64,000 nucleotides of DNA from Candidatus Stammera capleta. Its GTDB lineage: Bacteria > Pseudomonadota > Gammaproteobacteria > Enterobacterales > Enterobacteriaceae. Position numbers and translations under genes: made by a program. Below are positions 1 through 64,000 of this stretch, in pieces. The number at the start of each line of letters is the position of its first letter. Position 1 is the first letter of the stretch. The stretch covers positions 36,030 to 100,029 of the forward strand of contig CP144799.1 of the NCBI GenBank assembly GCA_036689345.1, read 5' to 3'. Under the pieces are notes generated by a model that saw nothing but the letters and a program-made list of their open reading frames with translations, ran no database searches and had not been told where the DNA came from.

Positions 1-40
1 GAAAATTTTGTAAATAAAATTTGTTTATTAAAAAACTAAA

Positions 41-1486
41 ATGAATATTAGATTTTTACCTGAAGAAACTATTAGAAGAATTTCTGCAGGAGAATTTCTT
101 AATAGTCCTTCTTGTGTTTTGAAAGAATTAATAGAAAATAGTTTAGATGCTAAATCTACTTTGGTTAAAATAGAAATTTTAAATAGTGGTTTAGATTTAA
201 TTAAAGTTACTGATAATGGTATAGGAATTAGTAAAAATGATTTATTAATGTCAATTAAAAGATATTCAACTAGTAAAATATATTTTTTTAGTGATTTATT
301 AAATTTAAATAGTTTTGGTTTTAGAGGAGTAGCTTTATCTTGTATAAGTTATATATCTAATTTTAGTATTTCTTCAAAATCTATTAATAGTAATAATAAT
401 TATGGTTGATTATTATTTAATAAATTTAATAAAGATAAGATATCTTTTTCTATTGAACCAGTAAAACATAATTTTGGTACTATAGTTAATGTTAAAAATA
501 TTTTTTTGAATTATCCTGTAAAAAGAAAAGAATTGTTTTTTTTAGTTAAAAATCAATTTTTTTTAATTAAAAAAATGGTAAATTATTTTGTTTTATCTAA
601 TTATAAAATTAATTTTTTGTTTTATAAGGAAAATAAATTATATAAAAAATATATTAATAAATCTTATAAAGATAAATTTAATATTTTGGAACGTATTAAA
701 AATATATATGGAAAAAATTTTTATAAAAAAAGTATTTATATAAATATAAAAGATAAATATATATCTTTTTGTGGTTATATTTTTATAAATATTAAATATA
801 AAAATATTAAAATTATTTTTTTAAATAATAGAATTATTTCTACTGAAAATTTATTGTATTCAATAGTTAATGATTTTTTTTTAAATTTTTTTGATAAAAA
901 TATTTTTTTTTCTTATATATTGTTTTTTTATACTAAAAGTAAAAATTTAAATATAAATATATGTCCTAGTAAAACTAAAATATTATTTTTAAATTCATAT
1001 TTTATTTTTAATAAAATATATAATAGTTTATCTATGTTTTTTAAAAAAAAAAAAAAAATATTTATTAAAAATGATGTTTATATAATTAATAAATTAACAT
1101 CTAATGATTTTTTTTTTGATAATTATTTACATTATTTTTTAATTTATTTTGGTAATATAATTAATATATTTAATCAACGTTTTGTTTTTTCTGTAAAAAA
1201 AAATGGTTTATTAATAGTTTCAGATTTACTATATGTTTTTTATTATATGAATATATTAATTTTTAAAAAAAAATTTTTTTATTTAATTAAAAAAATTAAA
1301 ATTAAAAAAGTAAAAATATTTTTTAATGAAAATTATTTTATAAATATAGATAGTATTATAAATATTTTAAATATTTTAGGTATAGATATATTTTATAAAG
1401 ATTATTATTTTTTAGTAACTAGTTTACCTGTTGAGTTTTTAAATATAAATATTAAAAAATTTTTTTTATCTTTTTTTTTTTTTTAA
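41..1486 (+). CDS. mutL: DNA mismatch repair protein MutL (short form, degenerate C-terminal half)
   Basis: ATG at 41. Track ORFs 41-409 and 506-1486 share one frame, joined by TGA 407-409 read as Trp. N-terminal GHKL ATPase motifs ELIENSLDA, TDNGIGI, FGFRGVAL. About 481 aa versus 615 in E. coli. Followed by miaA as in E. coli. Confidence 0.85.
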
Positions 1487-1697
1487 AAAAAAATAGAAAA
1501 AAAAATATTTCTTTTAAAATAATAATTTATTGATTATCTAATTATATTATTATTTATAATAAATGAAATAATTATAATATTATGAGGTTAATACATAAAT
1601 TTCATAGTTGTTATATAAAATTTAATTTTAAATTTAAAAAAAAAATTTTTTATTTTTTAAATTTTAATAAATTATATTTATATTATTTTAATAATTT

Positions 1698-2648
1698 ATG
1701 CTTATAAAAAAAAATATTTCAAAAATTTTTTGTATTTTAGGTCCTACTGGTATAGGAAAAAGTTATATAGCTATGGAATTAAGTAAAATTCTTCCTATAG
1801 AAATTGTTAGTGTAGATTCTGGTTTAATATATAGAGATTTAAATATTGGTACAGCTAAACCTAGTAAATTAGAATTAAAATATTTTCCTCATAGATTAGT
1901 TGATATTATTAATCCTAATGATTTTTATTCGGTAAAAAATTTTATTTTAGATTTAATGGAAGAATTAAATGATATTATTTATATTAAAAAAAAAGTACCT
2001 TTATTAGTTGGAGGTACTATGATGTATTTTAATGTTTTATTTAATGGATTATATTTATTACCTGAATCTAATGATAAAATTCGTAATTATATAAATTTTT
2101 TATTTATTAAATATGGTTATAAATGTATTTATAATCTTTTAAAAAAAATTGATTTTTCTTCATATAAAAAAATTCATTTTAATGATAAATATAGAATTAT
2201 ACGTAATTTAGAAGTTTTTTTATCTACTAGAAAAAATGTTTCTTATTTTAAGAAAAATAGAAAATTTAATTTGAATTTTGATATATATAAAATTATTATT
2301 TTACCTAATGATAAAACTAATTTATCAATATTAATTAAAAATAGATTTTATAGTATGTTATATACAGGTTTAGAAGATGAAGTATTTAATTTATATTTAC
2401 GAAATGATTTAAATTTAAATTATCCTTCTATAAAATGTATTGGATATAAACAAATGTGATTATATATTGATAAAAAAATTTCATATTTAGAAATGATTGA
2501 AAACACTATCTGTAGTACTTTATATTTAATAAAAAAACAATTAATTTGATTAAAAAAATGATCTAATAGTTTTATAATTAAAAATGATAATTGTAAGAAA
2601 AAAATTATCAATATTTTTAATTATATTAAAAAAATAATTAATTATTAA
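1698..2648 (+). CDS. miaA: tRNA dimethylallyltransferase MiaA
   Basis: ATG at 1698. P-loop GPTGIGKS. In-frame TGA at 2457, 2547 and 2559 align with Trp of the E. coli motif GYRQMW...QITWLRGW. Stop TAA at 2646-2648. Confidence 0.93.
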
Positions 2649-2658
2649 GGGTATTTGT

Positions 2659-3948
2659 TTGTTATATTTAAATAAAAAAAATAAAATATTAGGAATATAT
2701 ATATATTCTAATAAAAAAAATATTATTAATAAAAATGAATTTAAAAAATTAATTTTTTCTGCTGGTTTTTATATAGAAAAATTATTAGAAATAAATATCA
2801 GATATCCTAATAAAAAATATTTTTTAGGTTTAGGTAAAATTAAAGAAATTATTTTTATTATTAAAAGATTTAATTTTTCTAAAATACTAATTAATTTAGT
2901 TCTTAAAAGCACTCAAGAATATAATTTAAAAAAAATATTTAAATGTTCTATTTTGAATAGAACTAATCTAATATTAGATATATTTAAAAACAGAGCTATT
3001 ACTAATTATGGTAAACTTCAAGTAGAATTAGCTTACTTAAATTATTTAAGTACTCGTTTAATTAAAAGATGAGATCATTTAGAACGTCAAAAGGGAGGAA
3101 CTAAAAATATTTCTGGTCCAGGAGAAACACAAATTGAAATTGATAGAAGATTAATAAAAAAAAGAATAAAATTTATAAATAATAAAATAATAAAATTAAT
3201 TAATCAAAAAGATAGTAATATTAAATTTAGAAATAAATATAATGTTCCAATAATTTCTTTAGTTGGTTATACTAATTCTGGAAAATCAACTTTATTTAAT
3301 TTATTGACTAATTCTAATTTGGAATTAAGTAATAATTATTTTTCTACTTTAGATACTTATATAAGAAAAATTAATATTTTTAAATTTAGTTCTAATGTTT
3401 TAGTTTCTGATACTATAGGTTTTATAAGAAATTTACCTAAAAATATTAAAAGTGCTTTTAAAGGAACTTTAAGTGAAATATCTTATTCTCATCTTATTTT
3501 ACATATTATTGATGTATCTAATTTATATTTTAAAAATTATATTGATGTTGTTAATTCTATATTAGATGATTTAAATATAAATAATTCTATACCTATAGTA
3601 CAAGTAATGAATAAAATAGATAAAATAAAAAAACATAAAATTAAAATAGATTTTAAAAATAATCTACCTATTAGAATATGAATATCTGCTAAAAAAAAAT
3701 TAGGTATAAAAAATATATATAAATTAATTAATTTTTATTTATTTTCTGATAGAATAAAATATTTAATATGTATTCCTTTAAAATTGTCTTACTTAATAAG
3801 AAGTATTTTATACAAAAAAGGTATTGTTTTTAAAGAATGAAGTAAAAATGGTAAATTATTTTATTTTAATATATTAATTGATAAAATAAAATTTTCATAT
3901 ATTTTAAAAAAATATCCTTATATAAAAAAATATTTAGTTAATAAATAA
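2659..3948 (+). CDS. hflX: GTPase HflX
   Basis: TTG start at 2659, with no nearby in-frame ATG. One frame through TGA at 3070, 3679 and 3838. Motifs GKLQVELA, WDHLERQKGG, GPGETQIE, G1 GYTNSGKSTLFN, DTIGFI, NKID. Stop TAA at 3946-3948. Confidence 0.93.
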
Positions 3949-3952
3949 TTTT

Positions 3953-4699
3953 ATGAAAAAAAAATATAAATATTTTTATGGTTTTAATACTATAAAAAAT
4001 TTAATTAAATTTAAATCTAATTATATTAGAAAAATTTTTTTAATAAAAAAAAATTCTAATAGATTTTTTGAAATTAAAAAATTAATTCTTTTAAATAATA
4101 TTTCTTATAAAATAGTACATAATTTTTCTTTTAAAAATATAGATTATATAAATCATCAAGGTATTATAGCTTATGTAAAAAAAAAAATATTTTTTAATAA
4201 TATTGATGATTTTATAGATTTAATAAATAAAAAAAAAAAGCATTTTTTTTTAATTTTAGATAGTATTGATAATCCAAATAATTTAGGTTCTTGTATTCGT
4301 ACTGCTGTAGCAGCTAATGTAGATGCTATAATTTTAAGTAAATATAATTCTGTTTCTATAGAAAATAATATTGTACATAAAGTATCTACAGGTTCTATTT
4401 ATAAAATATTTATTATTATTGTAAATAATATTACTAATATAATAAATTTATTAAATAAATATAATTTTTTTATTTTTGGTACTGATATAAATTCTAAAAA
4501 AAATATTTATAAAATAAATTTTAATAAATATAATTCTATAGCTATTATTTTAGGTTCAGAAAAAAATGGAATAAGAAAAAAAATTAAAGAAAAATGTAAT
4601 TTTTTATTTAAGATACCTACTAAAAATATTAATTCTTTAAATGTTTCAGTATCAGCTGGAATTATAATTTTTGAAATTCAAAGACAAAAAAATTTATAA
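3953..4699 (+). CDS. rlmB: 23S rRNA (guanosine-2'-O)-methyltransferase RlmB (SpoU family)
   Basis: Single ORF. HQGIIA, LDSIDNPNNLGSCIRTA, GSEKNGIR and SLNVSVSAGI align along the E. coli RlmB length (243 aa). Position after hflX matches E. coli once hflKC to rnr are deleted. Confidence 0.85.
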   Translation: MKKKYKYFYGFNTIKNLIKFKSNYIRKIFLIKKNSNRFFEIKKLILLNNISYKIVHNFSFKNIDYINHQGIIAYVKKKIFFNNIDDFIDLINKKKKHFFLILDSIDNPNNLGSCIRTAVAANVDAIILSKYNSVSIENNIVHKVSTGSIYKIFIIIVNNITNIINLLNKYNFFIFGTDINSKKNIYKINFNKYNSIAIILGSEKNGIRKKIKEKCNFLFKIPTKNINSLNVSVSAGIIIFEIQRQKNL

Positions 4700-5638
4700 T
4701 ATTTTTCCTGGAATAAATAATAATGGTTTAGAATTAATAAGTTGAGATATTTTGATTTTTTTACAGTTATTTAACTGTATTTTAGTTATGTTAAGAGAAA
4801 AAGATTTTTTAGTAAATATTTTTAATCCTTTTTTATTATATTTTAAAATTTCACCAGGTATAAAATTTTTATTATTAATTTTTTTTATTTTAACTGATCA
4901 TATAAATATAATATATTTTTTATAAAAAAAATATGTTTTAGGTCATATATGGAAGGCTCTTATTTTTCTTTCTATATCTATAGCTGTATCTTTTTTTCAA
5001 TTTATTAAACCTTCTTTTTTATTTATTTTATTAGCATATGTAATATATTTTTTATTTTGTTTTAATTGAATATAATCATTACATAATATTTTTTGTAATA
5101 AAATTGGTAATTTAGTAGCACTTATTTTTTTAAGTATATTATATAATTTTTTATAAGTGTATTTTTTTTTTATTAAACATTTTTTTTGATATATAATTTT
5201 TCCTCCATCAATAATTTTATTCATTTTTATGAATGTTATACCAGAAAATTTATCTCCAAATAATATAGATTTTTGTATTGGAGATGATCCTCTTCATCTA
5301 GGTAAAAGAGATGCATGTATATTTATACAACCTAATTTAGGTACATTTAAAATTTCTTTTGGTATTATGAAACCGTAAGCTACTGTAATTATTATATCTA
5401 TATTTAATTTTTTAAATATATTTTTTAATTTTTTTAATTCTTTAATATTTTTAGGTTTAAAAATATTTAATTTATTTTTTTTAGATATTATTTCAACTGG
5501 ATTAACATTATTTTTTTTTTTTTTTTTAGTTATTACTCCTAATATTTTATGTTTAGTTTTTTTAATAATATTTTTAAGTTGATATGAAGCAAATTCAGGT
5601 GTACCAAAAAATAATATTTTTAATTTTTTGTTATTCAT
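4694..5638 (-). CDS. fmt: methionyl-tRNA formyltransferase
   Basis: Minus strand. Track ORFs 5294-5659 and 4997-5224, plus a tail to TAA at 4694-4696, form one frame joined by TGA=Trp (5294, 4997, 4943, 4898). FGTPEFA N-terminus and HASLLPRWRG motif. Start chosen at ATG 5638 ([17 protein letters not shown]); the upstream ATG at 5659 would overlap def. Confidence 0.9.
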
Positions 5639-5645
5639 ATTTATT

Positions 5646-6089
5646 TTATATATAATCAATAAATAATTTTCCTTTAATATGATCTATTTCATGTTGTATA
5701 CATACTGATAATAAACCTTTAGTTTTTAAAGTAATTTTTTTTCCATTTATATTTTTTGCTATTAAATATAAGTAATTAAATCTTTTAATATAATAAAAAA
5801 AATTTGGTATAGATAAACATCCTTCCTTAGTTATAATTGTACCTTTTTTTTTAATAATTTGAGGATTTATTAATAACAAACCTTTATTTTTTTTTTGGGT
5901 TATATTTATTACTATAATAGATTTATTTATATTTACTTGTATAGCTGCTAAACCTATTCCTTTATAAAAATACATAGTTTCGAACATATTTAAAACTATA
6001 TTTTTTAGATTATTATTAAATTTTATTACTTTTTTAGTTTTTTGACGTAATTTTTTATTAGGATATATTAATATTTTTAAAATTGACAT
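5646..6089 (-). CDS. def: peptide deformylase
   Basis: Single ORF with the three deformylase motifs [13 protein letters not shown] and HEIDH. def-fmt order as in E. coli. Confidence 0.96.
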
Positions 6090-6122
6090 TTATTTATTTT
6101 TTAATATAAAAGAAATAAAATA

Positions 6123-6210
6123 TACCCAAGGCGGGATTTGAACCCGCAAGATTATTATTATAATCGAGGGATTTTAAGTCCCTTGTGTCTACCAGTTTCA
6201 CCACTCGGGT
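6123..6210 (-). tRNA. leuZ: tRNA-Leu (anticodon UAA), long variable arm, no encoded CCA
   Basis: The reverse complement folds as a cloverleaf: acceptor ACCCGAG/CTTGGGT, D-arm GTGAAACTGGTAGACAC, anticodon stem AGGGA/TCCCT with loop CTTAAAA, AT-rich variable stem, T-arm GGGTTCAAATCCC. Closely parallels E. coli leuZ. Confidence 0.9.
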
Positions 6211-6222
6211 ATTTATTATTTA

Positions 6223-6293
6223 AAGCGTGTCCCGGAATTGAACCGGGATTTATGGGTTTGCAATCCATTGCATTACCTTTCTGCCAACACGCT
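6223..6293 (-). tRNA. cysT: tRNA-Cys (anticodon GCA), no encoded CCA
   Basis: The reverse complement has acceptor AGCGTGT/ACACGCT, discriminator U73 (a Cys identity element), a 3-bp D stem with a 13:22 mismatch as in E. coli tRNA-Cys, anticodon loop TTGCAAA and T-arm CCCGGTTCAATTCCGGG. cysT-leuZ adjacency as in E. coli. Confidence 0.88.
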
Positions 6294-6609
6294 ATATATT
6301 TATTATATAACAATAAATAATTAATAAAAAATATTTTTTTATTATTTAATTGAATAAACTAATGTTAAATTTTATCTAAGTATTGATCTTGATTAATAAA
6401 ATGTAGTAATATATGGTATTTGCTGTATTTATTTATTAATTTAATTTAAAATTTATTCAATAATATTTATATCATAAATAATATATATTTTAAAGTATTA
6501 ATTAATTTAATTTTATTTAAAATTAAAAATTTAAATTTAATATCATTATATTTATTTTTTGTTTTATAATTTTGTAAGTTTTATTAAAATACTATTTTAG
6601 GTAAATTAA

Positions 6610-6975
6610 ATGTCTACTATTAATCAATTAGTTCGTAAATCTAGAGTACGTAAAATATTTAAAAATAATGTTCCTGCTTTAGAAGGTTGTCCTCAGAAAA
6701 GAGGTGTATGTATTAAAGTCTATACTACTACTCCTAAAAAACCTAATTCTGCTTTAAGAAAAGTTTGTAGAGTTCGTTTAACAAATAATTTAGAAGTTAC
6801 TGCTTATATACCTGGTGAAGGTCATAATTTACAAGAACATTCTGTTGTTCTTATTAGAGGTGGTAGAGTAAAAGATTTACCTGGAGTACGTTATCATGTG
6901 ATTAGAGGTTCTTTAGATTGTTCTGGAGTAAAAGGTAGAAAAACATCTCGTTCTAAATATGGTGTTAAAAAATAA
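6610..6975 (+). CDS. rpsL: 30S ribosomal protein S12
   Basis: Full-length ORF nearly collinear with E. coli S12 ([24 protein letters not shown]). First gene of the str operon. Confidence 0.98.
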
Positions 6976-6990
6976 TTTAATTTAATATAT

Positions 6991-6995
6991 AGGAG
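6991..6995 (+). promoter_or_regulatory. Shine-Dalgarno motif AGGAG for rpsG
   Basis: AGGAG lies 6 nt upstream of the rpsG ATG at 7002. Confidence 0.6.
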
Positions 6996-7001
6996 TTTTA
7001 T

Positions 7002-7472
7002 ATGTCACGTCGTAAGAGAATAAATAATCGTATTATAATTCCTGATTATATTTATAATTCAGAATTAGTTATGAAATTTATTAATCTACTTATGTTAAAT
7101 GGTAAAAAATCTATTGCAGAAAATATTTTATATACATCTTTAAATATATTAGAAAAAAAAATTAAAAAGAATAAATTAGATTTATTAGAATTAGCTATTA
7201 ATAATGTTAAACCTATTGTAGAGGTTAAATCTCGTAGAGTTGGGGGTACTACTTATCAAATACCTGTTGAAGTTAGACCTAAAAGAAGTAATACTTTAGC
7301 TATACGTTGAATTATATTGTCAGCTAAAAAAAGATCTAAAAAAAAGATGTTTTTAAATTTAGCTGAAGAATTATTAGATGCTATTAATAAAAAAGGATAT
7401 GCTATTAAAAAACGCGATGAAACACATCGTATAGCGGAATCAAATAAAGCTTTTGCTCATTATAGATGATAA
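7002..7472 (+). CDS. rpsG: 30S ribosomal protein S7
   Basis: ORF 7002-7310 continues through TGA at 7308. It ends ...AFAHYRW, with that Trp encoded by TGA at 7467-7469, then TAA at 7470-7472. Matches the E. coli S7 core. Confidence 0.97.
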
Positions 7473-7508
7473 TATTATTTTAGAAATTTTATTTAATGGT
7501 AAATATAT

Positions 7509-9638
<2,130 letters not shown>

Positions 9639-9672
9639 TTTAATTTTAGTATTAATAATTTAAGGTGTATTT

Positions 9673-10857
9673 ATGTCAAAAAAAAAGTTTGAACGTTCTA
9701 AAATTCATTTAAATGTTGGGACAATTGGACATGTTGATCATGGTAAAACTACTTTAACTTCTGCTATTACTACTGTTTTAGCAAAAAAATTTGGTGGTAA
9801 AGCTTGTGCTTTTGAACAAATAGATAATGCTCCTGAGGAAAAAGCTAGAGGTATTACAATTAATACTTCTCATGTTGAATATGATACTTCTAAAAGACAT
9901 TATGCTCATGTTGATTGTCCTGGTCATGCTGATTATATTAAAAATATGATTACTGGTGCAGCTCAAATGGATGGAGCTATTTTAGTAGTAGCTGCTACAG
10001 ATGGTCCTATGCCTCAAACTAGAGAACATATTTTATTAGCACGTCAAGTAGGTGTTCCTTATATAGTAGTTTTTTTAAATAAATGTGATATGGTAGATGA
10101 TGAAGAGTTATTAGAATTAGTAGAAATGGAAGTTAAAGATATATTAACTCAATATAATTTTCCAGGTGATAAAACTCCTATAATAAGAGGTTCAGCATTA
10201 AAAGCATTAGAAGGTGATGTTAAATGAGAAGAAAAAATTTTTAATTTAGCAGATTGTTTAGATAATTATATACCTGATCCTAAAAGGAATATTGATAATC
10301 CATTTTTATTACCTATAGAAGATATTTTTTCCATTTCTGGTAGAGGAACAGTAGTAACTGGGAGAATAGATCAAGGTTTAATAAAAGTAGGTGATGAAGT
10401 AGAAATAGTAGGAATAAAAGATACACAGAAATCTATATGTACTGGTATTGAGATGTTTCGTAAATTATTAGATGAAGGTAGAGCTGGTGAAAATGTAGGT
10501 ATTTTATTAAGAGGTATTAAGAGAGAAGATATTGAAAGAGGTCAAGTTTTAGCTAAACCTGGTAGTATTAATCCTCATACTTATTTTGAAGCAGAAGTTT
10601 ATGTTTTATCTAAAGAAGAAGGTGGAAGACATACTCCTTTTTTAAATGGTTATCGTCCTCAATTTTATTTTAGAACTACAGATGTTACGGGAACAATTAA
10701 TTTACCTAAAGGTGTAGAAATGGTTATACCTGGTGATAATATTAAAATTTCTGTAAAATTATTTAGTCCTATAGCTATGGATGAAGGATTAAGATTTGCT
10801 ATTAGAGAGGGTGGTCGTACAGTTGGAGCTGGTATAGTTAGTAAAATTTTTTCTTAA
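9673..10857 (+). CDS. tuf: elongation factor Tu
   Basis: Track ORFs 9673-10227 and 10453-10857 share one frame. TGA at 10225-10227 aligns with Trp in E. coli GDAEWEAKI. Very high identity throughout. SD-like AAGGTG upstream. Confidence 0.99.
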
Positions 10858-10879
10858 AATTTTAATTCAGTAGGGTAAA

Positions 10880-11191
10880 ATGATTAATCAAAGAATAAGA
10901 ATTAAATTAAAAGCTTTTGATCATCGTTTAATAGATATTTCTACATTAGAAATAGTAGAAACTGCTAAAAAAACTGGAGCTCAAGTTAGAGGTCCTATAC
11001 CTTTACCTACATCTATTGAACGTTTTACTATTTTAGTTTCTCCTCATGTAGATAAAGATGCTAGAGATCAATATGAAATTAGAACACATAAACGTTTAAT
11101 TGATATAGTTAAACCTACTGAGAGAACTGTAGATGCTCTTATGAAATTAAATTTGGCTTCTGGTGTTGATGTGCAAATTAGTTTAGGTTAA
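10880..11191 (+). CDS. rpsJ: 30S ribosomal protein S10
   Basis: Full-length ORF ([14 protein letters not shown]..., [14 protein letters not shown]) matching E. coli S10. Starts the S10 block 22 nt after tuf. Confidence 0.98.
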
Positions 11192-11195
11192 ATTT

Positions 11196-11822
11196 ATGAT
11201 TGTATTAATAGGTAGTAAAATTGGAATGACAAAAATATTTAATAAAAATGGTGTATTTTTTCCTGTTACAGTAATAGAAATTAAAAAAAATATTATTACT
11301 TTAATAACAAAACATAATGGTAAATATATAACTCAATTAACTACTGGTAGTTTAAATATTAAAAAAGTTAATAAACCTAAATTAGGTTTTTTTAATAAAA
11401 TAAATGTTAGACCTGGTTTTGGTTTGTGAGAAGTACCTTATATTAAAAAATTACATTTACATGTAGGACAATTTTTAAGTGTTGATATATTTAAAAATAT
11501 TAAAAAAGTTGATGTTATTGGTATTACTAAAGGTAAGGGTTTTGCAGGTACTATTAAAAGATGAAATTTTAGTTCTCAAGATAGTACTCATGGTAATTCT
11601 TTATCTCATAGGGTACCTGGTTCTATAGGTCAAAATCAAACTCCTGGTAAAGTATTTAAAGGAAAAAAAATGTGTGGTCATTTAGGTAATAATAGAAATA
11701 CAGTTCAAAATTTAAATATTGTTAAAATATATAGTAAAAAAAATATTTTAATTATTCGTGGATCTGTTCCTGGTTATAATGGTAGTAGATTGATTGTTAG
11801 ATCATCAATTAAACAAAATTAA
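11196..11822 (+). CDS. rplC: 50S ribosomal protein L3
   Basis: ATG at 11196 ([15 protein letters not shown] vs E. coli MIGLVGKKVGMTRIF). Reads through TGA at 11427 and 11562. Stop TAA at 11820-11822. Confidence 0.96.
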
Positions 11823-11827
11823 AAATT

Positions 11828-12436
11828 ATGGCTAATATTTTATTAAAAGATACTAATAAAAATATATTATTATCTGATGATGTTTTTAAAGTTAATTTAA
11901 ATATTTCTTTGTTACATCAAGTTATTATTGCTTATCAAAAAAATTGTCGTAAAGGTAATGTATCTCAAAAATCTAGATCTGATGTTTCAGGATCAAATAA
12001 AAAACCTTGAAGACAAAAAGGAACTGGTAGAGCTAGAGCTGGTTCTTATAAAAGTCCTATATGACGTTCTGGTGGAGTTACTTTTGCAACTAAACCTAAA
12101 AAATATTTTTGTAAAGTAAATAAAAAAATGTATAATAAAGCATTTAAAATTATTTTATCTAATTTATATAAAGAATCTAGATTATATATTTTAAGTAATT
12201 TTTATGTTTCTTTACCTAAAACAAAAATTTTATTAGATAAAATAAAACCATGAGGTTTTAAAAAACTTTTAATTGTTATAAAAAAATGAGATAGGAATTT
12301 ATTTTTATCTTCACGTAATTTATATAATATACGTATATGTAATGTTAATAATATTAATATTATTGATTTTTTAAATTTTAAAAGTGTTATTTTTACTATT
12401 TCTTCTATTAGATATTTAGAGGATAAATTAAGTTAA
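11828..12436 (+). CDS. rplD: 50S ribosomal protein L4
   Basis: [30 protein letters not shown], with both Trp encoded by TGA. Stop TAA at 12434-12436 overlaps the rplW ATG (TAATG). Confidence 0.96.
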
Positions 12437-12741
12437 TGAATAATAAATTAAATTATTTTAATTTTTTTAAAAAACCTTATTTTTCAGAAAAAACTAATTT
12501 TTTATTAAATAAAAATAGAACTTTAGTTTTTAAAGTATGTAAAGATATTAATAAAATAGATATTTCTTTAGCAATTAAAAAAATATTTAATTTTAAAATA
12601 AGTAAAATTAGAACTTTATGAGTTAAGAGTAAAAAAAAAAAAAGAAAAAATGGAATTTCAAGTTTTACTAAAAAATGAAAAAAGGTTTATGTGATATTAA
12701 AAAAAAATCAGGATGTTAATTTAAATAATTTATTTAAATAA
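12436..12741 (+). CDS. rplW: 50S ribosomal protein L23
   Basis: ATG at 12436. Collinear with E. coli L23 (FSEKT..., VFKVCKD, WKKVYV). Two in-frame TGA. Stop TAA at 12739-12741. Confidence 0.93.
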
Positions 12742-12760
12742 ATTTATATATAGGTTTAAT

Positions 12761-13585
12761 ATGGTAGTTATTAAATATAATCCTACTTCTCCTGGTCGTA
12801 GGCATAAAAATAAAATATTGAATACTTTTTTATATAAAGGTAAACCTTATTATCCTTTATTAAAAAAAAAAGTACGTACTGGTGGTCGTAATAATTTAGG
12901 TAAATTAACTGTTAGACATATTGGTGGTGGACATAAAAAAAAATATCGTTTAATAGATTTCAAAAGGAATAAAGATAATATTTCTGCAGTTGTTGAACGT
13001 ATAGAATATGATCCTAATAGATCATCTTTTATAGCTTTAATTTTATATAAAGATGGAGAAAGAAGATATATTATTTATCCTAAAGATTTAAAGGTTGGTG
13101 ATAGAATTAAATCTGGTTATAATGTTGATATTAAATTAGGTAATTGTTTGCCTTTAAATAATATTCCTATTGGATCTATTATACATAATATAGAATTATT
13201 ACCTGGTAAAGGAGGACAAATTTCTAGATCAGCTGGTTCTTATTGTCAGTTATTAGTTCGAGAAAAAAAAAATGTTATATTACGTTTACGTTCTGGTGAA
13301 TTAAGGAAAATTAATATTCATTGTAGAGCTACTTTAGGTGAAGTAGGTAATTCTGAACATATGTTGCGTATGTTAGGTAAAGCGGGTTCTTCACGTTGAT
13401 TAGGAATTAGACCTACTGTTCGTGGTACTGCTATGAATCCTGTAGATCATCCTCATGGAGGTGGAGAAGGTCGTAATTTTGGTAAACATCCTGTTACTCC
13501 TTGGGGTAAAAAAACTAAAGGTAAAAAAACTCGTTTAAATAAACGTACAAATAAATTTATTGTTCAACAACGTAGTAAAAAATAA
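12761..13585 (+). CDS. rplB: 50S ribosomal protein L2
   Basis: ORF 12761-13399 continues through TGA at 13397 ([17 protein letters not shown] vs E. coli GKAGAARWRGVRPTVRG). [13 protein letters not shown] motif. Also contains a TGG Trp at 13502-13504. Stop TAA at 13583-13585. Confidence 0.98.
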
Positions 13586-13605
13586 TGTAGGTATAAATAA
13601 ATAAT

Positions 13606-13887
13606 ATGTCTCGTTCTTTTAAAAAAGGTCCATTTATTGATGTTCATTTATTTAATAAAGTAGAAAAAATGATTAAATTAAAAGATAAGAAACCTATTCG
13701 TACATGATCTAGGAGATCTACTATATTACCTAATATGATAGGTTTAACTATTTTGGTTCATAATGGTAGACGTCATATTCCAGTTTATATTACAGAAGAT
13801 ATGGTTGGTCATAAATTAGGTGAATTTTCTCCTACTAGAACTTATAGGGGTCATTTATCTTCTGATAAAAAAATTAAAAAAGATTAA
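13606..13887 (+). CDS. rpsS: 30S ribosomal protein S19
   Basis: ATG at 13606 ([15 protein letters not shown]). TGA=Trp in [36 protein letters not shown]. Absent from the track because TGA splits it into short pieces. Confidence 0.96.
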
Positions 13888-13909
13888 TATTAATTTTATT
13901 TTAAATTAT

Positions 13910-14242
13910 ATGGAAGTTTTTGCTAAATATCGTTATGTGAAATCATCTTCACAAAAATTGAGATTAGTAGCTAATTTAATAAAAGGTAAAAATGTTAATT
14001 TAGCATTGAATATATTAAGTTTTACTAATAAAAAAGCAGCTTTTTTAATAAAGAAAGTATTAAAATCAGCATTATTTAATGCTATTAATAATAAGGGTAT
14101 GAAAAGAGATATTTTAAAAATATCTAAAATTTATGTTGATAAAGCTACTTTAGTAAAACGTGTTTTTCCTAGAGCTAAAGGAAGAGTAAATTATATTTCA
14201 AAACGTACTAGTCATATTACTGTTTTTGTTTCTGATATATAG
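13910..14242 (+). CDS. rplV: 50S ribosomal protein L22
   Basis: Internal ATG at 13910 of track ORF 13820-14242 gives [27 protein letters not shown], collinear with E. coli L22. The upstream part of the track ORF overlaps rpsS. Confidence 0.95.
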
Positions 14243-14253
14243 TATTATTAATT

Positions 14254-14259
14254 GGAGGA
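14254..14259 (+). promoter_or_regulatory. Shine-Dalgarno motif GGAGGA for rpsC
   Basis: GGAGGA lies 4 nt upstream of the rpsC ATG at 14264. Confidence 0.6.
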
Positions 14260-14263
14260 TATA

Positions 14264-14977
14264 ATGGGTCAAAAGGTTAATCCTAATTTAATTAGGTTAG
14301 GTATTACTAAAATGTGAAGTTCTTCTTGGTTTGCTAATAAAAAAGATTTTTCTAGTAATTTAGAAAGTGATTATATTGTTAGAAAATTTTTATTTAAAAA
14401 ATTATCTAAAGCTTTAATTTCTAAAATATTAATTGAAAGACCAGCAAAAAAAAGTATTAGAATTACTATATATACTGCTCGTCCTGGAATAGTAATAGGT
14501 AAAAAAGGAGAAGATATTGAAAAATTAAAAAAAAAAATTACCTCTATTACTGGTGTAACTTCTCAAATTAATATTTCTGAAATTCGTAAACCAGAATTAG
14601 ATGCTAAATTAATAGCAGATAATATATCTGTACAATTAGAAAGAAGAATTATGTTTAGAAGAGTTATGAAAAGAGTTATTAATAATGCTATTCGTTTAGG
14701 TGCTAAAGGTATTAAATTAGAAGTAAGTGGTAGATTAGGTGGAACTGAAATAGCTAGAAGAGAATGATATCGTGAAGGTCAAGTTCCTTTACATACTTTA
14801 AGAGCTGATATAGATTATAGTTTTTCTCAAGCTTTTACTAATTATGGTGTTATAGGAATTAAAGTATGAATATTTAAAGGTGAAATTTTAGATAAATTTT
14901 ATCCTATTAAATTATATAATAGTAATGTTTTAAGTATAAGAAGATATTTTAAAAGAATACGTAGAAAATTAAAGTAA
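14264..14977 (+). CDS. rpsC: 30S ribosomal protein S3
   Basis: ATG at 14264. [29 protein letters not shown] vs E. coli [29 protein letters not shown]. Uses both TGA and TGG for Trp. Stop TAA at 14975-14977. Confidence 0.97.
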
Positions 14978-15006
14978 TTTATATTTTAAAAAAGGTATAT
15001 AATTAT

Positions 15007-15405
15007 ATGTTGCAACCTAAAAAAACTAAATATAGAAAAGTACAAAAAGGACGTAATAGAGGAATATCTAATGATATAAATTTAAATTTTGGTAAGTTTG
15101 GTTTAAAAGCTATTACCAGAGGAAGTATTTCTTCAAAACAAATTGAGTCAGCTCGTCGTGTAATATCTAGGACTATTAAAAGACAAGGATTTTTATGAAT
15201 TAGAATATTTCCTGATAAACCTATTACTAGAAAACCATTAGAAATACGTATGGGTAAAGGAAAAGGTAATGTTGAATATTGAGTATCAATTATTAAACCA
15301 GGTAAAATTTTATATGAATTAGATGGTGTAGATGAAAAAATAGCTAGAAAAGCTTTTAAATTAGCTGGTGATAAATTATCTGTTAAAACTATGTTTGTAA
15401 TTTAA
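15007..15405 (+). CDS. rplP: 50S ribosomal protein L16
   Basis: [17 protein letters not shown]... continues through TGA at 15196 and 15280. Stop TAA at 15403-15405. Confidence 0.97.
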
Positions 15406-15413
15406 TTTTTATT

Positions 15414-15641
15414 ATGATTAATAGTATTGAATTTTTAAAAAATAAAAGTTTTGAAGAATTAAATGTTGAATTATGTAATTTACGTAAAGAATATTTAAAT
15501 TTACGTATTCAATTGTCTTCTGGAAAATTAAAAAAAACTCATTTAATACGTTTATGTAGGAAAAATATAGCTCGTATTAAAAATTTTTTAAATTATAATA
15601 AAGGTGTTATTAGTGTTAATGAAAAAAAAAAAGAAAATTAA
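15414..15641 (+). CDS. rpmC: 50S ribosomal protein L29
   Basis: Collinear with E. coli L29 ([22 protein letters not shown]). C-terminal tail about 10 aa longer, overlapping the rpsQ start. Confidence 0.9.
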
Positions 15642-15870
15642 ATGTTATGTTTTAAGTAATAAAATGAATAAAACAGTAGTTGTTTATATTCCAAGAATTA
15701 TTAAACATAATATTTATAAAAAGTATATAAAAAAGAATATTAAAATATATGTTCATGATGAAAATAATATATGTAAAATAGGTGATCTTATTGAAATAAA
15801 AGAATGTAAACCATTTTCTAAAAAAAAATCTTGAGTTTTTTGTAGAATAATTAAATCTATTGATAGGTAA
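15619..15870 (+). CDS. rpsQ: 30S ribosomal protein S17
   Basis: ATG at 15619 ([22 protein letters not shown]). [28 protein letters not shown], with TGA=Trp at 15832. Stop TAA at 15868-15870. Confidence 0.94.
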
Positions 15871-15877
15871 TAATATT

Positions 15878-16249
15878 ATGATACAAGAAAGATCATTATT
15901 ATATGTAGCAGATAATTCTGGAGCTAAAATTGTAATGTGTATTAAAGTTTTAGGAGGTACTAATCGTAGATATGCTAATATTGGAGATATTATTAAAGTA
16001 GTTGTAAAAAATATTATTTCTAAAAGTAAGGTATTAAAAGGTGAAGTATTAAAAGCAGTAATAATAAGGACTAAGTATGGTATTTCTAGATTAGACGGTT
16101 CATTTATTAGATTTGATAGTAATTCTTGTGTATTATTAAATAATTCTAATGAACAACCTATAGGTACTAGAATTTTTGGTCCTATTACTAGAGAATTAAA
16201 ATTAGATAAATTTATTAAAATTATATCTCTTGCTCCAGAAGTAATTTAA
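15878..16249 (+). CDS. rplN: 50S ribosomal protein L14
   Basis: ATG at 15878 gives [27 protein letters not shown] vs E. coli [27 protein letters not shown]. Confidence 0.97.
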
Positions 16250-16264
16250 TTTAAGGAAGATTTT

Positions 16265-16573
16265 ATGTCTGCTAAATTTCGTTTAAATGATGAAGTAATT
16301 ATTATTAGTGGTAAAGATAAAGGTAAAAAAGGTATAATTAAAAAAATATTTAAAAATAAAGTTATTATTGATGGTGTAAATTTAGTAATTAAACATCAAA
16401 AATCTATTCCATCAAAAAATATTGTTGGAGGTAAAGTTTATAAAGAATCTTTTATAAATATTTCTAATATTAGTCATTTTTGTAAAAATTCTAATAAAAT
16501 TTCTAAAATAGGTTTTAAATTTATTAATAAAAAAAAAGTTCGTTATTTTAAATGTAGTAAAATAATTTTTTAA
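16265..16573 (+). CDS. rplX: 50S ribosomal protein L24
   Basis: Full-length ORF with the KOW motif (DEVIIISGKDKGKKG). Position between rplN and rplE. AAGGAAG upstream. Confidence 0.95.
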   Translation: MSAKFRLNDEVIIISGKDKGKKGIIKKIFKNKVIIDGVNLVIKHQKSIPSKNIVGGKVYKESFINISNISHFCKNSNKISKIGFKFINKKKVRYFKCSKIIF

Positions 16574-16580
16574 ATTTTTT

Positions 16581-17123
16581 ATGAGCAATTTATTAATTTT
16601 ATATAAAAATATAATTATTAAGAAATTAATAGATAAATTTTGTTATAAATCTATAATGCAAGTACCTAAAATAATTAAAATAATATTAAGTGTTAGTTTA
16701 AATTATATTAATTTAGAAAAAAAAAGATTAAATGATGTATGTGAAAATTTAAAATTAATTTCTGGACAAAAACCTATAATTACTAAATGTAAAAAATCTA
16801 TAGCTAATTTTAAAATACGTAAAGGTTATCCTATTGGATGTAAAGTAACTTTAAGAAAAAAAAATATGTGAAATTTTTTAGATAGATTAATTTTTATAGC
16901 AATTCCTAGTATTAGAGATTTTAGAGGTTTTTCTATAAAATCTTTTGATAAATATGCTAATTTAAATATAGGTATTAAAGAACAAACTATTTTCCCTGAG
17001 ATTGATTATGAAAAAATAGCTTATATTCATGGATTAAATATATCTATAATAACAAGTACTAAAATTATAAAAGAATCTTATTTTTTATTAAAAAAAATTT
17101 ATTTTCCATTTTTAAATCATTAA
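16581..17123 (+). CDS. rplE: 50S ribosomal protein L5
   Basis: ORF 16581-16871 continues through TGA at 16869 (MW-NFLDRLIFIAIPSIRDFRG). Stop TAA at 17121-17123. Confidence 0.95.
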
Positions 17124-17147
17124 TATAATTAATATAAATAAATTTAT

Positions 17148-17453
17148 ATGACTAAAAAATCAATTATTGAACGTGAAAAAAAAAGATCTTATTTAATTAA
17201 AAAATTTTATTTTAAAAGAAAAAAATTAAAAAAAATTATATCTAGTAGTAAAACATCTAATAAAAATAGATGAAAAGCTATTATTAAGTTACAATCTTTA
17301 CCTAGAGATTCTAGTATTGTACGTCATCATAATAGATGTAAATTAACGGGTAGACCTCATGCTTATTTACGTAAATTTGGTTTAAGTAGAATTAAATTTC
17401 GTGAATTTGCAGTTATGGGATATATACCTGGATTAAAAAAATCTAGTTGATAA
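17148..17453 (+). CDS. rpsN: 30S ribosomal protein S14
   Basis: ATG at 17148. [24 protein letters not shown]. Ends ...KKSSW with the terminal Trp encoded by TGA at 17448-17450, then TAA. E. coli S14 also ends in Trp. Confidence 0.96.
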
Positions 17454-17478
17454 TTTAAAATTTTAAGGTATTTATTTT

Positions 17479-17874
17479 ATGAGTATGCAAGATCCTGTTA
17501 GTAATATGTTAACTTGTATAAGAAATTCTCAATTGTCAAAGAAAAATACAGTTTTAGTTTTTTATTCAAAATTTAAAGAATCTATTTTAAAAATATTTTG
17601 AAAAGAAGGTTTTATAAAAAATTATTCTTTAATAAATAATAATTTTAAAAAATATATCTTAATAAAATTAAAATATTTTACTGGTTTACCTGTTATATCA
17701 AAAATAAAAAGAATAAGTAGACCGGGTTTAAGAGTATATTTACCTTTTGATAAATTACCAATTATAAAATCTGGTTTGGGTATTTTAATTATATCTACTT
17801 CCAAAGGGGTCTTATCAGATAAAGAAGCTCGTTTATATAAAATTGGTGGAGAAATAGTTTGTTATATTTTTTAA
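17479..17874 (+). CDS. rpsH: 30S ribosomal protein S8
   Basis: ATG at 17479 (MSMQDPVSNMLTCIRNSQ vs E. coli MSMQDPIADMLTRIRNGQ). One in-frame TGA. Stop TAA at 17872-17874. Confidence 0.96.
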
Positions 17875-17888
17875 ATTAAAGGTTAAAT

Positions 17889-18434
17889 ATGTCTCGTATT
17901 GCTAAAAAACCTATTATTATTCCTGAATCCATTTCAGTAAAAATTAAAGGTAAAAAAATTTTTTTTAAAAAAGAAAAATTAAAAGTTTTTAAAATTATTC
18001 ATAAGTCAGTAGTTCCTGTTTTAAAAAATAAAAAACTTTTTTTTAAAGTTAATCATAATTTTAATAAAAATAAAATGTATGTAGGAACTACAAGATCTAT
18101 AATATTTAATATTATAAATGGAATGATGTATGGTTATACAAAAATATTATTAATAATAGGTGTAGGTTATAAAGCTTTTATAGAAAATAATATTTTATTT
18201 TTAAATTTAGGTTTTTCTCATGTGATAAATTATAATATTCCATTAAATATAAGTATTAAATGTTCTAATTCAAATGAAATAATTATTACTGGTTGAGATA
18301 AACAATTAGTAGGTTGTGTAGCAGCTACTATACGTTCTTTTCGTCCTCCAGAACATTATAAAAAAGGTAAAGGTATACGTTATATGAATGAAAAAGTACG
18401 TATTAAGGAGCATAAAAAAAAATTAAGTAAATAA
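17889..18434 (+). CDS. rplF: 50S ribosomal protein L6
   Basis: [19 protein letters not shown]... continues through TGA at 18294 ([31 protein letters not shown]). Stop TAA at 18432-18434. Confidence 0.95.
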
Positions 18435-18450
18435 TTTATATAATAATAAT

Positions 18451-18807
18451 ATGATAAATAAAAAAAAAAAACGTTTATATAGATGTAAAAAAATGCGTTA
18501 TATATTAAGAAAAAAAAATAAATTACGTTTAGTTATTTATAAAACTTCATGACATATATATGCACAAATTATATTTTATAGGAATGGTTTTTCTAAAGTT
18601 TTAGTTTCAGCTTCTACTTTAGAAAAAAAAAATAATATTAAATATGGAGGTAATAAATTAGCTGCTAAAAATATAGGTAAAATTATTGCTTTAAAAGCAA
18701 TTAAAAGAGGTATATTAGATGTTGTTTGTGATCGTTCAGGTTTTAAATATCATGGTAGAATTAAAGTTCTAGCAGATAATGCAAGAAAATATGGTTTAAT
18801 ATTTTAA
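18451..18807 (+). CDS. rplR: 50S ribosomal protein L18
   Basis: ATG at 18451. [15 protein letters not shown] (TGA=Trp) and [23 protein letters not shown] match the L18 core. Stop TAA at 18805-18807. Confidence 0.94.
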
Positions 18808-18820
18808 ATTTGAGTTTTTT

Positions 18821-19324
18821 ATGATTAAATCTAACAATAATAATGAATTTTATGAAAAATTAGTTTCAGTAAATAGAGTTTCTAAAACAGTTAAAGGAGG
18901 TAGAGTTTTTTCTTTTACAGCTTTGACAGTAGTAGGAGATAAAAATGGAAGAATTGGTTATGGATATGGAAAAGCTCGTGAAGTACCTTTAGCAATTCAA
19001 AAAGCTATAGATAAATCTCGTAAAAATATGGTATTAATTTTATTGAATAAAAAAAAAACTTTAAGGTATGAATTAAAAAGTACATATGTAAGTACAAAAG
19101 TTTTTATTAAACCAGCTTCAGAAGGTACAGGAATTATAGCAGGTAAAACTATGAGAGCTATTTTTGAAGCAGCTGGAATAAAAAATGTTTTAGCTAAATT
19201 ATATGGTTCTAGTAATCCTTTAAATGTTATAAAAGCAACTATAAAAGCTTTAAAAAGTATTAAATCTCCTCTTTTTATAGCTAAAAAAAGAGGTAAATTT
19301 TTGAAAGAAATATTTGTATTTTAA
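18821..19324 (+). CDS. rpsE: 30S ribosomal protein S5
   Basis: Full-length [43 protein letters not shown] matches E. coli S5. Confidence 0.97.
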
Positions 19325-19351
19325 TTTTAAAATTTATATTTGGTTAATTTG

Positions 19352-19783
19352 ATGGTTATTAATTTAAATACTTTATTAAGTAATATTAAAAAAAAAAATA
19401 AAAAAAGAGTAGGTAGAGGTATAGGTTCTGGTTTAGGTAAAACATGTGGTAAAGGACATAAAGGTCAAAAATGTAGATCTGGGGGTAAAATTAGAAGATG
19501 TTATGAAGGTGGACAAACTCCTTTTTATAGGAGAATACCTAAATTTGGTTTTAAAAATTTTAATTCTAAAAAAATATTTGAATTACGTATTTGTGATTTA
19601 AATGTATTTAGTAATAATAGTTTAATAAATTTAAAAAAAATAAAATCTAAAAAATTAGTTCCTTTAAAAGCTAAATTAGTTAAAATAATATTAAATGGTA
19701 AATTAATAAGAAATAATATTAGATTTAATGATAAAAATATAAAATTTTCTTCTAGTGTAAATAAAATTATTAAAAATATATAA
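19352..19783 (+). CDS. rplO: 50S ribosomal protein L15
   Basis: ATG at 19352 within track ORF 19340-19783. [25 protein letters not shown] and [16 protein letters not shown] match E. coli L15. Follows rpsE directly, with no rpmD between. Confidence 0.95.
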
Positions 19784-19797
19784 TTTTTTGTAAAAAT

Positions 19798-21111
19798 ATG
19801 AATATTAAAAATTTTATTTTTGACAGTATATTAAATAATTTACAAAATTTAAAAAGTAGATTATTATTTTTATTTTTTTCTATAATTGTATTACGTACTG
19901 GTGTATTTATTCCTATACCGGGAATAAATTTATATTTATTAAATGATTTAATTAGCACTACTAATAGTAGTTTTATAGATATATTTAATATATTTTCTGG
20001 TGGTTCTTTATTTCATGCTTCTATTTTTGCTTTAGGAATTATGCCTTATATATCTTCTTCTATTATTATGCAATTATTTACTGTTATTTTTCCTTATTTT
20101 ATAGAATTTAAAGATGAAGGTAGTAGTGGTAAATATAAACTTAGTCAATATACACGTTATTTAACATTGATTATATCTATAGTTCAAGCTTGTGCTTTAT
20201 CTACAACTATTACTCATTTACCTATTTTAAAAGATATAGTTTTTGATAAAGGTATGAAATTTTATTTTATTTCTATTACTACTTTAGTTACTGGTACTAT
20301 GTTTTTAATGTGATTAGGAGAACAGATTTCTGAGAGGGGTATAGGAAATGGTATATCAGTAATTATCTTTACTGGTATTATATCTAGTTTACCTAAATCA
20401 TTATTTAATTTATTTAATCAAATAAAGAGTAATAATATTACTTATTATAAAGTTTTACTAATTTTTTTTTTAGTTATATATACTATATATTTTATAGTTT
20501 TTATGGAAATTTCTCAGAGAAAAATACTTATACAATATGCTTCTCAAAGATATCAATATAATAGATATTTTCCTTCTGATACTTATTTACCTTTTAAAAT
20601 TAATATGTCTGGTGTTATTCCATCTATATTTTCTTCTAGTGTTATGATGTTTCCTTATGTATTATTGTTTTGATTTAAAAAAAACATTTATTTTAATTGA
20701 ATATTTAATTTATTAAGTTTTATTTATCCAAAAAGTTTTTTATATTTGATAATTTATTTATTTTTAATAATATTTTTTTCTTTTTTTTATACATTATTAA
20801 TGTATAATTCTAATGATATCGCTAATAATTTAAAAAAATCTGGTGCTTATATTTCTGGTATTCGTCCTGGAAAAAGTACATCATTATATATTAAGGGTAT
20901 AATTTTAAGGCTAACTTTATTAGGTTCTTTATATATGTCTATAGTATGTTTGATACCTGATTTTATGTCTGATATTATTGGTGTTTCTTTTTATTTTGGT
21001 GGTACATCTTTGTTAATTGTTATAGTAGTTATAATAGATTTTATAACTCAAATTCAGACATTACTAATGTCCAATAAATATTTATCTATGTTAAAAAAAA
21101 TTAATTTTTAA
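19798..21111 (+). CDS. secY: protein translocase subunit SecY
   Basis: Track ORFs 19798-20313 and 20746-21111 share one frame. The gap is open except for TGA codons ([25 protein letters not shown]). Multi-pass membrane profile. Position after rplO. Confidence 0.96.
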
Positions 21112-21115
21112 ATAT

Positions 21116-21232
21116 ATGAAAGTTAGAGCATCAATAAAAAAATTTTGTTTTTTTTGTAAAATTGTTAAACGTAAAGGTATATTAAGAGTTATATGTAATG
21201 CTAATCCTAAACATAAACAACGTCAAGGATAG
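21116..21232 (+). CDS. rpmJ: 50S ribosomal protein L36
   Basis: 38-codon [41 protein letters not shown] with the Cys/His zinc motif. Stop TAG at 21230-21232. Too short for the track. Confidence 0.95.
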
Positions 21233-21269
21233 AAAAATTAATGATTTAAATTATTAAAGGAATATAATA

Positions 21270-21620
21270 ATGATTAGAATATCTGGTGTTAATATTTTAG
21301 ATAATAAGAGTATTTTATATGCTTTAACAACTATTTATGGTATAGGTAAATCAAGATCTAAATATATTTGTAATACTGTAAATATAAATTATTTTACTAA
21401 AATTAGTGATTTAAATTCTGATAAATTGAATTTGATAAGAAATGAGGTATCTAAATTTTTAATTGAAGGAGATTTACGTAGAGATATAATGTTAAATATC
21501 AAAAGATTAGTAGATTTAAATTGCTATAGAGGTTTACGTCATAGAAAACATTTACCTGTAAGAGGTCAAAGAACAAGAACAAATGCTAAAACTTGTAGAA
21601 AATTACGTATTTTAAAATAA
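21270..21620 (+). CDS. rpsM: 30S ribosomal protein S13
   Basis: MIRISGVNILDNKSILYALTTIYGIGKSRSK vs E. coli [31 protein letters not shown]. Confidence 0.97.
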   Translation: MIRISGVNILDNKSILYALTTIYGIGKSRSKYICNTVNINYFTKISDLNSDKLNLIRNEVSKFLIEGDLRRDIMLNIKRLVDLNCYRGLRHRKHLPVRGQRTRTNAKTCRKLRILK

Positions 21621-21635
21621 TAGGTAAAATTAATT

Positions 21636-22025
21636 ATGTCTAAATTTTTAAAGAAAAATAGAAAAAAAATTAAAAGACAGGTTTTAAATGCTGTAGCTCA
21701 TATATATTCTTCTTTTAATAATACTATTGTTAGTGTTACCGATAATAATGGTAATGTTTTAGGTTGGTCTACTTCTGGAGGATCAGGTTTTAGAGGATCT
21801 AGAAAATCTACTCCTTTTGCAGCTCAAATAGCAACTGAAAAATGTATTGAAATTATTAAAATTTATGGTATTAAAAATTTAGAAATTATGGTTAGTGGTC
21901 CTGGACCAGGAAGAGAATCCAGTATTAGAACTTTTAATGCTGCTGGTTTTAATATTATTAGTATTAATGATGTTACTCCCATCCCACATAATGGTTGTCG
22001 TCCTCCTAAAAGAAGACGTGTATAA
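21636..22025 (+). CDS. rpsK: 30S ribosomal protein S11
   Basis: Full-length [25 protein letters not shown] and [16 protein letters not shown] match S11. Confidence 0.97.
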
Positions 22026-22059
22026 AATATTTTATTAAAATTTTAAATTTTTAAATTAT

Positions 22060-22680
22060 ATGGCTAAATATTTAGGTGCAAAATTAAAATTAAGTCGTAG
22101 AGAGGGAAGTGATTTATTTTTAAAATCTGGTTTACGTGATATAGAATCTAAATGTAAATTAGATAGATTACCAGGTCAACATGGATATAAAAAGTCTAGA
22201 TTATCTGATTATGGTTTACAATTACGTGCTAAACAAAAAATTCGTCGTATTTATGGAATATTAGAAAATCAATTTTTTAATTATTATAAAAAATCGTTAC
22301 GTTTTAAAGGTAATACAGGAAGTATATTATTAAAATTTTTAGAAAGAAGATTAGATAATGTTGTTTATAGAATGGGTTTTAGTGTTACTAGATGTGAAGC
22401 TCGTCAATTAATAAATCATAAATCTATCATGGTAAACAATAATATTGTTAATATTTCTTCTTTTGAAGTTTCTCCTGGAGATATTATTAAAGTAACTAAA
22501 AAATCTTGTAATCAAGATCGTATTAAGTATGCTTTAGAACTTTCTCAACAACGTGAATTATCTTCTTGATTAGAAGTAAATATTAAAAAAATGGAAGGTA
22601 TATTTAAAGATATTCCTAAACGTGTTTTTATTTCTGCTGATATACAGGAACATCTAGTGTTAGAGTTTTATTCTAAATAA
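22060..22680 (+). CDS. rpsD: 30S ribosomal protein S4
   Basis: [16 protein letters not shown]... continues through TGA at 22567 ([13 protein letters not shown] vs E. coli PTWLEVDAGKMEG). Ends [10 protein letters not shown]. Stop TAA at 22678-22680. Confidence 0.97.
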
Positions 22681-22723
22681 TAATTATATTTTTTGTTTTT
22701 AAAATATTGAGGTATAACATTTT

Positions 22724-23737
22724 ATGTTTACTACATTAAATTTTATTAAACCTAAGTTAGTTAATATAGAAAATATATCTAAAACATGTTCAAGATTAGT
22801 TTTAGAACCTTTAGAAAAAGGTTTTGGTTATACATTAGGTAATGCTCTTAGACGTGTTTTATTATCTTCTATATCTGGTTATGCAGTTACAGAAGTAGAA
22901 ATTGATGGTGTATTACATGAATATAGTGTAAAAAATGGTTTACTAGAAGATATTATAGAGATTTTATTAAATTTTAAGAAATTATCTATAAAATTAGATA
23001 ATGATAGAGAAGAAGCTATTCTTTTTTTAAATAAAAATGGTATAGGACCAGTTTTAGCATCTGATATAACTTGTGATCATAATTTTTATTTAGTTAATCC
23101 TGATCATGTTATTTGTAATATTACTGATGCAAATATTTCTGTTAATATGCGTATTTATGTTAATTTAGGGGTAGGTTATGTATCTGCTTCTTCAAGAATT
23201 AAAAATATTAAAGAAATAGATAAAAATATTAAAGTAGGTAAATTATTTTTAGATGCTTATTATTCTCCTATAGAGCGTATTTCTTATAAAGTTGAGTCAA
23301 CTCGTGTAAAACAACGTATAGATTTAGATAAATTAGTTATTGATGTTTATACTAATGGTACTATTAAACCTGAATTTGCTATACGTAGAGCAGCAAAAAT
23401 TTTAGTTGATCAATTAAGTTCTTTTATAAATTTAGATGATCAAATCATTAAAGAAGTAAAAAAAAGTAAATTACCTTTTGATCCTATATTACTATCTTTA
23501 GTTGATGATTTAGAACTTACTGTAAGATCAGCAAATTGTTTAAAAGCTGAATCTATTCATTATATAGGTGATTTAGTTCAAAAAACTGAAATAGAGTTAT
23601 TAAAAACTCCTAATTTAGGAAAAAAATCATTAACTGAAATAAAAAATGTTTTACTTTCTAAGGGGTTAAATTTAGGTATGAAAATAAATAATTGAGAAAA
23701 TAATATTTTATTAAAAAATAATCTTAAAAAAGTTTAA
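22724..23737 (+). CDS. rpoA: DNA-directed RNA polymerase subunit alpha
   Basis: [38 protein letters not shown] is almost identical to E. coli. TGA at 23693 falls on the conserved C-terminal Trp (..NW..). Stop TAA at 23735-23737. Confidence 0.98.
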
Positions 23738-23746
23738 TTATATTAT

Positions 23747-24106
23747 ATGCGTCATAAAAAAAAAGGTCGTAAATTAAATCGTAATTCTAGTCATAGAAAT
23801 TGTATGTTTAAAAATATGATTAATTCATTAATAATATATGAAAAAATAAAAACTACTATTTCAAAAGCAAAAGAATTAAGATATTATATAGAATCTATAA
23901 TTAGTATGATTTTAAGTAAAAAAAAAACTCCTATGAATTTTTTATTTTCTTATATAAGAAATAAAAATACTATTTATAAATTAATAAATATAATTGTACC
24001 AAGATTTGTAGATTCTAATGGAGGTTATATTAGAATATTAAAATGTGGTTTTAGAAATGGAGATAATGCACCTATGGTTTATATAGATATTTTAAATAAG
24101 AAGTAA
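23747..24106 (+). CDS. rplQ: 50S ribosomal protein L17
   Basis: [24 protein letters not shown] vs E. coli [24 protein letters not shown]. Last gene of the alpha block. Confidence 0.96.
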   Translation: [119 protein letters not shown]

Positions 24107-24139
24107 TTTTTTTAATATTTTATTTAATTTATAAAATTT

Positions 24140-25225
24140 ATGGTTAGACCTATATTTAGTATATTAAATGTAAATAATTTAAAAAATAATTTTTTTATTA
24201 TACGTAAGTTATCTAGTAATAGAAATATATGAATAGTAATTAAAGGTGATGCTTATGGTCATGGAATAGATAATATATATAACATAATATCTAATTATGT
24301 AGATGGTTTTGCTGTATTAAGTATTACAGAAGCTTTACATTTACGTTTTTTAGGTTGATTAAAACCAATTTTATTATTGGAGGGTTTTTTTGATATAGAA
24401 GAAATTTATTTGTGTTTAAAATTTAATATTGATGTAGTTATTCATAGTAAATGACAAGTAGATTTATTTAAAAAAGTTTTTTTTTTAAATAAAAAAATAA
24501 ATATTTATTTAAAATTAAATAGTAATATAAATAGATTAGGTTTTTATTTTAATGAATTTAAATATATTTATAAAATTTTAAATTCTAATAATATTGTTAA
24601 AAATTTATCTTTAATATTTCATTATACATTTTCTACTAAATATAAAAATGTTTTTTCTTTAAAAAAAGAAGTTTATAAAATTTTAAGTTTAAATTTTAAA
24701 AATATATCTCTTACTAGTTCTTTAGGTTTAATTAATAATATTAATGATATTTATAGTAATTGATATAGAATAGGGATATTATTATATGGGTTATCTCCTA
24801 CTGGAAAGATGAGTGATATATTGAATTATGGTTTTAAACCTGTAATGAGTTTTATAAGTAAAATAATTAGTATTAAAAAGATTAAAAAAAATCAATATAT
24901 AGGTTATAATAATAGTTTTTATTCTGAAATTGATAGATATATAGGAATAGTTGCTTGTGGATATGCGGATGGTTATCCTAGACAATTATCTAATAAGTAT
25001 TATGTTTTGGTAAATTATAAATTTAAAGCTCAAATATTAGGATATATATCTATGGATATGATGATTATAGATTTGTTAGATAATAAAAATATTAATATTG
25101 GTGATGAAGTTGAATTATGAGGAGAAAATTTATATATTGATAATATATCTAAAATAGCTAATACTATTAGTTATGATTTAATTAGTGGTATAAATAAAAA
25201 TAGAGTTTTATATAAATTAAAATAA
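24140..25225 (+). CDS. alr: alanine racemase
   Basis: ATG at 24140, in frame with track ORF 24809-25120 through several TGA. PLP-lysine motif VIKGDAYGHG; RIGILLYGLSP; GYADGYPR. Stop TAA at 25223-25225. Confidence 0.9.
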
Positions 25226-25244
25226 TTTTGTATTTTATTATTAT

Positions 25245-26111
25245 ATGTTTACTATTCAAAAATTAATTTCTAGATTAACTAAATATTGAGCTAAATTAGG
25301 TAGTTGTTTTATTCAATCTTTAGATTTAGAAGTTGGTGCTGGTACTTTTCATCCTATTACTTTTTTTAATGCTTTAAAAAGTAATAATTCTTTTTTTTCT
25401 TATGTTCAATTATGTAGGAGACCGTTAGATGGTAGATATGGAAAAAATTATTATAGATTACAACAATATTATCAATTTCAAGTTATTATAAAACCTACTT
25501 TAGTTAATATTCAAAATATATATATATCTTCATTAAAATATGTGGGTGTTAATTTATCTAAATGTGAATTACGTTTTATAGAAGATAATTGAGAAAATCC
25601 TACTTTAGGAGTATATGGAGTTGGTTGAGAAGTATGATTAGATGGTATGGAAATTACTCAGTTTACTTATTTTCAAAATATTTCTGGTTTTAATTGTGAT
25701 CCTGTTTTAATTGAAATAACATATGGATTAGAAAGATTATCTTTATATTTACAGAATATTACTAATATATATCATTTAATATGATACAATAAAGGGTGTA
25801 AGTCTATAAAATATAAAGATATTTTTTTAAAAAATGAAATAGAAAAATCTTTATATAATTTTAATTATTCTAATATTGATTTTTTATTAAATTGTTTTGT
25901 TAATTTTGAATCTGAAGCTTTGAGATTAATTTCTTTTAAAAAACCTTTTATTATTTCTTCTTATGAATTTGTTATTAAAATGGTACATTATTTTAATTTA
26001 TTGGATACTAGAAATTATTTTTCTAGTATTGAGAGACAAAATTTTATTTTACGTATAAGAAATTTATTTCATGAAATAGCTAAAAGATATATTTTTTATA
26101 AAAAAAAATAA
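25245..26111 (+). CDS. glyQ: glycine--tRNA ligase alpha subunit
   Basis: ATG at 25245, in frame with track ORF 25920-26111. [49 protein letters not shown] and ITYGLERL are nearly identical to E. coli GlyQ, with Trp encoded by TGA. Confidence 0.97.
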
Positions 26112-26125
26112 AATGGTGAATTTTA

Positions 26126-28222
26126 ATGTCTAAATATGGTTTTTTATTAATTGAATTAAATACTGAAGAACTTCCTATAGAAGGTCTAAAAAAATTAGGT
26201 GAAGATTTTGTATTTTTTTTTTTAAATGAATTTAAAAAAAATTTTTTTTTTTGTTCTAGTTGAAATTATTATGTAACGTCAAGAAAAATATCTTGTATAT
26301 TTGAAAATTTTAGTTTTTATCAAAAAATTAGTAAAGATAAAAAAATTATTTATGGTCCTAAAATAAATATAAATTCAAAAGTAAATTTTTTTCAAGATCC
26401 TTTATTAAGTTGAATTAATAAATTTAATATTAATTATAAAAAAATAAATTATTTTATAGTTAATAAAAAAAAAATTTTTTTTGTAGAAAATGAAATTAAA
26501 AAAAAAAATATTATTTTTTTTATAAATATAATTTTTAAAAGTGTATTATTAAAATTAATTAAAAACCGTAAGGTAATAAGGTGAGGAAAAAATAATTTTA
26601 TTTTTATTAGACCAGTAAATAATGTTATTGTAATGTTTAATGATAAAATTTTAAATGTAAATATTTTTAATATAAAATCTAATAATTTTCTTTATGGACA
26701 TAGATTTTTGAAAAAAAAAAAAATTATTTTAAATCACGCCAGTAAATATGAAGAATATTTATTTAAATATGGAAAAATTATTGTTAATTATAATAAACGT
26801 AAAAATAAAATAATAAGTATTTTAAATAATATTTCTTTAAAGAAATATTTTTCTTTTAATTATAATAATAATTTTTTAAATAAAATTACTTCTATGATAG
26901 AATGACCAGGTTTTTTAATATGTAAATTTAAAAAAAAATTTTTATCTTTACCTAAAGAGTTATTAGTTTTTATAATTGAAAAACATTATGGTTTTTCTGT
27001 TTTTGATATAAATTATAATTTATTAAATTATTTTATTATAATAACTAATTCAGAATTTAATGATTTAAAATCTAAAAATATTAAAAAAAATTATGAGTTT
27101 GTTATAGAATCTGAGTTAAATGATGCAAAATTATTATTTATTAATGATATTAAATTACCTTTTATAAGTTATTTATTAAAATTAAAGAATATTGTTTTTT
27201 ATAATAAATTAGGTAATTTTTTTGATAAAATTAAGAGAATGTTATATTTATCTAAAAAAATTTCTAAGTATTTATTTTATAAATCTATTGATTTTAATTT
27301 AATATATCATGCTATTTTATTAATTAAATGTGATTTAGCTACATCTTTATATAAAGAATATACAGATTTAAAAGGTATTATAGGAATGTATTATTCTTTT
27401 TTGGAATATAAAAATTGAAAATTATCTTTAATAATTAAAAATCATTATTTTCCTAGATATTCTGGAGATTATATACCTAAAGATAAATATAGTTCTGTAA
27501 TTTCTTTAATTGATAAATTAGATACATTAGTTGGAATTTTAGCGTTAAATAATTTTATTAATTTAAATAGAAATAATGATCCATATGGATTAAGAAAACT
27601 ATCTTTATTAATATTAAATATTATATTAGTTAATAATTTTCATTTAAATTTATATAATTTATTGAAATTTAATATTTCTTTATTTAATATTAAGTTTAAT
27701 AAAGTAAAAATAATTTATGTTATAAATTTTATTTTTAAACGTTCTAATAAAATATTTTTAGATTTTGGTTATAGTAAAAAATTTATTAATTCTGTTAAAA
27801 ATTTAAATATATTTGATTTTTTAGATATTAAATTAAGATTAGAATTAGTATGAAAAATAAGAAATTCTAAAAAATTTCTATTATTTTTGAATTTAATTAA
27901 AAGAATTAGAAATATTTTATTAAGAAATAAATATATAATTAATTGTTTTTCTGTAAATAATAATTTTTTAATTTTAAAAGAAGAAAAAATTTTATTTAAT
28001 TATATATTTTTTTTAGAAAAAAAAATTTTTTTTTGTTTTAAAAAATATATGTATAATGATTTAATGAATTATTTTTTTATGTCTATAAATAAAGTAGAAA
28101 ATTTTTTTTCTTATGTAAGAATAGATATTGATGATGTTAATATCAAAAATAATAGATTAATTTTATTAAATAAATTAAATTCAATATTTTTGAGATTTAT
28201 TAATTTTAATAATCTTATATAA
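26126..28222 (+). CDS. glyS: glycine--tRNA ligase beta subunit
   Basis: ATG at 26126 (MSKYGFLLIELNTEELP vs E. coli ..FLVEIGTEELP). Track ORFs 26633-26905, 27662-27853 and 27887-28222 all share this frame. About 698 aa versus 689 in E. coli. Confidence 0.92.
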
Positions 28223-28223
28223 T

Positions 28224-29318
28224 TTATAAAGGTATATTTTTTTTTATTATTCCTCCTCCTAAACATATATTATATTTATAAAATACAGCTGATTGTCCTG
28301 GAGCCACAGCAAATATAGAGTTTTTAAATATTACTTTTATATTTTTATTAAATATAATTTTACATGGTATTTCTTTTTGTTGATATCTAGTTTTTATATT
28401 ACAAAATATAATTTTGTATTTTTTTTTTAAATAAATAAAGTGTATATTTTTTATATATATTCCTTTAAAATATAGGAATTTTTTGTTTTTTTTTTTTACT
28501 ACTAAGAGTTTATTTTTTTTATTTTTTTTTTTTACTACATAATATGGTACGTTACTTTTAATATTTAAATTTTTTCTTTGTCCTATAGTATAATAGAAAA
28601 GTCCTTTATGGTATCCTAAAATTTTTTTATTTTCTATATCTATAATTTTACCTGGTTTATTTTTTATAAATTTTTTAATAAAATTTTTATATTTTCTTTT
28701 ACCTATAAAACATATTCCTGTAGAACTTTTTTTTTTAGCATTTGGTAAGTTTAGATTTAAAGCTATTTTCCTAATTTCTTTTTTATAGTAATTTCCTAAT
28801 GGAAATAAAGATTTTTTTATTTGTTTTTGTTTTAAAATATATAAAAAATAACTTTGATCTTTTAAATTATCTATTCCTTTTAATAATAAAAATATGTTTT
28901 TTTTTCTTATTTTATTTACATAATGTCCTGTAGCTATAAAATCTGCTTTTAGTATTTTAAAAGAAAATTTTAAAAAAAGTTTGAATTTTATTTCTTTATT
29001 ACATAATATATCTGGATTAGGTGTTTTAGATTTATTTAATTCTTTAATAAAAATTTTAAAAACTTTATTCCAATATTCATAAGAAAAATTTATTTTATGT
29101 AATTTTATATTTAATTTTTTACATATATTTAAAGCATCTAAATAATCTTTTTTATAATGACAATATTGTTTATTATGATTATTTTCTTCTCAACATTTTA
29201 TAAATAAACATTCTACTTTAAAACCCATTTGTTTTAATAATCATGTAGTAACTGAAGAATCTATTCCTCCAGATAATCCTACTATAACTTTATAAATTTT
29301 TTTTATTTTAAATTTCAT
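28224..29318 (-). CDS. mnmA: tRNA 2-thiouridine(34) synthase MnmA
   Basis: Minus strand, ATG at 29318. PP-loop VGLSGGIDSSV; ATGHY; C-terminal APGQSAVFYKYNICLGGGII vs E. coli GQSAVFYNGEVCLGGGII. Length 1095 nt in one frame with TGA=Trp. Stop TAA at 28224-28226. Confidence 0.93.
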
Positions 29319-29322
29319 TTTT

Positions 29323-30474
29323 TTAAAAGAATTTCATTTTATTAAAAATTTTTTTAATTATTAATATAAAAAAATCTATTAAATATTTAATAAAATTTGT
29401 ATTTTTGTTTTCTTCTAAAGAAATTAAAAGATTTTTTTTTTTTGAATTAATAATTATTTTACCTAAAATTTGTTGTTTTTTAATTGGAGATTTTATAATT
29501 TTAAATATTTTAAAAGTAATTTTTTTTTTAAAAATATTATTTTTTTTATATAATATATAAATATTTTTATTAGTACCTATATTTATATATTTTTTATTAC
29601 CTAATCATGTTTTTATTGGTTTTATTTTATTATAATATTTAAATATTTTTTTAATTTTAAAATTATTTAATCCTCATTGAATTAATTTTTTAGTATCATT
29701 ATTTCTTTCTTTTATAGATTTAGATCCTAATACTACACATATTAATCTTAACTTATTTTTTTTTGCTGAAGTTATTAAATTATATCCAGCTTTATTTGTA
29801 TGACCAGTTTTTATACCATCTACATTAAAGTTTTTGTTTCATAATAAAGAATTTCTGTTTTTTTGTTTAATATTATTGAAAGTAAACACTTTTTTTTTAT
29901 ATATATTATATTCTTTAGGAAAATTTTTTATTAGTAATAAACTTAATTTAACCATATCTTTAGAAGATGTATATTGATTATTTTTGTCTAATCCATGTAC
30001 TGTTTTGAAATTAGTATTATTTAAATTCATATTTTTAGCATAAAAATTCATCAATTTTATAAATTTTTTTTCATTACCTGAAATATATTCAGCTATAGCT
30101 ACACTAGCATCATTACCTGATTGTATTATCATACCTTTATTTAAATTTTTTAATGTAACTTTATCACCTTTTTTTAAAAACATTAATGATGAATTTTTAA
30201 ATATAGGATTATTTGATGAAGAATTATTATTAATTATAATTATATCTTTTAAAGATATTTTTTTATGTTTTAATTTATCTAACAGAATATAATTTGTCAT
30301 TATTTTTGTTAAACTTGCAGGAGATAATTTTAAATTAATATTTTTTTTTGCTAGTATTTTTTGAGAATTATATTCTACTAAAATAAATGATTTAGAATGA
30401 ATATTATTTATTATATTATTAGAAAATGAATTAGTAAATACTAATAATATTAATAGTAGTTTAATTTTTTTCAT
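29323..30474 (-). CDS. dacA: D-alanyl-D-alanine carboxypeptidase (PBP5-type)
   Basis: Track ORF 29839-30474 extended through TGA (29839, 29674, 29605) to TAA at 29323-29325. Signal-peptide-like N-terminus. SXXK (SPASLTKIMT), SGN (QSGNDA) and KTG (IKTGHT) motifs. Confidence 0.92.
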
Positions 30475-30477
30475 ATT

Positions 30478-31548
30478 TTATTTTTTTTTTATTGACATAA
30501 TAATTCCAAATATAGACATATTTGTTATTAGAGATGATCCTCCATAACTCATTAGTGGTAATGGTATTCCTACTATAGGTAAAATACCACTTACCATACT
30601 TATATTTATTAAAGTATTAATAAAAAAAATTATTATAAAACTAGAGGAAAGTAATTTTTCAAAATAAGTATAGCTATTTATAGATATATAAAAACTTCTA
30701 ATTATTAATATACTATATATTACTAATAAAAATAATACTCCTATAAATCCATGTTCTTCAGCTATTATAGTAAATATAAAATCAGTTTTTTTTTCTGGTA
30801 TAAAATTTAATCTAGATTGAGTTCCATAAAATATACCTTTTCCGTATTTACCTCCAGAACCTATAGAAATTTTAGATTGATTAATTTGATATCCACTTTT
30901 TAAAGATTTTTTATTAGTAATTAAGGTAATTATTCTTTCTTTTTGGTAATTATGTAAAAAAAATTTTCATATTACTGGTAATAATATAATACTTATTATT
31001 GTGAATAATAAAATAATTTTTTTATTAATTCCTCCTAAATATAGAGTAACTAAACCTGATATATATATTAATATAGATGTTCCTAAATCAGGTTGTAAAT
31101 ATACTAATATAGTAGGTAATAAAATTATTAATTTAGTTTTAAATAAATCTTTAATTTTTAATGGATAATTATTATTTATATATTTTGCAATAATTATTGG
31201 TATAATTATTTTAGCTATTTCTGATGGTTGAAATTGTAATATACCTATATTTATTCATCTTTGAGCTCCTTTAATAATATGTCCTTTAATATAAACTATT
31301 AATAAAAGAATATTACATAAAACATAAAATACATTAGAATAATTTTTATAAAATGAACTTTTTAATTTAGTTAAGTAAATCATTAAAAATATACTTATTA
31401 ATAAATGTATTATTCTTTTATATATTATATATATATTTTTATTACTTGCACTATATATAATTATAATGCTATATATTGATATTAATATAATACAAGAAAA
31501 TATTGTTATATCTAAATTATTATAAAAATTTTTAATTTTTTTTATCAT
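30478..31548 (-). CDS. mrdB: peptidoglycan glycosyltransferase RodA (SEDS family)
   Basis: Track ORF 31255-31548 extended in frame through TGA to TAA at 30478-30480. LQPDLGT, FIFTIIAEEHGFIG and GIPLPLMSYGGSS motifs. dacA-rodA-mrdA order as in E. coli. Confidence 0.93.
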
Positions 31549-33352
31549 ATCAAATATTTTTTTTGAGAATTAATTTTTGGTTTTTATATAAAAAATCTGT
31601 TATTTTTCTCATAATATATCCTATTTTTGGTCCATTACCTCCGTGTTCTAATACAATTGAAATAGCAAAATTAGGTTTTTTATATGGTATGAATGCATTC
31701 ATTAAAGTATGATCTTTAAATATAAAATTTTTATTTTTTAAAAAATAATTTTTTTGTAATGATATTATTTGTGCTGTACCTGATTTTGTAGCTATTTTAT
31801 ATTTTGTATTTAAAAAATTTTTGTAAGCTGTACCATTTTTTTTACATGCTACACCATACATACTTTTTTTAATTATTTTTCAATATTTTTTTTTTATATT
31901 TTTAATTTTTTTAATATATAATTTACTATATACTTTATTTTCTATATTTTTTAATAAATGAGGATTTATAATTAAACCATTATTTATAAGAATTAATAAT
32001 GCTTTATTCATTTGTATAGGTGTAATAGCTAAATTTCCTTGACCAATACCTATTAAAATTGTATTTCCTATATATCAATTATTTTTTTTTATTATTTCTT
32101 TTTTAGGTAAATAACCAATATTTTCATTTGGTAAATCTATACCTGTTTTTTTACCATATCCAAATTTTTTAATTCATTTAATTAAATTTTTTATTCCCAT
32201 ATTATATGCTATATGATAATAAAATGTATCTGAAGATTCTTCTATTGATTTTCTAATATTTATTAATCCATGTCCTAATGTTTTTCAATCATAGAATATT
32301 TTTTTATATTTAGGTAATTTTCATCATCCAGGATCAAACATTATATGTTTGGTGCTAATTATTTTGTTATGTAATGCTGCTAAACCAATATAAGGTTTTA
32401 TAGTTGATGCTGGAGGATATATTCCTTGAATAGTTTTATTTATTAAAGAACTATAAGGATTATTAATAATTTTTTTATATTTTTTATTAGATATATTTTT
32501 AGTAAAAAAATTTGGATTATATCCAGGAGTAGAAATTAAAGAATAAATTTCTCCATTATTTGGATTAGATATTATTATTGAAGATTGATTGTTTTTTACT
32601 AATTTATATATAAATTTTTGAGTATTTATGTCAATTGTTAAGTAAATATTTTTACCAGCATAAGATTTTTTTATATTAGTAGTATTTAATATTTCACCTT
32701 TATTATTAAAAATTATTTTTTTAATTCCATATTTTCCACGTAAAATATTATCATAATATTTTTCTATTCCATTTTTTCCTATATAATTTTTATTATTTTT
32801 ATCTTTTGATGTATATCCTATTACATGTGATAAAATATTTTTATAAGGATAAAATCTATATTTATTTTTTTTTAAATATATATATTTAAGTATTGATTTA
32901 TTTTTATAATATTCTATTATATCTTTGTTATTTAAATATTTTTTAATAATAATATTTTTATTTAAATTATTTTTATATATTTTAATAAGATTATTAATTT
33001 TTTTTTTTGATAATAGAAAAATTTTTTCTAAAATTTTTCTTATTTTTTTTATTTTATTAACTTGGTTTATTTTTATAGTTAAATAATAATAATTTTTATT
33101 TATTACTACGGGTTTTTTATTTCTATCGAATATTATACCTCTATATGGTATACTAGGTACAAGTCTAGTATAATTATTTTTAGATAAACTAGAATAGTAT
33201 TGGAAATTAATTATTTGTAATTTGTATATATTAAATATACTAATTATTAATGCTAGAAAAAGAATTAAAATAATTTGTTTAGATCTTTTTAAAAAAGTAT
33301 CATTTTTTTTTTTATTAAAATAATAAAAATAGTTTTTATATTTAAAGTTCAT
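31532..33352 (-). CDS. mrdA: peptidoglycan D,D-transpeptidase PBP2
   Basis: Track ORFs 32324-33352 and 31550-31861 share one frame. N-terminal TM, PYRGIIFDRN, STIKP (SXXK) and KSGTAQ (KTG). TGA at 31550-31552 read as Trp extends the ORF 5 codons to TAA at 31532-31534, overlapping the rodA start. Confidence 0.92.
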
Positions 33353-33476
33353 AATGTTTATTAGTTATTAACTTATAATATAAATTATAATATATAAATT
33401 AATAATTTAAATAAAAATGATTTTTTATATATAAATTTAATTTTTTATTTATTATTTAAATGATTTAATATATTTT

Positions 33477-35144
33477 ATGTTTAAAAATCCTATAAAAACT
33501 AAATATTGATGTGAATTGAATAATCATTTTTTATCTATTAAAGATAAAGAAATTTTTGATTTATTTAAAGAAGATAAAAGAAGATTTAGTAATTTTTCTA
33601 TTAATTATAAAAATAAAATTTTAGTAGATTTTTCTAAAAATCGTATTGTATTAAAAACTTTAAATTTATTTATTGGTTTATTAGAAGAAATTAATTTTAA
33701 AAATTATATTTTTTCTATGTTATCTGGAGAAAAAATTAATTTTACAGAGAATAAACCTGTTTTACATTTTTTATTGAGAGATAGAAAAAATTTTTTTTTA
33801 AATAAAAATTCTGATTTTTTAGATATTAAAAAAGATATAGATACAAATTTAAATAAAATAAAATTTTTTACGGAAAAAATATTAAATGGTAAATGATTAG
33901 GTTTTTCAGGTAAAAAAATTATTAATATAGTTAATGTTGGTATAGGTGGATCTGATTTAGGTCCTCGTATGATTATTAATGCATTATCTTTGTATAAAAA
34001 TAATAGTATAAAAATGTATTTTATATCTAATATAGATTCTTCTGATATAATTAAAGTTTTAAATAAATTAAATCCTGAAAATACTCTTTTTATAATATGT
34101 TCTAAAACATTTACTACTTTAGAAACTTTAAATAATGCAACTATTTTACGTAAATGAATATTAAATTTTTATAATAATAACGAAAAATCTTTGAATTATC
34201 ATTTTATATTAGTATCAAGTAATTTTACTGAGTCAGTAAAATTTGGTGTAAATTTAAATAATATTTTTATTGTTCATAATTGAGTTGGTGGAAGATATTC
34301 TTTTTGTTCAGCTTTTGGTATATCTATTTCTTTAGCTATAGGTTTTGATAATTTTATAAAATTATTAGATGGAGCTCATGATATGGATATTCATTTTTTT
34401 TATGAAAAATATTTAAATAATATACCTATAATTCTAGCTATAATAAGTATTTGATATAATAATTTTTTTAATTTTAATACTGAGGCAGTATTAGTTTATA
34501 ATGAAAATTTATTTTATTTACCTATTTATTTGCAACAACTTATTATGGAATCTAATGGAAAATATGTAGACTATAATGGTAATTATATAAATAAATATAA
34601 TACATCTCCTATTATATGAGGAGGAACAGGAACTGTCTCTCAACATTCTTTTTATCAATTATTACATCAAGGGACATATATTGTTCCTTGTGATTTTATA
34701 GCTGAAATTAAAAATATTAATAATATTAATAATTCTCATTTTAAATTAATATCTAATTTTATTTCTCAAACTCAATCTTTAGCTTTTGGAGATAAAATAT
34801 TTAAAAATAATAATTTAAATAATTATAATGGTTTAAATAAATTTACTCAATTTAAAGGTAATCGTCCTACTAATACTATTTTGATAAAAAAAATTAGTCC
34901 TTATAATTTAGGTTTATTAATATCTCTATATGAACATAAAGTTTTTACTCAAGGAGTAATTTTAAATATATGTAGTTTCGATCAATGAGGTGTAGAACTA
35001 GGTAAAAAATTATCTAATGTATTATTACCTTATATAGGTAAAAATAATGTTTTAAAAAATAAAAATTTAAAGAAAAATATTTATTTAGATAATTCTACAT
35101 TAAATTTAATAAATTTTTTTAATAAATATTGTTTTAAAAAATAA
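33477..35144 (+). CDS. pgi: glucose-6-phosphate isomerase
   Basis: ATG at 33477, in frame with track ORFs 33516-33896 and 33969-34157. [32 protein letters not shown] and ESNGK motifs. Stop TAA at 35142-35144. Confidence 0.95.
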
Positions 35145-35159
35145 CTTTTTATAAATAAA

Positions 35160-35435
35160 ATGGCAAATAATAAATCTTCAAAAAAAAGAATTTTAATTAA
35201 TAAATTAAGAAACAAAAATAATATAAGTAAAAAATCTATGTTAAAAACTTATATAAAAAAATTTAAATTATCGATAAAAAATAAAAATAAAAAATTGGTT
35301 GTAATTTATTATATTTTAATACAATCTCTATTAGATAAATTTTCCTCTAAAAAAATTATACATTTTAATAAATCTTCTAGATATAAATCTAATTTATCTA
35401 AATTAATGAATATTTTCTTAAAAAATTGTATTTAA
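35160..35435 (+). CDS. rpsT: 30S ribosomal protein S20
   Basis: MANNKSSKKRILINKLRNKNNISKKSMLKTYIKK vs E. coli [34 protein letters not shown]. Confidence 0.93.
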   Translation: MANNKSSKKRILINKLRNKNNISKKSMLKTYIKKFKLSIKNKNKKLVVIYYILIQSLLDKFSSKKIIHFNKSSRYKSNLSKLMNIFLKNCI

Positions 35436-35444
35436 TATAAATAT

Positions 35445-36224
35445 TTATTTAAATTTGTATTTAGAATATAGATTAGTAATTTTACAAAAATTTTTTATAG
35501 AAATTTTATTTGGTCTTTCATTTAAATTTATATTGTTTTTTTTAATTATTTTTTTATTTAAAATATTTTTTAAATTATTTATGGTTTTTTTTTTTTTTCT
35601 TTTAAATGAAATATTTAATATATGAATAAAATGTTTAATATTTATAAGTTTATATTTTTTTTTTCTAGGTTTTAACATTATAAAAACTGAATTTACTTTC
35701 GGTTTAGGATAAAAAAATTTTTTTTTAATATTTATTAATATTTTAATATTATAAAAGTATTTTACTAAAATACTAATTTTGTTGTATTTTTTATCTCCTT
35801 TTTTAGAAATTAATAAATTAAAAAATTCCTTTTGTATCATTATGTGTATATCTTTAATAATTTTAAAATTTTTTATAAATATAAAGAATAATTTTTTAGA
35901 TATATAATATGGTATATTGCCAAATATTCTAATTTTTTTTTTTTTTTTTTTAAAAAAATTTAAGAAATTAAATTTTAATACATTAATATTAATTATTTTA
36001 ATTTTAGTATTTTTTTTTTTATTTTTTTTTATTAAAAATTTATCTATTTCTAATGAAGTTAAATTTTTATTATATTTAATAATTTTATTAGAAATTTCTC
36101 CATTTCCATATCCTATTTCTATTAAAATATCTTTTTTTTTTGGTTTAATAAAATTAACTATTTTTTTAATTATTTTTTTGTTTTTTAGAAATATTTGTCC
36201 TAAACTATTTTTTATTTTTAACAT
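35445..36224 (-). CDS. rsmA: 16S rRNA (adenine1518/1519-N6)-dimethyltransferase
   Basis: Single ORF. GQIFLKN, EIGYGNG, FGNIPYYIS and FYPKPKVNS correspond to KsgA motifs GQNFL, EIGPG, FGNLPYNIS and FTPPPKVDS. Confidence 0.9.
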   Translation of the reverse strand: MLKIKNSLGQIFLKNKKIIKKIVNFIKPKKKDILIEIGYGNGEISNKIIKYNKNLTSLEIDKFLIKKNKKKNTKIKIININVLKFNFLNFFKKKKKKIRIFGNIPYYISKKLFFIFIKNFKIIKDIHIMIQKEFFNLLISKKGDKKYNKISILVKYFYNIKILINIKKKFFYPKPKVNSVFIMLKPRKKKYKLINIKHFIHILNISFKRKKKKTINNLKNILNKKIIKKNNINLNERPNKISIKNFCKITNLYSKYKFK

Positions 36225-36351
36225 AAAATTGATATTTATTTATAATAAATATTTTAAATTAATTTTAATATTATTAATAGTATTATGTTATACTAAAATA
36301 ATTATTTAAACGTATATTTTAATTTTTTTTTTAAAGAATTATTTTACTAAT

Positions 36352-37083
36352 ATGGAATGATATTTTAGATATTTAATAATTAAACATATATATATAGCTT
36401 ATTTTTTAATTTTTTTAGTTTCTTTATTTGAATCATTAGCTTTTTTAGGTTTTTTAATACCTAGTAGTATGATTATGTTTTTAATAGGTTTTTTTATAGG
36501 TAAAGGTAATATAAATTTTTATTATTCGTATATTTTAGTAGTTTTAGGTTGTACTTTGGGAGATATAATTTCTTATTATGCAGGAAAATATTTAAAAAAT
36601 TATTTATTTTATTTTCGTAAAAAAATATCTAATTATGTAAATATTTTTGAAAATATATTTAAATATTTTAAAAAAAATTCTTCTTTCGTTATTATATCTA
36701 GTAAATTTACTGGACCAATAAAATCATTTTTTTTTTTTATTTCTGGTATGTTAGATATATCTATTAAAAAAATTATTTTACCTAATTTTTTAAGTACTTT
36801 ATTATGGTCAATTTCTTTTTTTATACCTGGTATATTATCAGGTGTAGCAGTTACTTTACCTAATAGTTTTTTGTTTAAAACACATTTATTTAGTTTTATA
36901 TTTTTATTAGTTTTAAATATTTATATTTTTTGTAAATGATTAAGTAAAGATTTTTTAAATAAAAATTTATCTAGATTTTTTTTAATTGTTTTTTTATTTT
37001 TATGTATTAAACATCTATTAATTTTAATTAATAATGATACTTTTAATATTTTTGTTAAATTAATATTTAAATTATTTTTTTAA
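36352..37083 (+). CDS. DedA-family inner membrane protein
   Basis: ATG at 36352, in frame with track ORF 36469-36939 and continuing through TGA at 36937 to TAA at 37081-37083. FESLAFLGFLIPSS....GCTLGDIISYYAGKY resembles the DedA/SNARE-associated core. Multi-TM profile. Which paralogue (yabI or yohD-like) is unresolved. Confidence 0.7.
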
Positions 37084-37085
37084 TT

Positions 37086-39899
37086 TTATATAAAATTTCT
37101 TTTTTCTCCTTTACCTATAAGGTTATTAATACATCTTTTACATATATCAGGATATTTTTTGTTTATATTTATATTATATACGTAATGTCAACATCTTTGA
37201 CATTTAATACCTTTATGTTTTTTACATTTAATTTTAAAAAAATTATTTTTATTTAATTTTAAATTAATTTTAATTTTTAGTTCTGAAGTTATAAAAAAAA
37301 ATTTTAATTCTGATTTCATTTTTTCTATTTTTTTAAAAAATTTTTTTTCTAAATATAAAATAATTTTTGTTTCTAAAGTAGAATTAATTTTTTTTTTAAA
37401 TTTTATTTTTTCTATTTTTTTATTTAAAAAATTTTTAATTTTTATTAATTTTTTTCAAATATTAATATTTATATTATTATTTTTATGTATATAAAATAAT
37501 TTTTTATATCATGTTTCGGTATATATTGATAAAGGTTTTTTTCTAGGAAGGTAATTCCATATTTCTTCTACAGTAAAAGATAATATAGGAGTAATTCATT
37601 TTATTAATGTTTCTAGTAATATTCATAAAGTAGTTTGTACACTTAAATAAGGTAAAGTATTTTTTTTTATTGTATATTTTCTATCTTTTATAATATTCAA
37701 ATAAATTGAACTTAAATAAATTACACAAAAATTTAATATTTTTTTTGTAACTTTATAAAATTTAAATTTTTCATATAATTTGATTATTTTTTCTTGTGTT
37801 TCTTTAGTTTTATGTACAATTCATTTATCTATTAATAACATTTTAGAATATGGAATAATTTTTTTTTTTAAATTATGTGTATCTAAATTAGAAATTATAA
37901 ATTTTATAGTATTTCTTATTTTTCTATATGTTTCACTAGTTCTTAGAATTGTGTCATTAGATATATTTATTTCTTTAGTAAATTTAGTAGATGCTACTCA
38001 TAATCTTATTATATCTGCTCCAAATTTATTTATTATTTCTTTAGGATTTATATAATTATTTAATGATTTAGACATTTTTTTACCTTTTTTATCTACTATA
38101 AATCCATGTGTTATTATTTTTTTGTATGGAGCGCAATTATTTATTGCAGTACTAATAATTAATGATGACATAAATCATCCTCTATATTGATCTGATCCTT
38201 CTAAATATAAATCTATTTGTTGTTTTTTATTTTTGTAAAATTTATTATTCATAATTGTAAAACATGTGGATCCTGAATCAAATCATACATCTAATACATC
38301 CAATACTTTTTTATATTGTTTATTAATTCCTAATTCTTGTTGTTTTAAATTTAATCAATAATTTGGTCCATATTTTTCTATTTTTGATGAAATAGTATTC
38401 ATTAAAAATAATGTTTTAGGATGTAATTTATTATTTTTTTTATTTATAAATATTGTTATTGGAGTTCCTCAATGACGTTGTCTTGATATACACCAATCTG
38501 GTCTATTAATTATCATATTTTTAATTTTTTTATATCCCCAATGTGGATATCATTTAACATTTTTAATAGATTGTAATATTTTTTTTTTAAATTTTTTATT
38601 ATTTAATTTTATAAACCATTGTGGTGTACTTCTTAATATTATTGGTTCTTTATGTCTTCAACAGTGTGGGTATTTATGTAAAATTTTTTCTTGTAATAAA
38701 ATTTTTTTATTTTTATATAGTTTTTTTAAAATTTTTTCTTCTGCTTTATGTAATATACATCCTTTAATTTTATTTATATATAGGTAGTCTATATATTTTC
38801 CATATTTATTTATTACATTTAAACCACTAATTTTATTTTTTTTTGATAAATAAAAATCTTGTTCACCGTGTTCAGAAGCTATATGTACTATTCCTGTTCC
38901 AGTATTTATTTCTATATTTTTATCCATTAAAATAGGTACTTTAATTTTTGATATAGGATGAATAGCAAAATATTTTTGAAAAATTTTTCCTTTTACTATT
39001 TTAATTATTTTATATTTTTTTTTTATTTTATATAAAAATTTTTTTTTTTGTTTTTTAGATATTATATATATATTTTTTTTTTTTTTTATTAAAATATATT
39101 CATATTTTGGATGTATAGATATAGCACAATTACCTGGTATAGTTCATGGTGTAGTAGTTCATATAATAAATTTTATTTTATATTTATTAATATTTTTATT
39201 TAAAATATTATTTTTTTTTATAAATTTTTGATCTAAACAAAAGTCAAATATTACATATATAGATGTAGATTTTTTAATTATATATTCTATTTCTGCTTCA
39301 GCAATAGATGATTGACATTTAATACATCAGTTAATGGGTTTTTTTTTTCTTTCTAATAAATTTAATTTAATTATTTTTCTTAGTGTTCTTATAGTATTAG
39401 CAATAGTAGTAAATTTCATAGTATTATAATAATTTTTTCAATCAGCTATTATTCCTAATCTTATGAAATCGCTTTTTTGTTTTTTTATTTGTTTTTTTAC
39501 ATATTTTTTACATTTATATTTGAATTTTTTAATTTTATTTATTGAATTTAATTTTTTTTTTTTTTTTTTTTGTATTTCTAGTTCGATAGGTAATCCATGA
39601 CAATCCCATCCTGGTATATATGGAGTATCAAAATTCATGAAATTTTTATATTTTAATATTATATCTTTAAGAATTTTATTAAAAGCGTGACCTATATGTA
39701 TTTTACCGTTAGCATAAGGTGGTCCATCATGAATAATAAATTTTCTTTTATTTTTTTTATTTTTTCTAATTTTTTGATATATATTATTTTTTTTTCATAT
39801 TTTTATTATTTCAAGTTCTTTAATACTTAAATTTGCTTTCATAGGAAAATTTATTTTTGGTAAATTAATAGTTTCCTTATAGTTATTTTTTTTTTTCAT
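37086..39899 (-). CDS. ileS: isoleucine--tRNA ligase
   Basis: Minus strand, ATG at 39899. [23 protein letters not shown] (HIGH) and [13 protein letters not shown]. Track ORFs 39438-39638 and 38658-38927 are in the same frame. C-terminal Zn-finger remnant PDICKRC. Length 2814 nt gives 937 aa (E. coli 938). Stop TAA at 37086-37088. Confidence 0.96.
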
Positions 39900-40102
39900 A
39901 TATTTTATTAACTTAATTATTTTAAATATATAATTAAAAATTATGTTTTTAAAAAGATATTATATTTATTTAGTATATATTAAAAAAAATATTTTTAGAA
40001 TATTGAAATTTAGTTAAGTAATATTTAAATTTATATTTTGTAAAATATATTATTATAGTTGATATTTAAAAGTATATACATATATATTTTATAATGTAGT
40101 AA

Positions 40103-42028
<1,926 letters not shown>

Positions 42029-42065
42029 TAATTGTGGAGTTTTTATAATTTGCTAGAGGTTATAT

Positions 42066-43193
42066 ATGTCAAATAAAAATTATTATGATATTTTGGGTGT
42101 TTCTAAAACAGCTGAAGAGAATGATATCAAAAAAGCATATAAACGTCTAGCTATTAAATATCATCCTGATAGAAATAAAGGCGATAAAATTTCTGAAGAA
42201 AAATTTAAAGAAGTTAAAGAAGCTTATGAAGTTTTAAGTGATAAAAAAAAACGTCATATGTATGATCAGTATGGACATTCTGCTTTTAACCAAAGTAGTT
42301 ATAGTGATACTTCTGATTTTAGTAGTTCTTCTGATTTTGGTGATATTTTTGGAGATATTTTTGGAGATATTTTTAGTTCACAAAAAAAGAAGAAATATAG
42401 TAAAGGTTCTGATATTTTATATAATATGGAATTAAATTTAGAAGAGGTAGCTAAAGGTGTTTCTAAAGAGTTTAAGATTAATGTTGTTCAAAAATGTAGT
42501 GTTTGTTATGGTAGTGGATGTAAACCAGGTACAAAACGTAAATTATGTAATCCTTGTAAAGGAACAGGTAATTTAAAAACTCGTCAAGGATTTTTTACTA
42601 TACAACAAACTTGTCCTACGTGTCGTGGTGAAGGTTATTTAATAGGAGATATTTGTTATATATGTAATGGTTCAGGTACGGAAAGATCAATAAAAAATAT
42701 TTTTGTTAAAATACCTGCTGGTATTAATAATAATGATCGTATAAGATTGTCAGGAAAAGGTAATTATTCACTTAATAGTACTGTTCCTGGAGATTTATAT
42801 ATTAATATAAAAATAAAAAAACATCCTATTTTTAATAGAGAAAATAATAATCTATATTGTGAAATACCTATAAATTTTTCTTTGGCTGCTTTAGGAGGTA
42901 AAATAGATGTTCCTACTTTAAGTGGAGGTATAAAATTAAATATTCCTCCTGAAACACAAACAGGAAAATTATTTCGTATCAGAAATAAAGGAATTAAATT
43001 TATTAATAGTAATAATTATGGAGATTTATTATGTAAAGTTTTAGTAGAAACACCAATAAATTTAAATAAATATCAAAGAAAGTTATTATATGATTTAGGT
43101 TTAACTTTATTAAATAATAAAGAAGTTAATTATCCTAAAACAAAAAGTTTTTTTGATCGTGTAAAAAAATTTTTTGATAAATTAACTCATTAG
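42066..43193 (+). CDS. dnaJ: co-chaperone DnaJ
   Basis: J-domain (YYDILGV...HPDRN), a short G/F region (GDIF x3), four CxxCxGxG zinc motifs. Follows dnaK. Confidence 0.97.
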
Positions 43194-43196
43194 AGT

Positions 43197-44429
43197 TTAT
43201 TTGTATATAGGAAATTTTTTGCAAATTTTTTTAATTTTTTTTTTTATATTTTTAATTATTTTATTATTATTTATATTATTTAATATTTTTATTATAAAAT
43301 TTGTTATTTTTTTTATTTTTTTTTTTTGTATTTTTCTATATGTAATACATGTTGTTCCTATTCTTATACCAGATGTAATAAATGATGTTTTATTATCATC
43401 TGGTATATAATTTTTATTAACTATAATATTTGCTAAACTAAGTTTTTTTTCTGCTTTTATACCTGTTATATTTTTATTTATTAAATTTATAACAAATAAG
43501 TGTGTATCTGTTCCATTAGAAATGATTTTAAAATTATTTTTTAGAAAAATTTTTACCATATATTTAGAATTTTTTATAATTTTTTTTTGATAAATTCTAA
43601 ATTTAGGTTTTAATGCTTCTTTAAAAGCTATTGCTTTAGCAGCTATTACATGCATTAATGGACCACCTTGTATTCCTGGAAATATAGATAAATTTATTTT
43701 TTTATATAATTTTTTATTTTTTCCTTTAGCTAAAATTAATCCTCCTCTAGGTCCTGATAAAGTTTTATGTGTGGTAGAAGTTACTATATCAGCGTATTTT
43801 AATGGATTAGGATATAATTTAGCTGCTATTAATCCTGCTATATGTGATATATCTATTAATAAATAGCTTTTATATAAATTAGCTATAAATTTAAATTTCT
43901 TTCAATTACATATTCTTGAATAAGAAGAGAAACCTGCTATTATTAATTTTGGTTTATATTTTTTAGTTAAGTATTCTATTTGATTAAAATCTATATATTC
44001 ATTTTTATTTAAACTATATGATTTTATGTTATATAGTTTTCCTGAAATATTAACTTTTGATCCATGAGTTAAATGTCCTCCATGACTTAATTTCATACTT
44101 AATATAGTTTCACCAGGTTTTAATATAGCGTTATAAACAGCTAAGTTAGCTTGTGAACCTGAATGAGGTTGTACATTTACATAATTAGCATTAAATAGTT
44201 TTTTTGCTCTATTTATAGCTATATTTTCTATTTTATCTATATATTTACATCCTCCGTAATATCTTTTTTTAAAATATCCTTCAGCATATTTATTAGTTAA
44301 TATTGATCCTTGTGCTTTAATAGTATTTATACTAGCATAACTTTCAGAAGCTATTAAATTTATAGTTTTTTCTTGTCTAATTTTTTCTAATTTTATTAAT
44401 TTTAAAATTTTATCTGTTTTTTTTTTCAT
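43197..44429 (-). CDS. glyA: serine hydroxymethyltransferase
   Basis: Track ORFs 43902-44429 and 43197-43655 share one frame. [35 protein letters not shown] motifs. Stop TAA at 43197-43199. Confidence 0.97.
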
Positions 44430-45351
44430 TATTTTTTATTTTGTATGCATTTAAATATATTAATTCTAGTATTAAACTAGCTGCTGTTAAAGAAGTTATT
44501 CCTGATTTATCATAAATAGGACTTATTTCTACCATATCAAATCCTATTATATTAATATTTTTTAATTTTCTTATTATTTCTAGTATTTTATGAATTGTTA
44601 TTCCTCCTATTACAGGAGTACCTGTTCCAGGTGCATAAGATGGATCTATACAATCTATATCAAAACTAATATAGGTAGGTAAATTATTAGTAGTTTGTTC
44701 TATTTTTTTTATAATTTTTTTTGTAGAAATTTTATTAACTTTTTCTGAACTTATAATATTTATATTATTATTTTTATTTATATATGTTCTTATTCCTATT
44801 TGGATAATATTTTTTTTTTTTATTATTTTTTTTTCTATAATTTTATTTATTATATTTCCATGATCATATGTATTATTATTATTATACATATCTGTATGTG
44901 CATCGAAATGTATTAAAGACATATTTTTATAAAAATTTTTGTATGTTTTTAATATAGGTAAAGTTATATAATGATCTCCTCCTATAAAAATAATATTTTT
45001 TTTTATTTTTAATAAATTAGTTATTTTTTCTTTTATTTTTTTATTAAAATTTTTTATATTTCCGTTTTTGTATATTAAATCTCCTCCATCAATTATTTTA
45101 ATATATTTATTTAATGAAAAATTTCAAGGTCATTTTTTTTTTTCTCAATATAAATGTATTGATTCTTTTCTAATACTATCTGGAGCTAATTTACTTCCAG
45201 GTTTTCCTGTACTAGATATTTCACATGGTATACCTAATATAATAGTATTAAATATATCTTTTATAGAGTATTTTTTTTTTATTATTAAAGGGAATCTCAT
45301 AAATCCAAATAAATTAGATATCAAAGATTGATCTTTTAAAATTATTTTCAT
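44410..45351 (-). CDS. speB: agmatinase
   Basis: Track ORFs 45145-45351 and 44410-44922 share one frame through TGA codons. [45 protein letters not shown] and GFDMVE are collinear with E. coli SpeB (306 aa; 313 aa here). The 3' end overlaps the glyA start by 20 nt. Confidence 0.95.
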
Positions 45352-45352
45352 A

Positions 45353-47161
45353 TTATTCTAAATAAGTTTTATTTTTTAAAAAAATAGTTAATATTTTATA
45401 TATTTTTTTGTTTATTTTTTTATTTTTTTTCAATTTATTAAATATTTGATTTTTTTTTATTTGTGTATATTTAATCATATTTAAAATATTATCATTTTTA
45501 TTTATATTAAAACATTTATATTTTTTATTTTTTTTTATATATATTAAATTTGTTTCTATTTTACCAAATAAATTATGTATATTACTAAGTATATTTTGAT
45601 ATGCTCCTATCATAAAAAATATTATTTCAGGTAATTTATTATTTTTATATTTTGGAATTATTAATGTATTACTTATTTTATTTTTATTTATATATTTATT
45701 TATTTTTCCATCTGAATCACATGTAATATCTGAAATTAAAATATTTTGTTTATTTTTGTTATTTAAACCTTTTATAGGTAAAATAGGAAAAATTTGTTTT
45801 ATACCTCAACTATCTGGTAAAGATTGAAATAAAGAAAAATTTATATGTATTTTATTAGATATATATAAATTTATATTTTTAATTATTTTCTTATTTTTAA
45901 TTATTTTTTTTTTTTTTATATATATAAGTATATTATTATAAATTTTTTCTGTTAAATATTTTTCAAATAAATTTAATTTTCCATATTGATGTTTTTTTTT
46001 TATTTTTTCTAATTTTTTTAATATTTTATTTTCATTTAAATATTTATTTTTTGTTAATTTATTCCATAAATGTAATATTGTTTTAATATTTTTTTTTGAT
46101 ATTTTTTTATTATTTATTTTTGAATTAGAAATTTTTTTTATTTTATTATTTTCTGTATTTATAATATTAGTAATTAATATTACATGATCTGCTGTAATAT
46201 ATCTTCCTGATTCAGTAAATATATTAGGTAATGGAACATTATATTTTTTACATAATGAAAAAATTATTTTAATAATTTGTTTTGTATATGAATTTAAATT
46301 ATAATCAATGTGTGTTTTTTTTTTATAATAATAATTTACTGCTAATCCACCTCCAAAATCTAAATATTTAATTTTAACTTTAAATATTTTATATATATCT
46401 ATATAAATTTTAATAAATTCTTTAAAATTTCTTTTAAAATATTTTATTTTATTTATTTGTGAACCTATATGACAATGTAATAATTTTAATTTAGTGATTA
46501 TTTTTTTTTTTTTTAATATTTTAATACATTTAATTATTTGTTTTGTATTTAAACCAAATTTAAATTGTGATTTATTATTTTTTATATTTAATTCTAATGA
46601 ATTTAATTTTATTCTTATTCCTATTTTTAATTTATTATTATATATATTTTGTTTAATTAATTTTATTTCTTTAAATTTTTCTATTATAATATATACTTTA
46701 TGTCCTATTTTATTTGCTATATTAGCTAGAAAAATATATTTTTCATCTTTATATCCATTACATAGTATAGTTATATTTTTTTTAGCATGTACTAAAATAG
46801 TCATTAATTCAGCTTTTGAACCTGCTTCTAATCCTATTTTATATTTAGTGTTTTTAAGTATATATTTTAATAAATATGATTCTTGATTTACTTTAATTGG
46901 GTATATTAAATGATATTTAATATTTAATTTATATATATTTATATATTTTAAAAAAGATAAATTAATTAATTTCATTTTATCTTTAATAATTTGTGGAAAA
47001 CATATTTTAATAGGTAAATTATTTTTATTTACTATTTTTTTTAATTCGAAAAATTTTTTTTTTTTATAGTTTATACAAATATTTATATTTCCTTTTTTAT
47101 TAATATAAAAATATTTTCTTTTACAATTATTATTTTTTTGTTTATTTTTATTAATGTTCAT
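45353..47161 (-). CDS. speA: biosynthetic arginine decarboxylase
   Basis: Track ORFs 45806-47161 and 45353-45613 share one frame. CFPQII, IYPIKVNQ, HCHIGSQ, FSLFQSLPDSWGI..FPILP, DITCDSDG and GAYQNILSNIHNLFG match E. coli SpeA. Stop TAA at 45353-45355. Confidence 0.95.
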
Positions 47162-47300
47162 TATTTATTTTTTAAATATATAAATTTAATTATCAAAATG
47201 GTAATTTGTTAATGTATACTTTAGATGATATATTATTTGTTTTAAATTATTTTATTATAAAATTATTTTTTTAATTTTTTTTTAGGAGATTTTAAATACA

Positions 47301-48458
47301 ATGAATTTATGTTATTTTACTTCTGAATCTGTTTCAGAAGGTCATCCAGATAAAATTGCTGATCAAATATCTGATGCTATATTGGATTTTATTATTTCTA
47401 GAGATAAGTATGCTAAAGTTGCTTGTGAAACATATATAAAAAATAATATAGTTATAGTAGGAGGAGAAATAAGTACTTTTGTTTCTTTTAATATAGATAA
47501 TATTGTTAGAAATACTATAAAGAATATTGGTTATACTGATAATAATAGTTTTTTTAGTTTTAATTCTTGTGTAATATTTAATGTTATTAGTAAACAATCT
47601 AGCGATATATCTTTGGGTGTTAATAAAGATAAATTTTCAAATCAAGGAGCAGGAGATCAAGGAATTATGTTTGGTTATGCAACTAATGAAACTAATGAGT
47701 TTATGCCGGCACCTATTTTATATGCTCATAATTTAGTTAAAAAACAGTCTGAATTAAGAAAAAATAATGTTTTATCTTGATTATGTCCTGATGCTAAAAG
47801 TCAAATTACTTTTATATATAATAAAAATGTAATTATAGGAATAGATGCAGTAGTATTTTCTACACAACATTTAGATAATATTTCATATAAAAAATTAAAA
47901 GAATCTGTAATGGATGAAATTATATTACCTGTATTACCTAAAAAATGATTAAATAAAAAAACAAAATATTTTATTAATCCTACAGGTAGATTTGTAATTG
48001 GTGGTCCTGTAGGAGATTGTGGTTTAACAGGAAGAAAAATAATAGTTGATACTTATGGTGGTTTTTCTAGACATGGTGGAGGTGCTTTTTCAGGTAAAGA
48101 TCCTTCTAAAGTTGATAGATCTGGAGCTTATATGGCTAGGTATATAGCTAAAAATATAGTAGCTGCTGGATTAGCAGATAAATTTGAAATACAGATTTCT
48201 TATGCAATAGGAGTAACTTATCCTATTTCTATAATGATAAATACTTTTGGTACTGAAAAAGTTTTATTAAAAGATTTATTAAAAGCTATAAATATTTTTT
48301 TTGATTTAAGACCTGGAAAAATTATAGAAAAATTAGATTTATTAAATCCTATATATTATAAAACAGCATCATATGGTCATTTTGGTAGAGAAGAATTTTC
48401 TTGAGAAAAATTAGATATGGTTAAAGATTTATCAAATTTTTTTAAAAAAAAAAATTAA
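47301..48458 (+). CDS. metK: S-adenosylmethionine synthase
   Basis: [57 protein letters not shown] and [16 protein letters not shown]. Track ORFs 47301-47780 and 48132-48404 are in frame. Stop TAA at 48456-48458. AGGAG upstream. Confidence 0.98.
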
Positions 48459-49063
48459 TTTTTAATTAATTTTTTATAAATATAGGAAATCATATATTTG
48501 GCTTTTGGATAAATTACTTTAATATTTTTATTTTTAAATATATTAATTATTTTATTTTTTGATTTATATTGATTAGTGATTAAATATATTTTATTTTTTC
48601 CATTATTTTTTTTTTTAAATTTTTTAGATAAAATATATTTTTTTTTAATAAAAATATTTTTTTTATTATTATATATTTTTATATTTATTTTAGAATTATA
48701 AATTATAATGTATATTTTTTTTTTATTAATTTCTTTTATTTTACGTATATTTTCATTTATAATATGAAATGTATTTATTTTTAGTATTTTAATTTTTTTG
48801 TATCTTAAAATAAATATTTGTGCTATATTTAATGATAATTTTGTTCCTATAATACTTCCTGGACCAGTATTTATAACAAAGTAATTAATTTTTTTAATAT
48901 TAATTTTATTTTTTTTTATAATACTGTCTATTAGTACTAATATATATTTATTGTTTATTTTTTTGTTAAATTTATATTTAGTAAATATTTTATTTTTATA
49001 TTTTATTGCTACTGAACATAATTCAGTAGATATTTCTATAGCTAAAATATTTTTGTTTTTCAT
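48455..49063 (-). CDS. tsaB: tRNA t6A37 biosynthesis protein TsaB (YeaZ)
   Basis: Internal ATG at 49063 of track ORF 48455-49105 gives MKNKNILAIEISTELCSVAI (E. coli MRILAIDTATEACSVAL). NTGPGSIIGTKL corresponds to GRGPGSFTGVRI. The C-terminal part is weakly conserved. Confidence 0.8.
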   Translation of the reverse strand: MKNKNILAIEISTELCSVAIKYKNKIFTKYKFNKKINNKYILVLIDSIIKKNKINIKKINYFVINTGPGSIIGTKLSLNIAQIFILRYKKIKILKINTFHIINENIRKIKEINKKKIYIIIYNSKINIKIYNNKKNIFIKKKYILSKKFKKKNNGKNKIYLITNQYKSKNKIINIFKNKNIKVIYPKAKYMISYIYKKLIKN

Positions 49064-49112
49064 AGTTAATGTTATTATTATAATAATATATTTATATTTT
49101 ATCAAAAAATAT

Positions 49113-50156
49113 ATGAAAAAAATTAATTTATTAGATTTAAATAGAAATATGATGGAAAAATTTTTTTTAAATTTAGGAGAAAAAAAATTTATTGCTTATC
49201 AAATTATGGATTGAATTTATAAAAAATTTTGTTTTGATTTTTTGTTAATGAATAATATCAGTAAAAAATTGAAATTAAAATTATTAAATTTAACTGTAAT
49301 AAAATTACCTGTTATGTATGATATTAAATATTCTATAGATGGAGTTATAAAATTTATTTTAAATGTTGATAATGATTTTATAGAAACTGTATATATTCCT
49401 GAAATAAATAGAAGAACTTTATGTATTTCTACACAAGTAGGTTGTTCTATAAATTGTAGTTTTTGTGCTACAGGTAAAATGGGATTTAAAAGAAATTTAA
49501 AAGTTTGTGAAATTATAGGTCAAATTTTATTTGTATCTAGTTTTATTAAAAGAAAATTTTTTTTTATTAATAATATTTGTATTACAAATATAGTTTTTAT
49601 GGGTATGGGTGAACCATTATTAAATTTTAATAATTTAATTAATTCTATTAGAATTATTTTAGATAAATATAGTTTATTTATTTCAAAAAGAAAAGTAGTT
49701 ATATCTACTTCTGGTATTATACCTTCTATATATAAATTAATTAATTTAGTTGATGTTATTTTAACTTTATCACTTCATGCTCCAAATAATTTTTTAAGAA
49801 ATAGAATTATGCCTATTAATATAAAATACAATTTACATGATATACTTAAAGCAATGAATAGTTATATAAATTATGCTAAATCTAATAAAGGTAAGTTAAA
49901 TATTGAATATATTATGTTAAATAATATTAATGATAGTTATGAATGTGCTAATCAATTAGTAAATTTATTAAAAAATTTTTCTGTAAAAATAAATTTAATA
50001 CCATTTAATAATATTAAAAATTGTTCTTATACTAGAAGTAATGATAAAAAAATATTTAATTTTCATAAATTTCTTAAAAAAAATAAAATTTTTTCTTTTA
50101 TTAGAAAAATAAGAGGTTTTGATATTAATGCTTCATGTGGTCAATTATATAAATAA
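49113..50156 (+). CDS. rlmN: 23S rRNA/tRNA m2A methyltransferase RlmN (radical SAM)
   Basis: ATG at 49113 (MKKINLLDLNRNMMEKFF vs E. coli KINLLDLNRQQMREFF). Joined to track ORF 49242-50156 through TGA. CSINCSFCATG radical-SAM cluster motif; GMGEPLLN; C-terminal ASCGQL. Confidence 0.95.
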
Positions 50157-50198
50157 TGTTATTATTATTTATTTATTTTATATTTATTTAAAATTATT

Positions 50199-50591
50199 AT
50201 GAATAATGAAAAAATAAATTCTTTAGGTAAAATTTTAGTAAAGTATAGAAAATTATCAAATTTTACTCAACAAGATATTGCTGATAAATTATGTTTAAAA
50301 TTAGATTTAATTCGTAATATAGAGAAAAATATATTTCCTAATAATATACCTTGAGTATTTTATAATGGTTATATATATTCTTATGCTCGTTTAGTAAATT
50401 TATCTAAAAGTAAAGTTTTTTTTTTTTTAAAACAATATTCTTCTAAAGATAAATATTGTTCAACTCAAATAGTTAAAAAAAAATTTTTTTTTAATAAAAA
50501 TAAATTTTTTTTTTTACTAACTGTTTTTATTTTATTAAATTCATTTTTATTTTTATTAGTATATTATTCTTTTTTAAAATTTTTTTTTTAG
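50199..50591 (+). CDS. rodZ: truncated RodZ-like protein (HTH domain plus one TM segment, about 130 aa)
   Basis: ATG at 50199, one in-frame TGA, stop TAG at 50589-50591. KLCLKLDLIRNIEKN...FYNGYIYSYARLV aligns with E. coli RodZ RLCLKVSTVRDIEED...FLRGYIRSYARLV. Hydrophobic C-terminal stretch. Sits between rlmN and hisS as in E. coli. Confidence 0.75.
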
Positions 50592-50636
50592 TTTTTAATT
50601 TAAAATTTATTAGTTTTTTAAAAAAAAATTAAAATT

Positions 50637-51932
50637 ATGGATAAATTAGAAATAAAATCTATTAAAGGTATGCATGATTGTATACCTAATGATATATATA
50701 TATATCAATATGTAGAGAAAATTTTTAAATTTTTAATGAAAAATTATTCTTTTAAAGAGATAAGGTTTCCTATTTTAGAAAAAACTTCTTTATTTCATAG
50801 AAATATAGGATTAAATAGTTTTATTTTAGATAAAGAAATGTATTCTTTTATAGATCGTAATGGTTTGAATATTAGTTTAAGACCTGAGGGTACAATAGGT
50901 TGTGTAAGAGCTTATATACAAAATAATTTATTTTTGAATAAATTTTTAAATAAATTTTGATATTTAGGTCCTATGTTTAGATATGAAAATACCCAAAAAG
51001 GTAGATTTCGTCAATTTTATCAAATAGGTTTAGAAGTATTTGGTACTAAAAATATTAGTATTGATTTAGAATTAATTTTAATAATTAAAAGATTATGGGA
51101 AAAATTAGGTGTAATTAATTTTTTAAATTTAGAAATTAATTCTATAGGTTCTATAGAAGATAGAAATAATTATGTTATATATGTAAAAAAATTTTTTAAA
51201 AATAATAAAAATAATTTTTTTATTAATGATTTAAATTATAATAAAATTAATTTTTTTAGGTTATTAGATAGTAAAAATATTGAAATTAAAAATCTATATA
51301 AAAATTTTCCTAGAATAATTGATTTTATAAATAAAAAATCTTTATTTAATTTTGAAGAATTATGTAAAAATTTAAATATTTTGGGAATTAATTATAAAAT
51401 TAATTATAATTTAGTACGTGGATTAGATTATTATAATGATTTTGTTTTTGAATGAACTAGTAATTTTTTGGGTGTTAAAAAATCTGTTTGTTCTGGAGGT
51501 AGATATGATAATTTAATAAAAAATATATCTAAATTTTCTATTCCAGCTGTTGGTTTAGCTATAGGATTAGATAGATTAGTAATTTTATTAAAAAAAATTA
51601 AAAAATATAAATATATAAATAATAAAGTTGATATATATATAATATCTTCATTTAATAAAAAAAGTAGATTATTAGGTATTAAAATTGTAGAAAAAATATT
51701 GAATTATTTTTCTAATTCTATTAGTGTTTATAATGATCATATTAAATATAAAAATTTAGGATTAAAAATCTCTAGAGTAATTAAATTAAATCCTCGTATT
51801 CTTATTATTATAGATAAGAATGAATTAATTAATAATTATGTTACTATTAAAAGTATTTTTTTAAATAAACAAAAAAAAATTTCTTATAAAAATATTATTA
51901 ATAATATAGTTTTTTTTTTAAAAAAATATTAA
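50637..51932 (+). CDS. hisS: histidine--tRNA ligase
   Basis: Three track ORFs (50637, 50973, 51468) share one frame, joined by TGA. W-YLGPMFRYENTQKGRFRQFYQIG and FE-W-TSN..GVKKSVCSGGRYDNL match E. coli HisS class II motifs. Confidence 0.96.
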
Positions 51933-51985
51933 TTATATTTTATTTTTCTAAATATTTTATATAAATTTAAAAAAAATTTACTCAA

Positions 51986-53440
51986 ATGTTTACTATTTTA
52001 TTATTAGGTAATACTAATGTTGGTAAAACTAGTGTTTTTAATGTATTAACAAAAACAAATTTAGCTATAAATAATAAAATTAATAATTTTACTTATGATT
52101 TTAATTATGGTATTTTTGAATTTAAAAATAAATATTTTATTTGTATAGATACTTTTGGTTTATCAGATTTTAAATTTTTAAAAATTTATAATAAAAATAA
52201 ATTTTATTTAGAAAAAAATAATATCCAAAAAAAATTTATTAATAACATTAAAAATGTTGATTTAGTATGTTTACTGGTAGATTATACATCTGATTTTAAT
52301 AATAATGATATTTTTTTGTCAAAATTTGTTTTAAAAAATATTAAAAAAAAAATTGTTTTATTAGTTAATAAAGTTGATTTATGTAATAATTATTATTACG
52401 ATTTATATCGTTATTATTCTTTAGGAATAAATTTAATGTATCCCATATCTATATTAGATAATAAAAGTATTTTGTATTTTTTAGATGATATTTTTTTTAA
52501 AAGAAAAATATTTAAAAAAAAAAATAATTTTTTTTATAAAAAAATTATTTATTTTTGTATAAATTTAGATAAATATAATTTTTTATTAAAAAAAAAAAAT
52601 AATCATTTTATTTGTAAAAAAGATAATTATATTAAAATAGTAATTTTAGGTAAACCAAATGTAGGAAAATCTACTTTTATGAATTTTTTAGTTAAAAATG
52701 ATAGATCTATTGTATCTTCTAATTATGGTACCACCAAGGATTTTGTTACATGTTTTGTAAATATTAATAATGTTGATTATATTATAAGTGATTCTCCTGG
52801 ATTAGATAAATTAGTTAAAAATTTTTATATTGATAATAAATTTTTTAATAAAAAATTTTTTTTAAATAAAATTTTAGATTTTAAAATTATTTTTTATTTA
52901 ATAGATATTAACATAGGTATTACTAAAAATGATTTATTTCTATTAAATTTATTTTTTAGTTGTGGTAAAATTGTGGTATTATTTTTCAATAAATGTGAAT
53001 TATTTAGTAAATTAGAAATTAATCAATATAAGAAAAATATATTATTTAAATATGATTTTATTAAAAATATAGATACTTATTTTATATCTGCAATAAATTT
53101 AAAAAAAAATAGTGTAAATTTTATATTTCAAAATCTTATTAATAATTATAAAAATATTTTTTTAAATAAAATAAGTAGTTTTAAATTAACTAAATTTTTA
53201 AAAAAATCATTGAGTATTTTTTATGATGATAATAATATAAAAAATTTAGTTAATTTAAAATATGCCCATATTGGAGGATATTATCCTTTTACTATTGTAG
53301 TACATGGTAATAAGATAAATTTATTAAATTATTCATATAAAAAATATTTAGTTAATTTTTATACAAAAATTTTGAAATTTAGAGGATATAAAATTTTTTT
53401 AAAATTTAAAGAAATATTTAATCCTTATATAAAAAAATAA
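51986..53440 (+). CDS. der: ribosome-associated GTPase Der (EngA)
   Basis: Single ORF with two GTPase domains (GNTNVGKTSVFN...NKVD and GKPNVGKSTFMN...DSPG...NKCE) and a KH-like C-terminus. Follows hisS as in E. coli once bamB is lost. Confidence 0.9.
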   Translation: MFTILLLGNTNVGKTSVFNVLTKTNLAINNKINNFTYDFNYGIFEFKNKYFICIDTFGLSDFKFLKIYNKNKFYLEKNNIQKKFINNIKNVDLVCLLVDYTSDFNNNDIFLSKFVLKNIKKKIVLLVNKVDLCNNYYYDLYRYYSLGINLMYPISILDNKSILYFLDDIFFKRKIFKKKNNFFYKKIIYFCINLDKYNFLLKKKNNHFICKKDNYIKIVILGKPNVGKSTFMNFLVKNDRSIVSSNYGTTKDFVTCFVNINNVDYIISDSPGLDKLVKNFYIDNKFFNKKFFLNKILDFKIIFYLIDINIGITKNDLFLLNLFFSCGKIVVLFFNKCELFSKLEINQYKKNILFKYDFIKNIDTYFISAINLKKNSVNFIFQNLINNYKNIFLNKISSFKLTKFLKKSLSIFYDDNNIKNLVNLKYAHIGGYYPFTIVVHGNKINLLNYSYKKYLVNFYTKILKFRGYKIFLKFKEIFNPYIKK

Positions 53441-53451
53441 AATTATTAATT

Positions 53452-53826
53452 TAAAATTTTCAATCGCTACTATTTATTTGTAGAGGAAAGTCCGGACTCC
53501 TAGGATAGGATGCCAGGTAATTCCTGGAAAAATTTTATTTTATGAAAAGTGCAACAGAAAATAACCGCTTTATTATTTTAAAGTAAGGGTGAAAAAGTAT
53601 GGTAAAAGCATACTATATCTTTTAGTAATATTAGATATGTGTAAACTCCATCTGGAGAAAGGTTAAATTAAGATATTATAATATTTATAAATATTTTTTA
53701 GTGTTTATAAAACAATATATTTATCCATATATATATATTAATATCATGGTGAACCGATAGAGTTATTAAGTGATTAATAATCTAGATAAATGATTGTTTA
53801 AACAGAATCCGGCTTAATTGATTTTA
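53452..53826 (+). ncRNA. rnpB: RNase P RNA (bacterial type A, AT-rich and reduced)
   Basis: Conserved blocks GAGGAAAGTCCGGACTCC, GATGCCAGGTAATTCCTGG, AGTGCAACAGAAA, GTAAGGGTGAAA, GTAAACTCCATCTGGAG and ACAGAATCCGGCTTA occur in the order and spacing of E. coli rnpB. The ends are approximate. Confidence 0.9.
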
Positions 53827-53855
53827 TTTTTTTTTATTTTTTTATATTTATAATT

Positions 53856-53888
53856 AAAATATTCCTGTTTTTTAAATAGGAATATTTT
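53856..53888. terminator. 11-bp inverted repeat hairpin (possible bidirectional terminator)
   Basis: AAAATATTCCT (53856-53866) and AGGAATATTTT (53878-53888) are perfect complements around an 11-nt loop. The hairpin lies about 30 nt after rnpB and about 37 nt after the stop of the minus-strand ORF 53925-54269. The flanking T-run is weak. Confidence 0.35.
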
Positions 53889-53924
53889 AAAATATTTTTA
53901 TATAATAAATATTATTTATTTATT

Positions 53925-54269
53925 TTATTTTTTTTTTAAAATTATTTTTTTTTTTATAAAATATAAATAATTAATACTTATTAATAATAAAATAATATAA
54001 AATATTGTATAAATATATATTTCAGTACAATTATTTTGTATATTAGTTTTTATTATTATTAATTTAAGAAAATTATTTATAATTTGAATCAAAAATCATG
54101 TTATTAAATTTAAAATTATAAATATAGATATTATTTTTTGAAAAATTTTTTTTATTTTTGTTTTTATTTTATTTTTTTTTTTAATTGAGAAATTTAATAT
54201 TTTATAAATGATATACTTATAGGTATTAATAATTATTTTTTTTATTATATATTTATAGAAATTATTCAT
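53925..54269 (-). CDS. hypothetical small protein (114 aa, Lys-rich N-terminus, two hydrophobic segments)
   Basis: Minus strand, ATG at 54269. Checked codon by codon: open for 114 codons with one TGA (54096-54098) read as Trp; stop TAA at 53925-53927. Not in the track because the TGA splits it. No homologue recognised. Confidence 0.4.
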
Positions 54270-54328
54270 TTTATGTTTTAAACTTTTTTTTAAAATTAAT
54301 TATAGATATTATACAATATATATTTTTT

Positions 54329-55711
54329 ATGTTAAAAATTTTCAATACATTAGTTAATAGAAAAGAATTATTTAAATCAATAAATACTAAATTAGTAAAT
54401 ATGTATGTATGTGGTGTTACTGTTTCTAATTATTGTCATATAGGGCATGGACGTACTTTTTATTTTTTTGATACCTTATTAAGGTATTTAATACATTTAG
54501 GATATAAATGTAATTATGTTCGTAATATAACAGATATAGATAATAAATTAATTAATAAATCTTTAAATGAAAATATTTCTATTAAAAAAATATCTTATAA
54601 TATGATTTTAAATATGTGAAAAGATTTTAATAATTTAGGTTTATTAATTCCTAATTTTGAACCTAAAATTACTGATAATATAGAATTAATTATTTATGAA
54701 ATTAAAAAATTAATTAAAGATAATTTTGCATATATTTCAAATAATGGAGATATATGTTTTTCAGTAAAAAAAAAAAATAATTATGGTAAATATTTTTCTA
54801 ATAGAAAAATATTTAAACATAAAAATGATTTTGTTTTATGAAAATTAAATAAAAATATAAATTTTAAAGGATGAGATTCTCCTTGAGGTAATGGAATACC
54901 AGGATGACATATTGGTTGTTCAGTAATAAGTAATAAATATTTAAATAATAATATTGATATTCATGGAGGAGGACTAGATTTAATATTTCCTCATCATGAG
55001 AATGATTTAGTTCAATCTAAATGTTTATATAAAAAAAAATATTTTTCTAATTATTGAATTCATACTGGTATTATGTTAAATATTAATGGAAAAAAATTAT
55101 CTAAATCTAAAAAAAATATTTTTTTATTAAAAAATCTACTAAATATATATCATCCAGATATAATAAAATTTTTTTTTTCTTCTAAGCATTATAGAAAAAA
55201 TATGTATTTTGATATAACAGAATTAGAAAAAAATAAAGTATGTATTAATAAATTATATTTATGTTTAAGTAATTTAAATTTAAATATAACTTTAAATAAA
55301 AAAGATATTTTAGATTTTCAGGAATTTGATGATTTATTTTATAAATATATGAATAATGATATAAATTTACCTAAAGTTCAAACATTAATTTTTTATATGA
55401 TGCATGAAGTTAATAAAATTAAATTTAATAATTATTTGTTAGCTAATAAATTAGCATTTAAAATGAAATATTTTGCTAATATTATTGGTATATTGAATAG
55501 TAATGTTGATAATTTTTTAAAACAATCAAAAAATAGAAAAATTAATTTTAAAATTATTAAAAGAATTAATAGATTAGTTGAGATAAGAAATATTGCTCGT
55601 AAAAAAAAAAAATGGAGAATAGCTGATTCTTTACGTGAAGAATTATTTAAATTAAATGTTTCTGTTAATGATAGAGAAAATTTTTTGTCAGAATGATATT
55701 TTTTAAATTAA
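54329..55711 (+). CDS. cysS: cysteine--tRNA ligase
   Basis: ATG at 54329. [19 protein letters not shown] (HIGH), [29 protein letters not shown] and KLSKS (KMSKS). Track ORFs 54329-54619 and 55073-55696 are in frame. Read through TGA at 55694 to TAA at 55709-55711. Confidence 0.95.
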
Positions 55712-56565
55712 TATTTTTTATTATTATATTTATAAATTTTAAATATATTTTTTAATAATATAGATATAGTCATAAGTCCTATACCACCTGGTGTAGGTGT
55801 AATATATTTGACTCTTTTAAGAGCTAATTTTAAATTTATATCTCCTTTTATTTTTTTATTTATTTTATTTATACCAATATCTATGATTATGCATTTTTTT
55901 TTTATTCAATTAGTAGGATATATATTATATTTTCCTATTGCACTAATTAATAAATCAGCATTTTTAATATATTTTTTGATATTTTTAGTTTTACTATTTG
56001 TTAATGTTACAGTACATCCTTTATTTATTAATTCCATACTCATGGGTTTACCTACTAAATTAGATGATCCTATTATTAATGTATTTAAACCTATTAAATT
56101 AATTTTATAATATTTTAGTAATTTTATTACTCCTAAGGATGTACAAGGATGTATTTTAGAATATCCTTGAGATAATTTACCTATATTTAAAGCATGTAAT
56201 CCATCTACATCTTTACATGGATCTATTTTATTAATAATTTTATTTGTATTTAAATGTTTTGGTATAGGTAATTGTATTAGTAAACAATCTATTTTTTTAT
56301 TTTTATTTATTTTTTTAATTTTTAAAAATATTTTTTTTTCTTCAATATTTTTAGATAATTTATATATTTTATATTTTATTCCTACTAATTTAAAATAAAA
56401 ACATTTTTTTTTTATATATATATTTGATAATATATTTTTACCTATAACGATAATTGCTATTTTAGGTGATCTTTTATTTATTTTTTTTAATTTAGATATT
56501 TTTTTTTTTATTTTTTTTTTTGTTTTATGTAAATAAAAATAACTATATAATATTTGTTGGTTCAT
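55708..56565 (-). CDS. folD: bifunctional methylenetetrahydrofolate dehydrogenase/cyclohydrolase
   Basis: Track ORF 55906-56565 extended through TGA at 55906 to TAA at 55708-55710. [28 protein letters not shown] and [13 protein letters not shown] match E. coli FolD (288 aa; 285 here). Confidence 0.94.
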
Positions 56566-56609
56566 TTTATAATTGATTTATAAATTTATTAATGTTACTA
56601 TTATTTAGT

Positions 56610-56683
56610 GCGCTCTTAGCTCAGTTGGATAGAGCAACAGCCTTCTAAGCTGTAGGTCACAGGTTCAAATCCTGTAGAGCGTG
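56610..56683 (+). tRNA. argU: tRNA-Arg (anticodon UCU), no encoded CCA
   Basis: GCGCTCTTAGCTCAGTTGGATAGAGCAACAGCCTTCTAAGCTGTAGGTCACAGGTTCAAATCCTGTAGAGCGTG folds as a cloverleaf with anticodon loop CTTCTAA. Close to E. coli argU. Confidence 0.92.
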
Positions 56684-56727
56684 TAAATATTATTTTTATT
56701 TAATTTTATTTTAAATAATTTAATTTA

Positions 56728-59067
56728 TTAGTTTATAAATATATTTTTTTTAAAAATAAGTTTTATTACTTCTTTAATATTTTTTAAGGTATATATTTTA
56801 AGGTTTTTAATTATATTTTTAGGTATTTCTTCTAAATCTTTTTTATTTCCTATAGGTATAATAACTTTTTTTATTCCTCCTCTTAATGCAGCTAAGAGTT
56901 TTTCTTTTAAACCTCCTATAGGAATAATATTACCATATAAAGTTATTTCACCTGTCATTGCTATATTAGATTTTACTTTATTTTTTGTTAAACTAGAAAT
57001 CATTGAAGTACATATTGTTATACCAGCACTTGGTCCATCTTTAGGTGTAGATCCTTCTGGAATATGTATATGTATATCATTTTTATTATAAAATTTATTT
57101 TCTATTTTAATTTTTTTTGTTAATGTTCTTACTACAGTGAGAGCTATTTTAATAGATTCTTGCATTACTTCACCTAGTGATCCTGTATAAGTTAATTTAC
57201 CTTTACCAGGTATACATATAGATTCTATAGTTATTATTTCTCCTCCTGTTTCAGTTCAGGCTAATCCAGTTACTTGTCCTATTGGATTTTCTTTTTTTAT
57301 TTTTTCAAAATCATATTTTTTAATACCTAAATATTTTTTTAAATTTTTTAAATTTATTCTTATTGATTTACATTTTTTATTAGTTGTTATCTTTTTTACT
57401 GATTTTCTACATATTTTAGATATTTCTCTTTCTAAATTTCTTACTCCAGATTCTCTAGTATAGTATCTTACTATATCTATAATAATTTTATTATTTATTG
57501 ATATTTCTTTTTTTTTTAAAAAATTATTTTTTATTTGTTTAGGAATTAAATATTTTTTAGCTATATTTATTTTTTCATTTTCTGTATATCCTACTAATTT
57601 AATTATTTCCATACGATCTAATAATGGAGGGGAAATATTATTTATTGAATTAGCAGTAGCAATAAACATAACATGAGATAAATCATAATCTACTTCTATA
57701 TAATGGTCATTAAAAATATTGTTTTGTTCTGGATCTAATACTTCTAATAAAGCAGATGATGGATCACCTCTCATATCTGAAGAGATTTTGTCTATTTCAT
57801 CTAATAAAAATAATGGATTAATTACTTTAGTTTTGGTTATTTTTTGAATAATTTTTCCTGGCATTGATCCTATATATGTTTTTCTATGTCCTCTAATTTC
57901 AGCTTCATCTCTTATTCCTCCAAGAGATATTTTGATATATTTTCTTCCTGTAGCTTTTGAAATAGATTTTCCTAAAGATGTTTTTCCAACTCCTGGTGGA
58001 CCTATAAAACATAATATTGGTCCTTTAACTTTATTAGATCTATTTTGTACTGCTAAATATTCTAAAATTCTTTCTTTTACATGTTCTAAACCATAGTGGT
58101 CTTTATCTAATATATTTTTAGCTTTAATTAAATCTTTTTTTATTTTAGTTTTTTTATATCATGGTATTTCTATTATTCAATCTATATAACTTCTTACTAC
58201 TGTTGCTTCTGCAGATAAAGGAGACATTAATTTTAATTTTTTTAGTTCTAAATTAGCTTTTTTTTTTATTTTTTTAGGTATTTTAGTTTTTTGAAATTTT
58301 TTATAAATTAATTCATATTCATTTAATGAATTAATATCTCCTAATTCTTTTTGTATAGCTTTTATTTGTTCATTTAAATAATATTCTTTTTGACTTTTTT
58401 CCATTTGTTTTTTAATTCTATTTCTAATTTTTTTTTCTATTTTTAGAATATTTATTTCTGATTCTATCATAGCAATTAAATATTCTAATCTTTCATTAAT
58501 ATTATTAATTTCTAGTATACGTTGTTTACTATTTAATTTTAATGGAATATGTGTTGCTATAGTGTCAGCTAATTTAACTGGATTTTGTATATTATTTAAA
58601 GAATTAAGTACTTCTATAGGTATTTTTTTGCTTAATTTTATATATATTTCAAATTGATGAATTAAAGTTTTAGTTATTATTTTTTGTTCTTTAGTATTTA
58701 TTTTAGATTCATTAATTTTATTAATTAATGCAATAAAATATTTACCTTTATTTTGTATTTCTATGATTTTAGCTCTTTCTAAACCTTCAACTAAAATTTT
58801 AATAGTTCCATCAGGTAATTTAAGTACTTGTAAAATTGTAGATATTGTTCCTACATTAAATAAATCATCAATATTAGGATCATCTGTAGATGCTTTTTTT
58901 TGTGCTACTAAAAGAATTTTTTTATTTTGTTTCATAGATAGTTCTAAACAAAATATAGATTTTTTTCTTCCTATAAATAAAGGAACAATCATATTAGGAT
59001 ATACTACTACATCACGTAGTGGTAAAATTAGGATCTCAGTATTTTTATGAGATCTTTTTAAAAGCAT
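56728..59067 (-). CDS. lon: ATP-dependent Lon protease
   Basis: Track ORFs 58177-59082, 57256-57864 and 56728-57165 share one frame, joined by [13 protein letters not shown], Walker [10 protein letters not shown], catalytic-Ser region PKDGPSAG. Start set at ATG 59067, which has GAGAGGT 6 nt upstream; the alternative is ATG 59082. Confidence 0.96.
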
Positions 59068-59105
59068 ATTTTTACCTCTCATATTAAATTTAAATTTATT
59101 TAATT

Positions 59106-60326
59106 TTATTTTATATTATTAAAATATATAATGTTGGGTTTATTTTGTTTATTTATAACATTTTCATCAATTATGATTTTTTTAATATTCTTCTTTGAAG
59201 GTATATTATACAATAAATCTATTAATATATCTTCTATTATATTTTTTAATCCTCTAGCTCCTGTTTTTTTTTTAATAGTTTTTGAAGCTATTTTATTTAA
59301 AGATTTTTTAGTAAATATTAAATTAATATTATATAATTTAAATATGTTTTGATAGTATTTTATTAATGAATTTTTAGGTTTTATTAATATTTTTATTAAA
59401 TCTTTTTTTTTTAAATTATTTAAACATGTAATTATAGAAAATCTACCTATAAATTCTGGTATTAATCCAAATTTTATTAAATCTTGTGTTTCAATATTTT
59501 TTGTTTTTATTTTTTTTTTTAAAATTTTATTGAAACCTATTGAAATTGAGTAATTTAATCTTTTTTGAATAATTTTTTCTATACCGTCAAATGTTCCACT
59601 ACATATAAATAAAATATTTGTAGTGTCTATTTGTATATTTTCTTGTTGGGGATGTTTTCTTCCACCTTTTTTAGGTACAGAAGATATAGTTCCTTCTAAT
59701 ATTTTAAGTAAAGATTGTTGTACTCCTTCTCCAGATACGTCTCTAGTTATTGATATATTTGTAGATTTTTTAGCTATTTTATCTATTTCATCAATAAAAA
59801 TAATTCCTTGTTGCGCTTTTGAAATATTAAAATTACATTTTTGTAATAATCTATATAATATATTTTCTACATCTTCACCTACATAACCTGCTTCTGTTAA
59901 AGTTGTAGCATCGGTAATAACTATAGGTATATTCATTATTTTAGCTATTGTTTTAGCTAATAATGTTTTTCCACTTCCAGTTGGACCTAACATTAAAATA
60001 TTAGATTTATTAGAAAAAAATATTTTTGGATAATTAGTAATTTTATTTATTATTTTATAATGATTATAAATAGATACTGATAATATTTTTTTTGTTTTAT
60101 TTTGTCCTATTATATATTCATCTAATTTTTTTTTTATAATTTTAGGTGTATATTTTTCTATATTAAATGTATTTTTTTTTTTTATTGAATTTTTTAATTT
60201 TATAATATTATTAAATGATATAATACATTCATCACATATATAAGCTTTTTTACCTATAATTATTTTTTTAACATAATATTTAGATTTATTACAAAAAGAA
60301 CAATTTATAATAAAATTATTATTCAT
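59106..60326 (-). CDS. clpX: ATP-dependent Clp protease ATP-binding subunit ClpX
   Basis: Single ORF. N-terminal zinc finger CSFC..CDEC, Walker [24 protein letters not shown]. Confidence 0.97.
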
Positions 60327-60330
60327 ATTA

Positions 60331-60903
60331 TTAATGTTTTTTTTTAATTATTTTATCTATTATTCCATAATTTAAAGCTTCTTTAGGAGAAAAAAATTTA
60401 TCTCTTTCTGTATCTCTTTTAATTTTTTCAAAAGTTTGTTTTGTATTATTAGATAATAAGTAATTAATTTTTTTTTTAATTTTTAATATTTCTTTAGTTT
60501 GTATTTCTATATCTGTAGCTTGTCCTTTAAAATTTCCTAAAGGTTGATGTATCATTATTCTAGAATTTGGTAAACTGAATCTTTTTTTTTTTTTTCCTGA
60601 AGATAATATTATTGCTGCCATAGAACAAGCTTGACCAATACATATTGTATTAATTTGTGGTTTAATAAATTTCATTGTGTCATATATAGACATACCTGAT
60701 GTAATTATTCCTCCAGGAGAATTTATATATATATATATATCTTTTTTATTATTTTTTGATTCTAAATATAATAATTGAGTTATTATATTATTAGATAAGT
60801 AATCATCTATATATCCTGTTAAAAAAATTATTCTGTTTTCTAATAATTTGTTATATAAATTTATGTTTTTATAATTATAATTTTCTTCTATATTTGTAAA
60901 CAT
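60331..60903 (-). CDS. clpP: ATP-dependent Clp protease proteolytic subunit
   Basis: Single ORF. INSPGG, catalytic-Ser region [13 protein letters not shown]. clpP-clpX-lon order as in E. coli. Confidence 0.97.
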
Positions 60904-60914
60904 TTTTATTTAAT

Positions 60915-61349
60915 TTATTTTTCAATATTTTTATTTTTTTTATATTTATATATTTTATCTAAAATTTTATTTATTAATTTATAACTATTATTACATCCAA
61001 ATTTTTTTGCTAATTTTATACTTTCATCAATAATTATTTTATAAGGAATTTTATTGTTTATTTTTAATTCGTATATTGCAATATTTAATATAAAAAATTC
61101 TATTTTACCTATATATGTTTCTTTTATAGATAGAGATTTTAGAATGATTTTTTTTATATATTTTTTATTTTTTTTAATTCCATTAAGTATTTTATATAAA
61201 TAATATAAATTTATATTTTTTAATATATTAATTTTAATTAATTGGAATTCTTTAATTTTTAATTTAATATCTTTTATTTTAGATATATTACATGAATACA
61301 TTATTTGTAGAGCTAATTCTCTAGTTTTTCTATTTTTTAAGAAATACAA
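60915..61349 (-). CDS. nusB: transcription antitermination factor NusB
   Basis: TTG start at 61349 (the frame opens only 2 codons upstream). RELALQIMYS, NIAIYELK...IPYKIIIDESIKLAKKFG..NSYKLINKILDK are collinear with E. coli NusB. Confidence 0.85.
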   Translation of the reverse strand: MYFLKNRKTRELALQIMYSCNISKIKDIKLKIKEFQLIKINILKNINLYYLYKILNGIKKNKKYIKKIILKSLSIKETYIGKIEFFILNIAIYELKINNKIPYKIIIDESIKLAKKFGCNNSYKLINKILDKIYKYKKNKNIEK

Positions 61350-61363
61350 TTTGTGTTACCTAA

Positions 61364-61585
61364 TTATTTATTATTACGAAAAATTATTCTTCCTTTATTA
61401 ATATCATAAGGAGTTAATTCAACAGTTACTTTATCTCCTGTTAAAATTCTTATATAATTTTTTCTCATTTTTCCAGATATATAACCTATTATATTATGAC
61501 CATTATCTAGTTTAATTTTAAACATAGTATTTGGTAATGTTTCTATAACTATACCTTGAATTTCAATATTTTTTTCTTTTATCAT
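61364..61585 (-). CDS. infA: translation initiation factor IF-1
   Basis: 73-aa [58 protein letters not shown] closely matches E. coli InfA. Confidence 0.97.
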
Positions 61586-61592
61586 ATTTATT

Positions 61593-62555
<963 letters not shown>

Positions 62556-62675
62556 TTAAATATTATTAAGAGTAAATTTTGATAAAATATAGTATAATTA
62601 TTATACTAGTTTTTAAAATTTGATTATATATTATTTATATATTAATTTTAATATTAAAATTTTGGTAAAAAATTT

Positions 62676-63962
62676 ATGTTAGATGTTAATTTTTTAATAG
62701 ATAATTATTTTTTTTTATCTAAAAAATTTAGTGGTAGTATTTTATTTAAAGATATTAAAAAATTATTTTATTTTTTTAAAAAAAAAAAAAAGATAAAATT
62801 TGAAATTGAATTATTACAGTCAAAACATAAATTTTTTTCAAAAAAATTTTCTTCTTTTAAAAAAAAAGATATTTTTTTTATAAAAAAAATTATTTATTTT
62901 TTTAAAAAAAATATTTTCTTTAGAAAAAAATTAATTAAAAAATTATCTTATTTATTAAATAGTATATTATTAAATATACCTAATATACCTTATAAGGATG
63001 TTCCAATAGGTAATAAAGATTTAGATAATAAAATTATTTTAAATTGAGGAAAAAAAAATAAATATTCTTTTAAAATTATAGATCATATAACTTTTGGTAA
63101 ATTAACAGAAAATTTAATTTTTAATGATGCTACTAGCATTAGTGGTTCAGGTTTTGTAGTTATGAAAAATAATATTGCTCTTTTATATAGAGCTATATCT
63201 CAATTTATGTTAGATATACATATTAAAAAAAATTTTTATTCTGAAATTTATGTACCGTATATTGTAAATAAATTATCTTTGTATGGTACAGGTCAATTAC
63301 CTAAATTTTATAATGATTTATTTTATGTTAATTTCAAAGAAAATAAAAATAATTATGCTTTAATACCTACATCTGAAGTTTCGTTAGTAAATTTATTTAG
63401 AAATAAAATTTTAAATGAAATAGATTTACCTATTAAAATGGTTTCTAATACTCCGTGTTTTAGAGCAGAATCTAAATCCTATGGAAAAAATAATAGAGGT
63501 TTAATGAGATTAAAACAATTTGATAAGGTAGAGTTAATACAAATTGTTAAACCAGAACATTCTATGTTAGCATTAGAATCATTAACTAATGATGCTGAAA
63601 AAATACTTAAATTATTAAAATTACCTTATCGTAAAGTTTTATTATGTAGTGATTTAATGAGTTTTAGTTCTTGTAAAACATATGATTTAGAAGTTTGATC
63701 TCCTATTGATAAATCTTATATAGAAGTTTCTTCTTGTTCTAATACATGAGATTTTCAATCAAGAAGAATTAATGCTCGTTATAAAAATTTAAATTTAAAT
63801 AAAAATATTTTTGTACATATTATAAATGGTTCAGGATTAGCAGTTGGTAGAATTTTATTATCTATATTAGAAAATTGTCAAATAGATTCTGGTATTGTTA
63901 AAATACCTGATGTTTTATTAAATTATGTTTATGGTTTGAAATTTATTAAAGTAAATAGTTAA
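62676..63962 (+). CDS. serS: serine--tRNA ligase
   Basis: Track ORFs 62676-63047 and 63162-63698 share one frame through TGA. LIPTSEV, TPCFRAE, NGSGLAVGR class II motifs. Stop TAA at 63960-63962. About 428 aa (E. coli 430). Confidence 0.95.
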
Positions 63963-63967
63963 TTTAT

Positions 63968-64000
63968 ATGTTAAAAACTTTTTCTGTAGCACCTTTATAT
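63968..64000 (+). CDS. 5' end of an unidentified CDS running off the window (possibly dihydrouridine synthase DusA-like)
   Basis: ATG at 63968 opens MLKTFSVAPLY. FSVAP resembles the DusA N-terminal RFSIAPM, but 11 residues cannot decide it. Confidence 0.25.
   Translation, partial: MLKTFSVAPLY

Follow-up and report, generated by a model that had tools for sequence, protein, structure and literature searches.

YqjE and YqjK of Escherichia coli are products of the RpoS-dependent yqjCDEK operon and are co-expressed with YqjD, a ribosome-associated, tail-anchored protein (PMC10746276). Overexpression of YqjE stops growth (PMC10746276; PMC11302039), and across bacteria, genes resembling yqjE and yqjK show synteny with those of the DUF883 family (bioRxiv 10.1101/2024.08.16.608256). 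No molecular function has been assigned to YqjE even in E. coli (PMC10746276; bioRxiv 10.1101/2024.08.16.608256), and we found no solved structure of it. The sole published physiological hint for a YqjE-like member comes from Pseudomonas, in which the PA3040-42 block has been tied to envelope stress (PMC11302039).

Here we describe a small gene between rnpB and cysS in a window of 64,000 nucleotides, the whole stretch of DNA that was analysed, from Candidatus Stammera capleta. This bacterium is an extracellular pectinolytic symbiont of tortoise leaf beetles. Its assembly amounts to 327 kb (a 312-kb chromosome and two small contigs) with 17% G+C. One of the small contigs, of 9071 bp, matches plasmid CP144804.1 of Ca. 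Stammera capleta at 99.5% identity. UGA is known to encode Trp in Ca. Stammera capleta, and a basal lineage of five Stammera genomes still uses code 11 (PMC13695967); because the reassignment was already published for the organism, reading TGA as Trp is justified independently of the ORF discussed below. The gene is under moderate purifying selection and, judging by profile comparisons and gene order, is very probably orthologous to yqjE, an enterobacterial gene for an inner-membrane protein (PF07332/DUF1469).

The reading frame and its surroundings

An earlier note on this DNA, made from its letters alone, had pointed to a hidden orphan ORF in the largest apparently non-coding gap of the window. 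Translation confirmed the coordinates, the internal TGA, the TAA and the quoted 114-aa product: the minus-strand frame of 114 codons (window 53925-54269) begins with an ATG at 54269-54267 and ends with a TAA at 53927-53925, and its only in-frame TGA, at 54098-54096, is codon 58 and becomes Trp58 under code 4. Under code 11 this codon leaves two pieces, one of 57 and one of 56 codons, both shorter than 60 aa, which is the fragmentation that had been proposed. From stop to stop, the code 4 frame spans 53925..54299 and contains 124 sense codons; since the upstream stop occupies 54300-54302, the frame is open from 54299 and not, as first given, from 54300. The length of the gap also needed correction, from 502 bp to 498 nt (6.4% G+C), because Rfam puts rnpB at 53452-53830 and the cysS ATG is at 54329. 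With that ATG, the divergence from cysS across a 59-bp spacer holds. A rough ranking, scored against ORFs of at least 100 codons and tRNAs only, agrees that this is the largest gap in the window, the next uncovered stretch being ~316 nt long (6294-6609).

The description of the ORF as hidden does not hold, because the exact protein had already been called as a gene with TGA=W in public assemblies. Public protein collections contain it from the NCBI assembly and from the Logan assembly of SRR23946967, in which the 114-aa gene is called between cysS and der and has no Pfam hit. The assembly of a second strain encodes a 114-aa variant with one residue different. The ORF is a real code-4 gene, present in public gene calls. 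Coordinates of the locus are collected in the table.

Table. Features of the rnpB-cysS region, in window coordinates
Feature	Position	Strand	Basis
yqjE-like CDS, 114 codons + TAA	53925..54269	-	translation, collinear ORFs, dN/dS, profile link, hydropathy, AlphaFold2
in-frame TGA = Trp58 (code 4)	54096..54098	-	same column in G059, G020 and G011; low dN/dS downstream; published code
59-nt divergent spacer, yqjE-like ATG to cysS ATG	54270..54328	.	start agrees with the aligned ATG of relatives
candidate sigma-70-like promoter, TTAACA-16 nt-TATAAT, 11/12 matches	54308..54335	-	best site of the region in a consensus scan
perfect 13-bp inverted repeat, arms 53854-53866 and 53878-53890, 11-nt loop	53854..53890	.	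between convergent rnpB and yqjE-like gene
non-coding tail after stop, 94 nt	53831..53924	-	place of extra coding parts in relatives
rnpB (RNase P RNA, class A), convergent neighbour	53452..53830	+	Rfam RF00010, 159.5 bits, E 6e-51

Among the candidate signals, the promoter-like site (54308-54335) lies ~39 nt upstream of the yqjE-like ATG and overlaps the cysS start codon. The scan that found it carries no weight, because 20 sigma-70-like sites in this A+T-rich region are barely above the 14.6 seen in shuffles. The inverted repeat at 53854-53890 folds at -14 kcal/mol (z = -3.3), and none of 200 shuffles was as good; compared with the closest relative (G059), the stem is identical and the loop has diverged. 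This hairpin is probably a shared or bidirectional transcript end for one or both of rnpB and the yqjE-like gene. The sequence after it on the plus strand is T-rich, so the hairpin may chiefly end the rnpB transcript. A consensus scan found no G+C-rich terminator in the region, and an Rfam search with E up to 1 found no RNA other than rnpB in the rnpB-cysS gap. DNA at the position of the 94-nt tail is coding in relatives: in basal genomes it specifies the C-terminal helix of YqjE together with yqjK, in others a further Lys-rich linker with a third hydrophobic segment. The family HMM alignment continues past the ORF stop, through three TAA stops, to window position 53877.

Conservation and selection across the genus

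rnpB and cysS are adjacent in 45/45 Stammera genomes. The gap between them is long (436-830 nt) in 21 of the 45, and each long gap contains a collinear minus-strand ORF of 109-174 codons (88 in G059). In the other 24 the gap is short (33-345 nt) and has no minus-strand frame of more than 52 codons; the longest frames listed for these gaps mostly extend into the cysS start. One test of the ORF that had been set beforehand was whether related genomes keep the frame open at this site; syntenic homologues were found in 20 other Stammera genomes, with E-values as low as 1e-20.

In a maximum-likelihood tree built from a fragment of the neighbouring gene der, genomes with the yqjE-like gene are spread over several well-supported clades, and at least 6-7 independent changes are required to account for the genomes without it. 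G002 and G060, which have the largest gaps of all, fall beyond the midpoint root. The yqjE-like gene was therefore present in the ancestor of the genus and has since been lost by deletion more than once.

Near the base of the der tree, five genomes (G002, G060, G003, G021 and G057) have their cysS match in a frame of 455-479 codons that lacks all three stop codons, which means that cysS has no TGA codon there; this fits the reported five code-11 basal genomes (PMC13695967). The TGA/Trp column of the yqjE-like gene is common to the window genome (G000), G059, G020 and G011. At locus L048 (genome G041, chromosome 271,175 bp), the yqjE-like frame has 109 codons and no ATG, beginning after the position of the MIIKNF... 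start of its closest relatives (G045, G051 and G054); it may have a non-ATG start or N-terminal damage.

The closest relative of the window genome is G059, whose cysS protein fragment is 93% identical. Between these two genomes, dN/dS was 0.24 in one part of the ORF and 0.33 in the other, close to the values in the flanking genes (0.23 for cysS, 0.32 for der). Pooling the two parts gave 11 synonymous and 17 non-synonymous changes, counts that are small, where ~5/28 synonymous changes would be expected (P = 0.006). Downstream of the TGA, dN/dS was 0.19 for this pair and 0.35 for G020-G011. Among other pairs within the genus, 13/15 had dN/dS of 0.29-0.60, most with a significant synonymous excess, and two were near 1 (G015/G022, 0.99; G044/G024, 0.83). 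The test that had been proposed, dN/dS below 1, thus returned values of 0.2-0.5, also downstream of the TGA. Together with the conserved frame, they support the earlier view of a genuine protein-coding gene that reads TGA as Trp and is divergent from cysS.

Relationship to YqjE and YqjK

Direct searches with the window protein gave little. It had no hit to PF07332 and no significant hit in Pfam and NCBIfam (only spurious sub-threshold matches to 7TM_GPCR_Srsx and E1-E2 ATPase), a word-indexed search among 5.8 billion proteins yielded nothing but the query itself, and a search for related loci with this one protein brought up no relative. Comparison of a six-sequence alignment with E. coli YqjE by hhalign also returned nothing. 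The link to YqjE became visible only when basal and derived Stammera sequences were split and a reference of 34 YqjE sequences from Enterobacteriaceae genomes was used for profile-profile comparison by hhalign.

The basal genomes G002 and G060 carry two overlapping minus-strand ORFs at the rnpB-cysS site (17-nt overlap in G002). The first matched PF07332 over nearly its full length (profile positions 10-115) at 19.7-21.9 bits (E 4e-5 to 9e-4), below the gathering score of 28.4 bits (E. coli YqjE scores 75.8 bits), and the second matched PF13997 (YqjK) at 14-21 bits (E 1.6e-4 to 0.016), also below the Pfam cut-off. These were the sole hits in G002 and G060, and they stand in the same order as in E. 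coli. BLASTP of the G002 proteins gave E 2e-5 against E. coli YqjE, with the match at the METRLRL...ELEE motif, and E 3e-4 against YqjK. In profile comparisons, basal Stammera aligned with enterobacterial YqjE over 120 columns (Prob 97.1, E 5.8e-11), and 19 derived Stammera sequences, window ORF included, aligned with the basal ones over 98 columns (Prob 94.6, E 7.2e-8, score 49.6). For YqjK, the basal and enterobacterial profiles aligned over 83 columns (Prob 76, E 2.3e-5). The direct comparison of derived Stammera with enterobacterial YqjE was insignificant (Prob 0.1, E 0.5, 34 columns). Thus, with no direct match in Pfam, NCBIfam or YqjE, family membership of the window protein rests on a two-step profile chain and on synteny.

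Composition is a concern for such a chain. The window protein uses 13 residue types (I 31%, K 19%, N 11%), as expected from the translation of A+T-rich DNA, and low complexity of this kind can inflate similarity, but the controls argue otherwise. When the derived alignment was reversed (1 control), column-shuffled (60) or block-shuffled (60), the best score was 25.4 compared with the real 49.6, so composition does not explain the match between derived and basal sequences.

Gene order supports the same assignment. In E. coli K-12, yqjE-yqjK on the plus strand (3,249,683-3,250,376; the two genes overlap by 11 nt) and rnpB on the minus strand (3,270,216-3,270,592) are convergent and 19.8 kb apart, separated by ~20 accessory genes (yqjF to yhaC, the tdc operon and others). 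In basal Stammera, rnpB (+) is convergent with, and directly adjoins, yqjK-yqjE (-), in the order and orientation of E. coli. The Stammera layout is what deletion of the ~20-kb E. coli interval would leave, and this synteny supports orthology. The Pfam name 'Phage_holin_3_6' might suggest a holin role, but the phage lysis context (endolysin or spanin neighbours) is missing: the gene is surrounded by rnpB, der and cysS, and phage genes are absent.

The derived gene has lost several parts of this ancestral arrangement. No yqjK (PF13997) lies downstream of the window gene, where the stop is followed by 94 nt of non-coding DNA. Searches for a DUF883 gene (yqjD/elaB/ygaM, PF05957) gave no match with E up to 10 in five Stammera genomes (G000, G002, G060, G020 and G005), although very degenerate copies are hard to detect. 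The conserved N-terminal motif (M/I)xETR(L/I)(R/K)L...E(L/T)xE(E/L)K, present in E. coli and basal Stammera, is degenerate in the window protein, and the C-terminal T(R/L)xEL..D helix, present in the same two groups, is missing by truncation.

What remains has the layout of a small membrane protein. A Lys-rich N-terminus and two hydrophobic stretches had been noticed in the sequence, and both are borne out by hydropathy (segments at ~46-72 and 82-105) and by the helices of a single-sequence AlphaFold2 model (2-75 and 81-113, with a break at 76-80, TNIQN). The model (pLDDT 87, pTM 0.40) is informative for secondary structure only. The N-terminal tail contains 13 K/R and the C-tail is Lys-rich, which under the positive-inside rule points to an N-in/C-in topology. 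The window protein shows the layout typical of YqjE proteins of ~130 aa: a cytoplasmic N-terminal helix followed by a two-TM hairpin. Its product is thus predicted to be a small inner-membrane hairpin, N-in/C-in, with a basic amphipathic cytoplasmic helix (1-45), TM1 (~46-72), a loop (76-80) and TM2 (~82-105). The gene would be transcribed divergently from cysS, with its transcript ending at the hairpin shared with rnpB. As YqjK is absent here, and YqjD/DUF883 is absent in the five Stammera genomes searched, the protein would act alone in the membrane. By analogy, its likeliest role would be a stabilising function of the envelope or membrane stress type, proposed only from what is reported for the yqjDEK / PA3040-42 block.

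Erosion of the locus and comparison with known systems

The series of relatives reads as an erosion of the locus, from two genes to a longer single ORF, a truncated ORF, a frameshift and a deletion. The longer single ORFs encode proteins of 147-168 aa in 8 genomes, including sister-clade G020, G011, G006, G058 and G052, and G005/G023 (loci L010-L012, L015-L017, L034 and L054 (G005/G023)). In these long forms the YqjE core is followed by a Lys-rich linker and a third hydrophobic segment. Judging by position only, they may be YqjE-YqjK fusions, an attractive idea given that complexes of YqjE and YqjK have been predicted (PMC10746276); the third segment had no significant similarity to YqjK, whether basal or enterobacterial (E 0.02 and 1). 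In the lineage of the window genome, the ETRxRL...ExEE motif, the C-terminal helix, yqjK and yqjD are lost. The orthologue in G059 (locus L018, G059:C1:88439-91756) has a +1 frameshift in an A14 run corresponding to window 54150-54170, which splits the gene into frames of ~36 and 88 codons, both open. This insertion may stem from a mistake in the assembly, or it may be a genuine frameshift, with or without bypass by polymerase slippage. In the next relative, G046, the gene is absent. Overall, the yqjE-like gene looks useful but dispensable and eroding in this lineage, its orthologue degenerate and truncated; dispensability follows from the deletions, of which at least 6 were independent.

Erosion of this kind raises the question of whether the window gene is itself dead, a recently inactivated yqjE remnant whose frame is open merely because the inactivation is recent. 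Its stops cut off a C-terminal part that sister clades keep, and the family motif is degenerate. The A14 frameshift of the closest relative, the 345-nt gap of G046 with no frame over 35 codons, the minimum of six losses in the genus (24/45 genomes without the gene) and the dN/dS of ~1 in G015/G022 all point the same way. Against this stand the dN/dS of 0.19-0.33 between G000 and G059, which includes the part downstream of the TGA, and the intact 114-codon frame in two strains of the species. After loss, moreover, the gap shrinks and long frames vanish, and since a TAA or TAG is expected roughly every 8 codons, a frame of 124 codons would not stay open for long once dead. Frameshifts in poly(A) runs of such symbionts can be bypassed by polymerase slippage. 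We therefore consider a remnant improbable, if still worth bearing in mind; the low dN/dS and the frame intact in two strains indicate that the gene here is most likely still functional.

Two further readings are far less probable than a remnant. The frame could have arisen by chance in A+T-rich spacer DNA that in reality has a non-coding function (for example a promoter, a terminator or an unrecognised RNA): the composition is extreme, the spacer carries a promoter-like site and a hairpin, and long antisense shadow frames are many in the window. The longest of those of at least 100 codons is a 301-codon minus-strand frame (40987-41892) antisense to a 641-codon plus-strand frame (40103-42028), and because such frames abound, the length of a frame by itself says little within genes of this DNA. 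Within the rnpB-cysS gap, however, 5000 mononucleotide and 5000 dinucleotide shuffles gave a longest open run on either strand of 46 codons on average (95th percentile 67-68), and 0/10000 reached 124 codons, in line with the earlier argument that so long an open stretch is unlikely by chance. In relatives, the ORF was longer than in all 1000 shuffles of its own gap in 20/21 long-gap genomes. Conservation in 21 genomes, the synonymous excess in many pairs and the Rfam result, with nothing but rnpB at E up to 1, leave a chance frame with very little probability. The other reading, a lineage-specific orphan without relatives outside this genome, which was the earlier description, had in its favour the lack of Pfam/NCBIfam hits and the search of 5.8 billion proteins that returned the query alone. 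It is refuted by the syntenic homologues in 20 other genomes: their collinear ORFs, the basal members that link the family to enterobacterial YqjE through the profile chain, and the conserved linkage to yqjK and rnpB leave it, too, hardly any probability.

If the window gene is yqjE, then a member of the E. coli 'y-ome' persists under purifying selection, and without its DUF883 partner, in one of the smallest known bacterial genomes. Such persistence suggests a role independent of YqjD-mediated ribosome silencing. A profile search of 160 other Enterobacteriaceae genera showed that most large genomes have yqjE, as do a few reduced ones (0.5-1.2 Mb); in most tiny symbiont genomes no copy was found, although detection in degenerate genomes is limited. 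Well-conserved copies (E 1e-31 to 1e-47) occur in reduced genomes of 0.5 Mb (G232), 0.8 Mb (G188), 0.9 Mb (G263), 1.1 Mb (G137) and 1.2 Mb (G233). Other small genomes of 0.4-1.2 Mb that were listed individually had no yqjE match, so that retention among symbionts is patchy. From these searches, retention of yqjE in a 0.3-Mb genome without yqjD is noteworthy but not unprecedented. We tentatively propose that YqjE is fitness-relevant in the inner membrane without YqjD (ribosome silencing) or YqjK, and that Stammera retains a minimal working core, a reading we regard as possible though somewhat short of probable. If it is true, the core would comprise ~105 residues of 13 amino-acid types, a cytoplasmic helix followed by a two-TM hairpin, which some species would fuse to a third TM segment, maybe the remainder of YqjK. 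The biological interest is modest, but a minimal YqjE core would be defined for experiments. For annotation, the gain is that an unnamed hypothetical small ORF of Stammera can be named as a yqjE orthologue, and its basal neighbour as yqjK.

Among described systems, the closest counterpart is E. coli K-12 YqjE (b3099), of the yqjC-yqjD-yqjE-yqjK stationary-phase operon. The window protein and YqjE fall in the same size class (114 vs 134 aa), and the hydrophobic segments of YqjE (45-78 and 80-105, with a short loop between) match the positions in the window protein. Both neighbourhoods are convergent with rnpB, yqjK lies downstream and overlaps as in basal Stammera, and profile homology is transitive. 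The window protein differs from E. coli YqjE in showing no direct significant match to it, in having a Lys/Asn-rich stretch where E. coli has the ETRLRLAVVELEEEK motif, in lacking the cytoplasmic helix TRxEL..D at the C-terminus, and in having one codon that is TGA=Trp. The window genome also has no yqjC, yqjD or yqjK partner, and the promoter context differs, being divergent from cysS. In Pseudomonas aeruginosa, the operon PA3040-PA3041-PA3042 encodes a YqjD-like protein, a YqjE-like protein and a small protein, PA3041 being the YqjE-like member of the same conserved DUF883-linked block (PMC11302039). The phenotypes reported there need the whole operon or PA3042; Stammera, in contrast, keeps the YqjE-like gene alone. 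Nearest of all are the basal Stammera YqjE-YqjK pairs (G002 and G060), which retain the ETRIKLL..E.QE motif, the C-terminal helix (TLxEL.KDK) and a separate overlapping yqjK, all three of which the window gene lacks, yet occupy the same site and strand and match the clade of the window protein at E 7e-8 over 98 columns.
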